A stretch of DNA of 64,000 bases. It comes from Nitrospirales bacterium (GTDB lineage Bacteria; Nitrospirota; Nitrospiria; Nitrospirales; UBA8639). This document shows, piece after piece, positions 1 to 64,000 of the stretch. Under the pieces are notes generated by a model. It saw only the letters and a list, made by a program, of their open reading frames with translations. It ran no database searches and was not told the DNA's origin. Position numbers and translations under genes: made by a program. Each line of letters starts with the position of its first letter. Position 1 is the stretch's first letter. The DNA is taken from the NCBI GenBank assembly GCA_963555755.3, contig OY820905.2, forward strand, positions 1,728,001 to 1,792,000. The letters are read 5' to 3'.

Positions 1-316
1 CCGACCAAAACCCTTGCTGACTCATCAGGCACTCCATTCTATGAAAAATTCCCCTAATTCGATAATCATTACATCGGTAACTTGTTATAAAAACACAAGA
101 TTGAATCATCAAAGAAAAAACTGGACCGACTTCCCCCATTGACCAAATACAGCTCGGTAGCAATCGAAAACACACTTTTGACTCTTCGATTGAGGAGCAA
201 AATGGCATAAGGCCTTAAAAATCCTCAATGCCTACACCCTAAGAGGCTGTTTGAGCGAGATATTATACAGAAGGAGTATGAGATCTAGATATGATGAGTG
301 AATTTGGACCAAGCGA

Positions 317-685
317 CTAGGGTTGGCACTCTGGACACTCGGTGCGCTCGGCAGGAGCGCGGAATTCCTCAGAGGTCAAGGGGAAGGTTTGCTCACAAGT
401 TTGGCATTGGCGAATTTCAAAATACGCTTCGCCATCATCGTGGATTTCACAAGGCAGGAGGAGATCGAGGGGATCGTAGCCCAGGGTTTTCCCATCAGAA
501 AATTTCACGACCGCTAATCGGATATTAAAGTGTTGAAATGCCCCTTCTATCCCCTGTAAATCATTCATACCTCCAACGACACAGACGGGTTGACCCGGAG
601 GACGAACTTTTAAATCCTTTAACGTCCGCTGAGAATCCGTAGCCACGAAATATTCGATAGTGTCTTGAGAGCCAGCATTACTCAT
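317..685 (-). CDS. Hypothetical protein with C-terminal CxxC...CxxC zinc-ribbon-like motif
   Basis: 122-aa ORF ending CQTC...CPECQP; divergent from the ArsC-family gene. Confidence 0.6.
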   Translation of the reverse strand: MSNAGSQDTIEYFVATDSQRTLKDLKVRPPGQPVCVVGGMNDLQGIEGAFQHFNIRLAVVKFSDGKTLGYDPLDLLLPCEIHDDGEAYFEIRQCQTCEQTFPLTSEEFRAPAERTECPECQP

Positions 686-804
686 GTATGATCAACCAAG
701 AGGTAAGATTGTTATGACAAACAGGCGACATCGAGCTTGTAACACGCAGGGAAAAACACCGTCAAGATAACCAGCCCTCATTCGAAAGGAGCAGCAAGCA
801 ATTT

Positions 805-1155
805 ATGGCACACATTACGATTTACCAAAAACCCACCTGTTCGACCTGCCGAAAAGTCATCAAACTGGTTGAGGAAAGCGGGCAACCCTTTACCACCATC
901 AATTATTACGAAGAGCCATTGACCAAAACAAAGCTCAAAGAATTACTCAAAAAAGGCGGGCTGAAAGCCAAAGAGGTGATGCGGGTCAAAGAGGATATCT
1001 ACACATCATTGGAGCTGGCCAAGACGGACAAAACCGAAGATGAATTGATCGGGCTCATGATTGAACATCCCGACCTCCTCCAACGCCCGTTGGTCGAAAA
1101 AGGTGACAAGGCCATCATGGCCCGGCCACCCGAAATGATCCATGACATCTTATAG
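805..1155 (+). CDS. ArsC/Spx/MgsR-family thioredoxin-fold protein
   Basis: N-terminal YQKPTCSTCRK and HPDLLQRPLV motifs; AAAGGAG upstream. Confidence 0.88.
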   Translation: MAHITIYQKPTCSTCRKVIKLVEESGQPFTTINYYEEPLTKTKLKELLKKGGLKAKEVMRVKEDIYTSLELAKTDKTEDELIGLMIEHPDLLQRPLVEKGDKAIMARPPEMIHDIL

Positions 1156-1190
1156 GTTGAGGTGGGGATCATAATCTTCGAGACCATTAA

Positions 1191-1275
1191 ACCTAGAAAC
1201 GGCAGTTGGGCGCAAAACAGATGCTTACGCAATTGGTGTTCATGGTGAAATAAAAAAAGTCGTGGTCACCTCGGG
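1191..1275 (+). mobile_element. Truncated MITE family C (left end only)
   Basis: TAA then ACCTAGAAACGGCAGTTGGGCGCAAAA..., matching copies at 5049 and 25244; homology stops where repeat A1 begins. Confidence 0.8.
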
Positions 1276-1277
1276 TC

Positions 1278-1455
1278 TGTCATTTCGACCCTCTCCTTGT
1301 CATTTCGACCCTCTCCTTGTCATGTCGACCCTTGGGAGAAATCTCCGCCCATTGCCGAATAAGAGATTTCTCCCAAGGGTCGAAATGACATAAAGAGGGG
1401 TTGAAGTGACAGAAAGGAAAACCTGGGTCCCCGATTAAAGATGTCGAGGATGACA
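1278..1455. repeat. REP-like palindromic cluster A1 (TGTCATTTCGAC...GTCGAAATGACA)
   Basis: 20-bp tandem units TGTCATTTCGACCCTCTCCT, long hairpin CTTGGGAGAAATCT...AGATTTCTCCCAAG, then a GGGTCCCCG...GGATGAC unit. Confidence 0.85.
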
Positions 1456-1520
1456 GGAAAGATTAAACGGCCTCAATTTAACAAACCTTTCTCACGCATT
1501 CAATTTATAGAAATGTCACT

Positions 1521-1742
1521 TCCGTCCCGCCTTCGGACGCGGCGGAGCTGGAGCCCCGAATCGACTTTCGGCGAGGGCTGTTTGAGCGGAGCGAGTTCCC
1601 TCGCCATCTTATTCGGGGCGGAGGCGGAGGAACCCTGGAGAGCTTGCTTCTGAGCAAGCTCGGAGGGGCCGCGCACGGACGGAAATGGTTTTGGTTCCTT
1701 TTGCCGAAACAAAAGGGACTCGTCGCGCGGGGGCGAAACCCC
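1521..1742. repeat. GC-rich multi-hairpin non-coding element H
   Basis: Stems TTCCGTCC/GGACGGAA, GCCCCGAAT/ATTCGGGGC, GAGCTTGCT/AGCAAGCTC, CCTTTTG/CAAAAGG; ends GGGGGCGAAACCCC; single copy in window. Confidence 0.55.
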
Positions 1743-1779
1743 ACATAAATAATGTTCAACCACACCCAAGAAAAATATT

Positions 1780-1917
1780 TGTCATTTCGACCCATGAGAG
1801 AAATCTCCGCCCATTGCCGAATAAGAGATTTCTCCCAAGGGTCGAAATGACATAAAGAGGGGTCGAAATGACAGAAGGAAAAACCTGGATCCCCGATAAC
1901 GAACGTCGGGGATGACG
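1780..1917. repeat. REP-like palindromic cluster A2 (direct copy of A1 core)
   Basis: Shares the stretch GAGAAATCTCCGCCCATTGCCGAATAAGAGATTTCTCCCAAGGGTCGAAATGACATAAAGAGGGG with A1. Confidence 0.85.
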
Positions 1918-1990
1918 GAATAGAAGAAAAATGTGACAGATTTATTTTCCTGCAGATTTGGAAAGAGAGGAGCTAAGGAAAGGCAGGCCT

Positions 1991-3451
1991 TCACCCCGGT
2001 CGCACAAGCAACAGCACAGTCAAACACACTAGTGAATTGTTCAACGCATGAGCTGCCATGCCTGGCAAAATGCTTCCCGTTTTTTCATAGGACCAGGCCC
2101 AGAGCAGCCCGCTCCAAAAGATCGTGACCAACCCGAAGGTCCCATACCCATGGGCCAGTGAAAAAATTAATGCACTCACGACCATCGCCACAGGAGCAGT
2201 GAAACGACGACGAAGTGTGCTATACAACACGCCTCTGAAGATGATTTCTTCAAACACAGGAGCCAACACCGTATACGATAACAGCGGGAGAATTATTTGC
2301 CACGTCGTCCCTTGAATCAGCGTGGGATCAAACCAATCGGTCCAATGCAACGACGTCTGAAAATTCTGGGCAATTAATTCAATAACCCACCCGCCCCCTG
2401 CTCCAACGGTAAAGAGTCCCAACGCAAACAATCCCATCCGACTCCATCCGCCAGACACCACGTTCAATCCCAAGGCTTGTCGCATGGACAAACCCGTTGG
2501 ACGCCAGAGGTAAAAATACGCCAACCCGATAATGGGGATATGAATAAAAATGGGAATGAGAAATTGCAGGGTCGGCGGGTCAAGCCCTGTCACGGAAATG
2601 GCAATAATCAGCAGGCTGGCGATGCCACCGCCTCTCACCAACACCACCATGCCATTCCAGCCTGACCAACGAGGGGGAAAGGACATCCCGCCAACTTGTA
2701 ACGCCATATCGCCTCCCCACTTCCACCGGCGCCAGAGCAAGCCCATCGCCACCAAACCCCCAACCACCGCCATCATTTGAGCACCCCCTAACCAACGATT
2801 GTTGGACACAAGACGCTGCGCATGACGATGACTGTCGGCCTGGAGAGAGGCTTGCAATCCCCTATCTTGACTTCGCTCAGCGATATGCAAGGCAACCTGT
2901 CGATACAACCACCCATGTGGCACCTGCTCGGCTAATTGAGCTTGCAACTCTTGAGCACTAGACGGATCCACGCTCCCTGGCAAATAGGCCGCTTGGAGAA
3001 TTCGGCCATACAAGGGAAACGGTAGAGCCCTATCTTGCCAACTTTCGACTTTCATCTGGACGGATTCGGTACGGCCTTCCTCACCCTCTAAAATGGCTAA
3101 ATACAATGCCGAGAGTGGATGAAATTCTATTTCCGCCAATTCCGAATACCACTCGATGCACTGCAGGACCTCCCCCCCATTGTCACCCACCGCACCCATC
3201 AACAACCTTTCCCAGCCAGAGACCTGCTCGAGACCATCTCGAAGCCCCATGACTTGATTCGTGATGATTTCGAGTGCTTGGTCAGGGGACGGAATCCGGT
3301 CTAATCGGGGCATCGATAGGTGGGCAAATACCAAGAACCCAAGGCACATGAGGAAGATGACCCCAAAACACGCCGTCACAAAAGGAGAGAAGTGGACAGG
3401 CGTCGTATGGGATTCAGGTGAAAGCACGTCTTGATGAGGCCAGTTCGTCAT
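1991..3451 (-). CDS. CPBP/Abi (CAAX-type) intramembrane metalloprotease with large N-terminal extracytoplasmic domain
   Basis: EEIIFRG, FSLAH and HALNN motifs within multi-TM C-terminal half. Confidence 0.9.
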   Translation of the reverse strand: MTNWPHQDVLSPESHTTPVHFSPFVTACFGVIFLMCLGFLVFAHLSMPRLDRIPSPDQALEIITNQVMGLRDGLEQVSGWERLLMGAVGDNGGEVLQCIEWYSELAEIEFHPLSALYLAILEGEEGRTESVQMKVESWQDRALPFPLYGRILQAAYLPGSVDPSSAQELQAQLAEQVPHGWLYRQVALHIAERSQDRGLQASLQADSHRHAQRLVSNNRWLGGAQMMAVVGGLVAMGLLWRRWKWGGDMALQVGGMSFPPRWSGWNGMVVLVRGGGIASLLIIAISVTGLDPPTLQFLIPIFIHIPIIGLAYFYLWRPTGLSMRQALGLNVVSGGWSRMGLFALGLFTVGAGGGWVIELIAQNFQTSLHWTDWFDPTLIQGTTWQIILPLLSYTVLAPVFEEIIFRGVLYSTLRRRFTAPVAMVVSALIFSLAHGYGTFGLVTIFWSGLLWAWSYEKTGSILPGMAAHALNNSLVCLTVLLLVRPG

Positions 3452-3676
3452 GGCATTGAACCTAGAATCAGCGGTGGGTCACAACATGAATAATGAATGG
3501 CACAAAAAAGTTAACTTGGATGACTGAAAATGGACTCGTTGTGTAAAATTTCTTTTGACACCCACTCTGACGGTTTGGCTTGAAACCACGATGGTTCATT
3601 GCACTGCCCTTCTTTCGGCCAATGTGAACAAAGAGTGGAATCCCGAAGCGCCTACCGCTAAAATAGGAATCCCAAA

Positions 3677-3823
3677 GGGTTCGCGCAAGAATAACTTCCC
3701 CGGTTTGGGTGCTGAGACACCTGTCTGGCAAGGCGCGAGGACTGCGCATCTTCTCGGACGAGCAACGCCGCCAGACGGTATGGATCGACGCCCAAACCGG
3801 GGAAGTTATTCTTACGCGAACCC
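3677..3823 (+). mobile_element. MITE family B copy 1
   Basis: TIRs GGGTTCGCGCAAGAATAACTTCCCC / GGGGAAGTTATTCTTACGCGAACCC; flanks AAA / TAA. Confidence 0.88.
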
Positions 3824-3838
3824 TAAGGATGCCCCTTA

Positions 3839-5044
3839 ATGCCAAACTCCCCACACACATACAAGGACTTAGCCCCACCTCGACGCCTCTTATTGGGGCC
3901 AGGGCCAAGCATGGTGCACCCTCGTGTCTTACAAGCGATGAGTACCCCACTCCTGGGACACCTTGATCCTGAATTTCTGGCCATCATGGATGAGATTCAG
4001 GAACTGCTCCGATGGATTTTTCAGACGGACAATGCATTGACCATTGCGGTGTCGGGGACAGGGTCGGCAGCGATGGAAACGGCTATCGTGAATCTGATTG
4101 AACCTGGAGATCGCGTGGTTGTTGGAATCAACGGGGTCTTTGGCACACGTATCGCCCAGATGGTTACACGATGTGGCGGAACAGTTGTCGCCATTGAGGT
4201 ACCTTGGGGGCAACCTATTCCCTTGGACCGGATCGCCCACATTCTACAAACGGCTGGACCAATCAAAGCGGTCGCACTCGTTCACGCGGAAACGTCCACC
4301 GGCGTTTGGCAATCATTGGAACACATCGGGCCACTCTGTCATGACCATGGCGCGCTCTTGATTGTGGATGCGGTGACGTCCCTCGGCGGCATTCCCGTGC
4401 AGGTGGATGCGTGGCACATTGATGCCTGTTACTCTGCTACACAGAAATGCCTGAGCTGTCCACCAGGGCTGGCACCACTGACATTCAGCCAGCGCGCGAA
4501 AGACGTGATCCGCAATCGACACACCCCGTGCCAAAGCTGGTATCTCGATTGCACCCTCGTGGCCGACTACTGGACTGAAGGGAAACGCACCTATCACCAT
4601 ACCGCTCCAATTTCCATGTCCTACGCGTTACGCGAAGCACTTCGACTGATACACGAGGAAGGGCTCGACCCGCGTTTTGTCCGTCACCAGCAGAACAGCC
4701 AAGCGCTTCGTGCCGGACTGGAAGCCCTGGGGTTCGCCCTCGTCCCTCCCGCTGACCAGAGCCTCCCGACCCTCACCTGCGCCTCTCTCCCAGAGTGGCT
4801 GGATGACAAAACCGCTCGGTCAACCCTTCTTCAAGATTTCAACATCGAAGTTGGGGGAGGATTAGGGCCCCTCGCCGGCAAGGTGTGGAGAATAGGGCTC
4901 ATGGGCGAATCATCAACCTTTGAGTCGGTCATGACCTTACTTGCGGCCTTGGAGCAGATTTGTTCACACGTCGCCCCGTCACACTCTTTGGGCCAATCGA
5001 TGACGGCAGCCCTCAAAGAATATTCAGCCTTTGCTCATCCCTGA
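3839..5044 (+). CDS. Alanine-glyoxylate/serine-pyruvate aminotransferase (class V PLP)
   Basis: LLLGPGP, HAETSTG, DAVTS, ATQKCLSCPPG (PLP lysine), RIGLMG motifs. Confidence 0.92.
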   Translation: MPNSPHTYKDLAPPRRLLLGPGPSMVHPRVLQAMSTPLLGHLDPEFLAIMDEIQELLRWIFQTDNALTIAVSGTGSAAMETAIVNLIEPGDRVVVGINGVFGTRIAQMVTRCGGTVVAIEVPWGQPIPLDRIAHILQTAGPIKAVALVHAETSTGVWQSLEHIGPLCHDHGALLIVDAVTSLGGIPVQVDAWHIDACYSATQKCLSCPPGLAPLTFSQRAKDVIRNRHTPCQSWYLDCTLVADYWTEGKRTYHHTAPISMSYALREALRLIHEEGLDPRFVRHQQNSQALRAGLEALGFALVPPADQSLPTLTCASLPEWLDDKTARSTLLQDFNIEVGGGLGPLAGKVWRIGLMGESSTFESVMTLLAALEQICSHVAPSHSLGQSMTAALKEYSAFAHP

Positions 5045-5048
5045 TTAA

Positions 5049-5376
5049 CCCTAGAAACGGCAGTTGGGCGCAAAAAATCCGTGTAAGATATTGGGGTGTA
5101 TGGTGAAATAAAAAAAGTCGTGGTCACCTCGGTGGTGATGAGACATTTTTTTATTTTGCCAGGTGCGCCCAGGAGCCTGTCCAAGATTAGGGATCGTTGC
5201 GAGGGGGTGTTGGTTTGAGTCAGATGTTTCGATCGTTTGAGGCGAATAGTGGTGCCTATTTAACGAAAAGGATCGGAAGATCTGGCCAAATCCAGCGCAC
5301 CCTCGCAACATTCCTAATCTTGGACAGGCTCCTAGAGCTTGCGCGGACTTTTGTGATCCAACTGCTGTTTCTAGGT
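5049..5376 (+). mobile_element. MITE family C copy 2 (hosts element I1)
   Basis: TIR (A/C)CCTAGAAACGGCAGTTGG / CCAACTGCTGTTTCTAGGT; TAA duplicated at 5046-5048 and 5377-5379. Confidence 0.88.
5173..5331 (+). mobile_element. MITE family I copy 1, nested in C2
   Basis: TIR GAGCCTGTCCAAGATTAG / CTAATCTTGGACAGGCTC; flanks CCAG / CTAG; absent from the C copy at 11197-11521. Confidence 0.85.
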
Positions 5377-5598
5377 TAAAATACACATCTTCTTACCATA
5401 TGGCTGCCCCTCCAAAGTGGCCAGGCAAGTCAGATACTTTTCCGCAGACCCACTCCGTTTGTGAGGAACCTGCCTTCCCCAATACTCCCCGTCTGATACC
5501 GTTCGTCTGTATTCCCTCAGTATGATCACTGTTCCCCTTACTTACTCCTCTCCTCGTAAGATTAAAGAGTACTGAAAAAAATCCCGATCAACAATTAA

Positions 5599-5780
5599 GG
5601 GTTTGTTAAAAATTAACTTGGACAAGATCACGTCAAGATTTGGGTCGGATTCGGACGTAACGATTGAGAAAAAACTGAGGCATAGCACCGCTATGGTGAG
5701 GCTTTTTTTCGATTGAGACGCGTTCAAAGATGGCCCGAAGATGGGATGCAAGAATGTTAAAGTTATTTTTTAACATGCCC
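5599..5780 (+). mobile_element. MITE family F variant (F0)
   Basis: TIR GGGTTTGTTAAAAATTAACTT / AAGTTATTTTTTAACATGCCC; TAA on both sides; interior homologous to 25940-26118. Confidence 0.82.
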
Positions 5781-5783
5781 TAA

Positions 5784-5940
5784 GGGTTCGCGCAAGAATA
5801 ACTTCCCCTGTTTGGGTGCTGAGACGCCTGTCTGGCAAGGCGCGAGGACTGCGCATACTCTTCGTATGGAAAGGACGAGCAACGCCGCCAGACAGGATGG
5901 ATCGACGCCCAAACAGGGGAAGTTATTCTTGCGCGAACCC
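5784..5940 (+). mobile_element. MITE family B copy 2
   Basis: Long near-perfect TIRs; TAA duplication, left TAA shared with F0. Confidence 0.9.
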
Positions 5941-6129
5941 TAAGGCCAGCGGAAGGAACCATGGGCCTATCCGAGACCCCAGACGTACGTGAGACAAACC
6001 CAAATATTGACGAGAGACCCGTTCCAACAGCGCCAAAACCAATCCAAATTCCGCTGTGGGAACAACTCCTATTGACGATACACTTCATGCAGTTCTCTTT
6101 ATTTTCATCAATGCACTCATGGCCACACG

Positions 6130-7590
6130 ATGAATAATTTACGACTCGACTCAAAACACACTCCGGGCTTTGATGAAATGTTTGAAGCCCCCAATACTCC
6201 CCGCCGACACTACCAACAACTGATCGAACGTCTGGATCAACTCCCGCCCCACGACCTTGAATTGAAACGCCGCCAGGCTGACCAAGCATTTCTTCGGCAA
6301 GGGATTACCTTCACGGTCTACGACGAGCCGGATCAAACCGAACGGATTTTTCCGTTTGATCTCCTGCCACGGATTATTCCAAACAGTGAATGGCGGATCC
6401 TGGAAGATGGCCTCCGGCAACGAATCCGGGCCTTGAATCTCTTTCTGCTGGATATTTACGGCAAGCAATCCATTCTTCGGGATGGCCGGATTCCCCGTGA
6501 ACTCGTGGAAACAGCCACGCACTTCCAACCTGACCTCATTGGGTTTCGCCCTCCCAAAGATATTTTCATTCATATTTCGGGCATCGATCTTATTCGGGAC
6601 CAAGATGGGACGTATCGGGTATTGGAGGATAACGTTCGTACCCCCTCTGGAATCTCGTATGTCTTAGAAAACCGGATGGTCATGAAGCACACCTTCCCCA
6701 ATCTGTTTACGGAAATGCGGGTCAGACCCATCGACCACTATCCCACACAATTATGGGAAAACTTGAGATTCCTGGCCAATGACACGCGCGAACACCCCAC
6801 GATCGTGCTCCTCACTCCTGGAGTCTGCAACTCAGCCTATTTCGAACACTCGTTCCTCTCACTCCAAATGGGCATCGAGTTGGTCGAAGGTCGAGACTTA
6901 GTGGTGGAAAACGATCGTGTCTACATGAAAACCACGCACGGACTCCAACAAGTCGATGTCATCTACCGACGAGTAGACGATGCGTTTCTTGATCCCGAAG
7001 TCTTCCGGCACGACTCAGCCCTCGGGGTGCCCGGGCTCATGCGTGCCTACCGGGCCGGGAACGTGGCTCTCGCCAACGGCATTGGGACCGGCGTGGTTGA
7101 TGACAAAGCGGTGTATTCCTTCGTTCCAACCATGATTGAATATTATCTCAGCGAAACCCCGATCCTGCCGAGTGTGCCAACGTATCTCTGCGTGAACGAT
7201 GAACAACGCCAATTCGTGCTCGACAATCTTGCCAATTTGGTGGTGAAGTCGGTCGACGAATCAGGCGGATACGGCATGCTGATCGGCTCCGCATCAACCC
7301 AGACGCAACGAGAAGATTTCCGGAAACGGATTATCGCGGAACCGCGCAAGTATATTGCGCAACCCATCATGCCCCTTTCCCAACACCCCTGTATCGTGCC
7401 CAACAGTACTGGGGACTTACACCTCTCCGGCCGTCACATCGATTTGAGACCGTTTATTCTTTGGGGACAAGACATTTCCATTTCTCTTGGAGGACTGACG
7501 AGAGTCGCTCTCCAGGAAGGATCGTTGGTCGTGAACTCATCCCAGGGTGGTGGCAGCAAAGATACCTGGGTGCTGTATGGAGAAGGCTGA
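6130..7590 (+). CDS. Circularly permuted ATP-grasp type 2 protein (predicted peptide ligase)
   Basis: [63 protein letters not shown] motifs. Confidence 0.93.
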
Positions 7591-7592
7591 GC

Positions 7593-9545
7593 ATGCTAAG
7601 CCGCACAGCTGAATCATTTTTTTGGATGGGCCGGAATTTTGAGCGTGTGGAGTATACCGCTCGCTATACCAACGTTCATTACCACCTGTTGTTGGAAACC
7701 ACCAATTCGAACGAGCAGACCCAACCCTGGAAGGAGTACCTCGAAGGGAATGGAGAATTCCAGCTGTATCAAGAAATCTATGGCCGCCTGAGGACCCAAT
7801 CCGTCCTGGAATTTTTGACCCTCCATCCCCAAAATCCGAATTCGTTATTTAACCTGATTCAGATGGGTCGGGAAAATGCTCGGGGCATTCAGGATCAACT
7901 GTCGAGCGAAGTCTGGTGCCATATCAACGACTTCTACCTTGGGTTGACGGATACACACAATGATGCTCTCTGGCCGAGCCCACATCGACTCCTCACGCAC
8001 ATTCAGCATATGTGTTACACCGCGGACGGGGTCCTGGGCAGCACCATGCTCCACGATGAGGGGTGGAACTTCTATCGTTTGGGTAAAAACATTGAACGAG
8101 CCGGACGAACGGCCCGACTCCTGAATGAGACGGTCCTCTCGAAAACCGACCCCGAACCCGGAGCTATCTCCGACTATCATCAATGTCTGGCGATTCTGAA
8201 ATCAGCCAGCGCCTATGAAGCCTATCGCAAGTTCTATCGGTCTCAGTTGGTTCCACGTAAGATCGTTCAATTTCTGTTGTTTCACAACAAGTTTCCACGA
8301 TCGGTCCGCTTCGCCGCGAGTCTGATTCGACAAATGCTCTCTCGGCTGTCATCCGGCCTTCGCAACCCTCAAGTACGCGAGGCCGAACGGCTGGCTGGCC
8401 AGTTCGCCGCTGATTTGGAATTTGGGAATTTAGAAGAAATCTACAGACTCGGCCTGCCCGTATTTCTCACCCAGGTTGTGTCGCAAGTGGATCAAATCAC
8501 CAATCGCATCGCGCAGACCTTTTTCGGCTCCGAAGGTTACTGTGATCAACCGATCCCTGTGGCAGAATATTTCCATCGCCCCCCGATTCATGTGTCACAA
8601 CCACGCAACGAGCCGGTCAAAGCGACACTCGCGGTCCAGCATTCCTTTGCGTACCACTATGATTCACCTGTGTCCCAGGTCAAGACCGTTATGCGATTAG
8701 CCCCGCCTCAACATTACGGCAAACAACGCCGCTTGGATATTCGTTGGCAGATGGACCCGCCATCGGACCACCGTCATTTCACAGATGCCTTTGGGAATTT
8801 GGTATGGCAACTCGACCATGCCCACATCGAGGATAAAATTCATTGTACCATTGAAATGAGAGTGGAAACACAAGCGTTGTACCTTATTGATGGAACCCTG
8901 GCTCTCCAGGGCGTCCAACCACAGGAATCCGATTGTACGGTGGATGCCGCTGAGTTTACACAACTCACCCGTCTGGTTGATCGATCGGAAGGGCTACTCC
9001 ACATGACGCGACAATCTCAAGAACGCGGCATGACCCCCTTTGAACTTGCAGAGTCGTTCCTTCACCAAGTGCACACGCATATGCGCTATGAGTCCGGTCG
9101 CACCCACGTCGGCACCACGGCCGCCGAGGCCTTCGCGCAAGGAGCCGGAGTCTGCCAGGACTATGCCCATGTCATGTTGGCCTTATGCCGGTTGGCCGGA
9201 CTGTCCGCCCGCTATGTCTCCGGTTATCTTCCCGGGGAAGGCCAGATGCATGCCTGGATTGAGGTCCTTCTTTCCACGGACTCGCAAGGAACGTTGCTGT
9301 GGGTACCTTACGATCCGACTCACCAACGCCGTTGTGATGAACGCTATCTCACCGTCGCCATTGGCCGAGATTATGAGGACATTGCACCAACCAGCGGCTA
9401 TTATTCAGGCGACGCGACCAATAGCCTTGCAATGTCCGTCTCCGTCACCATAGAAGATCAGGGTGGGACATCCCGTTGGCCCGTTGAGTCACGATTGATT
9501 CAAACCACCGCAGCCTACCATGAACTGGTCTCTCAGCAACAATGA
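7593..9545 (+). CDS. Alpha-E domain fused to bacterial transglutaminase-like domain
   Basis: Starts MLSRTAESFFWMGRNFER 2 nt after the upstream stop; second ER motif IERAGRTAR and FPRSV; C-half GVCQDYAH, RYVSGY, HAWIE, YDPT, IGRDYED. Confidence 0.92.
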   Translation: MLSRTAESFFWMGRNFERVEYTARYTNVHYHLLLETTNSNEQTQPWKEYLEGNGEFQLYQEIYGRLRTQSVLEFLTLHPQNPNSLFNLIQMGRENARGIQDQLSSEVWCHINDFYLGLTDTHNDALWPSPHRLLTHIQHMCYTADGVLGSTMLHDEGWNFYRLGKNIERAGRTARLLNETVLSKTDPEPGAISDYHQCLAILKSASAYEAYRKFYRSQLVPRKIVQFLLFHNKFPRSVRFAASLIRQMLSRLSSGLRNPQVREAERLAGQFAADLEFGNLEEIYRLGLPVFLTQVVSQVDQITNRIAQTFFGSEGYCDQPIPVAEYFHRPPIHVSQPRNEPVKATLAVQHSFAYHYDSPVSQVKTVMRLAPPQHYGKQRRLDIRWQMDPPSDHRHFTDAFGNLVWQLDHAHIEDKIHCTIEMRVETQALYLIDGTLALQGVQPQESDCTVDAAEFTQLTRLVDRSEGLLHMTRQSQERGMTPFELAESFLHQVHTHMRYESGRTHVGTTAAEAFAQGAGVCQDYAHVMLALCRLAGLSARYVSGYLPGEGQMHAWIEVLLSTDSQGTLLWVPYDPTHQRRCDERYLTVAIGRDYEDIAPTSGYYSGDATNSLAMSVSVTIEDQGGTSRWPVESRLIQTTAAYHELVSQQQ

Positions 9546-9576
9546 CAAATTGTCTAATCAAGATAAAGGGTATGTC

Positions 9577-11055
9577 GTGATCTGGAATCTGTTTGGACGC
9601 GGAAAGGGACCGGAACCTCCGCAAAAGGATTTGGGGCCCTATTCAAACTACCGGTTGGCTGTGAGACTCGAACTGACTCAGAAACTCGGAGTCTTTGCGG
9701 AAGTGGCCACACTGTTAGCGGAAGAAGGGGCCAGTCTTGGTGCGGCGGATATTGTCTCCGCGTCAAAATCTACCGTGGTCCGTGACATTACTTTTGACGC
9801 CAAAAACGAAGAGCATGGACAGAAAATATTAGAACTGTTGGACCTACTCGACGACGTGAAGGTCATTTCAGCCTCTGATCGTATTTTCATGATGCACGTG
9901 GGTGGGAAAATCCAGGTGAGCAGTAAGTTTCCCATCAACAACCGAAATACCCTTTCAATGGCGTATACGCCAGGCGTGGGTCGCGTCTGTCAAGCCATTG
10001 CCGGTGATCCATCTTTGGCCTATCGATTTACGAGTAAGGGCAACAGTATCGCCGTCGTCACCGACGGGTCCGCGGTTCTCGGACTAGGGAGTCTTGGTCC
10101 CGAAGCGGCACTGCCGGTCATGGAAGGGAAAGTCATGCTCTTCCACCAATTCGCAGGAATCGATGCCTGGCCGATTTGCCTGGATACCAGAGATCCGGAT
10201 GAAATCATCAAGATCGTGTCGGCCATCGCCCCAAGTTTTGGGGGCATCAACCTTGAAGATATTAGCGCTCCACGCTGCTTTGAGATTGAACGGCAATTGC
10301 AGGACAAGCTTGATATTCCGGTGATGCACGATGACCAACATGGAACTGCCGTCGTGGTTTTGGCCGCACTCCATAATGCGCTCACCGTGACCCACCGTCG
10401 GTTAGAGGATATCACGATTGTCGTGAATGGCCTTGGCGCAGCCGGCACCGCATGCTGCCAATTGCTCCTTGCTGCGGGACTCCAACACTTGAGAGGCTGT
10501 GACAAGCAGGGATTTGTCCTCAGAGGCGAGACGCAGGAACTGTATAATCGGCGCAATACCCTTCCTGCCATCATCCAATATGACAAACCCATTGGCACAT
10601 TGCGCGATGCGCTCCAAGGCGCGGACGTGTTCATCGGGCTTTCCACGGGGAATGTCTTGCAACCACAGGATCTTGATCTCATGGCTCAAGACCCCATCGT
10701 GTTTGCGCTCGCGAATCCCGACCCGGAATTAGCCCCTGAAGCCGCGCATAATCATTGCCGGATCTATGCGAGTGGTCGGTCGGACTACCCCAATCAGAGC
10801 AATAACTTATTGGCCTTTCCCGGAATCTTTCGAGGGGCGTTAGATGTTCAGGCCAGGACCATTAATGAATCCATGCAACTTGCTGCCGCTGGTGCCTTAG
10901 CTGATGTCATCCCTGCTTCATCCCTCAGTGAAGAATACATTATTCCGAGCGTCTTCAATAAACACGTGGTTCCAGCCGTGGCCCAAGCCGTCGCCAAGGC
11001 CGCACAAGAAACCGGCGTGGCCCGAAAAACGTCGCAACATCTGATAACAGAATAG
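9577..11055 (+). CDS. NAD(P)-dependent malic enzyme with N-terminal ACT domain (start uncertain: GTG 9577 or ATG 9520)
   Basis: AYTPGV, VTDGSAVLGLG, PVMEGK, INLEDI, HDDQHGTA, GLGAAG, ALANP, GRSDYPNQ motifs. Confidence 0.92.
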   Translation: MIWNLFGRGKGPEPPQKDLGPYSNYRLAVRLELTQKLGVFAEVATLLAEEGASLGAADIVSASKSTVVRDITFDAKNEEHGQKILELLDLLDDVKVISASDRIFMMHVGGKIQVSSKFPINNRNTLSMAYTPGVGRVCQAIAGDPSLAYRFTSKGNSIAVVTDGSAVLGLGSLGPEAALPVMEGKVMLFHQFAGIDAWPICLDTRDPDEIIKIVSAIAPSFGGINLEDISAPRCFEIERQLQDKLDIPVMHDDQHGTAVVVLAALHNALTVTHRRLEDITIVVNGLGAAGTACCQLLLAAGLQHLRGCDKQGFVLRGETQELYNRRNTLPAIIQYDKPIGTLRDALQGADVFIGLSTGNVLQPQDLDLMAQDPIVFALANPDPELAPEAAHNHCRIYASGRSDYPNQSNNLLAFPGIFRGALDVQARTINESMQLAAAGALADVIPASSLSEEYIIPSVFNKHVVPAVAQAVAKAAQETGVARKTSQHLITE

Positions 11056-11196
11056 GATGGGATAATCTTATCCTTCCCCTTCCCCACCACCGGTTTCGTT
11101 TTTACTACCATCACGTCACGAACTCTGACTCTCCGAGGCCCACTCCGGTGATGAGCACAGACGAAAATTCCTCCAGCCAGGGTTGAATACACTTCA

Positions 11197-11521
11197 ACCT
11201 AGAAACAGCAGTTGGATCACAAAAGTCCGAGAAAGCTCTTGGCGCACCTGATAAAATACAAAAAGGTCTCATCACCACTAAGGGTTCGCGCAACAATAAC
11301 TTTCCCTGTTTGGGTGCTGAGACACCTGTCTGGCAAGGCGCGAGGACTGCGCATACTCCTCGTATGGAAAGGACGAGCAACGCCGCCAGGCGGGATGGAT
11401 CGACGCCCAAACAGGGCAAGTTATTGTTGCGCGAGCCCTAAGGCAACCACGCCTTTTTGTCTTTCACCATGCACACCAATATCTTACACGTCTTTTTTGC
11501 GCCCAACTGCCGTTTCTAGGT
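11197..11521 (-). mobile_element. MITE family C copy 3 (inverted; hosts B3)
   Basis: Same TIRs as C2; TCA duplicated at 11194-11196 and 11522-11524. Confidence 0.88.
11282..11438 (+). mobile_element. MITE family B copy 3, nested in C3
   Basis: TAA-GGGTTCGCG...CGCGAGCCC-TAA. Confidence 0.9.
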
Positions 11522-11832
11522 TCAAAGCCAAAAACGGAACATGCATGCGAGCGCGTTCATAGGAAAACCGCAGCCCTCTTCACCTCCCAATAATACGGAG
11601 ATTCACCCATAAAGAATCTCTTCAGTTAGACCGAAAACTTGATGAGTCTAGAGTACTGATAGGTCTCCTCAATTGTTCATTGTTCGGTATGCTTGGGTGA
11701 GATCAGGCAATATTGGTGAAGGAGCAGGAAATGTGGCTCCATCGGGAGAAGACCGGATACTTCGGCACGAACAATGATTCATCGTTACTGAAGATATAGT
11801 AGGAAAAGATTCCCTTCCCTGAGATTCGCATT

Positions 11833-12615
11833 ATGGAATGTATTCTCTGTACAACGTCCATTGGACTAGTGGTAGGAACCTTGGTCGGGCTCACCGGCTT
11901 GGGAGGAGGCGTGGTCTTATTGCCACTTCTCATTTTCGGGTTGCAGACCCCTCCCATCATCGCCATAGGTTCTGGAGCCACATTTGCCACCGTGACCAAG
12001 ATCGGGGCCGCCATTGTCCACTGGCGCCATGGTAATGTTGATTGGAAACTCGCCGGAGCCATGGCCATCGGCAGCATACCTGGCGCCTTAATTGGCGTCG
12101 CACTCTTAGGCCACCTCCAATCGCAATACGGAGAATCTGTCAATGGGATCCTGACAACCATGATTGGGGTCTTGTTGCTTACTATCCCCTTTCTCTTACT
12201 GTTCCAGGGCCATCTTGAGAAAAATGGCGGCCTCTCCTTACGGGAACGGCTCCCTGGATATCTCACCCGGTATAACGGAGCTTTTTTTATTGGAATCGAA
12301 GGAGGCTTACTCGTCGGACTCACATCGGTCGGGGCGGGGAGCGTGATTATTTTGTTCTTGCTCCTCTTCTATCGGCTCACACCCAAGATCATGATCGGGA
12401 CCGATATTGTACATGCCGTCATGCTGACAGGGGTGACGGGACTCGCTCATATGAAATTAGGCACGGTCGATTTCAGTTTAGTCGGCTGGCTGATCTTAGG
12501 CTCCGTGCCAGGAGTTTTCGTAGGCTCAGTCTTAACAAAAGTCATCTCAGGCGAGTGGTTAAAAAGAGGCCTCATGATTATCTTAGTCTCAACAGGGATC
12601 ACGATGCTCATATGA
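11833..12615 (+). CDS. TSUP / sulfite exporter TauE-SafE family membrane protein
   Basis: GLTGLGGG and GLTSVGAG repeats, GTD motif, many hydrophobic segments. Confidence 0.88.
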   Translation: MECILCTTSIGLVVGTLVGLTGLGGGVVLLPLLIFGLQTPPIIAIGSGATFATVTKIGAAIVHWRHGNVDWKLAGAMAIGSIPGALIGVALLGHLQSQYGESVNGILTTMIGVLLLTIPFLLLFQGHLEKNGGLSLRERLPGYLTRYNGAFFIGIEGGLLVGLTSVGAGSVIILFLLLFYRLTPKIMIGTDIVHAVMLTGVTGLAHMKLGTVDFSLVGWLILGSVPGVFVGSVLTKVISGEWLKRGLMIILVSTGITMLI

Positions 12616-12683
12616 GTAGGCCAACGCCAGAAATGTCCTCAGTCGATGAGAGTTTTTCTCTCGTCATTCCAAATGAGCTCCAT

Positions 12684-12788
12684 AAACTCGAAATACGAAT
12701 ATCGAATTCCGAAACAAATCCGAAATTCGAATTTTTCAATTTGGTCATTCTCATTTGTTTCGGATTTCGATATTCGAGCTTCGGATTT
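12684..12788. repeat. Palindromic heptamer-repeat element G1
   Basis: AAACTCG AAATACG AATATCG AATTCCG AAACAAAT ... mirrored by ATTTGTTTCGGATTTCGATATTCGAGCTTCGGATTT. Confidence 0.8.
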
Positions 12789-12804
12789 ACTCTATTCGAT
12801 GAAC

Positions 12805-15516
12805 TTATCCTGGAAATGCATCCACGGCTTGGCGAAGGGTTTCTCGGATTTTCTCACAGGCGGTGACATCCTCGATCTTTTCCCCTTCGGATCCCGTGAC
12901 ATAAAACACATCGACGACTTGATCGAGCCGAGTCGCTATCCTTGCTGCATGGATGGATAACCCTAACTCAAACACTGTCCGCGCAATCACCGCCAATAAT
13001 CCCTGACGATCATCGGCAAACACATCGATAATCGTCATTTGATCAGAGGTTTCATTATCGATCTGGACATCAGCCGGTTTAGGGGTAACCGGGAAAGGCC
13101 GCTCGAACGTCAGACGTTGACTCCGCTTGGATAAATTAGCGATCGATTCGTTTCCACACAAAACATCAAGGATCGCTCTCCCAACCTTCTGGCGCTTCTG
13201 TTCAGTGGGTGCCCCATCAAAGTCCCGATCGTGAACAAAAAACGAATCAAACACAATGCCATCATGTCTGGTCATAATTTGAGCATCGAGGACATGCAGC
13301 CCCAACGCGGCCAGCACCCCGGTCACGTTCATGAAAATCCCTGGGGTCACATGATCTCGAGCAATCAGGGTATACTCACACACACGCAGGTCAGCATGAT
13401 ACGCCGACTCCACAACCGCACTCGTCATAGGAAGCCGTTGCAAGGCTTGTAAGTGCACGGCCATCCGATCGCGAGGGGTTCCCGACAAATACCGCAGGGG
13501 GAACCTTTCTAATTGATCCTCAACCCAATCTTGACGAGCATCAGAAGATGGTGTGGTGCCGTCGCCAGGTCCAGGCGCCAAACCTGTTGAGTTCCACAGA
13601 CTCAGAACTTCCGTGGCAACCTCTTTGATATTCTTGGTCACGTCAACAGCTTCACGTCCACCGGACACCTCCGGCAGCGTTCGTAAATACAGTTCGATTA
13701 ATAACGACTCTTTCCATTTGGTCAGCGTACCAGGCCCCACAGCTGCAATATCGGCCGCCGTCAGCAGCAGCAATTTCTTCAACAGAGCCGGTGTACCCAC
13801 AGCCCGTGAGAACTTCAGCAACACCTTCTCATCATAAGGATCACGTCGAAAGGCCGTGTGGGACATGAGCAAGTGGTGAAACACAAGATACTCTAACGTG
13901 CGAGTCTCCTGCTGGTCCAATTGCAATCGTGAGGCCATATCTCGCGCAATTCCTTGTCCCACTTCACTGTGATCTTCAGGAAGACCTTTCCCAATATCAT
14001 GCAGCAGCGCTGCTAAATGCAAAAGGTCCTTCTGCTGAATTTCGTGATACACATCGTGAAATATTCCCTCTTGGCGTCCTAATCGCTCCACCTCCCGCAC
14101 CGCAAACAGGCTATGTTCGTCAACAGTATACTTGTGATATTGATTAAACTGCATGAGCCCACGGACACGACTAAAGGCCGGGACAAGTTTCTCCAACACG
14201 CGGGCTTGATGCATCAGCATTAATGTCTGCGCCACGGAACCCGGTCCGGAGAGGATGTCCCGAAAAGCCTGTCTCGCGGATGGCGTGCAGAACACATCAT
14301 CGGACACGGTGTCCATATGTCGGTGAATTTCTTCGATTGTGAACCCGTCAATGGCGAGACCGCGTTCCTGAGACAGCTTGAACAGATTGAGCAACCGTCC
14401 AGGATCACGTAGGACGTCGAGAAGCTTGTCTTGAGGAACGAAGAGGCTAGACTCGGACAAGGAGAAATACCCGTTAACCAAAGGCCGCGGCCACCATCCC
14501 TTGACACGATTCCACAAGGATTGGCCTTGAGAACGATCGACAAACCGGACACACCGATCATAGATTCCCATGGTATGCCGATAATACACCTGCATGAACT
14601 GTTCAACGGCAAGCAGATGGGCTTGGTCATGAAACCCAAACTCTTTGGCTAACCGGACTTGTTCCTCAAACGAAAGAATGTCCTGCGCACGCCCGGCTTC
14701 AAGGTGCAAAAACGTGCGAACCTTCCATAAGAACTCTCGAGCCTCAATCAACGCGGTATAATCCTGATGAGCCAGAATGCCGCGATTGGCCAGATCCTGT
14801 AACGTGGCCGCTTGATATTTAGCCATGCCTACCCATTGCAGCAAATGCAGATCGCGCAATCCCCCCTTGGTCTTCTTGATGTTGGGTTCGAGCAAATAAA
14901 TGGTCTCGCCAAATTTGGCATAATCGCGTGTTCGTTCTTCGACCTTCTCTCGAATGAACGTGTCGACGCGCCGACCCAAAATACGTCGCGCAAAGCGTCG
15001 CCGAAATTCCTGAAAGACGGAAGCCCCTCCTGTCAGAAATCGCGATTCCATGAGAGCCGTTTTCACGGCTAAATCTTCTTCTGCCAGGACCAAGCAATCC
15101 TGAATGGACCGAACACTATGCCCCACTTGAAATCCTAAATCCCACAGATGATGGAACACCTGAGTGGACAGCGTGTTGACGACCTTCTCCCCCCCGGCGC
15201 TATAGAGTACCATTACATCGATATCCGAATAGGGTGATAGCTCCCGACGTCCATACCCACCGACCGCCACCAGGCAACACTGTTGTATCCCAACAGCCAC
15301 AGCCCCGACTTGCTGACGGAGAACGTTTCGATATCGAGCCATCAAGACGGAATCGACTAAGTCCGTAAAGCCAGCTACGACTTCAGAACCCGATGCTCCA
15401 TCCCTCAACCGTTGGCACAGACCATCACGCCGCTCTCGGAGCACAGCCTGAGTCGTTGTCAGCTCCTCCTCACCAGAAATAGATTCCGAGGGTTCAGATC
15501 GCGTTGAAAACTTCAT
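12805..15516 (-). CDS. glnD: [Protein-PII] uridylyltransferase / uridylyl-removing enzyme
   Basis: AVGGYGRRELSPYSDID, EPNIKKTKGGLRD, HKYTVDEH, LLHDIGKG, two C-terminal ACT domains. Confidence 0.96.
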   Translation of the reverse strand: MKFSTRSEPSESISGEEELTTTQAVLRERRDGLCQRLRDGASGSEVVAGFTDLVDSVLMARYRNVLRQQVGAVAVGIQQCCLVAVGGYGRRELSPYSDIDVMVLYSAGGEKVVNTLSTQVFHHLWDLGFQVGHSVRSIQDCLVLAEEDLAVKTALMESRFLTGGASVFQEFRRRFARRILGRRVDTFIREKVEERTRDYAKFGETIYLLEPNIKKTKGGLRDLHLLQWVGMAKYQAATLQDLANRGILAHQDYTALIEAREFLWKVRTFLHLEAGRAQDILSFEEQVRLAKEFGFHDQAHLLAVEQFMQVYYRHTMGIYDRCVRFVDRSQGQSLWNRVKGWWPRPLVNGYFSLSESSLFVPQDKLLDVLRDPGRLLNLFKLSQERGLAIDGFTIEEIHRHMDTVSDDVFCTPSARQAFRDILSGPGSVAQTLMLMHQARVLEKLVPAFSRVRGLMQFNQYHKYTVDEHSLFAVREVERLGRQEGIFHDVYHEIQQKDLLHLAALLHDIGKGLPEDHSEVGQGIARDMASRLQLDQQETRTLEYLVFHHLLMSHTAFRRDPYDEKVLLKFSRAVGTPALLKKLLLLTAADIAAVGPGTLTKWKESLLIELYLRTLPEVSGGREAVDVTKNIKEVATEVLSLWNSTGLAPGPGDGTTPSSDARQDWVEDQLERFPLRYLSGTPRDRMAVHLQALQRLPMTSAVVESAYHADLRVCEYTLIARDHVTPGIFMNVTGVLAALGLHVLDAQIMTRHDGIVFDSFFVHDRDFDGAPTEQKRQKVGRAILDVLCGNESIANLSKRSQRLTFERPFPVTPKPADVQIDNETSDQMTIIDVFADDRQGLLAVIARTVFELGLSIHAARIATRLDQVVDVFYVTGSEGEKIEDVTACEKIRETLRQAVDAFPG

Positions 15517-15563
15517 GCCACTTTTCTCTTCGTTCCTTTTAGTATCCGCTCAAATAGAGTTTT

Positions 15564-15723
15564 AAATCCGAAAAACGAATCTCGAAATCCGAAACAAATC
15601 CGAAATCTTAAATTCGAATGCTTCACATTAGGCACGGCAATTTGTTTCGAATTTCGCCATTCGAACTTCCTCATTTTGGTCATTAAAATTTGTTTCGAAT
15701 TTCGGGATTCGGATTTCGAATTT
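15564..15723. repeat. Palindromic heptamer-repeat element G2
   Basis: AAATCCG AAAAACG AATCTCG AAATCCG AAACAAAT ... ATTTGTTTCGAATTTCGGGATTCGGATTTCGAATTT; shares TTTGGTCATT with G1. Confidence 0.8.
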
Positions 15724-15730
15724 TTTCATA

Positions 15731-17524
15731 TTAATGTTTGACGTATCGATTGGTGATGGGCATCCGCCTATCTTTCCCCAGAGCTCGCTGCGTGATCTTG
15801 ATGCCAATCGGCGCCTGCCGCCGTTTATATTCGCTTCGATCCACCATGGCCATCACACCTCGAACGGTTTGGGATTTCATGCCGAGCTTTACGATCTCAG
15901 GCAATGAACGATCCTCTTCCACATACGCCTCTAAAATCCGATCGAGGACATCGTATGGCGGCAACGTATCTTGATCAATTTGATCGGGCTTTAACTCCGC
16001 CGAAGGAGCTCGTTCCATGATTCGAACGGGAATCAGATCCTTCCCGTGTTGTTCGTACGCCCGACGGTTCCGATATCGTGCCAGCTCATACACCAGCATT
16101 TTCGGCACATCTTTAATCACAGCAAACCCACCTGCCATATCGCCGTACAGGGTGGCATAGCCAACGCTCATTTCACTTTTGTTCCCGGTCGTGAGGACCA
16201 AATGTCCAAATTTATTCGACAAGGCCATTAAGAGGGTCCCTCGAATTCTGGCCTGGAGATTTTCCTCAGTTGTATCGTGGGGTCTAGTCCCGAAAGCCGG
16301 TGCCAATAGAGTCACAAATTGCTTCCACACTCCTGCAATCGAAATCGTGAGTAATGTACACTTGAGTGCTTTCATCAGCGCTCGGGAATCGTCCCGACTT
16401 TCCCGAGAGGTAAACTTCGAAGGCATGAACACACCGGTGACATTGTCCGGGCCTATCGCATCAGCCGCGATCACCGCCGTGAGAGCCGAATCAATGCCTC
16501 CGCTGATCCCGATGACTACGATAGAAAAACGGTTCTTCCGTACATAGTCTCGCACTCCTGTCACTAGAGCAAGGTAGACTTCCTCCAACGGGTCCAGCTT
16601 CGAGATGGGATGGCGAATAATTGCCTTCTTTTCCTGGTGTCGAGCGTTCCTTGTAGCCACAACTTTTTTGATGGGATAGTGGACAGCCGCTCGTCCTTTT
16701 TCCGGTTTTCCGGCAACGACCAGTCTAGAGGGCGTATCCTCAAATTGAAGATCCGCAACGACAAGATCCTCTTCAAAGGCTTTCCCCCGAGTCATGATAC
16801 GTCCCTTGCCATCCACCAACACGCTATTGCCATCAAAGACCATTTCATCCTGCCCACCTACCATGTTGGTGTAACTCACCATGACACCATTTTCTCGAGC
16901 CCGTTGCGATAACATCCGTTCACGAACAGCGCTTTTCCCCTTGTGATAGGGGGACGCATTGATATTAATGATCAATTCGGCATGCCCACAACGAACTTGA
17001 TCTCGCGTGGGTCCATCCGGGTACCAGATGTCTTCACAAATATTGACGCCCACTCGAATGCCATCGACCACACAAACCAACGCCTGACGACCCGGATGGA
17101 AATACCGGCTTTCATCAAAGACGCCATAATTCGGTAACAACGACTTATGACAGGTCGCGACAATTTTACGATCGTGTATCACCGCTGCCGCATTAAAATT
17201 TGGGCGGGGTCCTGAAGGAACCACCAACGACGTCGTGGGCTTCACACTCCTTGCCTTTCCCTCTTCCACAAAACCAACCACCACCGTGAGGTGACGACAT
17301 TGTTTTACGAATTGATCCAGAGCCTGACGTGTATCGTGGAGAAAACTGGGGCGAAGAAGAAGATCTTCTGGCGGGTATCCGGTGATCGCCAACTCGGGAA
17401 AGACCACCAGATTAGCCTCCACCCGACGGGCTTCCTTCAGCCATCGCGTCATCGCCCGAACATTTCCCTTCAAATCCCCAACAATCGAGTTCATCTGGAC
17501 CATGGCAATTCGGCAAAGTCGCAT
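15731..17524 (-). CDS. nadE: Glutamine-dependent NAD+ synthetase
   Basis: Nitrilase-like domain (FPEL, ICEDIW) plus SGGIDS, ENLQARIR, TGNKSE, SAEL; probable start MRLCRIA at 17524, not the longer ORF-track start. Confidence 0.95.
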   Translation of the reverse strand: MRLCRIAMVQMNSIVGDLKGNVRAMTRWLKEARRVEANLVVFPELAITGYPPEDLLLRPSFLHDTRQALDQFVKQCRHLTVVVGFVEEGKARSVKPTTSLVVPSGPRPNFNAAAVIHDRKIVATCHKSLLPNYGVFDESRYFHPGRQALVCVVDGIRVGVNICEDIWYPDGPTRDQVRCGHAELIININASPYHKGKSAVRERMLSQRARENGVMVSYTNMVGGQDEMVFDGNSVLVDGKGRIMTRGKAFEEDLVVADLQFEDTPSRLVVAGKPEKGRAAVHYPIKKVVATRNARHQEKKAIIRHPISKLDPLEEVYLALVTGVRDYVRKNRFSIVVIGISGGIDSALTAVIAADAIGPDNVTGVFMPSKFTSRESRDDSRALMKALKCTLLTISIAGVWKQFVTLLAPAFGTRPHDTTEENLQARIRGTLLMALSNKFGHLVLTTGNKSEMSVGYATLYGDMAGGFAVIKDVPKMLVYELARYRNRRAYEQHGKDLIPVRIMERAPSAELKPDQIDQDTLPPYDVLDRILEAYVEEDRSLPEIVKLGMKSQTVRGVMAMVDRSEYKRRQAPIGIKITQRALGKDRRMPITNRYVKH

Positions 17525-17527
17525 AGC

Positions 17528-17566
17528 AAAAAAAAACGTCCTCATTCCTTTAGGAAATGAAGGACG
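17528..17566 (-). terminator. Intrinsic terminator (attenuator) in nadE leader
   Basis: Minus strand CGTCCTTCATTTCC-TAAA-GGAATGAGGACG followed by T9, 3 nt before the ATG. Confidence 0.88.
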
Positions 17567-17594
17567 CCTTTGTCCACACACCATAACATTAGGG
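17562..17594 (-). promoter_or_regulatory. ANTAR-target dual-hairpin RNA motif
   Basis: Minus strand CCCT-AATGTT-ATGG (imperfect P1), 5-nt linker, GGAC-AAAGGC-GTCC (P2); both 6-nt loops have A1/G4; P2 overlaps the terminator 5' arm. Confidence 0.8.
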
Positions 17595-17624
17595 GATATT
17601 CCCCCTCCTCGTTTCTTGCCCTCG

Positions 17625-17654
17625 CTTGTAACAAGGTCAGCGTGACACTGTCAA
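17625..17654 (-). promoter_or_regulatory. Candidate sigma70 promoter for nadE
   Basis: TTGACA-18 nt-TACAAG with TG extension, ~30 nt before P1. Confidence 0.55.
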
Positions 17655-17664
17655 GCTAAGGGGC

Positions 17665-18918
17665 CTATCCTTCCAATTCCCCAGCGAGAATAATGGCTTC
17701 GGCAATCTCTCGCATGGATTTCCGCATATTCATGCTTTGACGTTGAATCAGGCGAAACGCTTCGCCTTCAGACATCTTCCGTGACTGCATGAGGTGCCCC
17801 TTGGCCCGCTCCACTAACTTACGGACGGCCAACGCTTCTTGCATCTCAAAAGATTTATCCACAAGCCGCGTATGCTCAATCGCCACCGCCGCTTGATTGG
17901 CAATGGCCTGAATAATCTTAACCTCTTCAGCTTTAAAACTATGAACCGTTGAGGTATAGACATTAAGCACCCCAATGACCTGGTCCTTGCTCATCATGGG
18001 AACCGACAACAACGAGCATAGGCCTTCTTGTTTGGCTAAATCTCGATAATGAAAATCTTCTTCCTTCGTCACCTCTGAAACATAAATCGGGCGCTGCTCC
18101 TTCACGGCACGACCACTGACACTTTGTCCAATCTTCAACGACGGCTTTCGTCGATACGCCTCACTGAGGCTTTGCGTCGCCGCAATCCGCAGCTCACCGC
18201 TGGGCTCATCTACCAACATGAGCGAACAAATTTTTGACTTCATCATTTCCGCCGTCATGGTCACGATTAATTCCAATACATCATCAATGAGTCGATTAGA
18301 TGACACGGTTTCAGATACTTGAGACAGGGTATCCAATTGAAGGGCTTGTCGACGCATTTCTTCATACAACCGAGCATTCTCAATCGCCCCACCCACCTGG
18401 TTGGCAATGGTTGATAACAACGCCAACTCCGCGTCGTGATACCGCTTGGTTCGTTTGTGCTGAATATTAATCACGCCCACAACATGGCCTTGCGTGACAA
18501 TGGGAAGCGACACAAACGCTTGATAGCGATCTTCAGGTAAATTGTGGAAAAATCGGAATCGGGGATCGTCACTGGCATTGCGAGGAATCACGACACGAAC
18601 TTTCTCTTGCGCAACCCATCCCGTAATTCCTTCCCCAAGCCCGAGAGATGTTCGTCCAATCAATTTAGGATGCGGGTTCTTCGAGGCCCTCAAGATCAGT
18701 TCATCACGATTCGGGGAAACTAAATACAGCAAACACGAGTCGGCTTTGGTTACCTCCACGACGACTTCGACGATATGTTTTAGCACGGATTGTAAATCTA
18801 ACGTGCTGCTAATGGACTCGCTGATCCGATATAACACTTCCACTTCGCGAGTGCGTTCGCGAAGGACCACTGTGACATCTTTTGAGGGTCGACGTGGTTT
18901 GGCTTTGGTTACACTCAT
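17665..18918 (-). CDS. GAF-GAF-ANTAR RNA-binding regulator
   Basis: Two GAF repeats (GEGITGWVA; GQSVSGRAV; AIANQAAVAIE) and C-terminal RKLVERAKGHLM...EAFRLIQRQSMNMRKSMREIAEAII ANTAR motif. Confidence 0.92.
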   Translation of the reverse strand: MSVTKAKPRRPSKDVTVVLRERTREVEVLYRISESISSTLDLQSVLKHIVEVVVEVTKADSCLLYLVSPNRDELILRASKNPHPKLIGRTSLGLGEGITGWVAQEKVRVVIPRNASDDPRFRFFHNLPEDRYQAFVSLPIVTQGHVVGVINIQHKRTKRYHDAELALLSTIANQVGGAIENARLYEEMRRQALQLDTLSQVSETVSSNRLIDDVLELIVTMTAEMMKSKICSLMLVDEPSGELRIAATQSLSEAYRRKPSLKIGQSVSGRAVKEQRPIYVSEVTKEEDFHYRDLAKQEGLCSLLSVPMMSKDQVIGVLNVYTSTVHSFKAEEVKIIQAIANQAAVAIEHTRLVDKSFEMQEALAVRKLVERAKGHLMQSRKMSEGEAFRLIQRQSMNMRKSMREIAEAIILAGELEG

Positions 18919-18973
18919 GAAGCCCTACGTGCCACAGTGAAAAGGGTTGTAATTTTTGACACACAACTCGCTA

Positions 18974-20089
18974 TCATGCTCGGCTCTTTTCAAGTTGGCC
19001 GAACCAAGACTTCACGGATTTTTGGTCTAAGGGAACCACGGTCACGGTTCCCACCGCTTTGGGGAGGACGCAGTGAATCCGACCGTGAGCCACTTTTTTA
19101 TCATGGAGCATGGCTCCCCATAAATCACGAAAATTCAATTTTGGTAACCCCAATGGAAGCCCCGTCCGTCTCACAAGGTCCCATTGCCGAGTGACGACCT
19201 GCTCTGAACACAACCCGAGGGAATGTGCAAGGTCAGCCTCATGCACCATCCCAATCCCTACAGCCTCACCATGGATATACGTCTTGTACTTTCCTAACGA
19301 TTCCAAGGCATGGCCAATGGTATGACCATAATTCAAAATTCGACGCAAGCCTGATTCTCTCTCATCCTTAGCCACCACCAACGCTTTAATTTCACAGCAG
19401 CGCTTCACCACGTGGTGCAACACGGTATCGTCCATTTTGACAAGATCATCGATTCGTCTTTCGAGAAAAGCAAAAAAAATTTTGTCGGCAATCATGCCAT
19501 ATTTCACCACTTCGGCGAGTCCTGCTATCCACTCTCGTTTGGGCAGAGTGTGTAAGGTCTGTGTATCCAAAAGAACCAACGAGGGCTGGTAAAAGGCGCC
19601 AATCATATTTTTTCCCAAGGGGTGATTCACTCCGGTTTTTCCACCAACACTGGAATCCACCTGAGCCACCAACGTGGTCGCCACCTGCACAACCGGAATG
19701 CCTCGTAGATACACCGAGGCCACAAACCCCGTGATATCCCCGATCACCCCGCCTCCCAATGCCACCAGTATCGACTGCCGTTCGAAGCGTTGAGCCATCA
19801 ATTGGTCAAGGATGTGCGAGACCCAGCGAAGAGTCTTGGCACGCTCGCCGTCCGGAATGCAGATCATATGGCATTCATACCCTGCTCGCTTCACAGACTG
19901 CGAAACAGTCCGGCCATACAGGCTCTGCACAATCGGATTGGTGATAATGCCGACTTTCCCAGCATAGCCAAGATCTTGCAGGTACTGGCCCAATTGTTTA
20001 AGACCGCCAGGATGAATGATAATGTCGTAGCTCCGATTCCCAAGTCGGACCGGAACGCGTTCATGATTTTTGGTATGAGGCTGAGACAC
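18974..20089 (-). CDS. aroB: 3-dehydroquinate synthase
   Basis: GGGVIGD, DSSVGGKTG, LNYGHTIGHA, HGEAV. Confidence 0.97.
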   Translation of the reverse strand: MSQPHTKNHERVPVRLGNRSYDIIIHPGGLKQLGQYLQDLGYAGKVGIITNPIVQSLYGRTVSQSVKRAGYECHMICIPDGERAKTLRWVSHILDQLMAQRFERQSILVALGGGVIGDITGFVASVYLRGIPVVQVATTLVAQVDSSVGGKTGVNHPLGKNMIGAFYQPSLVLLDTQTLHTLPKREWIAGLAEVVKYGMIADKIFFAFLERRIDDLVKMDDTVLHHVVKRCCEIKALVVAKDERESGLRRILNYGHTIGHALESLGKYKTYIHGEAVGIGMVHEADLAHSLGLCSEQVVTRQWDLVRRTGLPLGLPKLNFRDLWGAMLHDKKVAHGRIHCVLPKAVGTVTVVPLDQKSVKSWFGQLEKSRA

Positions 20090-20129
20090 GAATCTGTACG
20101 CTTTCTTTTCTATCCGCTACCCAAGGAAC

Positions 20130-20248
20130 GGGGCTGTTCAAAAGAGCCTCCAGCAAGGCCGCTGGGACTTTGGCGCGCGGAGCGTACGCCAGTACGTGAG
20201 CACGACAAAGTCCCGAGAACGCCGCTGGTGGCTTTTCTGAACAGCCCC
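20130..20248 (+). mobile_element. MITE family D copy 1
   Basis: TIR GGGGCTGTTCA / TGAACAGCCCC; core CCAGCAAGGCCGC...GAGAACGCCGCTGG; abuts the aroC stop. Confidence 0.82.
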
Positions 20249-21408
20249 TAAAAGGATTTCACATAGGCTTGATACGCATCAAAATTTCGCTTCATCTCTT
20301 CAAGACTGTCACCACCGAATTTTTCCATCATGGCATTGGCTATCTCGTACGCAATGACAGCTTCACCAACGACACCGGCTGCCGGGACGGTGCAAATATC
20401 GGATCGTTCAACCGTAGCTTCGAAAGGTTCTTTCGTGAGAATGTCCACGCTGTGTTTCGGTTTGTATAGTGTCGCAATCGGTTTCATGGCGACACGAATG
20501 ACAATTGGTTGGCCATTGGTAATCCCGCCTTCTAACCCACCCGCATTGTTGGTCTTTCGCAGAAAGCCCGTGCGAGACTCGTTTGGATAGATGTCGTCAT
20601 GGACTTCCGAGCCAAATCGGCGAGCTGATTCAAAACCCATGCCGATTTCTACCCCCTTCATGGCTTGGATGCTCATCGCCGCCATAGCGAGTCTGGCACT
20701 CAATCGACGATCCCATTGGGTGTAACTGCCCAACCCGATTGGCGGATTAGTCACGACCACTTCAAACACCCCACCGAGGGAATCGCCTTTATGTTTGGCT
20801 GAACGAATTTCTTCGATCATTTTTTCTCCAGCCGCTTGATTCCAGCACCGCACTTGTGATTCTTCGGCCTTGGCAAAGGCCAGTAACGGATCATCAGGGG
20901 CTGGAGCCGCTACCCTTCCAATTTCCATGGTATAACTGACAACTTGCATTCCAAATTGGCCCAACAGGGCTTTCCCCACCGCGCCAACCGCAACCCGAAT
21001 GGCAGTCTCGCGAGCGCTGGCTTTTTCAAGCACGTTCCGAATATCACGATGCCCATACTTAATCGCTCCGACGAGATCAGCATGACCGGGACGGGGCCGA
21101 GTCACGACACGTTCTGTCGAGGGAGGCCCTGGCTCAACCGCCATAATGTCTTTCCAATTTTCCCAATCTTTGTTACGAACGATGAGGCCAAGAGGATTGC
21201 CAAGAGTCTTGCCATTTCGCACTCCACAGGAAAATTCAATTTGATCTTTCTCAATACGCATTCGCCCGCCACGACCATACCCCCCTTGCCGCCTCGCGAG
21301 ATCGTGATTCACCTCTTCCGCGGTTAAGGGCAACCCGGCCGGAACACCTTCAAGCACCGCCATGAGGCATTGTCCATGAGACTCACCTGCGTTTAAATAG
21401 CGCAACAT
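20248..21408 (-). CDS. aroC: Chorismate synthase
   Basis: AGESHG, RPGHAD, SARETA, NNAGGLEGGITNG, ERSD. Confidence 0.97.
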   Translation of the reverse strand: MLRYLNAGESHGQCLMAVLEGVPAGLPLTAEEVNHDLARRQGGYGRGGRMRIEKDQIEFSCGVRNGKTLGNPLGLIVRNKDWENWKDIMAVEPGPPSTERVVTRPRPGHADLVGAIKYGHRDIRNVLEKASARETAIRVAVGAVGKALLGQFGMQVVSYTMEIGRVAAPAPDDPLLAFAKAEESQVRCWNQAAGEKMIEEIRSAKHKGDSLGGVFEVVVTNPPIGLGSYTQWDRRLSARLAMAAMSIQAMKGVEIGMGFESARRFGSEVHDDIYPNESRTGFLRKTNNAGGLEGGITNGQPIVIRVAMKPIATLYKPKHSVDILTKEPFEATVERSDICTVPAAGVVGEAVIAYEIANAMMEKFGGDSLEEMKRNFDAYQAYVKSF

Positions 21409-21562
21409 ATCGACACCCTATGTTAACGAAACGAACAAACACCACGTTCTTTCATAAACCGTGAATTGATTAAAATTTTCTTGGATGAAAATTAAATCGA
21501 AGAAGGCATGTCCTCGATAATCATTTGAAAGACGGCACTGCCCATCACACCCAAGCCCACCA

Positions 21563-21901
21563 TCATTCATGGACCTTCCGTGCAGGCAAGGATAAACGCA
21601 CAGTTAATTGATCCCCCATGGCCTTAATCGCATATCGGAGCCCCTTGTCGAGCGGATGGTTAAGATCAAACACAACCCGTAATTTCTTGGGATGTTGACC
21701 AATCCGAATTCGTTTCAGCAGCAGATGATCGACAGGCAATACTTGAAAGCGAATCGCCGAGACAACATTCGGCAGATCAAGACTCAATCGCTGTGAGTCA
21801 ACCGGACTGAGTCGATACGTCAGAGGACCAGTACCTTGAATCACAATGGTAATGTCATCAACTCCCCGTTGAACGACAATTTTTTTAATAGCACGTCTCA
21901 A
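21563..21901 (-). CDS. Stand-alone AMIN domain in pilQ position (possible pilQ remnant)
   Basis: RLSLDLPN...KRIRIGQHPKKLRVVFDL resembles AMIN; no signal peptide, no secretin domain, TTG start. Confidence 0.6.
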   Translation of the reverse strand: MRRAIKKIVVQRGVDDITIVIQGTGPLTYRLSPVDSQRLSLDLPNVVSAIRFQVLPVDHLLLKRIRIGQHPKKLRVVFDLNHPLDKGLRYAIKAMGDQLTVRLSLPARKVHE

Positions 21902-21913
21902 ATATTCTCATTC

Positions 21914-22071
21914 GGGTTCGCACAAAAATAACTTCCTATGTTTGGGTGTTGATGCGCCTGTCTGGCAAGGCGCGAGGACTCCGCATACTCCTCGGTATGG
22001 AAAGGACGAGCAACGCCGCCAGACGGGATGGATCGACGCCCAAACATAGAAAGTTATTCTTGCGCGAACCC
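21914..22071 (+). mobile_element. MITE family B copy 4 (degenerate flanks); supplies the pilP stop codon
   Basis: GGGTTCGC...GCGAACCC; overlaps the last codons of the pilP-like ORF. Confidence 0.87.
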
Positions 22072-22569
22072 TTTGTGAGAAAACACTAACGTCTTTTTTA
22101 ATATGTGATTGTCGTCTTGTGCATCCAACAATCTGGTAAGCACCACCGTATTCCTGGTGATCCGAGTGACTCTTTCAGATGTCTTTTCCAGGACGCTCCC
22201 TGGCCCAACCATGACACGCTCCCCATTCGGCAATTTCAAAAGAGCCTGATACCCTCGTTTTCCAGAAATGATTCCGAGTAGCGTCACTGTGCTCTCAGGG
22301 TTTCCTGAATCCGATAATTCAGTAGCGTCAGACTCGTCTGGGGAACCGGGAAATGGCAAAGGAACAAAAGGATCTCGACGGTTTCCAACGTGATAAGTGT
22401 AGGGTTGACTCACAGCCTGTTCAAAGAGCGATTCTGCCAATTCCAAGACAGGACGAGGCTCCGGCATCTGTGCCGAAACAAATACGGGATCGGCGATTCC
22501 CATTCCGGTTATTCCCAGGGCTAGGGAGGCCGCAAAAAAAATGTTGGGCAAACATGGAATCCGCTCCAT
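22054..22569 (-). CDS. pilP: PilP-like protein
   Basis: YTYHVGNRRDPF, LLGIISG..ALL motif; position after pilO. Confidence 0.75.
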   Translation of the reverse strand: MERIPCLPNIFFAASLALGITGMGIADPVFVSAQMPEPRPVLELAESLFEQAVSQPYTYHVGNRRDPFVPLPFPGSPDESDATELSDSGNPESTVTLLGIISGKRGYQALLKLPNGERVMVGPGSVLEKTSERVTRITRNTVVLTRLLDAQDDNHILKKTLVFSHKGFAQE

Positions 22570-22579
22570 CCTTGTGCCT

Positions 22580-23212
22580 CTAGCCTTTATTGGTTATCCG
22601 TTCATCAATGACAGACATGTGGTTATTGTCGGCAAGGGTTTGGACATTCCTACTATATCCCATCAAATCGATAATGGCCCGAACCATCGGCATTCCGTCA
22701 TCGGTATCATCACCGTGCATCGTGAGTGCCGTCACACCCATCGTCTTGGAAAGATACTGTATATGCTCAAGGAACTGAGCCACATGATGATACCCACCCT
22801 CCACTTGAAGTTGAAGGTACGTGGCGTGGGCCTGACTTGACGACTCGATGTCCCGTTTCTTCGGTTTCCACAATGTTAAAATAATTCCGGTTTCTTGAGC
22901 GATGCTCGACATATCAGAAAGGACCTGACTCATGGGAACATCTAACCCAAGTCGCTCCTCTTGTCGAGACACGATGGACTGCCACTGCAAAAATTCTTTC
23001 TGCGCTTTGCCAAGCTGGTTTTCGGATTGGGTCTCGAGCTTCAACGTATGATCAAGAATTCGCAATTCTCCTACCAATGTATCGATCTCTATCACGAGGG
23101 GATCAGCAATCAACCAATAAAACCCCACCCCAGATATAGCTAGAAAAAGACCAACCAGAGAAACCTTCTGCACAAATGGTGTCACCTCGAACCATTCAAG
23201 AAGACGTGACAT
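22580..23212 (-). CDS. pilO: Type IV pilus inner-membrane protein PilO
   Basis: N-terminal TM, coiled coil, VEGGYHHVAQFL motif; synteny. Confidence 0.82.
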   Translation of the reverse strand: MSRLLEWFEVTPFVQKVSLVGLFLAISGVGFYWLIADPLVIEIDTLVGELRILDHTLKLETQSENQLGKAQKEFLQWQSIVSRQEERLGLDVPMSQVLSDMSSIAQETGIILTLWKPKKRDIESSSQAHATYLQLQVEGGYHHVAQFLEHIQYLSKTMGVTALTMHGDDTDDGMPMVRAIIDLMGYSRNVQTLADNNHMSVIDERITNKG

Positions 23213-23768
23213 GGTTGAACTCTGCTCTCAAAAGAAGGTTCATGGTAAAATTATATTTTGAGGGTTTTCCCGATACTTGTCCTGTTTCAAGAACCGTCAC
23301 CTCTTGAAAGAGCCCATCCCGTTTCAAGTATTGCACGAACTGAACAATTTGGGCTTTGGAGTCGGCAAACCCCATGAGCGTGACTTGGTCCTGTTGCATT
23401 TCCAGTCTGATCAACCAGAGTTTTAAAGGATCCAGGCTACGACTTACCGTGTCCAAGAGTTGAATCGACCGTCGCTGCTGACCCATCAAATGAATGACTT
23501 GTCGACTCCTTTTCCTCAAGTCTGCCGTGTATCGATTGATCTCCTTAAGTTGGCTATACGTACGTTCCCATTCCGCAAGCTGTGTGGTTTTTTGCTCCTT
23601 CTCCTTTTGAAATTGCCCGAGGGATTGGTCCAAATCCGCCCAGACGAATCCGCACACAGCTATCGTACCCAGAACAATCAACAGCACGACGGCGGCTTCG
23701 CCCTGACACCGCCGACGTTGACGGTGTTCATTCTCAAGTGTACAACGAAGAAGATTAATGGCGATCAT
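23196..23768 (-). CDS. pilN: Type IV pilus protein PilN
   Basis: N-terminal INLL motif, TM helix, LWL...LMGFA; synteny. Confidence 0.85.
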   Translation of the reverse strand: MIAINLLRCTLENEHRQRRRCQGEAAVVLLIVLGTIAVCGFVWADLDQSLGQFQKEKEQKTTQLAEWERTYSQLKEINRYTADLRKRSRQVIHLMGQQRRSIQLLDTVSRSLDPLKLWLIRLEMQQDQVTLMGFADSKAQIVQFVQYLKRDGLFQEVTVLETGQVSGKPSKYNFTMNLLLRAEFNHVTSS

Positions 23769-23778
23769 GACAAAGCTC

Positions 23779-24870
23779 TCATCCGTGTTGGGCTCGGAGA
23801 GCCAATCCCCCTGCTACGCCGGAGGAGGGAGCCAAGGGCCGAGCACTCCTTCTCCCTCTACTCCATTCTAAAGATGCAACAGGATCGATGAGAGAAAGAG
23901 GAAGCATGAGCGATTGCCTGAGTTCTTCTAGAAACTGGGAACTGTTCCAACCTCTTCCACCGAGAAACACACATTCAATATCCAGGTCAGGCTGTAATTC
24001 TCGCGCACCTTCCACGGTTCGCTTCAGTTCACTCACGATTTCAAACCAAGACATCTTTTCCGACAGGGAAGAATCCGTCTCTTGAGAAGCTTGGGCCTCA
24101 TGGAACCACTGAGGTTGGCCTAAATTCTCGGACGTACCATCGGCAAAACGTTGATTGGAAAGAGAAGGCACACTCACATCACGCAGGAGGAGTGGTTGCC
24201 CCTGTGCCACCACCACGACATTCATTATGCCACCATCGAGATTGGCAAGGAGGTAAGAGTTGTGGGTTTGAACCTCTGCATTCAGTGAAGCCAAATTGAG
24301 ACATGCGAGGGCCTCGACATCACAAATTACCGGATGCACATTGACTTCTTCCAACACATCCCTTCGCTCGTCAACCGCATCGCGCTTGGCCGCCACCAAA
24401 AGAAGGGCAATCTCTTCGCTGCTGGCGACCTGGGAAACTGATGAACACACAGAAAAATCAAGATACACATCATCGGGATCATAGGGAATATAGTGAGCAC
24501 CCTCCCACCTCAGGTAGGCGTCCAGGTCATGGTGATGACGTGTCGGCACATGAATGCGTTTCACCATTACCGAAGCCCCATTGACCGCCATCGCTACGGA
24601 AGCACCTTTGAGTCTGTATTTGTGAACAAACGCATGCAGAGTTGCAACAAGTGATGATCTATTGGTGATCCTCCCTTGTTCAATGACATTGGGGGCAAGG
24701 GGTTCAGATCCCCACCGACTGACATGATCGCGGCCTCGTCGATGTTGCAACTCAACAAACGTAATGGCATGTGACCCCATATCCAAGCCAATCGTAGAAT
24801 GGGATTTCGACCATGGCCAAAACGTCTGAAGTTTTTGAAAAATTGTTGATGGTCGAACGGTAGGCATCAT
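23779..24870 (-). CDS. pilM: Type IV pilus assembly protein PilM (start uncertain)
   Basis: IGLDMGS, YIPYDPDDVYLDF, LLVAAK, C-terminal GLALR. Confidence 0.85.
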   Translation of the reverse strand: MMPTVRPSTIFQKLQTFWPWSKSHSTIGLDMGSHAITFVELQHRRGRDHVSRWGSEPLAPNVIEQGRITNRSSLVATLHAFVHKYRLKGASVAMAVNGASVMVKRIHVPTRHHHDLDAYLRWEGAHYIPYDPDDVYLDFSVCSSVSQVASSEEIALLLVAAKRDAVDERRDVLEEVNVHPVICDVEALACLNLASLNAEVQTHNSYLLANLDGGIMNVVVVAQGQPLLLRDVSVPSLSNQRFADGTSENLGQPQWFHEAQASQETDSSLSEKMSWFEIVSELKRTVEGARELQPDLDIECVFLGGRGWNSSQFLEELRQSLMLPLSLIDPVASLEWSRGRRSARPLAPSSGVAGGLALRAQHG

Positions 24871-25065
24871 AGAAAAACGGCTCGGCAACGCAACGAAAAA
24901 CTCCCGCCTATTCCAGGAATAACAATGGAACACTGGCGACAGAGGTTACCCCCCCAACCCTACACTGTTGGCCGATTTTCCGTCAAACAACCCATGTGTA
25001 ATACCAACTGTTATGGTCGAAACTCACGGGAATCTTGAAAGAAGCCGAGGAGAGGGACAGAATCG

Positions 25066-25114
25066 ACGTGATGGATCGACAGACAAACAAGGGAAGCTAT
25101 TTTTGCCCGAGCCC
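25066..25114 (+). mobile_element. Degenerate right end of a family B element
   Basis: GATGGATCGAC...CAAACAAGGGAAGCTATTTTTGCCCGAGCCC then TTA. Confidence 0.7.
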
Positions 25115-25357
25115 TTAGGACCTGAGAGAAACTAACTTGGACAATATCGCGCCAAGATTGGGGTCGGATGTGGACGGAACGATTGAGAAAAACCCGAGGC
25201 ATAGCACAGCTATGTTGAGGGTTTATCGATTGAGACCCGTTCAACCTAGAAACGGCGGTTGGGCGCAAAACAGACGTGTAAGATATTGGTGTGCATGGTG
25301 AAATACAAAAAATCGTGGTCACCTCTCTGGTGATGAGACCTTTTTGTATTTTGCGAG

Positions 25358-25640
25358 GTGCCTGTCCGACGATCGTGACGAGGGGGTGCTGGTTTGAGTC
25401 AGATGTTTCGATCCTTTGAGGCGAATAGTGGGACTATTCAACGAAAATGGGGAAGGTTGAAAAAGGCCGTCCAGCAAGGCCGCAGGGCTTTGGGCGCGCG
25501 GAGCGTACACGCAGTACGTGAGCACGCCAAAAGCCCGAGAACGCAGCTGGCGGTCTTTTTCAACCTTCCCCGAAAAGAATCGGAAGATCTGGCCACATCC
25601 AGCACACCCGCAGTAGATCAGTCTAATCTTGGACAGGCTC
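25358..25640 (+). mobile_element. MITE family I copy 2, nested in C4
   Basis: GTGCCTGTCC...CTAATCTTGGACAGGCTC; flanks CGAG / CTAG; interior matches I1. Confidence 0.8.
25448..25570 (+). mobile_element. MITE family D copy 2, nested in I2
   Basis: GGGAAGGTTGAAAAAG / CTTTTTCAACCTTCCC; CGAAAA duplicated; I1 has a single CGAAAA at this site. Confidence 0.85.
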
Positions 25641-25755
25641 CTAGGTTGCGCCAAGAGCTTGCGCGGACTTTTGTGATCCAACTGCCGTTTCTAGGTTCAA
25701 AGCTGGCCCGAAGATTGGATGCGAGATGTCCAAGTTAGTTTCTCTCAGGTCCTTA

Positions 25756-25936
25756 GGGTTCGCGAAACAATAACCTCCCAGAATTCGCGCCCAGGTTTGG
25801 GTCAGGTTGGGCCGATCTGAGTGAGCAAAACCGCAGGCGTATCCAAGGCCTACGCTGAGGATTTTGCGAGTGAAGATCGGCCCAAGATGGCCTAAAGGTG
25901 GGATGCGAAAATGGGAAGTTATTGTTGCGCGAGCCC
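25756..25936 (+). mobile_element. Chimeric MITE: B-type TIRs with F-like interior
   Basis: GGGTTCGCGAAACAATAAC / GTTATTGTTGCGCGAGCCC; TTA both sides; inner arms TCGCGCC...GGATGCGA as in F. Confidence 0.8.
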
Positions 25937-25939
25937 TTA

Positions 25940-26118
25940 GGACCTGAAAGAAAATAACTTGGACAAAATCGCGCCAAGATTTGGGTCGGATTTGGACGGA
26001 ACGATTGAGGAAAATCCGAGACATAGCACAGCTATGTTGAGGCTTTTTCGATTGAGGCGCGTTCAAAGGAGGCCCGAAGATTGGATGCGAGATGTCCAAG
26101 TTAGTTTCTCTCAGGTCC
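25940..26118 (+). mobile_element. MITE family F copy 2 (intact, 179 bp)
   Basis: TIRs as F1; right TTA is the rapZ stop codon. Confidence 0.9.
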
Positions 26119-27003
26119 TTAAGTTCGATGGATGTCACGGTGACGAACAGGGACATCATGCCCAAGCGATAAAAACACCTGTTGCAGTCGAAGGGCCACC
26201 GCAACGGATCGATGACGGCCCCCTGTACAGCCAATAGCCACCGTTAAATAACTTCGCCGTTCCTGTTCAAACAGCGGAAAAAGAAATACGAAGAGTCGTT
26301 GTAAGTGCTGCACGAAACCTTCGGCCTCCGACATTTCAAACACATAGCGTTGGACCTCTTCCTGTTCCCCGGTCAATGTCTTCAACTCCGGAACGAAATT
26401 CGGATTGTGAAGAAAACGGACATCAAACACTAAATCAGCATCATAGGGCACACCGAATTTGTACCCAAACGTCAGGAGAGAGATTCGCATCGATTGCCTG
26501 TGATCCACATCGCCAAAATGCCGTGCCATCCAATCACGCAGTTCATGCACCGTCATTGCGGACGTATCCAGCACTCGATCGGCACCGGCTCGCAGTTCTT
26601 GTATCTGTTGTCGCTCTAATTGAATTCCCTCGACCACCGGCTGCTGAGGGAGAAGAGGGTGAGGCCTGCGGGATTCGGAAAATCGACGGGTCAGCACCTC
26701 ATCACTGGCTTCCAGAAAGAGGAGTTCTACGGAATAGGTGCTTTTTTTTAAGCGGGAAAGATTGTCAAAAAAGTCGGCAAAAAATCCACGTTCACGAATA
26801 TCAATGCCCAAGGCAACATCTCGAACGTCTCCACTCCGTTGGGCACAGAGTTCGGCAAATTTTGGAAACAAGGCTGGCGGAAGGTTATCCACACAAAAAA
26901 AACCAAGGTCCTCCAAGCATTTCAACGCCTGGGTTTTCCCAGATCCCGAAGCTCCACTGACTATGACAAGCTGAAATGACTTATCTGAACTGTTTGACTC
27001 CAC
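26119..27003 (-). CDS. rapZ: RNase adapter / P-loop protein RapZ (YvcJ family)
   Basis: GASGSGKT, CVDNLP, RRPHPL, FGYKFG, DVRFL, IGCTGGRHRSV; GTG start with GGAGG. Confidence 0.95.
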   Translation of the reverse strand: MESNSSDKSFQLVIVSGASGSGKTQALKCLEDLGFFCVDNLPPALFPKFAELCAQRSGDVRDVALGIDIRERGFFADFFDNLSRLKKSTYSVELLFLEASDEVLTRRFSESRRPHPLLPQQPVVEGIQLERQQIQELRAGADRVLDTSAMTVHELRDWMARHFGDVDHRQSMRISLLTFGYKFGVPYDADLVFDVRFLHNPNFVPELKTLTGEQEEVQRYVFEMSEAEGFVQHLQRLFVFLFPLFEQERRSYLTVAIGCTGGRHRSVAVALRLQQVFLSLGHDVPVRHRDIHRT

Positions 27004-27144
27004 ATTTCCTCCCTACGGCATCAAAAATCAATGGCCAATGTTCGTTAAGGCAGTCAGGGATGAAGAGTTGGTGATCGTAGCTACTCAGGAAGACACATGG
27101 ATCATACATAATCCCAAGACGCGAGGCCCCACTCCACCTGGAAG

Positions 27145-28647
27145 CTATGAATGAATACGTTTACGTTGACTGGCAGGGGCAATATGAAGCTCGGCTCGAT
27201 ATTTCGCAACGGTCCGTCGGGCAATCACGATACCACGGTATTTCAATCGGGCCACGATTTCTTGATCCTTGAGTGGTTTGCTCCCACTTTCATGAGCCAC
27301 CATTTCTCGAATGATTTCCCGAACGGTAAGAGAGGATAAATCTTCCGCCCCCGGATCTGAACGTTGAATGCCGGCGTTAAAGAAGAACTTTAATTCTAAC
27401 ATCCCTTGCGGGCAGTACATGTACTTATTCGTCGTCACTCGACTGATCGTGGATTCATGCATGCCGACATCTTCAGCCACATGCTTGAGCACCAAAGGCT
27501 TCAAATACTGAATGCCTTTGTCGAGAAACGATTCCTGAAAATGAATCAGGCTATGGACGACCTTTAAGATGGTTTTATTCCGTTGATCGAGACTGCGAAT
27601 AATCCATTGGGCTCCACGGAGTTTATCGTCGAGATATTCTTTGGTGGAGGCTGCCCCGTCACCGCCGCCCCCCATCATTTCCTTGTAATAGGGGCTGATC
27701 CGTACCCGAGGCAAACCATCTTCGTTTAGCAGGACGACCCATTCGCCTTCGTCTTTAAACACGAACACATCGGGGATAATGATTTGATTAGTATCTATAA
27801 AATAGGGTCGGCCAGGCTTGGGCTCTAACCCTGCAATGATATGGACCGCTGCATACACTTCATCGAGAGACACCCCGACTTCCTTGGCGATATTTTGATA
27901 TCGTTTTTTCTGGAGGTCCGGCAAATGATTGGCAACGATGGTTTTGAGCAACGAGTCAGGCCCCGCACCATTTTCTCCATGGTGACTATGCACCAACCCA
28001 TAATGAAGATGTCGTAGCTGTATATTTAAACATTCCTGTAGATCGCGCGCGCCAACCCCTGGGGGGTCAAACGTGTGAATCAGATCCAACGCATTCTCCA
28101 CTTGATGAAGCGAGACCTGAGCACCCTCAGCAATTTCTTCAAGAGAAGTCCGGATATAGCCATCTTCATCGATATTGCCGATTAAGATGGTACCGATCGC
28201 TTGCTCCGTTTCATTCACTGAGGATAAGCGCAATTGCCATAACAAATGATCTTCAAGAGAAGTGGGTTTTGTCAGGGTCTGTTCATAGGAAGGGAAATCT
28301 TCGTCTACAGTTGATGACGAAGTAGACGCTCCACCAGCCCGCCAATCGCTTTCATAATAATTATCCCATTCTTCTGAGGAAAGTGATTCTGAAAATTCTG
28401 TCTGCTCAACCTCACCACTGGATTCTCCATCGGCTGAAACAGTTTCTTTCCCTTCGGTCGGACTATCCGTCCCCTCTTCTTCCTCAACCTCACTCTCACC
28501 TTCTTCGAGTAACGGGTTCTCTATGAGATGCTGAGAAAGCGTTTGCTGAAGCTCAAGTCTTGATAATTGAAGAAGCTTAATCGCTTGCTGAAGTTGGGGA
28601 GTCATCACCAACTTCTGAGTCAGCTTCAACTCTAGTCGTAATTCCAT
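27145..28647 (-). CDS. rpoN: RNA polymerase sigma-54 factor
   Basis: MTPQLQQAIKLLQL, HESTISR, RpoN box ARRTVAKYR. Confidence 0.98.
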   Translation of the reverse strand: MELRLELKLTQKLVMTPQLQQAIKLLQLSRLELQQTLSQHLIENPLLEEGESEVEEEEGTDSPTEGKETVSADGESSGEVEQTEFSESLSSEEWDNYYESDWRAGGASTSSSTVDEDFPSYEQTLTKPTSLEDHLLWQLRLSSVNETEQAIGTILIGNIDEDGYIRTSLEEIAEGAQVSLHQVENALDLIHTFDPPGVGARDLQECLNIQLRHLHYGLVHSHHGENGAGPDSLLKTIVANHLPDLQKKRYQNIAKEVGVSLDEVYAAVHIIAGLEPKPGRPYFIDTNQIIIPDVFVFKDEGEWVVLLNEDGLPRVRISPYYKEMMGGGGDGAASTKEYLDDKLRGAQWIIRSLDQRNKTILKVVHSLIHFQESFLDKGIQYLKPLVLKHVAEDVGMHESTISRVTTNKYMYCPQGMLELKFFFNAGIQRSDPGAEDLSSLTVREIIREMVAHESGSKPLKDQEIVARLKYRGIVIARRTVAKYRAELHIAPASQRKRIHS

Positions 28648-28678
28648 GCACTCACTCCCAAACCCTAACGAAAAGACA

Positions 28679-29407
28679 TTACAGTTTAAATCGCTTACCC
28701 AAATATATTGCTCTGGCTTGAGGACTACTGACGACCACTTCCGGCTTCCCCTCTTCCAAGATCGACCCTTCGTTAATTATATAGGCTCGATCCGTTATGG
28801 AAAGGGTTTCTTGCACATTATGGTCGGTAATTAAAATACCAATGTTGTTCTTTTTCAATGACTGAATAATTTCCTGAATGTCGGCCACGGCAATCGGGTC
28901 AATCCCCGCAAATGGTTCATCCAATAGTAAAAAACTCGGGTTGGTCGCCAGAGCCCTGGTGATCTCCAATCTTCGCCGTTCTCCACCAGATAGGGTGAAG
29001 GCTTGGCTCTTCCGAAGATTGGTCAGCCCAAGTTCATTCAACAATTCATCTACCCGAGTATGACGTTCCCTTTTAGAAAGGGAAAGCGTCTCTAATACGG
29101 CCAGGATGTTCTCTTCGACCGACAGGCGCCGAAACACGGAGGCTTCTTGAGGTAGATAGCCGATTCCTCGGCGAGCCCGTTGATACATGGGCAGATGCGT
29201 AATGGATTCACGATTGAGGAGAATCTGCCCCTGATCGGGTTGACATAATCCCACCACCATATCGAAAATCGTGGTTTTCCCCGCGCCATTGGGCCCAAGG
29301 AGCCCAACAATCTCCCCCGCCTCTACATCGATAGACACGCCACAAACGACTTCTCGCCCCTTAAAACTCTTTCTCAGTTGCTTCGCATATATACGGTTCT
29401 GCTGCAT
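28679..29407 (-). CDS. lptB: LPS export ABC ATPase
   Basis: [41 protein letters not shown]. Confidence 0.95.
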
Positions 29408-29458
29408 GAGGTCCCAAAAAGCACGCACTTCCTATCTTTATTAGACTTGGGGAAAGCC

Positions 29459-29998
29459 CTATTCTTCACCCTCCGGGTCTTCCTGAAGAATCACATGAGC
29501 CCCCCCCTCCACAACACTACGCTCTTCTTTTAAGTAAAACGTCATCCGCGACCCTGTGATACGCGTTCCCTTCTGCCACGCCACAGGGGATTCCGTGAGC
29601 ACGACCTTCTCTTCATCTTTGTAATACACGGCTCGACCACTCGTAGCCCTTACTTCGGCCTTTTCAATGATGACTCTTCCTTGAGCTTCAACGACATCTA
29701 CTTGTTGCCCGAACGAGTCATCTGAAGATTTCTCGGTTTTCCTAGGTTGGTCTTTTTTAAAGTATACCGTCATGCGATCGGCCCGGATCACCATATCGTC
29801 ACGCGTTAACACAACGGACTTCTCAAAGATGGCCTTTTGAGATTTCCCTTGCACGATCATGGTCCCAGACGTGATGGTCGTCGGATTTCGGGAAGCCGCC
29901 AGAGCCGATCTGGCATAAAGCCCTCCCGCAAGGACGCTAACCACCAAGACCAACTCAAGCCAGATGATGTGCTTAGGAGGACGATTGAACACGGACAT
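29459..29998 (-). CDS. lptA: LptA/OstA-family LPS transport protein
   Basis: Signal-like N-terminus, beta-jellyroll pattern, between lptC and lptB. Confidence 0.85.
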   Translation of the reverse strand: MSVFNRPPKHIIWLELVLVVSVLAGGLYARSALAASRNPTTITSGTMIVQGKSQKAIFEKSVVLTRDDMVIRADRMTVYFKKDQPRKTEKSSDDSFGQQVDVVEAQGRVIIEKAEVRATSGRAVYYKDEEKVVLTESPVAWQKGTRITGSRMTFYLKEERSVVEGGAHVILQEDPEGEE

Positions 29999-30539
29999 GA
30001 TCCAGCACTGAAAATTCCTCGGATTCAAGGTGCCCGACTAACCCAATGCCGGTAATGGTGAGACCATTACCCTGAATAGTGACCGGATGAGGTGTTCGAA
30101 TTTCTTGGTTCGCGTCAACCCAATGGATATGAGGCGTGAGAATGGTGTACCCATTCGCAAATTCAATGGCAATGAGTTCTTTTTGATTGCGTAATTCAAA
30201 ATCATTCGTCGTGGTATTAATCATTCCCTCATCAGCGTGCAGCACCATCTCCTCGCCATCATGTCCAAAAAATCGCAATTGGACATCCTGTAGAGTGACC
30301 TCATGCCGTGCTTCAAAGACTTCGGCCTTCTGTGCAGCGACCTCCCATTGCACCATGCCATCTTTTGTTTGACGATACACGAACCCTTCCATCCCGGCAT
30401 CGGCTTCTTCAAGAAGGGGAGAAACCACGGAGGAGGGTGGAGCATTCGTGCGCACTTGCCCAATGACGACGAATACCAAAAAAGCCGCGAGGCCAAGGAT
30501 GATTCCACCTAATGTCCATCTCATGAACCGGTTGAACAT
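29973..30539 (-). CDS. lptC: LPS export protein LptC
   Basis: Single N-terminal TM, WEVAA, ITGIGL motif; synteny. Confidence 0.85.
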   Translation of the reverse strand: MFNRFMRWTLGGIILGLAAFLVFVVIGQVRTNAPPSSVVSPLLEEADAGMEGFVYRQTKDGMVQWEVAAQKAEVFEARHEVTLQDVQLRFFGHDGEEMVLHADEGMINTTTNDFELRNQKELIAIEFANGYTILTPHIHWVDANQEIRTPHPVTIQGNGLTITGIGLVGHLESEEFSVLDHVRVQSSS

Positions 30540-30581
30540 TCTAGCCTCACCCCATTTATGATTTTGGTACGATGACAAAAA

Positions 30582-30610
30582 AGAATAGCATACGCCCCTG
30601 TCCAAGTAAA
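30582..30610 (-). promoter_or_regulatory. Candidate sigma70 promoter for lptCAB-rpoN-rapZ
   Basis: TTTACT-17 nt-TATTCT with TG extension. Confidence 0.4.
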
Positions 30611-31059
30611 CTACACTTTCTTGACAAGGCAACAGAATAATTCAACGATATCAAATAGTTAGAATAATATTCGAAGTGCTAGCAGGTAAGCAATTCTTTG
30701 CGGATCATGCAGAATTTAGGGTTCTGGCAGCACAATACGATCAGGTGCCAATAAAGTTATGGCACTCCTCGTGGGTTATGTCGCCTCTCCTTTTGAGCGA
30801 ATGGCGTCGTCTTGTATTGTTAGGTCGCTGCAGCATCTCATGCTGCCTCTTCCTGGCGTCATAGCCCCTTGGTCCGTGGGAAGAGGGCACGATACGATCG
30901 TGCAACTACACAAGAAAGAACGCTCACAGGAAGCAACGCCATGGCCAAGAAACTCCATGTGGCCAGAATTGGATGGCGGTAGGATAGAACCATATATTCT
31001 GTATGATCCTTCTTTGCGTGATACAAAGAACTGCAGGTCAAGAGGACATGAGGAAGGCC

Positions 31060-31479
31060 TTACTTTTTCTCGGTATCGGTATCAGGTGTCCCTTCAGAGT
31101 CTTGTTCAGGTTCCACCGATGCGTCACGCGCAATCAGTTCCAATGCCACAAGTTCAGCCCCATCGCCAGGACGGCGCCTGGTCGGAATGATCCGGGTATA
31201 CCCTCCGGAACGACCACGAAATCGCCCCGCGACATCATCAAATAGTTTTGACACAATGTCTTTCTTTTGAATAAAACTCAGAGCCTGCCGTCTGGCATGC
31301 AGACTGCCGTTCTTGCCCAAGGTAATCATTTTCTCGGCCAGCCCTCGGATCTCTTTGGCTTTGGCCTCAGTCGTTTCAATCCGCTCGTGTTCCAACAAGG
31401 ATGTGACAAGGTTCCGGAACAGGGCATGACGATGTTTTGAATTTCGACCAAGCTGTCTGCCTTTTTTTCGGTGCCGCAC
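31060..31479 (-). CDS. rplQ: 50S ribosomal protein L17
   Basis: MRHRKKGRQLGR, GGYTRI. Confidence 0.97.
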   Translation of the reverse strand: MRHRKKGRQLGRNSKHRHALFRNLVTSLLEHERIETTEAKAKEIRGLAEKMITLGKNGSLHARRQALSFIQKKDIVSKLFDDVAGRFRGRSGGYTRIIPTRRRPGDGAELVALELIARDASVEPEQDSEGTPDTDTEKK

Positions 31480-31508
31480 GGAGTGACTCTCTTTCTACAG
31501 GCGTTGGC

Positions 31509-32498
31509 TTATTTCGAGTTCGTAAGGTTGACGGGTTCACTCTTGATCCCCAACCCTAATCCCATTTCCGCCAAGACGTCTTTAATTTCATTTAAAGATT
31601 TTTTCCCAAAATTTTTGGTTTTCAACATTTCCATTTCTGTGCGATACACCAAATCTCCAATGGTCTTGATATTGGCATTTTTCAAGCAATTCGCAGCTCG
31701 AACGGAAAGCTCTAATTCATTGACGCTTCGTGCCAAATTGTTATGTAATTCAGCCTGCGCCTCGGATTGCGAGGAATCGGGTTCGACTTCTCGCATCTCT
31801 TCGCTCGGAATACAAATGGCCAAGTGCTCACGCAGAATCCCCGCAGCAGAGGAGATGGCCTCTTGGGGGGTCAGACTTCCATCAGTCCAAATTTCAAGAT
31901 TCAACCGATCGTAATCCGTCATCCTCCCCACCCGTGCATTTTCCACATTGAAATTGACACGCTTGATCGGGGAAAAAATCGAATCCACCGGAACGACTCC
32001 AATGGGAAGTCCTTCTTCTTTGTTGCGTTCTGCCGGCACATAGCCTTTTCCTGGTTTGACAATCATCTCGATATCGATATTGCCATCCTTATCGAGTGTG
32101 GCAATTTTTAGGTCGGGATTGAGAACCGTGATATCCGCGTCATGTTCAATATCAGAGGCCTTCGCATCACCCGATCCCTTTTTCTTTAACCGTATGGCCT
32201 TGGCCTTATCGGTATGCAATTTCAGTCGAAGATTCTTGATATTGAGAATGATGATCGTCACGTCTTCCGTCACACCTGGAAGCGTAGAAAACTCATGATA
32301 GGCGCCTTCAATCTTCACTGATGTCACGGCGGCACCAGGGAGTGAAGACAATAATACCCGCCGCAGGGAATTCCCAATGGTCGTCCCAAACCCTCGTTCA
32401 AAAGGCTCAGCAGTGAACTTCCCATAGGTGGTAGAGGCCGTGTCTTTTTCTAACTCCAGCCGCATCGGCAGCTGAAAATCCTTCATCCCTTTGCTCAT
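31509..32498 (-). CDS. rpoA: RNA polymerase alpha subunit
   Basis: [31 protein letters not shown]. Confidence 0.98.
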
Positions 32499-32576
32499 TA
32501 CGTCCCCCTTCGCCTCATCTGTCTATGTCGAAAACATTCATGAACCTGCTTATGCTTGAAAAAATGGTTCTGTTTT

Positions 32577-32700
32577 TGGAATGTTCAAAAAGGTGCGTCC
32601 AGCAAGGCCGCAGGCCATTTGGCGCGCGGAGCGTACACGGCAGTACGTGAGCACGACAAAGGGCCGAGAACGCAGCTGGTGCCCTTTTTCAACATTCCCA
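32577..32700 (+). mobile_element. MITE family D copy 3, inside alpha operon
   Basis: GGAATGTTCAAAAAGG / CCTTTTTCAACATTCC; core as D1/D2; abuts the rpsD stop. Confidence 0.82.
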
Positions 32701-33327
32701 TTATCGAGAATACAACTCAACAATCACCTGTTCATTCACGGGTGCGCCAATATCATCCTTCACTGGCAAGGCATTGATGGACCCACGAAATGCCTCGCGG
32801 TCAACATCAATCCAACCAGGAGCCCCTCGTCCTTCCGCTACTTCCAACGCACTGGTTATAGCCAACAGTTCATGACTCTTCGGTTTCACAGTGATCACAT
32901 CACCCACGGAAGTTGTGATGGATGCAATGTCGGCTTTTTTCCCATTGAGTTGGATATGCCCATGATTCACTAATTGGCGAGCCTGTTTTCGAGATAGGGC
33001 AAACCCGATACGATAGACCACATTATCCAAACGTTGCTCCAATAAACGCAGCAAGTTTTCCCCGGTCACCCCACTTTGGCGTTCGGCCCGTTTAAACGTC
33101 AATCGAAACTGGCGTTCTAGCACACCATACATGCGCCGTAATTTTTGCTTTTCACGAAGCTGCGCACTATAGTCTGTCGCTCGTGATCGGCCTTGTCCGT
33201 GTTGCCCCGGTGGATAACTCCGTCGCTCAATCGCGCATTTGTCCGTCATACACCGTGTTCCTTTGAGAAAGAGTTTCACCCCCTCTCGCCGACAAATCCT
33301 ACACACCGGTCCAGTATAGTTCGCCAC
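32701..33327 (-). CDS. rpsD: 30S ribosomal protein S4 (Cys/Zn-type)
   Basis: CRICRRE, PPGQHG, RLDNVVYR. Confidence 0.98.
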   Translation of the reverse strand: MANYTGPVCRICRREGVKLFLKGTRCMTDKCAIERRSYPPGQHGQGRSRATDYSAQLREKQKLRRMYGVLERQFRLTFKRAERQSGVTGENLLRLLEQRLDNVVYRIGFALSRKQARQLVNHGHIQLNGKKADIASITTSVGDVITVKPKSHELLAITSALEVAEGRGAPGWIDVDREAFRGSINALPVKDDIGAPVNEQVIVELYSR

Positions 33328-33404
33328 GTCGCGTTCCTTTCACCAAAACCCAGGCTATCCTTATGCCATCAATAGTAAAGCGGCCTCATCCAGGCAGGCC
33401 ATGA

Positions 33405-33788
33405 TTACACTCGTCGTCGTTTAGGAGGACGACACCCGTTATGTGGAATGGGCGTCACATCACGAATGAGATTGACTCGCAATCCCACCGATTGTAGCGC
33501 ACGAACGGCCGACTCTCGTCCTGACCCAGGCCCATTGACGTAAACATCAATTTTTCGCATCCCATGTTCCATGGCTTTTCGTCCGGCTGCTTCTCCCGCG
33601 CGAGTCGCGGCAAACGGCGTACTCTTTCGAGACCCTTTAAACCCCAAACTCCCAGAACTCGACCAGGAGACGGTATTGCCGCTCATGTCTGTAATCGTCA
33701 CCAAGGTGTTATTAAAGGAGGCTTGAACATGCGCAATCCCCATTTGGACGATTTTCTTCTCTTTTTTTCGACCCTTTTTCACACTCAT
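33405..33788 (-). CDS. rpsK: 30S ribosomal protein S11
   Basis: [19 protein letters not shown]. Confidence 0.98.
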
Positions 33789-33802
33789 GCAATCACCTTT
33801 AC

Positions 33803-34171
33803 TTATTTCTTGGCACGACCAATAGAGGCTCGTTTTCCTTTTCGGGTTCGAGCATTTGTTTTCGTTCGTTGTCCACGAAGGGGAAGCCCTTTTCGATGAC
33901 GAAGACCACGGTAGGTACCCGTATCAATAAGCCGTTTGATGCTCATCGTGATTTCTCTTCGCAAATCCCCTTCCACGTTGCAATCGCGGTCAATAACTTC
34001 ACGAAGTTTCAAGATATCTTCTTCAACGAGATCTTTGACTCGAACGGCCCCATCAATACCCGTCTTTCGTAAAATACTGCGCGCGGTCCATGGACCGATT
34101 CCGTAGATATAGGTCAATCCAATGTCAAGGCGCTTCCCCACGGGAAGATCCACTCCTGCAATACGAGCCAT
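33803..34171 (-). CDS. rpsM: 30S ribosomal protein S13
   Basis: [24 protein letters not shown]. Confidence 0.98.
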
Positions 34172-34249
34172 GCGTCCTCCTTGCGTTCATCCACCCTCTG
34201 CTCAGGCAGGTTACTGCCTCAGTCTCAAGTGGGTGAACCGTATTATTTC

Positions 34250-34363
34250 CTACCCCTGACGTTGTTTGTGCCTCGGATTAGTGCAACGCACCCGAACCAC
34301 GCCACGCCGTCGGTAGACCGTACATTTTGAACAAATGGGTTTCACTGACGATTTGACTTTCAT
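34250..34363 (-). CDS. rpmJ: 50S ribosomal protein L36 (not in ORF track)
   Basis: Hand translation [37 protein letters not shown]. Confidence 0.97.
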
Positions 34364-34378
34364 CTTCCATCCTCTATG

Positions 34379-34597
34379 CTATTTAAAGCGATAGGTGATA
34401 CGGCCTCTCGTCAAGTCATAGGGCGACAATTCGACCGTCACTTTATCACCAGGTAATATTCTGATGAAGTGCATTCTCATTTTTCCTGATATATGTGCCA
34501 GGATCTTGTGCCCGCTCTCTAGCCGCACACGAAACATCGCATTGGGCAAGGTCTCCAACACGGAGCCCTGAACTTCAATGACATCTTCTTTTCCCAT
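34379..34597 (-). CDS. infA: Translation initiation factor IF-1
   Basis: [25 protein letters not shown]. Confidence 0.98.
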
Positions 34598-34642
34598 AAT
34601 CACGTCCAGACTTTTCGTAGAAAGTCCCTTATTCCCAATATA

Positions 34643-35392
34643 CTACAACACCGTTAAAATTCTCGGAGGACCGCTCGGTTGAATCGCAATAGTATGTTCA
34701 AAGTGAGCAGAAAGACTCCCATCTTGTGTCACGGCCGTCCACTGATCATCTAACACCCGGATATGATATCCACCGAGATTCACCATTGGTTCAATGGCCA
34801 AGACCATTCCAACTTGCAACCGAGGCCCTTGCCCAGGCCGCCCATAATTCGGTACTTGCGGCTCTTCGTGCAATTGACGCCCAATTCCATGTCCCACAAA
34901 ATCGCGAACAACCGAAAACCCATGGGCCTCAACGTGGCATTGGACGGCATGCGAAATATCTGACAGCCGATTCCCCACTACGCCCTTTTCAAGCCCCTTC
35001 ATCATGGCCTCTTCGGTCACTCGCATGAGGGTGGCGACTTGATCGGGAACGGGACCAACGGGGACCGTCACAGCTCCGTCACCATAAAATCCCTGAACAA
35101 TTGCGCCTAAGTCCAGCCCGATGATATCCCCTTCTTTCAACACGCGATTTGACGGAATTCCGTGGACGACCTCGTCATTGACCGCCACACATAAGGTCTT
35201 GGGATAGTTTCGATAACCTTTAAATGCCGGAATCCCGCCATGGGCTCGGATAAATTCCTCGGCGATTTTATCAAGAAACGAGGTCGTAATGCCAGGCTTG
35301 ACCTCTTTTTTCAACACATGATGGGCCTCCGCAACAATTTTGGCAGCCTGGGCCATCATTTCGATCTCGTCCGGTGTTTTCAGAACAATCAT
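34643..35392 (-). CDS. map: Methionine aminopeptidase type I
   Basis: VVHGIP, GHGIG, AIEPM, SAHFEHT. Confidence 0.97.
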   Translation of the reverse strand: MIVLKTPDEIEMMAQAAKIVAEAHHVLKKEVKPGITTSFLDKIAEEFIRAHGGIPAFKGYRNYPKTLCVAVNDEVVHGIPSNRVLKEGDIIGLDLGAIVQGFYGDGAVTVPVGPVPDQVATLMRVTEEAMMKGLEKGVVGNRLSDISHAVQCHVEAHGFSVVRDFVGHGIGRQLHEEPQVPNYGRPGQGPRLQVGMVLAIEPMVNLGGYHIRVLDDQWTAVTQDGSLSAHFEHTIAIQPSGPPRILTVL

Positions 35393-35394
35393 GC

Positions 35395-35552
35395 GTAACG
35401 ACTCAGGTCACTTCCCTTTTGGCTCATGACAGCGTTGCTGTGGTGCTCGAATCCTCATCCTTCGAGGACCTCAGGACAGGCTCAAAATGGATCGGTTCTG
35501 CGCTCCTCGCGCCTTGTCCTGAGCCAAAATTGAAGCAAACTTAAGTAGTGAC
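35395..35552 (-). mobile_element. MITE family E copy 1 between adk and map
   Basis: GTAACGACTCAGGTCACTTC...GAAGCAAACTTAAGTAGTGAC; matches copies at 40101 and 63252. Confidence 0.85.
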
Positions 35553-35560
35553 ATCAAGGC

Positions 35561-36208
35561 TCAAGAAGGTGATAACAATGCAAGTAATCGCTCGTGCACA
35601 TCATCCACTGACCCTGAGCCATTCAGTTCCGCCAACACATTATTTTTACGATAATAGTCAATCAAGGGAGATGTTTGTTCTTCATACACAGTCAGTCTGG
35701 ACTCCACGGTTTCTTTTCGATCATCACTACGTTGAACAAGCTCACCCCCACATTCATCGCAGACCCCATCCCGCTTGGGAGGAACAAACTCCACATGGTA
35801 GACTGCGGGACATTGTGAACAACTTCGCCGTCCACTGAGCCGATTGATCACTTCCTCCCGTGGAACCACAAAATGCACCACACGATCAAGCGACAATTCT
35901 TTCGTAGTTAACAACGTACCCAACGTATCGGCCTGCGGCACCGTTCGTGGAAACCCATCCAGGATAAACCCTTTGGCACATTCCGGGGTGCCAACTTTTT
36001 CTTCGACTAAGCCGATCACAACATTGTCCGGAACGAGGTCCCCTCGATCCATAAATTGCTTGGCTTCTTTTCCTAATGGAGTGTGTTGTGCCACTGCTGC
36101 CCGAAGCAGGTCTCCCGTTGAAATTTTTTGGATGCCATATTTCGCCGATACCATTTCAGCCTGCGTACCTTTTCCCACACCTGGAGCACCAAGAAACACG
36201 AACCGCAT
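35561..36208 (-). CDS. adk: Adenylate kinase (Zn-lid type)
   Basis: GAPGVGKGT, LDGFPRT, CSQC...CDEC lid. Confidence 0.98.
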   Translation of the reverse strand: MRFVFLGAPGVGKGTQAEMVSAKYGIQKISTGDLLRAAVAQHTPLGKEAKQFMDRGDLVPDNVVIGLVEEKVGTPECAKGFILDGFPRTVPQADTLGTLLTTKELSLDRVVHFVVPREEVINRLSGRRSCSQCPAVYHVEFVPPKRDGVCDECGGELVQRSDDRKETVESRLTVYEEQTSPLIDYYRKNNVLAELNGSGSVDDVHERLLALLSPS

Positions 36209-36214
36209 TGCCGG

Positions 36215-37528
36215 TTAACCACTCCTTCCCCTGAGCTTGCCTTTGGAGAGAAACCCTTCATAATTGCGCATCAACATATGTGATTCAATCTGTTGAGCCG
36301 TATCGAGTCCCACGCCAACGACGATAAGCAACGATGTCCCTCCAAAATAAAATGGAACATTCAACCGATAAATCAACAGCTCGGGAATAACACACACAAT
36401 GGCTAAATAAATGGCACCTGCGAAGGTAATCCGCGTCAACACCTTGTAGATATAATCCGCAGTCCGTTGCCCAGGACGAATTCCAGGGATAAAACCACCA
36501 TATTTCTTCATGTTGTCTGACATATCAACGGGATTCAGGACAACCGCTGTATAAAAAAAGCAAAAGAAAAGAATCATGCTGACATACATCAGCGTATAGA
36601 CTAACGAACCTGGAGCCAGATGGGCACCGATGGCCTGCACCCAAGGAACCTGAATAAATCCCGTAATCGTGGCAGGAAACGCAATGATCGACGACGCAAA
36701 AATTGGCGGGATCACTCCTGCCGTATTGATCTTTAAGGGAATATGAGTGTTCTGCCCCCCAAAAACACGTCGCCCCACGACTCGTTTGGCGTATTGAACA
36801 GGGACCTTACGCCGACCACTTTCCAAATAGACAATGGCCGTCACGACTCCACCCATAACCACGCCTAAAACAAGAAGTAAGAGAAGGCTGAGCTCTCCTA
36901 CCCGATACAGGTCGATGGTTTGAACGACGGCACTTGGCATCCGGGCGACGATTCCTGCAAAGATAATAAGCGAAATGCCATTCCCGACACCACGTTCAGT
37001 GATCTGCTCACCCAGCCACATTAAAAATGCGGTCCCACTGGTGAGGGTAATCACGGTCATGAAGCGAAAGGGCCAGCCGGGTTCAAGTACAAACTGTCCT
37101 TGATTCATCCCCTCCAGGCCAAGCGCAATTCCGAACCCCTGAACCAGCGCAATCCCGATGGTTCCATAGCGAGTGTATTGAATAATCGTTTTTCTTCCGC
37201 GCTCACCCTCCTTTGCCAGTTTGGATAAATGGGGAATGACAACGGTCAGTAACTGTATAATAATCGAGGCGCTGATGTACGGCATAATGCCCAGCGCGAA
37301 AATGGTAAGGCGCGATAAGGCCCCACCAGAAAAAATATCCAGGAACCCCAGAAGGGCTCCACCACGATCAAGGAGAAATTTCTGTAGCTCCTCGTTATTA
37401 ATTCCAGGTGTGGGGATATGCGCCCCAATCCGATACACAGCCAACATCGCCACCGTAAAGAGCACACGGCTGCGTAACTCTGGAATTTTGAGAATGTTTT
37501 GGAAGCTCGTAATGAGCCGTTCAAGCAC
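36215..37528 (-). CDS. secY: Preprotein translocase SecY
   Basis: [37 protein letters not shown]. Confidence 0.98.
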
Positions 37529-37970
37529 GGCCTATGACCTTGGCTTGTCCGCCCGCTTGCTGGATCTTTTGAAGGGCCGACTGGCTAAATTTATGGGCTT
37601 CAACAACAAGGGGCTTGGTCAGTTCACCCACACCAAGGATCTTGATTGGTCTCGATCGTTTTTTCACGATTCCTTTGTCATATAACACTTGGAGCGTGAC
37701 TTCATTGACATCCGATAGGGCGGAGAGCACTTTGAGGTTCACAATACTGTACTCAACCCGAAATGGATTATGAAATCCTCGCTTAGGCACTCGGCGAGCC
37801 AAGGGCATTTGCCCACCTTCGAACCCAGCCATATTAGGATTCCCTGAACGAGCCAACAGCCCCTTATGACCTTTACCAGACGTTTTACCATGCCCTGACC
37901 CATGACCTCGACCCAACCGTTTTGGTTTTTTCTTGGACCCAGGGGCCGGTCTTAAATCATGTAACTTCAT
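37521..37970 (-). CDS. rplO: 50S ribosomal protein L15
   Basis: [19 protein letters not shown]. Confidence 0.97.
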
Positions 37971-38173
37971 AATGATGTCACCTCGACCAAATGCTTCACT
38001 TTATCTATCAATCCAAGAACCTGAGGCGTTTGGGGATGTTCAACTGTCTGATGAAGACGTCGTAATCCAAGCCCAAGCAACAACACGCGTTGATTGGAAG
38101 GACGCCCTATAGGACTATTTTTTAGCGTAATAGAAACTCTGTTCATTGTAGTGCTTTGTTTGGATGGAGTCAT
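37967..38173 (-). CDS. rpmD: 50S ribosomal protein L30
   Basis: SPIG, LGLRRL, KVKHLV; synteny. Confidence 0.92.
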   Translation of the reverse strand: MTPSKQSTTMNRVSITLKNSPIGRPSNQRVLLLGLGLRRLHQTVEHPQTPQVLGLIDKVKHLVEVTSL

Positions 38174-38194
38174 GAAACAATATACTTAAGGATG

Positions 38195-38689
38195 TTAGGA
38201 AGAGACGGATGGCCCTGCTTGGCGCATCTTCTTCACCGCCTCTGGATCTTTCAATTTGGCAAGTCCTTCAAGCGTGGCCTGAACCACATTAAACGGGTTT
38301 CCCCTCCCTAATGTTTTCGCAACAATGTTATGAGCACCGAGCACTTCCAAAATGGCCCGAACCGCTCCACCCGCAATAATTCCGGTCCCTTCTTTGGCTG
38401 GTTTCATCAGAATATGTTCGCCGCAAAAAAACCCATGAACATCGTGGGGAATACTTCCGTTTTTCAAGGGAACTCGAATGAGCTGTTTTTTGGCTCGACC
38501 CACTGCTTTGGCAATGGCTGGAGGAACTTCAGCCGCCTTACCCTTTCCAATTCCAACCCACCCTTCACCATCTCCCACGACGACCAGTGCACTGAAAGAA
38601 AATCGTTTCCCGCCTTTCACCACCTTGGCCACGCGATTAATTGAAACCAGTTTATCTTTTAAGTTCAATTCTTCAGGATTGACACGCAC
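38195..38689 (-). CDS. rpsE: 30S ribosomal protein S5
   Basis: RVAKVVKGGKRF, GTGIIAGG. Confidence 0.98.
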   Translation of the reverse strand: MRVNPEELNLKDKLVSINRVAKVVKGGKRFSFSALVVVGDGEGWVGIGKGKAAEVPPAIAKAVGRAKKQLIRVPLKNGSIPHDVHGFFCGEHILMKPAKEGTGIIAGGAVRAILEVLGAHNIVAKTLGRGNPFNVVQATLEGLAKLKDPEAVKKMRQAGPSVSS

Positions 38690-38708
38690 GAATAATTATC
38701 CCCCTGGG

Positions 38709-39074
38709 CTAAAAGTTAAGCCCTCCTTCACGAGAAGCATCGGCTAATGCTTTAACTCGACCATGAAATAACCGTCCACCGCGATCAAATACCACGGCAG
38801 TAATATTGGCAGCTTTGGCTCGTTCCGCTAATTGTTTTCCAACAGCCTTGGCTGCTTCATTTGATCCACAGGTTGACACAGTATCCTTGATGGATTTTTC
38901 TCTTGAAGAAGCAGCGGCTAAGGTTCGGCCCTGAGTGTCATCGATAATCTGAGCATAAATATGCGCATTACTTCGAAAGACATTCAACCTGGGTCTGGAG
39001 ATTGACCCTGTAACTTTTTTTCGAACCCGTACTTTGCGACGAGAAAATCTTCGACGTTTTGTCACTTCATTCAT
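38709..39074 (-). CDS. rplR: 50S ribosomal protein L18
   Basis: [21 protein letters not shown]. Confidence 0.97.
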
Positions 39075-39083
39075 AACAACCTA

Positions 39084-39623
39084 TTATTTCTTGCCGGCCT
39101 TCCCAGCCTTTTTAATCAACACCTCTCCACTGTATTTAATGCCCTTCTGTTTATAGACGTCCGGTGGTCGAACACTACGAATATTGGCTGCGACCTGAGT
39201 CACCAACCGCTTATCAATCCCCTTGATCAACACCACAGTCTGCTTGTCAACTGAAGCTTGAATGCCTTGAGGAAGGGAAACGGAGACGGGATGAGAGAAT
39301 CCCACATTGAGTGTTAAATCTTGACCTTGGAGCTGAGCACGATATCCAACACCAGTGAGCTCCAAGGTCCGCTCATACCCTTTGGTCACACCTTCGACAA
39401 GATTACTGACTTCCATCCGCGTCAATCCATGCAAAGCTTTGAGTCGTGGAGCATCGCCATTTCGCCCAACATGAATTTCACCATCTTTTACTTCAACACT
39501 GATACCATCGGCCAAGCCCCAGTGTAACTGACCCAGAGGACCTTTCACGGTAACCTGCCGTCCGGCAACTTGAACGTCTACGCCTGTAGCAAGCGGAACC
39601 GGTTTTTTTCCAATTCGTGACAT
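39084..39623 (-). CDS. rplF: 50S ribosomal protein L6
   Basis: MSRIGKKP, GVGYRA, YKQKGIKY. Confidence 0.97.
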   Translation of the reverse strand: MSRIGKKPVPLATGVDVQVAGRQVTVKGPLGQLHWGLADGISVEVKDGEIHVGRNGDAPRLKALHGLTRMEVSNLVEGVTKGYERTLELTGVGYRAQLQGQDLTLNVGFSHPVSVSLPQGIQASVDKQTVVLIKGIDKRLVTQVAANIRSVRPPDVYKQKGIKYSGEVLIKKAGKAGKK

Positions 39624-39671
39624 CTGCTCGTTTATCCTAATTTCCGTTTATGGCACGACAGCTGCTAATGC

Positions 39672-40076
39672 TTACCATACATGACACAACACTTCGCCAC
39701 CCATCCCATTTTTCCGTGCTTCCTGATCGGTGACGACACCTTTTGAGGTGGAAATCAATGCCACACCTAATCCACCCATCACACGAGGAATTTCTGATTT
39801 TCCAACATATTTTCGATATCCTGGCTTACTTATCCGCTTAATCCCGCCCAGAATAGGTTTTTTCTCTCTGCCAGGATGATACCGCAACGTGACCGTCAAT
39901 CCAGGGTGGCCATTAAGCGTGGTCTGCTCAAAGCCATGAATAAAACCCTCAGATTGAAAAACAGACAGAATTTTTGCTTTTAACTTAGAAGCCGGAATAC
40001 CCACTGTCGGATGACCACGCCCCCCAGCATTTAGCAGGCGAACAAACAAATCAGCAACAGGATCGGTCATTGACAT
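39672..40076 (-). CDS. rpsH: 30S ribosomal protein S8
   Basis: TDPVAD, ISKPG, STSKG, GGEVLC. Confidence 0.97.
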   Translation of the reverse strand: MSMTDPVADLFVRLLNAGGRGHPTVGIPASKLKAKILSVFQSEGFIHGFEQTTLNGHPGLTVTLRYHPGREKKPILGGIKRISKPGYRKYVGKSEIPRVMGGLGVALISTSKGVVTDQEARKNGMGGEVLCHVW

Positions 40077-40100
40077 ATGCGTTCCTCACTTAGAAAAAAG

Positions 40101-40259
40101 GTCACTACTCAGGTCACTTCCCTTTTGCCACAGGACAGCGTTCCTGTGGTGCTCGAATCCTCATCCTTCGAAGGACCTCAGGAAAACAGGCAAAGGGGAT
40201 GGGTTCTGCGCTCCTCGCGCCCTGTCCTGAGCCAAAATTGAAGCACCCTGAGTAGTTAC
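40101..40259 (-). mobile_element. MITE family E copy 2 between rpsN and rpsH
   Basis: TIR GTCACTACTCAGG / CCTGAGTAGTTAC; perfect 8-bp duplication GAAAAAAG. Confidence 0.9.
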
Positions 40260-40287
40260 GAAAAAAGTTGGCCACAATCAAAACGAC

Positions 40288-40473
40288 TTACCAACTTGAC
40301 TTCGTGACTCCAGGGATGTCCCCACGAAGACTATGGAATCGAAAACAGATTCGGCACATATGGAATCGACGCAAAAACGCTCGAACTCTTCCACACAAAG
40401 TACAACGGTTGTATCGCCGAACCGGAAATTTTGGTTCGAGGGCCGCTTTGTTTCGTAATGCTTTTCTTGCCAC
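40288..40473 (-). CDS. rpsN: 30S ribosomal protein S14 (short Zn-binding type Z)
   Basis: 61 aa, RCTLCGR...CRIC. Confidence 0.96.
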
Positions 40474-40508
40474 AAGTTACTCCAACACAATCCATTGGGT
40501 GAATCAGA

Positions 40509-41099
40509 TCAACGAAAAGGCATCCCTAAATGGGCCAACAGCGCTTTGGCCTCATCATTACGGTTTGCACTGGTCACAATGGTAATATCCATTCCATGAA
40601 TCGATGCCACATCATCATACTTTATTTCAGGAAACGTTAATTGTTCCTTAAGCCCAAGCGTATAATTCCCACGCCCGTCAAAAGCCTTGGGAGACACTCC
40701 ACGAAAATCTCTGATGCGTGGCAAGGCAATATTCATCAATCGATCCAGGAATTCATACATATAATTCCCCCGAAGAGTGACTTTGGCTCCAATAGCCATC
40801 CCTTCCCGCAACTTAAACCCGGCAATGGCTTTTTTTGCTCTGGTCACAACGGGCTTTTGACCGGTAATCACCGAGAGTTCAGACACCGCACTTTCTAGAA
40901 GCTTGGCATTCTGAACGGCCTCTCCCATTCCCACATTCAGCACCACACGATCCAATCGAGGAACCTGCATATGATTTCGATAGGCAAATTCCTTGATCAT
41001 CTTGGGAATGACTTCGTTCCGGTATTTCTCCTTCAGCCGTGGAAGCGACTGTCCATTTGATGAAGACGGCTCAGCTGTACTCGTTTGCTTCTTACTCAT
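40509..41099 (-). CDS. rplE: 50S ribosomal protein L5
   Basis: [20 protein letters not shown]. Confidence 0.98.
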
Positions 41100-41467
41100 C
41101 AGACTTTATCCAAAATTTCTTCAGGACTCTTTCGAAGAACCCTGACGCGCCGCCCATCATCCAACACTTTAATACCAACCCGAGACGGCCGCTGAACACC
41201 CTGGGAATAAATCATGACATTGGAGATGGCGAACGGCGCTTCACGTTCCAAAATACCCCCCTGTTTATGCTTTTGTGTCGGCTTTGTATGACGCTTGATA
41301 ATATTCAACTTTTCAACCGTCACTCTTCCGGTACGAGAAAATACCCCCAACACCTTGCCGGTTTTACCCTTTTCACGCCCGGCAATTACCATGACCGTAT
41401 CCCCTTTTTTGATCCGAGTCTTCTGGCGAACAGGTCCAGAGTTCTTCCTTCCGAGACTGCGCGCCAT
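41099..41467 (-). CDS. rplX: 50S ribosomal protein L24
   Basis: [20 protein letters not shown] motif. Confidence 0.96.
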
Positions 41468-41835
41468 TATATAACCTCAGGAGCAAGTGAAACAATTTTC
41501 ATAAACTTCTTTTTGCGCAACTCTCTGGCGACTGGCCCAAAAATCCTAGTTCCAACCGGATCGCCTTTGTCATTGACCAGTACACAGGCATTTCGATCAA
41601 AGCGTATATAGGACCCGTCTTCCCGACGGGCGCTCTTCTTGGTTCGCACAATCACCGCCTTCACCACTTGCCCTTTTTTAACGGCCGCTTTTGGGATGGC
41701 CTCTCGGACTGATACGACAATAATATCGCCAATCCCGCCATACCGCCGTCGCGTTCCGCCCAACACATGAAAACACCGGACACTTTTGGCCCCGGAATTA
41801 TCTGCTACATCAAGGTAGGTATAATTTTGAATCAT
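41467..41835 (-). CDS. rplN: 50S ribosomal protein L14
   Basis: [21 protein letters not shown]. Confidence 0.98.
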
Positions 41836-41870
41836 CGCTATTCACTACTCCCAACATAGAGGAAACCCAT

Positions 41871-42149
41871 CTATGCCTGTTGAGACTTTTCGCCTCGTTC
41901 GATCACTGCCGCAACACGCCAATGTTTATCTTTGCTCAAAGGACGGGTTTCAACAATTTTCACACGATCTCCAATTTTCGATTCATTTTTCTCATCATGC
42001 GCTTTCAAAGTGGACACCAGACGAACGACCTTCCCATACAAGGGATGAGGCACGAATCTTGTAATGGCCACCACAACCGTTTTTTCCATCTTATCTTTGA
42101 CAACTTTTCCATACGTCACACGTTGTCTACGACGCTTCACATTAGTCAT
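41871..42149 (-). CDS. rpsQ: 30S ribosomal protein S17
   Basis: [21 protein letters not shown]. Confidence 0.97.
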
Positions 42150-42170
42150 TCTTTCGCACCTATACTCCCC

Positions 42171-42371
42171 TCATCGCGCCGCGTCCAACTCCTTCTCACG
42201 AAGGACTGTCCGAGCTCGGGCCACATCACGCCGGACTTGCCGAATTCGCATAGGATTTTCAATTCTTCCCAAGGCCAGTTGACATCGAAGATGAAACAAC
42301 TCTTCCTTCAGGCCGTGAACTTTCCCTACAATCTCTTCTAATTCCATTCCTCTGAGTTCTTGAATATCCAT
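42171..42371 (-). CDS. rpmC: 50S ribosomal protein L29
   Basis: ELFHLR, IRQVRRDVAR; synteny. Confidence 0.94.
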   Translation of the reverse strand: MDIQELRGMELEEIVGKVHGLKEELFHLRCQLALGRIENPMRIRQVRRDVARARTVLREKELDAAR

Positions 42372-42382
42372 ACAGCTCTACC

Positions 42383-42802
42383 TTAGATTCCCAGCTCCCC
42401 ACGAACCACAAACTTCGTGGCCAAGGGCAATTTATGTCCAGCCAGACGAAAGGCTTCCTCCGCCACACTTCGACTCACATCGTCCATTTCATAGAGTATT
42501 CGACCGGGCTTAACCACAGCCACCCAAAACTCTGGACTACCCTTCCCTTTTCCCATTCTAACTTCAGCGGGCTTTTTGGTAACCGGCTTATCCGGAAAAA
42601 TACGGGTCCAAATACGCCCGCCACGCTTAACATAACGCGTCATGGCAATTCTGGCTGCCTCAATCTGTCTGGCAGTAATTCGTCCAGGCTCGAGTACCTT
42701 CAGACCAAACTGGCCAAACGACACGTCTCCACCACGGTAGGCCTTTCCATACATCCGGCCTTTATGAACTTTTCGATATTTAACTTTTTTGGGTGCTAAC
42801 AT
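42383..42802 (-). CDS. rplP: 50S ribosomal protein L16
   Basis: [16 protein letters not shown]. Confidence 0.98.
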
Positions 42803-42824
42803 AATAAATTACATTTTCCCGTTT

Positions 42825-43490
42825 TCACAATAAGGCAAGAGAAGGCTCACCTTTACTTGAAGAAGGCAGCTCCGCATCACCTTTATAAATCCAAGTCTTC
42901 ACACCAATGATCCCCATGGTCGTATGGGATTCCGCAAAACCATAATCAACATCGGCGCGAAGGGTATGAAGCGGGACACGACCCTCTCGGTACCATTCCG
43001 TCCTGGCAATTTCATTTCCCCCAAGTCGCCCCGCGCACGACACCCGTATCCCTTTGGCACCCAATCGCAAGGCCGCCGCAACACTTCGCTTCATCGCCCG
43101 ACGAAACGAGACACGTTTTTCCAACTGTAAGGCAATATTTTCGGCTACCAATTGCGCATCCAACTCTGGTTTTTTAATTTCCTTGACCGTGACGTACACC
43201 TCACGACCATATTTCTGCTCAAGCAAGGCCTTCAACTTATCGACTTCAGCGCCCTTCCTGCCAATGATAATACCAGGACGTGCGGTATGAATAATGGTTT
43301 TAACCTGATTGCCTGATCGCTCTATTTCCACACGAGAAATGCCGGCATGATACAATCTGGTTTTAACAATTTTTCGGATCTGCACATCCTCGTGAAGGAG
43401 TTTCACAAAATCTTTTTTGGCATACCACCGGGAATTCCATGACCTGGTATACCCAAGCCTAAAGCCATATGGATGTGTTTTTTGACCCAT
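42825..43490 (-). CDS. rpsC: 30S ribosomal protein S3
   Basis: [17 protein letters not shown]. Confidence 0.98.
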
Positions 43491-43555
43491 AAATTCAGTC
43501 TACTCCTCTACATGCTAAACTGGATGTCCTACACATTCTGTCAGCGTCATGACCC

Positions 43556-43900
43556 TCAAGAACCCTCGGATGATGCCACGACGATCGTCACATGACTCGT
43601 CCGTTTAAGAATGGGATTGGCACGCCCCATGGACCGAGCCCGAAAGCGTTTTAACACTGGACCACCATCAACATAGGCCCTGACAATCCGCAAAGAATCA
43701 GAATCGCCTAGCTCCTTTTGCCCCGCATTCGCCACGGCAGATTGAAGGAGTTTTTCCACCACAGGTGAGGCAGCTCGATGAAGATACTTGAGAAGCGTTA
43801 AGGCTTCAGGCACCTCACGGCCACGGATCAAATCAATTACCATCCGCATCTTCCTTGGAGTCATTCGTACAAAACGAAGGACCGCACTTGCTTCAGCCAT
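43556..43900 (-). CDS. rplV: 50S ribosomal protein L22
   Basis: TPRKMR, SAVANA, KRTSHVT. Confidence 0.97.
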   Translation of the reverse strand: MAEASAVLRFVRMTPRKMRMVIDLIRGREVPEALTLLKYLHRAASPVVEKLLQSAVANAGQKELGDSDSLRIVRAYVDGGPVLKRFRARSMGRANPILKRTSHVTIVVASSEGS

Positions 43901-43919
43901 AGACCGTCTTCCCTTCTTT

Positions 43920-44207
43920 CTACTTCAGAGCAACCGCTTTTTCAGATCTCGCGGCCCCATGACCTTTAAAGAACCGGGTAGGAGCAAACTCACCAAGTTT
44001 ATGCCCAACCATATTTTCAGTCACATACACAGGAATAAACTTCCGTCCGTTATGAACGGCAAATGTGTGGCCGATCATTTCAGGAATCACCGTCGAACGA
44101 CGCGACCAGGTTTTAATTAACTTATGGTCGCGGGCGTCATTCATTTTTTCGACCTTCTTCAACAGATGGTCGTCAACAAATGGCCCTTTCCGAATTGAAC
44201 GAGGCAT
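43920..44207 (-). CDS. rpsS: 30S ribosomal protein S19
   Basis: [18 protein letters not shown]. Confidence 0.98.
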
Positions 44208-44225
44208 ACAAGACTCCGCGCGGGA

Positions 44226-45056
44226 CTATTTTTTCCGCCGTGAAATAATAAATCGAGAAGAAGCTTTTTTCTTTTTACGCGTTTTGAAACCCTTGGTTGG
44301 AAGACCCCATGGTGAAACCGGATGGGGATTCCCCTGACCGGACTTCCCTTCCCCACCTCCATGAGGATGGTCAACGGGATTCATCACCACACCTCGAACG
44401 TGTGGCATTTTCCCAAGCCAACGAGAACGCCCAGCCTTCCCAATACTGACATTTCCATGATCCAAATTCCCCACTTGCCCAACAGTCGCCATGCAGGTCC
44501 CTAAAATCCGCCTCATCTCTCCAGAAGTCAGTCGAACCTGAATGTAATGACCTTCCCGACCCATGACCTGCGCTGACGCGCCTGCGCTTCGAGCCAATTG
44601 CCCACCCTTGCCTGGTTTGAGTTCAATATTATGAATGGTCGTCCCCAGGGGCATGGCAGAAAGTGGAAGGGCATTTCCCGGTTGAATATCAGCACCAATT
44701 CCTGCCTGAACCATTGCCCCAACTTCCAACCCAACCGGGGAAAGGATGTATCGCTTTTCTCCATCGACATAATGGAGTAACGCAATCCTCGCAGACCGAT
44801 TTGGATCATATTCAATGCGAGCAACCTTAGCAGGCACGTTAAACTTATTCCGCTTAAAATCAATTTGCCGATACAGCCGCTTATGACCACCACCACGAAA
44901 TCGGACCGTAATCCGACCTTGGTTATTCCGCCCGCCAGTCTGGGCCTGCTTTTTCGTCAGGCCTTTCTCAGGACGTTCAGACGACAGCTTTTCGCCAACA
45001 ATGGCCGTCATACCCCGACGTCCTGGGGATGTAGGTCTGTATGGTTTTACTGGCAT
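44226..45056 (-). CDS. rplB: 50S ribosomal protein L2
   Basis: [21 protein letters not shown]. Confidence 0.98.
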
Positions 45057-45104
45057 TATTTTTCCGTTTTCCTTATGACCACAGTTCTATCACGCACCAC
45101 GATT

Positions 45105-45407
45105 CTATGCACTTTCATAGAGGTCAAGCTTTTCACCTTCTCGAAGCGTGATGATTGCCTTTTTCCAATCTGCACGTTTCCCCACAAATCGACCTTGTCG
45201 CTTCTTCTTCCCCATCATATTCATGACATTCACCGTCTTGACCTTTACCTTCAAGACAGATTCCACGGCATGTCGAACTTCAACCCGACTGGCATCCTTC
45301 CTGACAACAAAAGCGATCCGATTGGCCTGCTCCTGAAGACGGGTAATTTTCTCAGTCAAAAGAGGTTTAATGAGAATATCAAAAGGATCGCGCGTTTTTA
45401 TGCCCAT
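45105..45407 (-). CDS. rplW: 50S ribosomal protein L23
   Basis: PLLTEK, WKKAIITL. Confidence 0.96.
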   Translation of the reverse strand: MGIKTRDPFDILIKPLLTEKITRLQEQANRIAFVVRKDASRVEVRHAVESVLKVKVKTVNVMNMMGKKKRQGRFVGKRADWKKAIITLREGEKLDLYESA

Positions 45408-46021
45408 AACTCCTGAACCTTTTCCACTTGATCTTTCAAAATAACAAGCGACTCATAACGAAGAACGTCGTAAACCGTCAACTCACTAGGCCTGACAACC
45501 TTCACGTATTTCAAATTCCGCACAGCCCGATATAAACTGACATTCCCTTCACCTACCACTAACAAGACCGAACGACTCAAACCAAACTTGGCTAATGCCG
45601 CAGCAACCTGCTTCGTCTTAGGCTCCGAAAGAGGCAATTCAGAAAGTATGGTCAATTCACCATCAGACTGCTTTGAAGAGAGCGCACTTTGCATTGCGCC
45701 TCGATACATTTTCTTGGGTATGGAAAAATCATATCCGCGGGGCCGAGGTCCAAAGACGATTCCCCCGTGGCGCCAAATGGGAGATCGTATCGATCCGGCA
45801 CGGGCCCGGCCAGTATGCTTTTGCTTCCACGGCTTTTTACCGCTCCCATGTACTTCACCACGCCCCTTAGTGCTGGCGGTTCCCTGACGAGTTGAGGCAC
45901 GTTGCATAACCACAGCCGTATGAACCAAAGACCCTTTTATTGGGACCCCAAAAACCGAATCACTCAGATCGATTGACCCGACCGTATTTTTCGCTGTATC
46001 CACCACATCAACAGTAGCCAT
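45398..46021 (-). CDS. rplD: 50S ribosomal protein L4
   Basis: KPWKQKHTGRARAGS, FGPRPR. Confidence 0.97.
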   Translation of the reverse strand: MATVDVVDTAKNTVGSIDLSDSVFGVPIKGSLVHTAVVMQRASTRQGTASTKGRGEVHGSGKKPWKQKHTGRARAGSIRSPIWRHGGIVFGPRPRGYDFSIPKKMYRGAMQSALSSKQSDGELTILSELPLSEPKTKQVAAALAKFGLSRSVLLVVGEGNVSLYRAVRNLKYVKVVRPSELTVYDVLRYESLVILKDQVEKVQELWA

Positions 46022-46026
46022 AGACG

Positions 46027-46653
46027 TTACTTTTTCTGAGCCTTTTGAATGATGACATAACCACCAGGAGGACCGGGAATGGCTCCTGAGATCAACAAGA
46101 GGTTTTCCTCTGGGCGCACTTCAATCACTTTCAAACCTTGCACGGTCACACGCTTGGCACCCATTTGCCCGGGAAGCTTCTTCCCTTTCCATACCCTCGA
46201 AGGATACGAACTGGCACCCATAGAGCCTGGTTCCCGATGAAACATTGACCCATGGGAAGCAGGTCCACCAGCAAAATTGTGTCGTTTCATCACTCCCTGA
46301 AAACCCTTCCCCTTCGACACACCTTGCACATGAACTATTTCACCTTTTTCAAACAGCTCAACGGATAACGTATCACCGACTTGATGCTCAGTTGGTCCAC
46401 GAAATTCTTTTAAAATTTTCCAAAATTTATTAGTACCGGAAGCCCGAAGATGCCCAATTTCCGCTTTGGATAATTTTCGCTCCTTCACCTCTCGATATCC
46501 TAATTGAATCGCCTGATATCCATCGCGCTCTAAGGTCTTAATTGCCGTGACATTACAAGGCCCAGCCTCGACAACGGTCACGGGATATAAACGACGGTCA
46601 GCATCGTAGACCTGAGTCATTCCCAATTTTTTCCCCAACAAACTAGTACTCAT
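46027..46653 (-). CDS. rplC: 50S ribosomal protein L3
   Basis: GKKLGMTQ, SKGKGFQG, GAIPG. Confidence 0.97.
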   Translation of the reverse strand: MSTSLLGKKLGMTQVYDADRRLYPVTVVEAGPCNVTAIKTLERDGYQAIQLGYREVKERKLSKAEIGHLRASGTNKFWKILKEFRGPTEHQVGDTLSVELFEKGEIVHVQGVSKGKGFQGVMKRHNFAGGPASHGSMFHREPGSMGASSYPSRVWKGKKLPGQMGAKRVTVQGLKVIEVRPEENLLLISGAIPGPPGGYVIIQKAQKK

Positions 46654-46702
46654 CAAACAATTTCCCCACCCAAGCAAGACTCATAGCCAAAAGGTGATTG
46701 CA

Positions 46703-47017
46703 TTACAATTTAATCTCGACGTCCACTCCGGCAGCAAGACTTAATTTCATAAGCGCATCCATGGTATCCGGAGTTGGTTCAAGAATATCCAACAGCCGTT
46801 TATGGGTACGAATCTCAAATTGCTCCCTGGATTTTTTATCGGCGTGGGTAGAGCGCTGAACCGTGAACTTCTCGATTCGAGTTGGAAGAGGAACGGGCCC
46901 CGCCACCCTTGCACCCGTTTGCTTGACAGTATCCACAATCTCCCTCACCGACTGATCGAGAACCCGGTAATCAAAACCTTTTAACCGGATACGAATTCGT
47001 TGATCTACACTTACCAC
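46703..47017 (-). CDS. rpsJ: 30S ribosomal protein S10
   Basis: [28 protein letters not shown] after GGAGG. Confidence 0.97.
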
Positions 47018-47040
47018 GCGCAAGCCTCCCTATACCCAAA

Positions 47041-48246
47041 TTACCCTAAGATTTCCGTGACCACACCGGCGCCCACCGTGCGGCCACCTTCCCGCACCGC
47101 AAACCGCACACCCTTCTCCATCGCAATCGGCGCAATCAATTCCCCCGTAAACGTCGTGTTATCGCCCGGCATCACCATCTCGACCCCTTCGGCCAAGTTC
47201 ACAATGCCCGTCACGTCGGTCGTCCGAAAGTAAAACTGGGGACGATACCCATTGAAAAACGGCGTGTGCCGCCCACCTTCATCCTTGTTTAACACGTACA
47301 CTTCGGCTTTGAACTTCGTATGCGGGGTAATACTCTTCGGCTTCGCCAGCACCATCCCCCGCTCCACTTCGTCCTTCTTCGTCCCCCGCAACAGGGCCCC
47401 AATGTTATCCCCGGCTTGCCCATCATCCAACACTTTCCGGAACATCTCCACCCCTGTCACCGTCGTGGTCCGCGTATCGGCTAATCCGACAATTTCAATT
47501 TCATCCCCCACCTTGACCTTCCCACGTTCGACCCGCCCGGTCACCACGGTGCCCCGACCGCTGATCGTAAATACATCTTCAATGGGCATCAGGAAGGGTT
47601 TGTCAATGGCCCGCTCTGGCATCGGAATATACGAATCAACGGCTTCCAAGAGCTTCAGAATCGAGGGCACGCCAATGTCGCTGGTGTCCCCTTCGAGCGC
47701 TTTGATCGCCGAGCCGGTTATAATGGGAATGTCATCCCCTGGGAATTGATACTTCGACAACAACTCGCGCACTTCGAGTTCGACTAACTCCAACAACTCA
47801 GGGTCTTCCACTTTGTCGGCTTTATTCAAGAACACGACGATGTACGGCACCCCAACTTGCCGGGCCAGCAGAATATGCTCGCGCGTTTGCGGCATCGGCC
47901 CATCCGCGGCGGAAACCACCAAAATCGCCCCATCCATTTGCGCAGCACCCGTAATCATATTCTTGACATAGTCGGCATGCCCGGGGCAGTCCACATGCGC
48001 GTAGTGCCGATTCTCGGTCTCATATTCCACATGGGAGATCGCGATGGTTAAGATCTTCGTCGGATCCCGTCGGCCTTGGGATTCACTGGCTTTGGCCACT
48101 TGATCATAGGAGACATAAGTGGCCAACCCCTTATCCCCCATCACCTTCGTCAAGGCCGAGGTGAGGGTCGTCTTCCCATGGTCCACATGCCCAATCGTCC
48201 CCACATTCAAATGCGGCTTCTTCCGATCAAATTTCGCCTTCGCCAT
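47041..48246 (-). CDS. tuf: Elongation factor Tu (str-operon copy)
   Basis: [20 protein letters not shown]; atypical switch I. Confidence 0.99.
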
Positions 48247-48348
48247 CTGCCCCTCCCTTAATGAATGCGACTCTTCTCAGGCAACACCAACAAAATATTT
48301 TTCCACCCACTAGACTCTATTCTATTATGCGTTATTCTTAATCGACGA

Positions 48349-50430
48349 CTACTCGCCACGCTGAGCCCCAATGATCTGCTCTGATATTTGCTTGGGTACT
48401 ACTTGGTATTGCTCAAATTCCATGGAATAGGTAGCGCGACCCTGGGTCTTGGATCGAAGAGTCGTGGAATATCCAAACATCTCGCTCAAAGGAACTGCGG
48501 CATCGACCGCCTGAGATCCTCCACGAGTTTGCATCCCACGAACTTTCCCTCGCCGAGAATTTAAATCTCCTATCACATCACCCATAAAATCCTGAGGGAC
48601 CAACACTTCCACCTTCATGATTGGCTCAAGCAAAGCAGGATCTGATTTTTTACAGGCACTCTCAAAGGCCATGGACCCGGCGATCTTGAATGCCATTTCA
48701 TTGGAGTCTACCTCGTGAAAGGAGCCATCAAATAGCGTCACACGGACATCACGCATGGGATACCCAGCCAGGACGCCAGATTCCATTCGCTCCTTTACCC
48801 CTTTTTCCACCGCAGGAATATATTCTCTGGGTATTATCCCACCAACGATTTTATTCACAAATTCTAGCCCCACGCCAGCCTCTGACGGCTCAACGGTTAG
48901 CACCACATGGCCATACTGACCTCTGCCACCAGACTGTTTAATATATTTTCCTTCTGCTTTACCTTTTTTTCGAATCGTCTCACGGTACGCCACTTCAGGC
49001 TTCCCAACGTTGGCTTGCACTTTAAATTCTCGGACCAACCGATCCACGATAATCTCTAAATGGAGTTCGCCCATCCCAGAAATAATGGTCTGGCCAGTTT
49101 CGTCATCAGTCCGAACGTGAAAGGACGGATCCTCCTGCGAAAGCTTCTCCAAAGAAAAACCAAGTTTCTCTAAATCCTGCTTGGTCTTCGGCTCAACGGC
49201 CATGGATATCACAGGTTCTGGGAATTTAATCACTTCCAATAAAATTTGTTTTTTTTCATCGGACAAGGTATCGCCAGTCCTTGCCCCTTTCATACCAACG
49301 GCCGCAGCAATATCCCCGGAGTACACCATGTCGATATCTTCACGCTTATTCGCATGCATTTTCAGAAGGCGACCGATGCGCTCACGTTTTCCTTGGGTCA
49401 CATTATAGACATACGAACCTGCCCCCAACTTTCCTGAATAGACGCGGATGTAGGTAAGCTGACCAGCAAACGGATCCGTCATAATCTTAAACGCCAACGC
49501 AGAAAACGGCTCTTCATCATTGGCCTTACGATGCATGACCTCACCGGAGTCCGGATCTACTCCCTGAACCTCTGGAACATCCAAAGGCGACGGCAACAGA
49601 TCAACCACAGCATCCAACAATGTCTGGACCCCTTTATTTTTAAAGGCGCTCCCACACAACACCGGCGTAATCTTCATTTGACTCGTACCTGCCCGAATCG
49701 CTCGCTTAATCTCATCCTCTTTAAGCGGCTCACCATTCAGATACTGCTCAAGGAGGATCTCGTCAAACTCGGCCACGGCATCAAGCATTTTCTCACGATA
49801 TTCTTCAGCCATCGGCAACAATTCAGAAGGGATATCCCCCACCTCAAAACTAGCACCCAAGGATTCATCGTCCCAAATGTTCGCCTTCATGGCCACCAAG
49901 TCAATAACTCCGCGAAAGTCCGCCTCCTTGCCTATGGGCAATTGCACAGGAACAGGATTTGCGCCCAATCGATCCGTGATCGTCTGAATACTGTGAAAGA
50001 AATCAGCTCCCACCCGATCCATCTTATTTAAAAAAGCAATTCGTGGAACCCGATACTTATCGGCTTGTCGCCACACCGTTTCAGATTGCGGCTCCACACC
50101 CTGAACCGAATCGAATACAGCCACGGCTCCATCCAACACACGAAGCGACCGCTCCACCTCCACCGTAAAGTCGACATGCCCGGGAGTATCAATAATATTG
50201 ATCCGATGATCTTTCCAAAAACAGGTTGTCGCAGCAGAGGTGATCGTAATTCCACGTTCACGCTCCTGTTCCATCCAATCCATTTGAGTAGCACCCTCAT
50301 GCACCTCACCCATTCGATGAGAGACACCGGTATAAAACAAAATGCGCTCAGTCGTCGTCGTTTTACCGGCATCAATGTGCGCCATGATGCCAATATTACG
50401 AGTACGATCTAATGGATATTCCCGACCCAC
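48349..50430 (-). CDS. fusA: Elongation factor G
   Basis: [32 protein letters not shown] start after GGAGG. Confidence 0.98.
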
Positions 50431-50557
50431 TGTAATTCCTCTCCTCCAAAACACAGAAATGCTGCGGCGGCACCCCTACCCTTGCGATCCTCCAACATGA
50501 ACCAGGAAAAACGTTAGGGCATTACAGAGCGGGCCAACAACAGCACCCTCCTACAAT

Positions 50558-51028
50558 TCACCAACGATAATGAGCAAACGCCCGATTGGCTTCGGCCATT
50601 CTATGCGTTTCGTCACGCTTCTTGACTGCAGCGCCAGCACTATTCGCAGCATCCATCAGCTCAGCAGCAAGCTTTTCCTTCATGGTACGGCCAGACCGAG
50701 AAGAAGCGCTCTGCTTGATCCAACGGAATGCCAACGCCATCTGGCGGACAGGCCGTATTTCGACGGGCACCTGATAAGAGGCACCACCAACGCGGCGGGA
50801 TTTCACCTCGACCATCGGCTTTACATTTCCGAGGGCTGAGTGAAAGACCTTCAGCGGATCATTTCCGGTTTTAGATTGAATGACATCAAAAGCCCCGTAA
50901 CACACCGCCTGGGCAGTATTTTTCTTTCCACACGACATCAGAATATTAATAAATTTACTGACCAATACGTCGCGGAATCTTGAATCAGGCGGCGACGTTC
51001 TTTGCTCTGCACTTTGTCCACGTGCCAT
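50558..51028 (-). CDS. rpsG: 30S ribosomal protein S7
   Basis: SRRVGGASYQVP, HRMAEANRAFAH. Confidence 0.98.
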   Translation of the reverse strand: MARGQSAEQRTSPPDSRFRDVLVSKFINILMSCGKKNTAQAVCYGAFDVIQSKTGNDPLKVFHSALGNVKPMVEVKSRRVGGASYQVPVEIRPVRQMALAFRWIKQSASSRSGRTMKEKLAAELMDAANSAGAAVKKRDETHRMAEANRAFAHYRW

Positions 51029-51089
51029 ATGTGTTAGACGAACTCCTCAACAAATATTCAATACAAAAGTTGAATTGAACAAGAACCAA

Positions 51090-51461
51090 TTATTTGGGTT
51101 TCTTGGCGCCGTATTTTGATCGGCCTTGCTTTCGATTGGCCACCCCAACAGCATCCAAAGCCCCGCGAACCAAATGATATCGTACCCCAGGCAAATCCTT
51201 CACCCGTCCTCCGCGAACAAGCACGATTGAATGCTCTTGGAGGTTATGCCCCATCCCAGGAATATAGGTCGTGACCTCTACCCCAGTGGTCAAACGAACT
51301 CTCGCAACTTTCCGCAACGCTGAATTTGGCTTCTTTGGCGTGGTCGTATACACCCGCAAACACACTCCACGCCTTTGAGGACAACGATTCAACGCAGGAC
51401 TTTTGCTTTTAAACTTTGGGGGGGTTCGCCCTTTTCTGACCAACTGATTTACGGTCGGCAT
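51090..51461 (-). CDS. rpsL: 30S ribosomal protein S12
   Basis: [20 protein letters not shown]. Confidence 0.99.
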
Positions 51462-51529
51462 AATGGCCTCACTTGTAACAACTTACGTTTTTGTGGAATC
51501 CCGGCACACCGTCAGCGGGCAACCGGCGG

Positions 51530-51559
51530 ATTGTATGGAACCATGGACAACTATGTCAA
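51530..51559 (-). promoter_or_regulatory. Sigma70 promoter of str operon
   Basis: TTGACA-18 nt-TACAAT, ~70 nt upstream of rpsL. Confidence 0.7.
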
Positions 51560-51585
51560 GAGTAAACAAGATATTCTGACAAAAT

Positions 51586-54500
51586 TCATGATGTTTGAGT
51601 TTGCAATTCTTTCACGTCTTCCCCTGGCAATACCTTTGCCTCAGGCCCAGATTCTGCTTCAATGACAGTTTCAACCGGAGGAGGCACAAAGGTTTCCCGA
51701 TAATCAATATATCCGGTCCCAGCAGGAATGAGACGTCCAACAATAACATTCTCTTTTAAACCTCGGAGATCATCGACACGCCCATTGATTGCCGCTTCCG
51801 TCAATACCCTTGTTGTTTCCTGGAAAGACGCACCTGAAATAAAGCTGTCCGTACTCAACGAGGCTTTGGTAATACCCAATAGCACGGGTTTCCCAATAGC
51901 GGGCTGACCACCTTCCGCTAGTACTTTTTGGTTTTCATCCATGAAAGAAAATTTTCCGACTTGTGCTCCTGGCAAGAAAATCGTATCGCCAGGATCTTCG
52001 ATGCTGACTTTCCTCAGCATTTGTCGAGCGACGACTTCGATATGCTTATCGTTAATCGACACACCTTGCAACCGATACACTTCCTGGACCTGATTGACCA
52101 AGTAACGCTGCAATTCACGAGGCCCCAACACATTGAGAATATCATGGGGATTGGCCGAACCGTCCATCAAGGGTTCCCCAGCACGAACCCAATCGCCCTC
52201 ATGCACGTTCACATGCTTCCCTCGAGGGATAAAATATTCCTTGATATCCCCCATCTTGTTATCAACTGTGATCTTCCGTAGCCCTTTGACGAACCCACCA
52301 AAGGAGATTTCGCCGTCGATTTCGGTAATCACTGCTTGCTCTTTTGGTTTTCTGGCTTCGAACAGTTCGGCAACCCGAGGGAGGCCGCCAGTAATATCCT
52401 TGGTCTTGGTAGTTTCTCTTGGAATCTTGGCCAGCACATCCCCGGGATGAACCATGGCCCCTTTTTCAACAAAGATATGGGCACCCACCGGCAGGAGATA
52501 TCGAGCTTGAGCACCCGATGAAGGCAATTTGGCCGTCTTCCCGGAATCATCCTTAATGGAAACTCGTGGACGAAGGGTGGTTCCGGCTTGCTCAATCACA
52601 ACCTTCCGAGACAACCCGGTCACTTCATCGACCTCTTCCTTCATCGTAAGACCATCAGAAATATCCCCATAGGCGATCTTCCCACCAACCTCAGTTAAAA
52701 TCGTGAGCGAATAGGGATCCCATTCAACAAGCTTCTGTCCCACGGTTACCCGACCACCATCTTTCACTTTAATTTTGGCTCCGTACACAACAGGGTATTT
52801 CTCGCGTTCGCGCCCGGTATCATCGTACACAGCGATCTTCGCATTCCGGTTCATCACAACCCATTCACCATGCTTATTTTTCACGGCCATGCGATTACTA
52901 TGGAAATCCGCGTTTTTCTTGGCATCAAAGCTTAAATACTTCAACACCCCATCATGCCGAGACTCCACCACGCTTTGCTCCACAACCTTACTCGCCGTAC
53001 CACCGATATGAAATGTTCGCATCGTCAACTGCGTACCAGGCTCACCAATCGATTGTGCGGCAATCACGCCCACAGGCTCACCCTTTTCCACCAATCGCCC
53101 ACGCGCTAAATCGCGCCCATAACATCTCACGCATACACCCCAGCGAGCCTGACACGTCAACACAGAACGAATTTTCACATGGTCAATACCGGCTTCGACC
53201 ACCACCTTCACTCGCAATTCATCAAGCTCTATATTGGCCTTCACCACTACTTCACCCGTTAAAGGATCGAGAATATCTCCAGCAGCAAGCCTTCCTAAAA
53301 TACGCTCATCCAGAGGTTCAATCACCTCGCCCCCTTCGACTAAGGCGGAGACATCAATCCCATCAGCGGTCAGACAATCTTCTTCACTGATAATGACATC
53401 CTGCGAAATATCCACCAGACGCCGTGTCAAATATCCGGAATTGGCTGTCTTAAGCGCCGTATCCGCCAACCCTTTCCGGGCGCCATGAGTGGAAATAAAG
53501 TACTGCAACACCGTCAATCCTTCACGGAAATTCGCGGTAATGGGTGTTTCAATAATTTCACCTGATGGCTTGGCCATCAAACCACGCATTCCACCAAGCT
53601 GACGAATTTGTTGAGAACTGCCCCGTGCTCCTGAGTCCGCCATCATGAAAATCGGGTTCAGCGTATCGTCAGAACCTTGACCACCACCAGCGCGAATTTC
53701 GCTCATCATTTCGTTGGCCACCTGCTCACTCACATGTGCCCAAATATCAATCACTTTGTTGTACCGCTCACCATTGGTGATCAACCCTTCGCTATATTGC
53801 AGCTCAACGTCTTCCACTTCCTTCTTAGCCGTATCGATCAAGGCTCCTTTCTTAGTGGGAATGTGCATATTGTCAATGCAAATAGACACCCCAGCTTTGG
53901 TGGCATAGGAGAAACCCAGATCTTTAAGTTTATCCAACATCCGCACCGTTTCATGTACGCCAGCCTTGCGATAGACCGTATCAATCAGTTTAGTCATTTC
54001 CTTCTTGGTCATGAGTTGATTGACGTGCGAGAAATCAATAGACAACGGAAGGACTTCCCCAAAGAGAACCCGCCCGACTGTGGTGTCGACCAACTCATTA
54101 TTAATGCGTACCTTCACGCGCGCCTGCTCATCAAGCTCATCGGAATCATAGGCAATCCGCACTTCTTCTGGTGAGTAGAGAATCTTTCCCTCACCTTTGG
54201 CTCCGTCACGCACCTGGGTAAGCCAATAACACCCCAACACCATATCTTGCGAAGGAACGGCCAAGGGCCGACCATTCGCCGGTGATAGTATATTATTGAT
54301 CGACATCATCAATACCCGTGCCTCAATTTGTGCCTCAACCGACAACGGCACATGGACCGCCATTTGGTCACCATCGAAGTCCGCATTGAAGGCCGCGCAA
54401 ACCAATGGGTGCAAGCGGATAGCTTTTCCCTCCACCAAAACAGGATCAAAGGCTTGCATGCCCAAACGATGAAGTGTGGGGGCCCGGTTCAGAATAACCG

Positions 54501-55761
54501 GATGTTCACGAATGACCTCGTCCAAGACATCCCACACCTCTGGTCGTTCTTTCTCTACAAGTCGTTTGGCACTCTTAATGGTTGTCGCAGCCCCACGTTC
54601 TTCCAACTTATGAAAAATGAAGGGCTTGAAAAGCTCAAGGGCCATCTTCTTGGGCAACCCACATTGATTGAGTTTCAGCTCTGGCCCTACGACAATGACG
54701 GATCGACCGGAATAGTCAACGCGCTTTCCTAAAAGGTTTTGCCGGAACCGACCCTGCTTCCCTTTCAACATGTCGCTCAAGGATTTGAGGGGACGTTTGT
54801 TCGCACCACGAATGGTCCGCCCACGCCGTCCATTATCAAATAACGCATCAACGGCTTCTTGCAACATCCGCATTTCATTGCGAATAATCACGCCTGGCGC
54901 TTTTAATTCAACCAATCGCTTTAACCGATTATTGCGATTGATCACACGACGATACAGATCATTTAAATCCGATGTCGCGAAACGTCCTCCATCCAAGGGA
55001 ACAAGAGGACGAAGCTCCGGTGGAAGTACCGGAATCACATCCATAATCATCCACTCCGGCTTGTTTCCAGACTTTATGAACGCCTCAATCACCTTCAGGC
55101 GCTTGGTGAGCTTTTTCGTGCCAGCGACGGAAGTGGTCGACTTCACCTTTTCATGCCGCTCATTCCACAACGTTTCGATATCAACTTTTCGTAATAATTC
55201 ACGAATAGCTTCTGCTCCAATCCCCACTCGAAATCCTTGGGAACCATATTGATCAAAATATTCGCGATACTTTTCTTCCGTCAGAAGTTCATTTTCCTTG
55301 AGAGGCGTATCTCCTGGGTCAATGACCACATACGATTCAAAATAGAGAATTTTCTCCAACTGTTTGAGACTCATGTCCAACAAAATCCCAATCCGACTCG
55401 GCACGCCTTTTAAAAACCAAATGTGCGCAACGGATGCCGCCAATTCAATATGCCCCATCCGCTCACGACGGACCTTCGACTGGATGACTTCTACCCCACA
55501 TTTATCACAGACAATGCCGCGGTGCTTCATCCGCTTATATTTCCCACAATTGCATTCCCAATCTTTCGTCGGGCCAAAAATTTTGGCGCAGAACAACCCG
55601 TCCTTTTCAGGTTTAAAGGACCGGTAGTTAATCGTCTCGGGCTTCTTCACTTCCCCGTAGGACCACGAGCGAATTTTCTCTGGCGAAGCAATTCGAATAC
55701 GCATTGCATCAAAGGACACGGCATCGCGTGGCTTTTCAAACAGCGCATAAATGCTTTTCAA
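51586..55761 (-). CDS. rpoC: RNA polymerase beta' subunit
   Basis: [12 protein letters not shown] active-site motif; TTG start after GAGGAGG. Confidence 0.99.
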
Positions 55762-55812
55762 GGTTTGACCCTCCTCATTAAAACACTCGTGATAAACACT
55801 CTAGCCATGAAT

Positions 55813-58800
55813 CTATTCCGTGGACTTCATCAATTCGACATCGAGACCTAAACTCTGGAGTTCCTTCACCAACACATTGAAAGACTCCGGCAATCCAGGT
55901 TCCAAGAAATTTTCCCCTTTGACAATCGCTTCATACATGCGCGACCGTCCAGGCACGTCATCGGACTTGACGGTGAGAAATTCCTGCAACGTCGAAGCGG
56001 CTCCATAGGCTTGCAAGGCCCACACTTCCATTTCCCCTAAGCGCTGTCCACCAAACTGGGCTTTCCCACCCAACGGTTGCTGCGTCACAAGAGAGTACGG
56101 ACCAATGGACCGAGCATGAATTTTATCATCAACCAAGTGATGCAACTTCATCATGTACACATATCCAACTGTCACAGGACTTTTGAACGGTTCACCCGTA
56201 CGACCATCAAGCACGACGGATTGCCCAGATTGAGATAAGCCGGCTTTTGTCAAGAGGTCCTTGACTTCCAGCTCAGTAGCTCCTTCAAAGACCGGGCTAG
56301 CCACATGAATGCCCAAGGCTTTGGCCGCCCACCCCAGATGGGTTTCCAAAATTTGTCCCACATTCATCCGCGAAGGTACCCCAAGCGGATTCAAGACAAT
56401 TTCCAACGGCGTGCCGTCCGGCAAATAGGGCATGTCTTCTTCAGGAAGAATGCGCGAGACCACCCCTTTATTGCCATGCCGACCGGCCATTTTATCTCCG
56501 ACGGAAATCTTGCGCTTAATCGCCAAATACACCTTGACCAACTTGATGACGCCAGGCGGCAATTCATCGCCACGCCGAAGTCGCCCAACCTTTTCATCAT
56601 AATAGGTTTGGAGGATTTCGATTTGATCTTTGGCGGCATGCTCAATATCCTCGAGTTTTTTCTGTTCCTCGGAATCACTAAGAAGGACTCGCCGAACATT
56701 ATCGTCGGATAATTTCCGCAAGACCTCTGCGGTGATCTTCCCCTTCCTCTTTAAAATGACCTCGCCACTGTCATGGTCCATAAGATCACGGCCCACGACT
56801 TGGCCGAGCAGAAGCTTACGCAGTCGCTTGGCCCGCTCTTCCTCAATAATACGAAGCTCCTCTTGATAGTTGCGTTCAATCTTGACTCGATCTTGCGATT
56901 CAATGTCTTTGGACCGCTCATCCTTATCAAGGCCTTTCCGAGAAAAGATTTTGACATCGACAACGATTCCCTCGATTCCAGGAGGAACTTGAAGCGAGGT
57001 ATCTTTTACATCCCCGGCTTTCTCGCCAAAAATCGCTCGCAACAATTTCTCTTCCGGAGTCAGCTGCGTCTCGCCTTTCGGCGTCACCTTGCCAACCAGG
57101 ATATCTCCAGGCTTCACCTCAGCCCCAATACGCACGATGCCACTTTCATCAAGATTCCGCAGAGCCTCTTCACCCAGATTGGGAATATCTCGGGTGATCT
57201 CTTCTTTCCCTAGCTTGGTATCGCGCGCCTCAACTTCAAACTCTTCAATATGAATCGACGTGAAGATATCGTCTCGCACCAGTTTCTCGCTGAGCAGAAT
57301 CGCGTCCTCAAAATTGTACCCACCCCACGGCATAAATCCGACAAGGATATTTTTACCAAGAGCCAATTCTCCTCGATCAATGGAGGGGCCATCTGCCAAC
57401 ACTTGCCCTTTTTTGACCGGCTGACCAACCTGGACCACCGGCGTTTGGGTCACACAAGTGTTTTGGTTCGTACGTTGAAACTTGACCAGGTCATAGGTAT
57501 CCAAAAATCGTTTACTCTTCCCCTTATCATTATCTTTTTTGCCCAGTTCCGTTCTCACCACGATTCGACGAGCATCGACGCTTTCGACAATTCCGTCACG
57601 GCGCGCTTGCTCAACATATCCGGAGTCTCTCGCAACCACAGCCTCCATCCCTGTCCCAACGAGCGGGGCTTCACTTTGAAGCAACGGAACGGCTTGTCGC
57701 TGCATATTTGAGCCCATCAAGGCGCGGTTCGCGTCATCATGCTCGAGAAAGGGAATCAACGCGGTAGCCACACTGACCACTTGCTTGGGCGACACGTCGA
57801 CGTAATCGATTTTATCAGGATCCGCCGTCACAAACTCGCCTGCCGACCGTGCCGTCACCGATTCCCCCACCAATTTTCCACTCGCATCCATTTTCGAGTT
57901 GGCCTGTGCGATAATAAACCGTTCTCCCTCGAGAGGGGAAAGAAATTCCACTTCATTGACAACTCGGCCTTTTCGTACTTTGCGAAACGGCGCCTCAATA
58001 AATCCGAATTCATTGATTCGGGCATACGTCGCCAATGAAGTGATCAAACCGATGTTCGGACCTTCCGGCGTTTCAATCGGACAAATCCGACTATAATGGG
58101 AAGGATGGACGTCACGAACCTCAAACCCCGCACGCTCTCGAGTCAGACCGCCCGGACCCAACGCCGACAACCGACGCTTGTGTGTGATTTCAGCTAAGGG
58201 ATTGGTTTGATCCATAAACTGAGATAATTGGCTCCCGGCAAAAAACTCCTTGATGGCTGCCACAATCGGCTTGGCATTAATTAAATCATGGGGTAACACG
58301 GTTTCCATGTCTAACAGATTCATCCGCTCCTTGATGCTCCGCTCCATCCGAGCCAACCCCAAGCGAATCTGATTTTCCAACAACTCACCAACTGATCGGA
58401 CGCGTCGATTTCCCAAATGATCGATGTCATCCACATCGCCTTTGCCCATTTTCAATTCGACTAAGCCGCGTACCACTTCAATAACATCCTGAGCCGTCAG
58501 GACACGCAGTTCAAGCGAATGGTCCAAGGAAAACCGACTATTCATTTTCAGACGTCCCACCGGAGAGAGGTCGTATCGCTTAGGATTCAAAAACAGGTTT
58601 TCAAAGAGGAGCTTCGCCGAATCGACGGACGGCATTTCCCCTGGCCGAAGGCGCTTGTAAATTTCAACCCAAGCCTCTTCTTTTGACGTGGTCCGCTCGG
58701 CCTCAAGAGTATCTAGAATCACAGGGGTGGTGGCCGTACTATCCAGGTAGATGATTTTGAAGCTCTCAACCCCACTCTCTAAAATTTTTTCGACAGTCGG

Positions 58801-59781
58801 CAGTGCAAACCGTTGATTCTTTTCCAGGATCACCTCACCACTTTTTGGAGCAACCAACTCCGTTAACACCGCACGGCCCACCAATTCATCCGGCTTGACG
58901 GGGATTTCCTTTATTCCCGCGGCACGAAGTTTGGACATGACCCCTTTGGTTAAGCGATTGCCTTCCCGAACCAACGGTTCCTTCGAACCTTTTTCGAACA
59001 CGTCGAGAGAGGTTCGGTGTCCCATATGCAACTCAAGATCAAGTTTACGCATGAACTGCCCATTGACGATGCGAATTTCTTCAACCGGATAATACATTTT
59101 CAGCAATTCATCCGTGGAAAGGCCGAAAGCCTTCAACAAGATCGTCGCCGGCATCTTTCGCCGCCGATCAATTCTGACATACAAAATATCGCGAGCATCG
59201 AATTCAAAATCCAACCACGAACCACGGTAAGGAATAATTCGAGCGGAAAACAGAATCTTCCCACTCGAATGCGTCCGACCTTTATCATGACTAAAGGATG
59301 CACCAGGCGAACGATGCAATTGGCTCACCACCACTCGCTCCGTCCCATTGATGATAAAAGTCCCGCGATCCGTCATCAGCGGGAGCTCCCCGACGTACAC
59401 CTCCTGCTCACGAACATCGAGAACTTTGCCTTTGACGCTTTTATCCTGGCTATCAAACACGACCAAACGAATACGAAGTTTTAAAGGTGCGGCAAAGGTC
59501 ATACCCTGCTCCAAACACTCGCGCACATCATACTTGGGTGTCCCCAACGAATAATTGGTAAACTCAAGAATAGCCGTATTGTTATAATCAGAAATGGGAA
59601 ACACGCTCATTAATGCCGCTTGCAAGCCCTTTTCAGCTCGGCGTTCAGCGTCAGCATCTTTTTGCAAAAAAGCTTCGTATGATCGTTTTTGCACTTCGAC
59701 CAGATCCGGGATTTCAATAGTCGAAGGAATTTTTGAAAAATCCATTCGCTTGATAAGTCCCGGCAATGTTGGTTGCGGCAT
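55813..59781 (-). CDS. rpoB: RNA polymerase beta subunit (start between 59781 and 59805)
   Basis: [39 protein letters not shown]. Confidence 0.99.
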
Positions 59782-59866
59782 AGTCGGCTCCTTCGACATC
59801 ATCAATACAGGTTAGACAGCCCGTCCTTGGCAATGAGGAACAATCCTCGTCCCTCATCTTCCTTAT

Positions 59867-60259
59867 TTATTTGACTTCTACCGTCGCACCCACATCAGTC
59901 AGTTTCTTCTTTATGACTTCGGACTCATCCTTGTCCACATCCTCTTTGACGGCCTTTGGCACACCCTCCACTAAATCTTTGGCTTCCTTCAAGCCCAACC
60001 CCGTAATCTCTCGCACCACTTTAATCGCTTGGATTTTCTTGTCAGCTGCAAAACCAGTCAAAATCACGTCGAAAGAATCCTGCTCTTCAACGACTGGCGC
60101 AGCGGCCCCTGGTGCTGCTGCTACCGCCACCGGTGCTGCCGCAGTCACTCCAAACTTATCCTCGAAACCTTTGACTAACTCCGAAAGCTCCAATACCGTC
60201 ATGCCTGCCACGGCACTGAGAATGTCCTCTTTTGAAAATTTTGTTTCTGTCGCTGCCAT
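59867..60259 (-). CDS. rplL: Ribosomal protein L7/L12 from internal start
   Basis: AAAGGAG-8 nt-ATG GCA GCG at 60274-60257, in frame with rplJ. Confidence 0.85.
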
Positions 60260-60793
60260 TGAACCGTCTCCTTTCTTTTTTTCCTGTATTGCCGCCAGCA
60301 CAGCCACGAACCCACGAAGAATGCCTTGCATCACGCCAACCATCCCTCGCAGAGGGCCTTGCATGGCGGAAAGCAACATGGACAGCAAGACCTCCTTGGA
60401 CGGTAAATCCGCTGCGGCAATGAGCTGTGCCGGATCGAGAGTGTTTCCTTCTAATACGCCGCCTCGCCATACAATTTTCTCACCACACTTTTCTGCCTTA
60501 ATGAAGTCACGTAAAATTTTGGTGGGCAGAACGGGATCATCATAGCCAATCACCACGGCAACCTGCCCCTTGAACAACGTCTTCACCGACAACAGTGATG
60601 TCCCTTCAACCGCGCGCATCGCGAGCGAATTTTTCACCACTTTGAGTTCAGCGTTGACCCCACGAAGTTGGTGTCGCAACTGCGTCAATTGATTAACCGG
60701 CATTCCGCCACATTCCGTCACGACAGCCAATGTGGCTTTAGAGAATTTTTCGTGCAGATCAGCGATGGCCGTCACTTTATGTTCCTTGTTCAT
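59867..60793 (-). CDS. rplJ: In-frame fusion of ribosomal proteins L10 (aa 1-178) and L7/L12 (aa 179-308)
   Basis: L10 motifs ([16 protein letters not shown]) run without a stop into L12 motifs ([38 protein letters not shown]). Confidence 0.93.
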
Positions 60794-60815
60794 TCAGCAC
60801 TCCTTCTCGACTCCC

Positions 60816-61517
60816 TCACTCGACATTCCGGGTAATCGTTGAACATTCAAGTGGGATACCAGGCCCCATGGTGCTACACATGGTCGCGCCCTTCACATAC
60901 TTCCCTTTACTGGAAGAAGGTTTGGCCTTCATAAGAGAACCAAAAACCGTCTGTGCATTTTCCGAGATTTTGGTGCCTGAGAAAGACGCCTTTCCGATTG
61001 GCACATGCACGATCCCGGCCTTATCCACCTTGTATTCCACGCGCCCTTTGCGAATTTCATCAATCGCCTTGGCCACCTCGAAAGTCACGGTGCCTGTCTT
61101 GGGGTTGGGCATCAACCCTCTTGGACCAAGCACTTTTCCCAATTTACCCACGGAAGCCATAAGATCAGGAGTGGCAATGGCTTTATCAAAATCCAGCCAA
61201 CCTCCTTTTATTTTTTCCAACAGATCATCAGAGCCAACATAATCTGCTCCAGCCTGGCGAGCCTCCTGCTCTTTTTCACCTTTGGCAAAGACCACAATCC
61301 TCACCTTCTTCCCTGTCCCGTGAGGAAGGAGGGTTGTTCCACGGACCATTTGATCGGCTCGTTTAGGATCGACACCTAACCGAACCACCAACTCAACCGT
61401 TTCATCAAATTTCGCCGTGGCAATTTGCTTGACCAGCTCACTAGCCTCCTCCAAGTTATACAACTTCGATTCAACCTTGGACACAGCATGTTGTAATTTC
61501 TTTCCCACTGCCTTCAC
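60816..61517 (-). CDS. rplA: 50S ribosomal protein L1
   Basis: [24 protein letters not shown]. Confidence 0.98.
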
Positions 61518-61536
61518 TCCTCTACAATCTCTAAAA

Positions 61537-61962
61537 TTAGTCCGTGACCGTTATCCCCATGCTCCGAGCGGTGCCTTCAATAATTTTCATGGCACCCTCA
61601 ATATTAATTGCATTCAAATCTGTCATTTTTTGTTTTGAAATTTCCGTCAATTGGACCCGAGAAATGTTCCCGACCTTATCTTTCTGCGGCACGCCAGACC
61701 CTTTAATGATCCCTGCGGCTTTCTTTAACAAATCCGTGGCCGGAGGAGTCTTGGTGATAAAGGTGAAACTCCGATCTTTATAGACCGAAATCACAACAGG
61801 AATGATACTGCCTTCTTGTTTCTGGGTCTTCGCATTAAATTGCTTGCAAAACTCCATAATATTGAGACCATGTTGCCCCAATGACGGACCGACAGGGGGC
61901 GCAGGGTTTGCCTTCCCTGCGGGAATTTGCAATTTAATTTGAGTGATGACCTCCTTCGCCAT
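61537..61962 (-). CDS. rplK: 50S ribosomal protein L11
   Basis: [16 protein letters not shown]. Confidence 0.98.
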
Positions 61963-62058
61963 AGCGTGTTCTCTCTCCTACCAGAAGGTTAACAATGCTT
62001 CACAGCCTCGAAATGGCTTTCATGAATTCCGCTACACAATGTGAAATGTACCGATGGA

Positions 62059-62601
62059 TCATCCACGCTCAATTTGGGAAAAAGCTAATTCCACAGGAGT
62101 TGATCGACCAAAGATGCTCACCAAGGCCTTCACTCGACTATGATCCGAATCCACTTCATCCACCATCCCATTGAACCCCATAAACGGTCCATCAATAATT
62201 CGTACGTTATCGCCCTTAGAAAAGATGATCTGTTCACGAGGAGCTGTCGCCCCGGATTCGATTTGCTTGAGAAGAGATTCAGCCTCTTCATCAGTTAAGG
62301 GAATCGGTCGGGTCCCTCCCCCCACAAATCCCGTGACCTTCGGAGTGTCCTTGATCATCATCATTGTTTCATCTGTGACAGGAGCTTCCAATTCGATCAA
62401 GACATACCCCGGGAAAAACTTTCGCTTGGATGCCCTCCGCTTTCCATCCTTGATTTCTATCACGTCTTCAGTCGGAACTAATACCTGACCCAGCTCTTCC
62501 TGAAGGCCCATTTGAGTCGCACGCTCCCCTAGGGATGCCCTGACCCGCCCTTCATAACCCGCATAGGTGTGAATGACGTACCAACTTTTGCTTTTGGCCA
62601 T
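62059..62601 (-). CDS. nusG: Transcription factor NusG
   Basis: WYVIHTY, FFPGYVL, SIFGRSTPVEL. Confidence 0.98.
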   Translation of the reverse strand: MAKSKSWYVIHTYAGYEGRVRASLGERATQMGLQEELGQVLVPTEDVIEIKDGKRRASKRKFFPGYVLIELEAPVTDETMMMIKDTPKVTGFVGGGTRPIPLTDEEAESLLKQIESGATAPREQIIFSKGDNVRIIDGPFMGFNGMVDEVDSDHSRVKALVSIFGRSTPVELAFSQIERG

Positions 62602-62624
62602 CAAAATACCTCAAATTCTTTTTT

Positions 62625-62816
62625 TTAAAGTATGCGGCTCACAAGCCACACTAAAATAGAATCGATCATGGAAAGGTATAAGGACATGATTACACAAAAG
62701 ACCACCACAACCGAGGTCGACCCAATGGTTTCTTCACGGGTTGGGAAGGACACCTTTTTCAATTCAGACTTCACTTCTGATAAAAATTCAGTAATTCTGC
62801 CCCACAATTTACCCAC
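62625..62816 (-). CDS. secE: Preprotein translocase SecE
   Basis: ELKKVSFP motif plus one TM; upstream of nusG. Confidence 0.95.
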   Translation of the reverse strand: MGKLWGRITEFLSEVKSELKKVSFPTREETIGSTSVVVVFCVIMSLYLSMIDSILVWLVSRIL

Positions 62817-62901
62817 GATGCATTCCTTCTCTTTTGTCCATGCCCCAAAACTTCAAATCTTTCCAATTCTTGGCCATGTACTGGAAACTCAAACTACAGT
62901 T

Positions 62902-62977
62902 TGGCAGGGGCACCAGGACTCGAACCCGGACCATCGGTTTTGGAGACCGACATGCTAGCCATTGACACCATGCCCCT
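62902..62977 (-). tRNA. tRNA-Trp (CCA)
   Basis: 76 nt AGGGGCA...GTCGGT-CTCCAAA-ACCGAT...GGTTCGAGTCC...TGCCCCTGCCA. Confidence 0.97.
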
Positions 62978-63061
62978 TCTCAAGACCCATGAGACGTAAG
63001 GGGTAAAACGGAAGGTGAATAAAAATCTATCGATTCTCGCTTCACCTTTTACTCTTGACCC

Positions 63062-63211
63062 TTATTTCACCTCTTTATGAGGGACATGCTTCCTGCAGAA
63101 CCGACAATACTTTTTCATCTCCAGACGATCCGGATCATTTTTTTTATTTTTCATCGTCGAATAATTTCGCCGCTTACAATCACCACAAGCTAAAGTAATA
63201 ATGACCCGCAT
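63062..63211 (-). CDS. rpmG: 50S ribosomal protein L33, Zn-binding type (not in ORF track)
   Basis: Hand translation [49 protein letters not shown]. Confidence 0.97.
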
Positions 63212-63251
63212 GGTCCCCTACCTTTCGAGAAATATCAAACAACTCCGAATC

Positions 63252-63403
63252 GTAACGACTCAGGTCACTTCCCTTTTGCCTCATGACGGCGTTCCTGTGG
63301 TGCTCGAATCCTCATCCTTTACGAGGACCCCTCAGGACCACCAGGCAGTTCCGCGCTCCTCGCGCCTTGTCCTGAGCCAAAATTGAAGCAACCTGCGAGT
63401 TAC
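63252..63403 (-). mobile_element. MITE family E copy 3 between tuf and rpmG
   Basis: GTAACGACTCAGGT...ACCTGCGAGTTAC; 8-bp flanks TCCGAATC / TCCAAATC. Confidence 0.88.
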
Positions 63404-63415
63404 TCCAAATCTGTA

Positions 63416-64000
63416 TTACCCTAAGATTTCCGTGACCACACCGGCGCCCACCGTGCGGCCACCTTCCCGCACCGCAAACCGCACACCCTTCTCCATCGCA
63501 ATCGGCGCAATCAATTCCCCCGTAAACGTCGTGTTATCGCCCGGCATCACCATCTCGACCCCTTCGGCCAAGTTCACAATGCCCGTCACGTCGGTCGTCC
63601 GAAAGTAAAACTGGGGACGATACCCATTGAAAAACGGCGTGTGCCGCCCACCTTCATCCTTGTTTAACACGTACACTTCGGCTTTGAACTTCGTATGCGG
63701 GGTAATACTCTTCGGCTTCGCCAGCACCATCCCCCGCTCCACTTCGTCCTTCTTCGTCCCCCGCAACAGGGCCCCAATGTTATCCCCGGCTTGCCCATCA
63801 TCCAACACTTTCCGAAACATCTCCACCCCTGTCACCGTCGTGGTCCGCGTATCGGCTAATCCGACAATTTCAATTTCATCCCCCACCTTGACCTTCCCAC
63901 GTTCGACCCGCCCGGTCACCACGGTGCCCCGACCGCTGATCGTAAATACATCTTCAATGGGCATCAGGAAGGGTTTGTCAATGGCCCGCTCTGGCATCGG
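63416..64000 (-). CDS. tuf: Elongation factor Tu, second copy (3' part; runs off window)
   Basis: Near-identical to 47041-47625. Confidence 0.98.

Follow-up and report, generated by a model that had tools for sequence, protein, structure and literature searches.

A fused L10-L12 gene with a conserved internal start in the order Nitrospirales, and its predicted tethered and free L12 products

The L12 stalk of the bacterial ribosome is usually treated as a non-covalent assembly of L10 and multi-copy L12, encoded by two genes. In a 64,000-nucleotide stretch of the genome of a marine Nitrospirales bacterium (the whole of this stretch is referred to below as the window), L10 and L12 are read in a single frame, which raises the question of whether such a gene yields the fused protein only or a free L12 as well. 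The sequence-only reading of this DNA had held that no stop lies between L10 and L12, and the ORF was found to translate into 308 amino acids without one, L10 first and L12 second; the stop codon and spacer that separate rplJ from rplL in the canonical arrangement are absent from the window frame. The gene order at the locus is rplK-rplA-rplJ-rplL-rpoB, with the fused ORF (rplJL) placed between rplA and rpoB. It was the sole L10/L12 match in a whole-genome search of the 99.4%-complete genome, and no second rplL was found in that search. The positions of the features discussed here are given in Table 1.

Table 1. Features of the fused rplJL locus in window coordinates, with the basis of each assignment.
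Feature	Position	Strand	Basis
rplJL fused ORF, uL10-bL12, 308 aa	59867..60793	-	ORF and profile matches; sole genome copy
Shine-Dalgarno (SD) AAGGAG of upstream (L10) start, 6 nt before ATG 60793	60800..60805	-	Sequence; duplex -8.8 kcal/mol
uL10 part, residues 1-173	60275..60793	-	NF000955 residues 4-173; aligned to T. maritima L10 (PDB 1zav) up to residue 173
uL10 C-terminal helix, residues 133-173, full length of three-dimer type	60275..60397	-	Gap-free alignment to 1zav; model helices 133-145 and 148-173, pLDDT about 50-65
14-residue linker, residues 174-187, predicted coil	60233..60274	-	Structure model, pLDDT <50
Internal SD AAAGGAG, codons of Lys174-Gly175-Asp176	60268..60274	-	Conservation; complementary to 16S 3' end of the genome
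Internal in-frame ATG (Met179), predicted start of free bL12	60257..60259	-	8-nt spacer from SD; conservation, weak RNA structure
bL12 part, 130 aa, predicted free L12	59867..60259	-	TIGR00855 residues 185-308
bL12 dimerisation domain, residues 188-232	60098..60232	-	Pfam PF16320
bL12 C-terminal factor-binding domain, residues 241-308	59870..60073	-	Pfam PF00542
A_AAA_AAG slippery-like heptamer directly before inner SD, not conserved	60275..60281	-	Present in 8/56 fused junctions

Both halves of the ORF were assigned by profile. The L10 domain (residues 1-98) scored 93.2 bits against PF00466 (cut-off 22.8) and 154.9 bits against NF000955 (cut-off 85), and the second half belongs to bL12, with PF16320, PF00542, and TIGR00855 all above cut-off and an Ala-rich hinge at residues 215-240 that is coil in the structure model. 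The PRK04019 models of the archaeal L10/P0 family reached 28-36 bits against cut-offs of 331-547, which places the protein outside that family.

The surroundings of the gene were also surveyed. Two tuf copies (47041-48246 and 63416-64000 (-)) lie on either side of the rplK-rpoC-fusA block and a tRNA-Trp(CCA) at 62902-62977 precedes secE, both ordinary arrangements. The gap between rplA and rplJL measures 22 nt (60794-60815, minus strand); of 62 fused loci, 51 have a gap of 12-43 nt here, and short gaps occur in a number of split families as well (f11, f39, and f41 among them). An Rfam scan of 55000-64000 returned the tRNA-Trp only and no L10 leader. Given the short gap and the lack of an Rfam leader, the usual L10-leader autoregulation may be absent or relocated; either would be independent of the fusion, since the gap is short in split families too.

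The fusion is fixed across the Nitrospirales genomes read. Within the order sample, 40 of 41 genomes were matched and the junction was open in all 40, with all four families represented (38 full-length and stop-free; 2 interrupted by a contig end or gap, the junction still open). The phylum sample of 301 genomes matched 91 of 92 order members, with 91 of 91 open (89 full-length plus 2 cut by contig ends); among its 197 matched genomes outside the order, stops were present in every full-length match among the matches listed. A class sample of 401 genomes was stop-free in 150 of 150 among the matches listed. Twenty order genomes were searched again, 8 from family f3 and 12 that had a low score or gave two matches; 16 spanned the junction, all of them open, and the other 4 ended at contig edges. 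For class genomes outside the order the frame was closed in 62 of 63, the sole stop-free one being G352, and direct examination of 40 of these 63 loci at the sequence level found 39 split and 1 fused. Reversal of the fusion to split genes was not found among the Nitrospirales genomes read. The sequence-only reading had suggested that the trait is lineage-wide rather than unique and had proposed a check of the junction across Nitrospirota; the three open-junction counts bear this out, with no stop at the junction in any order genome read.

Two observations concern how the locus is recorded in databases. A record labelled Nitrospinota (L031) carries a fusion 96% identical to that of the window at the coordinates of a same-genus genome, G005, and its phylum label is probably a mislabel. 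Gene callers register the locus in one of two ways, as a protein of 309-311 aa that is named L7/L12 or L10, or as an isolated L12 of 126-133 aa (clusters of L022, L029, and L030), so that the rplJ marker gene can appear absent from such genomes.

The L10 part aligns with that of Thermotoga maritima without a gap over the C-terminal helix. T. maritima L10 binds three L12 dimers, according to PMC1635324, and an L10 helix of three-dimer length means that more L12 than L10 is needed; the C-terminal helix of the fusion, with its L12-dimer binding segments, is likewise predicted to bind L12. An alignment-based structure model (mean pLDDT 65.7, pTM 0.45) was confident in the L10 domain and comprised L10, the two helices and coil listed in Table 1, two L12 N-domain helices, the hinge, and the C-domain; its best structural matches were RplJ and 1zax/1zav, and at this pTM it does not fix the place of the tethered L12 domain. 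The 14-residue coil would span some 45 angstroms by estimate, which is likely enough to reach the outermost dimer site. A single-sequence fold was discarded (pLDDT 38.5).

A free L12 could be initiated within this frame. The AAAGGAG that the sequence-only reading had located 8 nt before an in-frame ATG, from which a 130-aa L12 would be read, is present as described. Chance is an inadequate explanation of this signal given its conservation across the order and its rarity, AAGGAG being found 5-10 nt upstream of 13 of the 13,306 in-frame internal ATGs of long ORFs in the window genome. The pairing strength of the inner start with the 16S tail, which ends GATCACCTCCTTT in the window genome, was matched by 2.1% of 2,040 sampled internal ATGs. 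Among 32 translation-gene starts compared in the window, the inner start was the least structured (-0.2 kcal/mol) and joint sixth in SD strength, its SD duplex reaching -9.4 versus -8.8 kcal/mol upstream. The inner SD was stronger than the upstream SD in 46 of 52 fused loci and the inner start less structured than the upstream start in 35 of the same 52, a set from which five f4 loci (pattern mismatch) and two loci with N gaps had been left out. Weak structure at the rplL start has been reported for Escherichia coli and Bacillus subtilis in PMC13001810.

Codon choice at the inner SD was compared in 47 fused sequences, drawn from families f1 and f2 and from Nitrospirales without a family assignment. 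At the third position of Gly175, 44 have A and 3 have G (0.34 bits), making this the most constrained of 44 conserved fourfold sites, the other 43 of which gave 1.16-1.99 bits, and Lys174 was AAA in 44 of 47, a skew exceeding that at 18 other Lys sites; because the 47 rows are kin and not independent, the codon skew is a pattern and not a P value. A stronger argument comes from the alignments, according to which the inner SD outlasts peptide changes and register shifts. Most of family f3 has AAG GAG GNN, which encodes K-E-[DEAG] and forms AAGGAGG with a shorter spacer; one f2 genome has K-E-E-G-D at the junction with the SD kept; and family f4 has K-G-[MT]-G with a weaker inner SD (-7.1). As judged by sequence comparison, the inner AAAGGAG...ATG is thus under nucleotide-level constraint, and the locus has what is expected of a functional internal start, namely an in-frame start and an SD conserved beyond the need of the protein. 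This constraint favours the earlier proposal that the locus yields a 308-aa fusion and a free 130-aa L12, both being predicted products.

Two further candidate signs of selection were tried. Codon optimality of the L12 half relative to the L10 half, compared after PMC13001810, was uninformative (a difference of 0.06 between halves, standard errors 0.02-0.03); codon bias was weak among the 31 reference genes, and tuf had the lowest score. Linker length was rejected as a sign of selection, the L10 tail and L12 N-terminus of split relatives summing to 63-76 and other fusions measuring 65-86. The L130-V200 distance was 70-73 in 51 of 52 fused loci, the outlier of 80 being a motif mis-pick.

The gene most probably yields an intact tethered L10-L12 together with free L12. 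Initiation at the upstream start would give the 308-aa L10-L12 chain, which would attach to 23S rRNA via its L10 part, and initiation at the inner SD and ATG would give the free 130-aa L12. We infer that ribosomes start more often at the inner site than upstream, which would produce an excess of L12; the upstream SD is itself strong, so a 1:5 ratio would not be explained by SD strength alone. At the outermost helix site, the L12 carried on the 14-residue linker would form a pair with a free L12, giving a stalk of one fusion and five free L12. Alternatively, the tethered L12 may form a seventh arm beside six free L12; the slot-filling geometry is rated somewhat above this one.

Published protein tables bear on these products. 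In supplement file 6 of PMC8407350, the Nitrospira moscoviensis gene appears under the name rplJL and the description 'Multifunctional fusion protein'; 522 spectra and 47 unique peptides are given for it, and the raw proteome is deposited as PRIDE PXD019583. From the same table, the normalised spectral count of the fusion was higher than that of each of the 30 other large-subunit proteins and stood at 2.0x the median for 51 other r-proteins. The 311-aa protein of Nitrospira marina was 1.2x the median of 46 other r-proteins, 14 of which were higher (supplement file 4 of PMC8115632). Ratios of 1.0x if only the fusion is made and of 3.1x if there are six L12 (1:6) are expected. The N. moscoviensis counts thus lean toward extra L12 and the N. 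marina counts do not, the latter falling below 3.1x and counting against an L12 excess; both are published tables without peptide positions. At the RNA level, a single contig of run X5 extended across the gene, which fits transcription of the fusion; a control stretch was covered patchily, 4 of its 30 bins being empty.

An alternative is that the fusion is a precursor, in which case a protease would cut the linker and the mature stalk would consist of ordinary L10 and non-covalent L12 dimers, with the inner start perhaps still supplying most of the L12. Cleaved ribosomal-protein precursors have precedent in L27, processed by Prp, and in ubiquitin fusions, the linker is an exposed coil in the prediction, and Lys174 is invariant and Gly175 nearly so in a 59-row alignment. 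The SD, however, accounts for these conserved junction residues, which differ where its register has shifted, and 21 other fusions (see below) share no peptide motif beyond Gly/Glu-rich codons. The Prp protease (PF04327) was not found in the 99%-complete window genome, in a search whose control was positive in 3 of 14 genomes, and cleavage alone would give a ratio of 1:1 only. Within the scope of PF04327 and the junction residues, the combination of Prp and a conserved cleavage motif that marks the L27/Prp type was therefore not found. The sequence-only reading had offered cleavage of the fusion as its second option; with no Prp and with junction residues that follow the SD register, that option keeps a place only as an improbable one.

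About equally improbable is that the inner start is used mostly on a shorter transcript, made from an inner promoter or by an RNase cut within the L10 part, which would set the L12 excess. This would be compatible with the same two proteins and would alter how their ratio is set, and it would escape competition with ribosomes arriving from upstream. PMC13001810 cites rplJ/rplL cleavage for Streptomyces and reports more rplL RNA than rplJ RNA in E. coli. Against it, no sigma-70-like site was found on the minus strand inside the L10 part, which is a weak test; the promoter scan gave 4 sites versus 2.6 expected, none of them useful.

Production of the fusion only, with the inner SD a relic and the stalk carrying one L12 or formed by fusion chains paired via their L12 domains, is very unlikely: the N. 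marina ratio in the published table is near the 1.0x expectation, but that of N. moscoviensis is not, a relic SD would not keep its wobble bases order-wide or re-form in new registers, and the three-dimer helix is retained. Less likely still is that free L10 continues to be produced by -1 ribosomal frameshifting at the A-rich run before the inner SD. A_AAA_AAG, the slippery heptamer of E. coli dnaX, does occur in phase in the window genome; it is confined to a small minority of fused junctions (Table 1), the position of the next stop in that frame varies between 28 nt ahead of the inner ATG and 197 nt past it, and in the window genome about 38 unrelated residues would be added, so that the conserved slippery heptamer and nearby stop of the dnaX type are not found.

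Loss of a stop codon through sequencing or assembly error, to which the A homopolymer run at the junction lends some colour, can be dismissed, because letter-identical contigs were obtained from three runs, the open frame is common to all four families of Nitrospirales, and no nearby stop is regained by any single indel. Contigs of runs X3, X5 (RNA library), and X6 cover 59500-61600 with 0 differences, X3 and X6 being possibly the source data of the window genome itself, and one X10 contig crosses the junction without an indel. The remark in the sequence-only reading that both alternative frames are free of stops before the L12 start was also correct, their first stops lying past it at 60201 and 60158. 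Elsewhere in the window, at about 5000-6300, 11000-11600, and 21600-22300, the X3 contigs had a depth of 25-90x background and many loose ends; these high-depth stretches are multi-copy repeats, probably insertion sequences.

The fusion looks like the result of a deletion, since the L10 tail and L12 N-terminus of split relatives sum to about the fused length. In those relatives 21-138 nt separate the L10 stop from the L12 start. Loss of this stop and short spacer would have turned the former rplL Shine-Dalgarno into codons, which now read K-G-D/E. In the careful tree, the 12 Nitrospirales rows formed one clade (93/76) and G352 grouped with split genomes of another order (98/97); a topology holding all 13 fused rows together was rejected (p-AU 0.025). 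The separate origin of G352 is supported with RpoB included, and L10 plus L12 alone does not resolve its position. Family f11 was the sister group with a support of 95 in a quick tree and was not resolved in the careful tree. The G352 locus (L070, G352:C122:783-1706) is apparently an independent second fusion, within the class but in a different order; its junction is NAQEGKEEA-MGKL, and an SD-like run precedes the ATG. No further fusion was found among 36 matched genomes of that order, G352 being a single genome.

A search of 1.8 billion cluster representatives ranked the Nitrospirales-type fusion first and returned 21 further full-length L10-L12 proteins, 35-46% identical to the window protein and 27-49% to each other. 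In all, 26 proteins were fetched, and P0207, P0229, P0238, and P0242 were dropped before this count on account of junk-like linkers (likely frameshift errors). Named members of the further clusters belong to Armatimonadota and Chloroflexota/Dehalococcoidia; six of ten clusters looked up are single-member, and errors may therefore be among the 21. When the class to which a Dehalococcoidia genome belongs was sampled, 347 genomes matched and 3 of them were stop-free and full-length, the next best relatives being split; the 347 include one unpublished genome, G829, in the denominator only. At all five fused loci outside Nitrospirales that were examined as DNA, an SD and start codon are present at the junction. 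With 28 fused and 24 split rows in the tree, 10 changes were required, only 2 of them forced by starred branches, and a single clade for the fused rows was rejected (p-AU 0.0008). According to these trees, similar L10-L12 fusions arose repeatedly, and one origin is rejected. A different architecture was also encountered: P0173, P0187, P0190, P0193, and P0198 are 593-1056 aa long and contain 6-8 stretches matching the L12 C-terminal domain.

That the fusion exists is already known to the extent that it is labelled in UniProt (rplJL), and it recurs in other phyla. In N. moscoviensis, a cultured species of Nitrospirales, the gene labelled rplJL is the same fusion, and its entry is a label that carries no inner start, products, or stalk make-up. 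A published study of an L10-L12 fusion was not found in a search that left most subscription journals and bioRxiv supplements outside its range, and the accessible text of PMC3578206 and PMC13001810 contains no discussion of one. With the canonical stalk, uL10(bL12)4 or uL10(bL12)6 (E. coli; T. maritima, 1zav/1zax; PMC1635324), the window protein shares its domains, gene order, and an L10 helix of T. maritima length; it differs in lacking the stop and spacer, in having one L12 predicted to be covalent to L10, and in placing the rplL start within a translated frame.

Internal in-frame starts that give a full-length and an N-terminally shorter protein have been described for E. coli infB, clpB, mrcB, and arcB (bioRxiv 10.1101/520783). 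Like these genes, rplJL is predicted to produce a long and a short protein from one frame via an inner start; unlike them, its frame arose from the joining of two genes, and its short form is the ancestral protein, the predicted major product and partner of the long form. In archaea, aP0-(aP1)6 has seven factor-binding sites, the base having its own C-terminal region like those of the arms, and aP1 has little similarity to bL12 (PMC7768734). The aP0/P0 proteins resemble the fusion in that the stalk base has a factor-binding end of its own, an analogy in working and not in membership; aP0 has only a hinge and short tail, whereas the fusion has a whole arm with a dimerisation domain, and aP1 has its own gene.

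For the order itself, the fusion is a clean character, and its repeated origins elsewhere suggest an easy evolutionary route, whether adaptive or a neutral ratchet. Tentatively, and as a possibility that we hold to be less than even, about ten lineages in several phyla would have repeatedly evolved a stalk base to which an L12 is covalently fixed, one nested gene supplying both this base and free L12. The fixed arm would then act as the bacterial counterpart of the aP0 tail, a factor-binding site that does not exchange and possibly a seventh arm, and would keep a minimal working stalk when free L12 is scarce; the two starts would constitute a single-gene device that sets stoichiometry. The predicted natural tether is order-wide, occurs in the main nitrite oxidisers and in comammox bacteria, and extends to cultured members; it makes directly testable the questions of whether L12 must exchange, whether the outermost arm has its own role, and how an inner start within a translated frame could out-produce the upstream one.
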